Shown: positions 1-5,119 of the stretch, piece after piece
Numbering within the stretch: position 1 is the stretch's first letter
Layout: each line of letters opens with the position of its first letter
Source of the DNA: a bacterium
Lineage (GTDB): Bacteria > UBP7 > UBA6624 > JBBIMK01
Length of the DNA stretch: 5,119 bases
Direction of reading: 5' to 3'
NCBI GenBank assembly: GCA_037444445.1
Contig: JBBIMK010000012.1
Location: forward strand, 20,957-26,075
Translations under genes and position numbers: made by a program
The notes under the pieces: model-generated
What the model was told of the DNA's origin: nothing
Database searches by the model: none
The model's input: the letters and a program-made list of their open reading frames with translations, nothing else

Positions 1-1706
1 GGGTCCACCCAGATGCCGTAAGCGTTGGTGCCCGTTCCGCCGGTGATGGTGTTGTCGTAAATCAGCGGGGCGGAGCCGTTGGAGGATTTCACGCCCACCG
101 AGGTGGTGGTGCCACCGCCGGAGGGGTCGCCTCCATCTATCGTATTATCCCGGATTTCCGGATTGGTGCCTGCATCTGCATTGAGAATGCCAGTGGTAAC
201 GGACCCTGCAACCCCGCCATGGATAGTATTCTCCACGATAAGTGGAGAGGCGCCAGCCAGGTTCTGTATCCCTATGCTTTGAGAAGCAGGCCCGGTGGCA
301 TTCCCGCCGGTAATGTCATTCCTGGAAATGGTGGGGCTACTATTTAAGTTAGTGATGGCAGCACTTGCTGCAACGGTCGCATCATCTCCGTTGAGTTGGA
401 GTTGCTCAATCAGAACGGCGGGAGAAAGGCCCAGGGTAGTGATGGCGGGTCCTCCAAGCCCTTTGATGACTGCGTTGAGCGTGCCCACCGGCAGGCGCGA
501 GAGGCAGAAATCGAACCAACCGCCGAGGAGGGAAACATCGGTGCCATTGGCAGCAGACAGGGTTATGGATTCGTGGTATTCCAGCGGGGGACCGAATGGA
601 AGACCGTCGATACGAATGGCGCCAATGCGAGGCAGGCTCGGGTTCATATTATTTGCGGAAACGACTTGCAGAGCGCGGTTTATCGTCTTGAACGGATTCG
701 CGGAAGAGCCGTCGCCCGTGGCATCGTCCCCGTTGATGCCGTCCACGCACAGGAAGCGGTCGGCATCCACTAACTTCACAGTGATGGAGAGGTTCTTCGT
801 GGTTGTTTCCGCAGGGGTGTCGCAATCGGTGACGCGCACGAGGAAGTCGTAGGTTCCCGGTGTGGTCGGCGTTCCCGTTATGGAGCCATCCGGGTTCAGC
901 GTCAAACCGGGCGGGAAGAAGCCGCTCTCAAACGCCAAATTATACGGAGGACCGGCGACGCACGGCACGCCGCCCTTCGCCTGCAACTGCTGGGAATAAG
1001 GCATGCCCACCTCGGCGTCTGGCAGAGGGGATTCGGTGGTAATCTGCAAGGGGTCAATGCAGGTAATCGTGAGCGATTGCGCATCGGACGCGGGCGGGAA
1101 CTGACTGTCAAAGACGCGCGCGGTGAAGGTGTAGGAACCGGTCGTGGTCGGCGTCCCTTCTATTTTGCCCGCCGTCTGGTTCAGGCTCAGCCCCGGAACG
1201 AGGTTGCCATCCATACTCCAGGTGTACGGCGGAAGGCCGCCGGTCACGAGGATTTCCGCCATATACGGCACGCCAACTTTGCAGGTCGGGAGCGTGGTAA
1301 TCGTGATGTTCAGTGGCCCGCCGGTGCCCGTCGGCGGTCCCACATTGATGGTGTATGAGCGCGACTCTTCACGCTGGGGCAAGTTGGAATCGCGCACGAC
1401 CACCGTGAAAGTGTAGGTCCCCTGCTGAATCGGCGTTCCATAAACCCGCCCGTTCGCTGGCTCAAACTGCAACCCGGGCGGCATATTGCCAATCAGACTC
1501 CAGAAATACGGCGGTTTCGCCTGGTTCGTCGTCCAGCGGAAGGAGAGGTTATACGGAGTGCCGACGAAAGCCGCAGGCGCGGTGGGCGGCTCAATGTTGG
1601 GCGAAGCCCCCGGCGGATAGGAGACCGGCGGACCTCCCCCCTCGCAAGATGTCAAAACGCCCAAAATAGCGAAGAAGAACGCACCATACACCCAAAATTT
1701 CCTCAT
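1..1706 (-). CDS. Secreted lipoprotein, partial (C-terminus cut by the window edge): signal peptide + lipobox, 3 tandem He_PIG/cadherin-like Ig domains, then a right-handed parallel beta-helix (DUF1565/PbH1-like) region
   Basis: Hand translation of the reverse complement from ATG at 1706..1704 gives 568 sense codons with no stop down to nt 3. It begins MRKFWVYGAFFFAILGVLTSCEGGGPPVSYPPG and ends ...PLIYDNTITGGTGTNAYGIWVD. The ORF is missing from the track only because it has no stop inside the window. An AGGAGG SD lies 8 nt upstream. The motif VDGINGDDATGDGSSANPFKTINRALQ is the typical entry motif of DUF1565/pectate-lyase-fold proteins. Confidence 0.85.
   Translation of the reverse strand, partial: MRKFWVYGAFFFAILGVLTSCEGGGPPVSYPPGASPNIEPPTAPAAFVGTPYNLSFRWTTNQAKPPYFWSLIGNMPPGLQFEPANGRVYGTPIQQGTYTFTVVVRDSNLPQREESRSYTINVGPPTGTGGPLNITITTLPTCKVGVPYMAEILVTGGLPPYTWSMDGNLVPGLSLNQTAGKIEGTPTTTGSYTFTARVFDSQFPPASDAQSLTITCIDPLQITTESPLPDAEVGMPYSQQLQAKGGVPCVAGPPYNLAFESGFFPPGLTLNPDGSITGTPTTPGTYDFLVRVTDCDTPAETTTKNLSITVKLVDADRFLCVDGINGDDATGDGSSANPFKTINRALQVVSANNMNPSLPRIGAIRIDGLPFGPPLEYHESITLSAANGTDVSLLGGWFDFCLSRLPVGTLNAVIKGLGGPAITTLGLSPAVLIEQLQLNGDDATVAASAAITNLNSSPTISRNDITGGNATGPASQSIGIQNLAGASPLIVENTIHGGVAGSVTTGILNADAGTNPEIRDNTIDGGDPSGGGTTTSVGVKSSNGSAPLIYDNTITGGTGTNAYGIWVD
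3..338 (-). repeat. Parallel beta-helix coils (about four 28-32 aa turns) at the truncated C-terminal end of the lipoprotein
   Basis: Periodic motif sP-x-I-x-x-N-x-I-x-GG: SPTISRNDITGG.., SPLIVENTIHGG.., NPEIRDNTIDGG.., APLIYDNTITGG.., each followed by a Gly/Thr/Ser-rich turn and a short hydrophobic strand. Confidence 0.6.
777..1577 (-). repeat. Three tandem protein-level repeats (~80-90 aa each) of a putative Ig (He_PIG / dystroglycan-type cadherin-like) domain inside the lipoprotein CDS
   Basis: The pattern hydrophobic-G-x-PY ... GG-x-PPY-x-W/F-S ... PPGL-x-L/F ... G-x-I/V-x-GTP-x-x-x-G-x-Y-x-F-x-V-x-V-x-D recurs three times. Copy 1: VGTPYNLSF..KPPYFWSLIGNMPPGLQFEPANGRVYGTPIQQGTYTFTVVVRD. 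Copy 2: VGVPYMAEI..GGLPPYTWSMDGNLVPGLSLNQTAGKIEGTPTTTGSYTFTARVFD. Copy 3: VGMPYSQQL..GPPYNLAFESGFFPPGLTLNPDGSITGTPTTPGTYDFLVRVTD. Confidence 0.7.
1644..1706 (-). other. Lipoprotein signal peptide with lipobox L-T-S-C (Cys21 is the predicted lipidation site)
   Basis: Basic N-terminus (MRK), hydrophobic core FWVYGAFFFAILGV, then LTS|C, which fits the [LVI][ASTVI][GAS]C lipobox. A Gly/Pro-rich linker (EGGGPPVSYPPGASPNIEPPTAP) follows. Confidence 0.75.
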
Positions 1707-1714
1707 TTCATATC

Positions 1715-1720
1715 CCTCCT
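1715..1720 (-). promoter_or_regulatory. Shine-Dalgarno AGGAGG for the lipoprotein gene
   Basis: The minus strand reads gaagAGGAGGgatatgaaATG, with an 8-nt spacer to the start codon. Confidence 0.75.
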
Positions 1721-1738
1721 CTTCATTACTGATTTTGG

Positions 1739-1767
1739 ATTTTATTATAAAGACACAGGTCTGTCAA
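1739..1767 (-). promoter_or_regulatory. Sigma70-type promoter for the lipoprotein gene: -35 TTGACA, 17-nt spacer, -10 TAAAAT
   Basis: The minus strand reads cgcTTGACAgacctgtgtctttataaTAAAATcc. -35 = 1767..1762 and -10 = 1744..1739. It sits in an AT-rich stretch about 35 nt upstream of the start codon. Confidence 0.55.
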
Positions 1768-2102
1768 GCGGGCAAGAATGGTAAGGCGGAATGCCCGAAC
1801 ATATCAGGCGGAATGATACTTTACAGGTTCCTGTGAAGGGCGCAGGAGGAACTGCCGCCACGGAACGGCGGACCACCAGCTTTGGGCGGTATCCATTCGG
1901 GAGGCACGGATTCGCGGCTACTTCAGGAGGGCTTCTATTTTTTGAACGAAGAGTTCAGGTGAGCGCAGACCACATATAGTATCACCGTTGCAAGGCTTCT
2001 TGTGGGGGTCGGCTGACGGTGCATTTCCGATTGTGCCGCGCAACCTGTACTGTTTCCGTGTCTGGAAAAACAAGGTGCTCAGAGTCTCCTTCAGGGCGGG
2101 GG

Positions 2103-2498
2103 CTACTCTTTGGGCGCCGGTCGCGCAAAAATGTCCGCCAATCGCACCTTTACCGCCTCAATTTCAAATGGCGTCAGTTTGTCCACAAAGTCCACGAGGA
2201 GGTCCTTTCGCACGGGCTGGAGGAGCGAGAGGACGATACGCGAGTCTTGGAGACGCGGATGGTTGGTTCGTAAGATGGTGACATCGTGGTATTTGTCAAA
2301 GTAGTCCATCTGAGTAGAGAGCGGTGCGATCAGGACCGTTGGCTGTTGAGGGTCGACTTTCAAGATGAAATCGCTGGTGAGGACGGCGACCGGTCGTGTA
2401 GTATGAGGGGTACGCGCGCCCCGTCCCGGCATCACGATGTCAGCGTCCCGTGCCAGCCAAATCTGACCCTGCTCCAGATGGATATGGGGCTGTTTCAA
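2103..2498 (-). CDS. MazF/PemK-fold toxin (putative sequence-specific endoribonuclease), 131 aa, TTG start
   Basis: By eye it aligns along its length with E. coli MazF. GQIWLA matches GDLIWVDF. TRPVAVLTS matches HRPAVVLS. VLIAPLSTQ matches LCVPCTTQ. The C-terminal helix LTPFEIEAVKVRLADIF matches VAPEELQLIKAKINVLIG. Equivalents of the MazF catalytic residues R29 and T52 are present (R35, S61/T62). It overlaps the upstream gene by 4 nt (TTGA). Confidence 0.8.
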   Translation of the reverse strand: MKQPHIHLEQGQIWLARDADIVMPGRGARTPHTTRPVAVLTSDFILKVDPQQPTVLIAPLSTQMDYFDKYHDVTILRTNHPRLQDSRIVLSLLQPVRKDLLVDFVDKLTPFEIEAVKVRLADIFARPAPKE

Positions 2499-3142
2499 TC
2501 GGGTGAGGCGCTAACCGAAGCCCTCAGGGGCTTCGTCTCCTCGTAAAGGGGGTCCAGCGCGCCAGTAGGCTCTTCGCCTCGTGGCAGAACCGTCTTTACG
2601 AATCCTTCCCATTCCGAAGCAAACCGGCGGAGGCCCGCTGGGCTCTTGAGCCGTTCAAACTCAATCAAATCGCCTTTTCGCGCAAGAACAACGGGCGGCA
2701 GGGTGTAAACAAGATTCATCGCCTGGTCCGGGCGCAAGCGACCCACAAGCCGAATGACTTCGTCGAGGATTTCTTTGGCCTCCGGGGAGAGCGACACCTT
2801 ACACGCGTGTCGGATGCGATGGAGCGAGCCCTTGTGGCTACCCTCCGATTCGTATGACACCCTTTCCAGAAGCCCCTCAATCTCCAATTCTTCTTGCGCT
2901 TCCCGGAGCCGCTCAGAGTATGGCCCATAATGATGCATCCTGAACGATGTGCCCGTCAGCGTATACCCATGCCTGAGAAAGTGGAGCCAGTCCGCAAGGA
3001 ACATCATCTTCTGGAACTTTACCTGCCCCTGCCGGTACGGTGCCCGACTCCAGAGGTAAAGGATCGCCGCTTTCAAGGGGTCTCTTATCGTCCGTTCAGG
3101 CTGGGGCTTTTGCTTTTCCATAGGTGCGTCCTTCAACCCCAT
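2495..3142 (-). CDS. Panacea-domain (DUF4065, SocA/GepA-like) protein, putative antitoxin, 215 aa
   Basis: The core KFQKMMFLADWLHFLRHGYTLTGTSFRMHHYGPYSERL matches the DUF4065 signature (K-x-x-K-hydrophobic-x-Y/F-h-A-D ... G-x-x-h-T-G ... a-Y-G-P-h). The downstream LSPEAKEILDEVIRLVG matches the second conserved helix region of that family. ATG at 3142, with AAGGAAGAG 4 nt upstream. Its position immediately upstream of a toxin-fold gene, with overlap, fits an antitoxin. Confidence 0.8.
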   Translation of the reverse strand: MGLKDAPMEKQKPQPERTIRDPLKAAILYLWSRAPYRQGQVKFQKMMFLADWLHFLRHGYTLTGTSFRMHHYGPYSERLREAQEELEIEGLLERVSYESEGSHKGSLHRIRHACKVSLSPEAKEILDEVIRLVGRLRPDQAMNLVYTLPPVVLARKGDLIEFERLKSPAGLRRFASEWEGFVKTVLPRGEEPTGALDPLYEETKPLRASVSASPD

Positions 3143-3146
3143 TTTA

Positions 3147-3155
3147 CTCTTCCTT
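3147..3155 (-). promoter_or_regulatory. Shine-Dalgarno AAGGAAGAG for the Panacea-domain gene
   Basis: The minus strand reads ccgcTAAGGAAGAGtaaaATG. The TAA here is also the stop codon of the upstream 55-codon ORF. Confidence 0.6.
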
Positions 3156-3321
3156 AGCGGGCCCGAATCACGAGGCGAGTGAACGTCCCCGCGCCACCTT
3201 GCTCGCCCTCTCCCGTATTCTTGGGTTCCTCAGCGATAAATTCAGCCCCCCATCTCCGGCACTCGCCGCGGGCGTTCGGCGTGTGGGTGTAAAGGGAGAT
3301 TTTTGTTTCTGTTGACATCAT
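3154..3321 (-). CDS. Candidate small ORF (55 aa, hypothetical), possibly the first gene of the toxin-antitoxin operon
   Basis: Hand translation gives MMSTETKISLYTHTPNARGECRRWGAEFIAEEPKNTGEGEQGGAGTFTRLVIRAR*. It falls below the 60-aa cutoff of the ORF track. The first ATG (3321) lies 6 nt downstream of the predicted -10 element. No SD precedes it, so the mRNA could be leaderless. Its stop codon is embedded in the SD of the next gene. I recognise no family and have no independent coding evidence. Confidence 0.3.
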   Translation of the reverse strand: MMSTETKISLYTHTPNARGECRRWGAEFIAEEPKNTGEGEQGGAGTFTRLVIRAR

Positions 3322-3340
3322 CTTATTACGATACCATAAA
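3312..3340 (+). promoter_or_regulatory. Weaker divergent promoter-like element: -35 TTGACA, 17-nt spacer, -10 CATAAA
   Basis: The plus strand reads gTTGACAtcatcttattacgatacCATAAAatc. The -35 is perfect, but the -10 lacks the conserved final T. Its -10 abuts the -10 of the minus-strand promoter. Confidence 0.25.
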
Positions 3341-3356
3341 ATCTGGAATTTTGCAA
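3328..3356 (-). promoter_or_regulatory. Promoter-like element for the minus-strand operon: -35 TTGCAA, 17-nt spacer, extended -10 TGgTATCGT
   Basis: The minus strand reads ggcTTGCAAaattccagattttaTGgTATCGTaataagATGATG. -35 = 3356..3351 and -10 = 3333..3328. I found no better promoter-like match between here and the ATG at 3142. Confidence 0.45.
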
Positions 3357-3374
3357 GCCCAGATGTCTTTTATC

Positions 3375-3387
3375 GGGGCTTCGCCCC
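3375..3387. other. Perfect GC hairpin GGGGC-ttc-GCCCC
   Basis: Read directly: a 5-bp all-GC stem with a 3-nt loop. Neither strand has a flanking U-tract, so it is not a canonical intrinsic terminator. Confidence 0.4.
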
Positions 3388-3553
3388 CTCCTCGCTGATT
3401 CAATTCTTCCCTCATTGAGTGCTGTCGTATTCAGGGGGGCGCGAATCCACACAGGAAGACTTCACGCTGTGAGGGACGCAGACGGTGGCCGAGCCAGGTG
3501 CGGAGTTTATCCCGTCGCTCGCGGTGAAGTCAATGCGATAAACGCATCCACCG

Positions 3554-3575
3554 TTTGGTGCCTGACCCCAAAAGG
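3554..3575. repeat. Copy 1 of a perfect 22-nt direct repeat TTTGGTGCCTGACCCCAAAAGG
   Basis: Identical to 5096..5117. It ends 7 nt upstream of the -35 hexamer of the ALDH promoter. It contains an internal TTTGG/CCAAA inverted pair. Confidence 0.95.
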
Positions 3576-3584
3576 GGGCATTTT
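3563..3584 (+). terminator. Weak terminator-like hairpin: TG(a)CCCC-aaaag-GGGGCA followed by TTTTG
   Basis: Read directly: a 6-bp stem with one bulge, followed by a run of four T. The 3' arm is not conserved in repeat copy 2 (GGTG...), which weakens a terminator interpretation. Confidence 0.2.
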
Positions 3585-3610
3585 GAAAAGCGAGGCGGAT
3601 GCATTAGAAT
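3583..3610 (+). promoter_or_regulatory. Sigma70-type promoter for the aldehyde dehydrogenase gene: -35 TTGAAA, 16-nt spacer, -10 TAGAAT
   Basis: The plus strand reads ttTTGAAAagcgaggcggatgcatTAGAATaagg. The -10 ends 37 nt before the ATG at 3648. Confidence 0.5.
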
Positions 3611-3630
3611 AAGGGTAGACGGCTATGACA

Positions 3631-3635
3631 GGGAG
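3631..3635 (+). promoter_or_regulatory. Shine-Dalgarno-like GGGAG for the aldehyde dehydrogenase gene
   Basis: GGGAGtgacgatagattATG. The 12-nt spacer is on the long side. Confidence 0.35.
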
Positions 3636-3647
3636 TGACGATAGATT

Positions 3648-5090
3648 ATGGCAAAGTTCTGGATAGCGGGTGAGTGGGCGGATTCCGAAGGAGGCGACAT
3701 AATGGAGATACGCAACCCCGCCACCGGTGAGGTAGTGGACAGGGTTCCTTATGGCACTGTCAAGGATGTCCGAAAGGCGATTGATTCAGCAGTGGAAGCC
3801 TTTCCCGGGTGGGCAGAAGCGCCTCCTTTCAGGAGAGCCTCCATCCTGAACAGGGCTGCGAGAATGGTCCGGGAGTCAGAGGAGGAACTCTCCGTTCTTT
3901 TAACGAAGGAGCAAGGGAAGCCGAGGAAGGAATCCATGGCGGAACTCCGGAGGTTTGCCAGCACGCTGGAGTATTACGCTGGCTACTGGGCGTATATGAG
4001 AGGGGGGCAAATCCCGCTACGGGATGCTGACAGAACGGGGTTGATTCTCAAGCGTCCGGTGGGCGTCTGTGCTGCTATCGTGCCGTGGAACTTCCCCGTC
4101 TCATTGATGGGGAATAAAATTGCACCGGCTCTGATAGCGGGGAATACGGTAGTGGTGAAGCCAGCCAGCACTACACCTCTCACCGCCATCCGCTGTGTGG
4201 AAATCCTGAACAAAGCGGGGCTTCCTCCCGGCGTTCTGAATATCGTCACCGGGTCCGGAAGCGTGGTGGGAGAGGAGCTTTTAAGGAACCCGAAGGTGCG
4301 GAAAATCGGGTTCACCGGTGAGACGGCAACGGGAAAGCATGTGATGTCGGTGGCGGCGCGAGAAATCAAGCGTGTTACCTTAGAGTTAGGGGGTTCCGAC
4401 CCGATGATTGTGTGCGACGATGCGGACCTGGATGAGGCGGTGAAAGCCGCCGCGGTGGGCAGATTCTTTAACTGCGGGCAAGCCTGCCTCGCCGTCAAAC
4501 GCCTTTACCTGTTTGAAAAAATTGCGGATGCTTTCATAGCAAAGCTGGTGGAACGGGTGAGACGGCTCAAACTCGGAAACGGACTGGAAGAAGGGGTTCA
4601 GATGGGACCTCTTCACACCTACAAGCAGAGGGAAGAAGTGGAGAGGCAGGTGGAGGATGCCATCCAGAGGGGGGCAAAGATTCTCATCGGCGGCGAGCGC
4701 CCCACGGGTGAAGAATTCAGAAAAGGCTTCTTCTATATGCCCACCCTTCTGGTGAATGTGAGCGAATCTTCCTGCATCGTTCAGGAGGAGTGTTTCGGTC
4801 CTGCCCTTCCCATCTTCCGAGTCAAAGACCTGAAAGAAGCCATACAAAAGGCAAACAACTCCATCTACGGTCTGGGGTCTTCCATCTGGACCCGGGATTT
4901 AGCCAGAGCCACAGAGGCGGCGGAGCGGCTGGAAGCCGGCTACACCTGGGTCAATTCCCCACCCACCATCTATGACGAACTTCCCTTCGGTGGGTTCAAA
5001 CACAGCGGGCTGGGGAAAGAACACGGCATAGAAGCACTGGAACATTATGTAGAAACCAAATCCGTCGTCCTCACCACGCGGAAAAAATGA
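3648..5090 (+). CDS. NAD(P)+-dependent aldehyde dehydrogenase family protein (PF00171-type), 480 aa; substrate not assignable
   Basis: It is the longest ORF in the window. Canonical family motifs are present: N-terminal FWIAGEW...NPATGE, VPWNFP (Asn148, oxyanion hole), KPAS..TP, the TGSGSVVG cofactor loop, LELGG (catalytic Glu246, nt 4383..4385), FFNCGQACLA (catalytic Cys280, nt 4485..4487), EECFGP and PFGGFKHSGLGKE. Confidence 0.97.
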   Translation: MAKFWIAGEWADSEGGDIMEIRNPATGEVVDRVPYGTVKDVRKAIDSAVEAFPGWAEAPPFRRASILNRAARMVRESEEELSVLLTKEQGKPRKESMAELRRFASTLEYYAGYWAYMRGGQIPLRDADRTGLILKRPVGVCAAIVPWNFPVSLMGNKIAPALIAGNTVVVKPASTTPLTAIRCVEILNKAGLPPGVLNIVTGSGSVVGEELLRNPKVRKIGFTGETATGKHVMSVAAREIKRVTLELGGSDPMIVCDDADLDEAVKAAAVGRFFNCGQACLAVKRLYLFEKIADAFIAKLVERVRRLKLGNGLEEGVQMGPLHTYKQREEVERQVEDAIQRGAKILIGGERPTGEEFRKGFFYMPTLLVNVSESSCIVQEECFGPALPIFRVKDLKEAIQKANNSIYGLGSSIWTRDLARATEAAERLEAGYTWVNSPPTIYDELPFGGFKHSGLGKEHGIEALEHYVETKSVVLTTRKK

Positions 5091-5095
5091 CACGA

Positions 5096-5117
5096 TTTGG
5101 TGCCTGACCCCAAAAGG
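5096..5117. repeat. Copy 2 of the perfect 22-nt direct repeat TTTGGTGCCTGACCCCAAAAGG
   Basis: Identical to 3554..3575. It starts 5 nt after the ALDH TGA stop codon (5088..5090). The window ends 2 nt later, so its full extent is unknown. Confidence 0.95.
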
Positions 5118-5119
5118 TG

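Follow-up and report, generated by a model that had tools for sequence, protein, structure and literature searches.

The gene pair panA–panT of a UBP7 bacterium (contig JBBIMK010000012.1) is, judged by sequence, a genuine two-gene toxin–antitoxin (TA) module that combines a Panacea-domain antitoxin with a MazF-type toxin, a pairing that has been known at the class level since 2022. The modestly new part would be the conserved C-terminal tail of the antitoxin, which we regard as a candidate portable MazF-neutralising module. We consider it probable that the two genes constitute a type II TA operon of the PanAT class, in which a MazF-fold RNase is held in check by a Panacea antitoxin that neutralises it mainly through this tail.

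Gene layout and domain assignment

In the following, the window denotes the whole analysed stretch of DNA, 5,119 nt in length. Within it, panA and panT together occupy positions 2103-3142, both on the minus strand; the features of the window are the following:

3-1706, minus strand: secreted He_PIG/Ig-repeat protein with a signal-peptide-like N-terminus, forming one flank of the gene pair
2103..2498, minus strand: panT, open reading frame (ORF) of the MazF/PemK-fold toxin PanT, 131 aa, with a TTG start
2316..2318, minus strand: Ser61 codon of panT, aligned with the MazF catalytic Thr
2394..2396, minus strand: Arg35 codon of panT, aligned with the MazF catalytic Arg
2495..2498, minus strand: 4-nt TTGA overlap between the panA TGA stop and the panT TTG start, read from the sequence
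2495..3142, minus strand: panA, ORF of the Panacea-domain antitoxin PanA, 215 aa, with an ATG start
2498..2647, minus strand: PanA C-terminal tail, residues 166-215, with predicted helices at 168-185 and 198-209 (pLDDT 66-85)
2507..2554, minus strand: tail motif DPLYEETKPLRASVSA, residues 197-212, with the family pattern DPL[FY]xxTxPLRxS[AV]; candidate toxin-neutralising element
2705..3013, minus strand: Panacea (DUF4065/SocA-like) core of PanA as delimited by the Pfam PF13274 match, residues 44-146
Position 3121, minus strand: alternative panA start at Met8, used by the public gene call (208 aa)
3154..3321, minus strand: leader region containing a 55-aa ORF, which stops 11 nt short of the panA ATG
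3328..3356, minus strand: weak promoter-like site TTGCAA-17-TATCGT, approximately 190 nt upstream of panA, read from the sequence and uncertain
3648-5090, plus strand: aldehyde dehydrogenase, forming the other flank

The coordinates, strand, lengths and peptides quoted in the first-pass annotation all proved correct, and its outline of the locus held as well. The MazF-like gene is indeed overlapped by the upstream 215-aa gene on the same strand, through the 4-nt TTGA, and the surface-protein and metabolic genes said to lie on either side are the He_PIG/Ig-repeat protein and the aldehyde dehydrogenase. TA operons usually show coupling of the TTGA type, and the overlap in the window is consistent with translational coupling of panA and panT. 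Tested as a partner gene, panT lies adjacent to panA, in the same orientation, and its 4-nt overlap falls within the allowed gap of at most 100 nt. At the corresponding junctions in relatives, we found overlaps or gaps of -14, -11, -1 and +7 nt. There is no clear Shine–Dalgarno sequence before the TTG start of panT. As for the start of panA, similarity upstream of Met8 is retained in the alignment with the closest PanA relative, P0003, and the choice of the 215-aa form over the 208-aa form is plausible but unproven.

The TTGCAA-17-TATCGT site scores 8/12, which is under the threshold of the promoter scan, and the combined promoter and terminator scan returned no above-threshold site for the panAT operon and no convincing promoter. 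The 55-aa ORF has no Pfam match and no homolog in any of the loci compared; being without family match or conservation, it was ruled out as a third component of the module, and the region is probably leader sequence rather than a conserved component. A 27-nt repeat was also noticed, the predicted RNA fold of which is no better than that of shuffled sequence. Rfam families and tRNA genes were searched for in the window, and none were found.

The 215-aa protein had been assigned to the Panacea/DUF4065 family by eye, and the profile search bears this out: PanA matches the Pfam profile SocA_Panacea (PF13274) over residues 44-146 with an E-value of 1.1e-12 and 49.3 bits, against a curated cut-off of 25.7. 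Panacea is its sole match in Pfam, in which no AbrB/SpoVT, RHH or other autoregulatory DNA-binding domain was detected. In the AlphaFold model, the folded core extends approximately over residues 17-165 (pLDDT 88.7). Because this model has no significant match among PDB folds, the Panacea membership of PanA rests on the sequence profile. The best PDB fold matches are winged-helix proteins of the PadR/Pex type (E 0.03, TM 0.24/0.46), which we do not take as evidence of DNA binding. Comparison with the BFVD viral models gave modest matches, including one to a phage SocA-like Panacea protein (TM 0.62 when normalised to target length, E 0.023). Single-protein sequence searches of the PDB with PanA and PanT returned nothing significant; a match to STAT1 at E 0.039 was set aside as chance.

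The assignment of the downstream protein to the MazF/PemK fold is supported by both profile and structure comparisons. PanT matches the Pfam profile PemK_toxin (PF02452) over profile positions 1-109 of 109, with an E-value of 2.9e-8 and 34.3 bits against a cut-off of 23.1. Its AlphaFold model, computed from a 64-sequence family alignment (pLDDT 88, pTM 0.81), displays the SH3-like beta-barrel and C-terminal helix of the MazF fold, and the best 50 Foldseek matches in the PDB are all members of the MazF/PemK family (TM 0.7-0.8, probability 1.00). These span Bacillus, S. aureus, M. tuberculosis and E. coli structures, and include 7bxy (8e-8, TM 0.71/0.79), B. subtilis MazF (4mdx), and M. tuberculosis MazF-mt1 and MazF-mt3. 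Solved MazF chains were also recovered by sequence, down to 4e-5, with a five-sequence profile of the toxin family. The identity of PanT to characterised MazF proteins is approximately 20%.

In a profile HMM alignment, Arg35 and Ser61 of PanT fall on the catalytic Arg and Thr of S. aureus MazF, the equivalents of which are R25 and T48 in B. subtilis MazF and R29 and T52 in E. coli MazF. Each of the two residues is at least 90% conserved among the 64 members of the toxin family. The earlier statement that the toxin keeps equivalents of the MazF catalytic Arg and Thr stands for the former, but in the quoted PLSTQ segment the residue aligned with the catalytic Thr is Ser61, and Thr62 is merely its neighbour. 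In addition, the toxin family has specific conserved residues of its own (R29, H32, P59 and Q94), the first two of which are invariant within a long, family-specific beta1-beta2 loop with the signature RTxHxxRP.

Conservation of the gene pair and of the antitoxin tail

Both proteins are isolated at high identity: in a word-indexed search of 5.8 billion proteins, PanA and PanT retrieved only themselves and are singletons at 90% identity. An exhaustive HMMER search of 1.84 billion representative proteins identified 308 relatives of PanA at E<=1e-3, of which a mere handful are full-length and include the tail, namely P0003 (47% identity), P0004, P0005, P0007 and P0074. A word-indexed profile search with the toxin gave 72 clusters, which fall into two subclades, the small one of the window and a larger, mainly actinobacterial one. 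The toxin is found beside a PanA relative in the following loci:

L026: antitoxin P0003; the toxin homolog, with 57% identity, starts right after the antitoxin stop
L029/L030: antitoxin P0005; a PemK-annotated gene with 33% identity and a 14-nt overlap
L031: antitoxin P0007; toxin homolog downstream
L032: antitoxin P0074; toxin homolog downstream, belonging to the more distant actinobacterial subclade
L033: antitoxin truncated where the contig ends; toxin homolog downstream
L034: antitoxin near-identical to P0004; toxin homolog downstream

In the closest toxin subclade, a Panacea gene thus lies directly upstream of the toxin gene in 5/5 further distinct loci (L026, L029/L030, L031, L033 and L034), and the survey of homolog neighbourhoods proposed in the first-pass annotation came out in favour of the pairing. 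The exception is P0004 itself, which is encoded in L027/L028, two contigs of 1.66 kb that carry no toxin and have a convergent membrane-protein gene next to the antitoxin. Because the near-identical antitoxin of L034 does have a toxin, P0004 in these contigs reads as an orphan antitoxin copy. The toxin copy of L026 is without any canonical start. Considering that the Pfam scores of both proteins are above the cut-offs and that the Panacea–toxin pairing recurs in independent metagenome contigs, we judge the two-gene association to be well beyond chance. A scan of genome contigs with the PanA alignment found distant Panacea proteins alone, none of them with a toxin homolog; they are mostly from Dehalococcoidia, where they stand beside HD-domain proteins, and include two archaeal ParE-type pairs. 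Since no homolog of the toxin occurs near them, these proteins are uninformative on the PanA subfamily of the window.

The C-terminal tail of PanA had been singled out as a segment of about 50 aa rich in Pro, Glu and Ser that might bind the toxin or act as a degron. Its composition is as described and its conservation fits toxin binding, but the segment is predicted to be largely helical and not disordered. The helices have moderate confidence in the model of the PanA monomer, and may just pack on the core. Six antitoxins with overall identities of 25-47% all retain the L, P, L and R of the tail motif in the alignments, and no stretch outside the core is better conserved in any of the antitoxins paired with the toxin clade of the window. 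Moreover, the tail was found in 5/5 PanA relatives whose partner is a member of this toxin family, while the nearest Panacea protein that is devoid of it, P0006 (158 aa), has an unrelated partner of 111 aa and lies in a phage-like neighbourhood. When the tail profile was compared with solved structures, MazE chains included, there was no match.

The actinobacterial toxin subclade allows the tail to be viewed from another side. A metagenome scan with this subclade yielded 17 loci, which were analysed together with L032 and L035. A Panacea-containing antitoxin is encoded directly upstream of the toxin in 11 of the scan loci, as well as in L032, and the remaining loci of the subclade have an antitoxin of approximately 100 aa without Panacea, along with an extra gene of approximately 120 aa that is exclusive to them. 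A profile HMM of the Panacea-less antitoxins (99-126 aa) recognises the C-terminal ~55 residues of the antitoxins that do contain Panacea, with E-values from 2.5e-22 to 1e-3; therefore, the actinobacterial C-terminal module stays with the toxin with or without Panacea. Between this module and the tail of the window, the HMM comparison is not significant, and hhalign aligns 12 columns only (E 0.045, probability 1%).

Because the actinobacterial module tracks the toxin even without Panacea, and because the tail-less P0006 pairs with an unrelated protein, our analyses suggest that the tail of PanA is specific to the toxin and most likely neutralises it, with Panacea in an accessory role. More tentatively, and as something that falls a little short of probable, we propose that the two-helix tail of PanA may represent a previously undescribed portable MazF-neutralising element, a functional analogue of the MazE C-terminus that swaps between Panacea and non-Panacea scaffolds, like its counterpart in the actinobacterial relatives.

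Proposed mechanism and competing explanations

According to the explanation that we favour, PanT would be a MazF/PemK-fold endoribonuclease, probably a dimer, with Arg35 and Ser61 in catalytic roles, and its RNA cutting would block translation. Translation of panT would be coupled to that of the upstream panA via the TTGA overlap, and PanA would neutralise PanT through direct protein–protein binding. We propose that this binding is brought about mainly by the two-helix tail (residues ~166-215, including DPLYEETKPLRASVSA), which would fill the RNA-binding groove of the toxin in the manner of MazE C-terminal segments, with the globular Panacea core serving as an accessory scaffold or sensor. The comparisons establish the identity of both domains, the toxin fold, and the conservation of the catalytic residues, of the gene pair and of the tail motif; the RNase activity and toxicity of PanT, its neutralisation by PanA and the part of the tail as the neutralising element are what we infer.

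The division of labour between core and tail could be the reverse, although we regard this as unlikely. The same TA module would then rely on 'conformational neutralisation' by the Panacea core, and the tail would serve as a degron or in dimerisation or DNA binding. Such an arrangement has a precedent in the B. choladocola PanAT, in which a standalone Panacea neutralises the toxin directly (PMC10440598), and would be compatible with the Pro-, Glu- and Ser-rich composition of the tail and with its lack of a statistical link to the portable actinobacterial module. It sits less well with the conservation of the tail motif, which exceeds that of any other segment beyond the core in all antitoxins of this toxin clade, with the Panacea-less antitoxins that suffice in related loci, and with the different partner of the nearest tail-less Panacea protein. 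Also against this reading is the report that ClpXP and Lon are unneeded for neutralisation by PanA (Kurata et al., PMC8832971).

The module might also be primarily an anti-phage abortive infection system, in which Panacea senses a phage cue and frees the RNase; this would be compatible with tail-mediated neutralisation by PanA, but we find it doubtful as the primary role. A sensor role of Panacea has been hypothesised by Ernits et al. (PMC10440598), the closest relative locus (L026) adjoins genes for HARE-HTH, N6/N4 methyltransferase and ResIII helicase proteins, and L035 is embedded in a stretch of transposase, recombinase and D5-primase genes. Considering these relatives beside methyltransferase/helicase or transposase genes, a defence role is possible. 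For the locus itself, the suggestion that it is a candidate for phage defence or abortive infection found no support, nor did we find any sign of mobility. PADLOC returned no relevant defence family for PanA or PanT: the matches of PanA are weak and concern the Panacea-like part of DarG and the candidate PDC-M19A, and that of PanT is a weak one to PglX at 0.0055. Searches of phage records, plasmids and IMG/VR contigs turned up no relatives, and the window contains no mobile-element gene, integrase or other defence gene and shows no anomaly in composition.

It is very improbable that the gene pair has decayed or is otherwise a non-functional remnant. The TTG start of panT without a clear Shine–Dalgarno sequence, the toxin copy without a canonical start in L026 and the orphan antitoxin copy in L027/L028 might be read in this way, but the ORFs of the window are intact, full-length when compared to their homologs and retain the conserved residues, and their junction is of the TTGA type usual in TA operons. 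Least credible of all is the idea that PanT has a MazF/CcdB fold without being an RNase, for example a gyrase poison like CcdB or a remnant without activity: the relatedness of the MazF and CcdB folds, the ~20% identity to characterised MazF proteins and the long family-specific beta1-beta2 loop with its invariant R29 and H32 leave some room for it, but none of the best 50 structural matches is CcdB (0/50) and all are of the MazF/PemK family, as are all significant profile matches, the Pfam PemK match is above the cut-off, and the catalytic Arg and Ser/Thr positions are conserved family-wide.

Relation to known systems and significance

Every testable defining feature of the PanAT class and of the MazF/PemK family is present in the window. 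The PanA/PanT system was named by Kurata et al. (2022, PNAS, PMC8832971) in a scan of 20,209 genomes, in which PemK is among the known toxin domains beside Panacea. In their MazF/PemK-fold toxin clusters T5, T6 and T9, the antitoxin gene precedes the toxin gene, the gaps have values such as -4 and -1, and an extra N-terminal domain is lacking (Dataset S1, PMC8832971). One toxin from Pseudomonas moraviensis and one from Bifidobacterium ruminantium, for both of which an EndoA/PemK/MazF fold is predicted, were validated and inhibit protein synthesis, and a direct PanA:toxin complex was demonstrated for the P. moraviensis pair (PMC8832971). The label 'non-canonical', under which the pair was first presented, is apt in that there is no MazE-type antitoxin, but not as a claim to novelty of the pairing, as the combination of Panacea with the MazF fold had already been catalogued and validated (PMC8832971). 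The window shares with these published systems the Panacea antitoxin without an N-terminal extra domain, the gene order, the overlapping or nearly abutting genes and the MazF-fold toxin, which is expected to inhibit translation. It differs in that its proteins are singletons at 90% identity and its toxin is one of a small family, with 72 clusters in the word-indexed search, the published pairs being compared here by description only. In addition, those parts of PMC8832971 on which this comparison draws make no mention of the conserved motif in the C-terminal tail.

A parallel for the tail is offered by Corynebacterium doosanense, an example of 'linear neutralisation' by Panacea plus Phd-C, the PanA of which neutralises Doc via two extra C-terminal helices (Ernits et al. 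2023, PNAS, PMC10440598) that also occur in antitoxins without Panacea (PMC10440598). A Panacea core with two extra C-terminal helices is common to both antitoxins, and the module of the sister subclade likewise occurs with or without Panacea. However, the toxin of the window has a MazF fold and is not a Doc, its tail has no detectable similarity to Phd-C or to solved chains, and neutralisation by the tail is, for the PanA of the window, a presumed function.

Other systems share parts of the module. With canonical MazEF, PemIK and Kis-Kid it has in common the toxin fold, the catalytic Arg and Ser/Thr positions, the antitoxin-first order and translational coupling; in contrast, its antitoxin carries Panacea and no AbrB/SpoVT or RHH domain, and its toxin has a longer beta1-beta2 loop with the RTxHxxRP signature. 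A canonical MazEF module was ruled out because Panacea is the one Pfam family to which the upstream protein belongs. The SocA-like Panacea domain is shared with Caulobacter SocAB, but the window encodes no SocB-like toxin. PanA also resembles, weakly, the C-terminal part of DarG (PADLOC match at 2.2e-7, covering profile positions 161-285, i.e. the C-terminal part only), whereas the window has neither the macrodomain nor DarT; a DarTG system was rejected with an NCBIfam DarG score of 23.5 bits against a cut-off of 250 and no DarT-like ORF.

On its own, the locus is one more divergent example for the published PanAT catalogue and changes little, but its tail is a useful lead. One small toxin family is accompanied by antitoxins composed of Panacea plus tail, and a related subclade has short, Panacea-less antitoxins with a corresponding module. 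Such a natural comparison could test the published idea that neutralisation is the task of a linear appendage, Panacea often being a sensor or an accessory domain, and would extend this idea to MazF-type toxins. If the proposal of a portable element is true, a MazF-specific module would be added to the known linear neutralisers (Phd-C, ZBD and PAD1), and the locus would provide a compact pair, found in nature, that allows the sensing proposed for the Panacea core to be separated from neutralisation.

Transcription signals around the toxin–antitoxin operon

The window promoter scan revealed no promoter for the toxin–antitoxin operon matching the strength of those ahead of its two flanking genes, which encode a secreted Ig-repeat protein and an aldehyde dehydrogenase. 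Directly upstream of the Panacea-domain antitoxin gene panA lies a short open reading frame, which stops 11 nt short of the panA start codon and is itself immediately preceded by a weak promoter-like site.

1739-1767 (-): strong sigma-70-like promoter, TTGACA-17-TAAAAT, ahead of the secreted Ig-repeat protein gene
3154-3321 (-): 55-aa open reading frame
3356-3328 (-): weak promoter-like site, TTGCAA-17-TATCGT, immediately 5′ of the ATG of the 55-aa frame
3583-3610 (+): strong sigma-70-like promoter, TTGAAA-16-TAGAAT, ahead of the aldehyde dehydrogenase gene

The 55-aa frame matches no family, and its homologs are absent from all the loci fetched.

A direct repeat around the aldehyde dehydrogenase gene

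The aldehyde dehydrogenase gene, together with its promoter, is enclosed by the two copies of a direct repeat.

3549-3575 and 5091-5117: 27-nt direct repeat CACCGTTTGGTGCCTGACCCCAAAAGG, copies 93% identical

The sole stretch that the window has in common with the related metagenome contig L053 (3582-5084, 88% nucleotide identity) is precisely the interval between these repeats, and the L053 flanks differ from those of the window, with a second aldehyde dehydrogenase gene upstream and HicBA downstream. L053 contains no copy of the repeat, and the RNA fold of the repeat is not better than that of shuffled sequence. The repeat-bounded segment may be a cassette-like unit, or the repeat may be a repeated extragenic element.

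Toxin and antitoxin variants among the relatives

Several relatives differ from the window pair, in the start of the toxin, the absence of a toxin or the number of genes.

L026 870-1268: closest toxin homolog, 57% identical to the window toxin
L027 115-1394 and L028 151-828: loci of the orphan antitoxin P0004, a full-length relative of the window antitoxin
L035 3335-4372, and likewise in L036, L037, L038, L041/L042 and L052: three-gene variant

The L026 homolog lacks ATG, GTG and TTG at its aligned N-terminus; its earliest ATG lies 18 codons into the alignment, and the gene caller retained just 92 aa. Either its translation begins at a non-canonical codon or this copy is decaying. No toxin gene is present beside P0004 in L027 and L028. 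In L027 the antitoxin is preceded, at a distance of 140 nt, by a gene for an HNH endonuclease, and in L028 it is seen to be followed by a membrane-protein gene in convergent orientation; in L034, a toxin does accompany a near-identical antitoxin. The three-gene variant, found in actinobacterial relatives, encodes in order a ~120-aa protein without a Pfam match, a ~100-aa Panacea-less antitoxin that retains the C-terminal module, and a MazF-like toxin. Among these relatives, the ~120-aa gene is confined to Panacea-less loci.

Partners of distant Panacea proteins

Distant Panacea proteins (~170-200 aa) were examined at 25 genome-contig loci (L001-L025), mostly from Dehalococcoidia MAGs, with the match at about 8000 in each. 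An HD + HD_assoc_2 protein of ~435 aa is encoded directly upstream in at least 20 of them, separated from the Panacea gene by -56 to +37 nt, and in the archaeal loci L003 and L018 the partner is instead an 84-aa ParE/RelE-like toxin. The HD-phosphohydrolase and Panacea genes are a conserved pair in this set.
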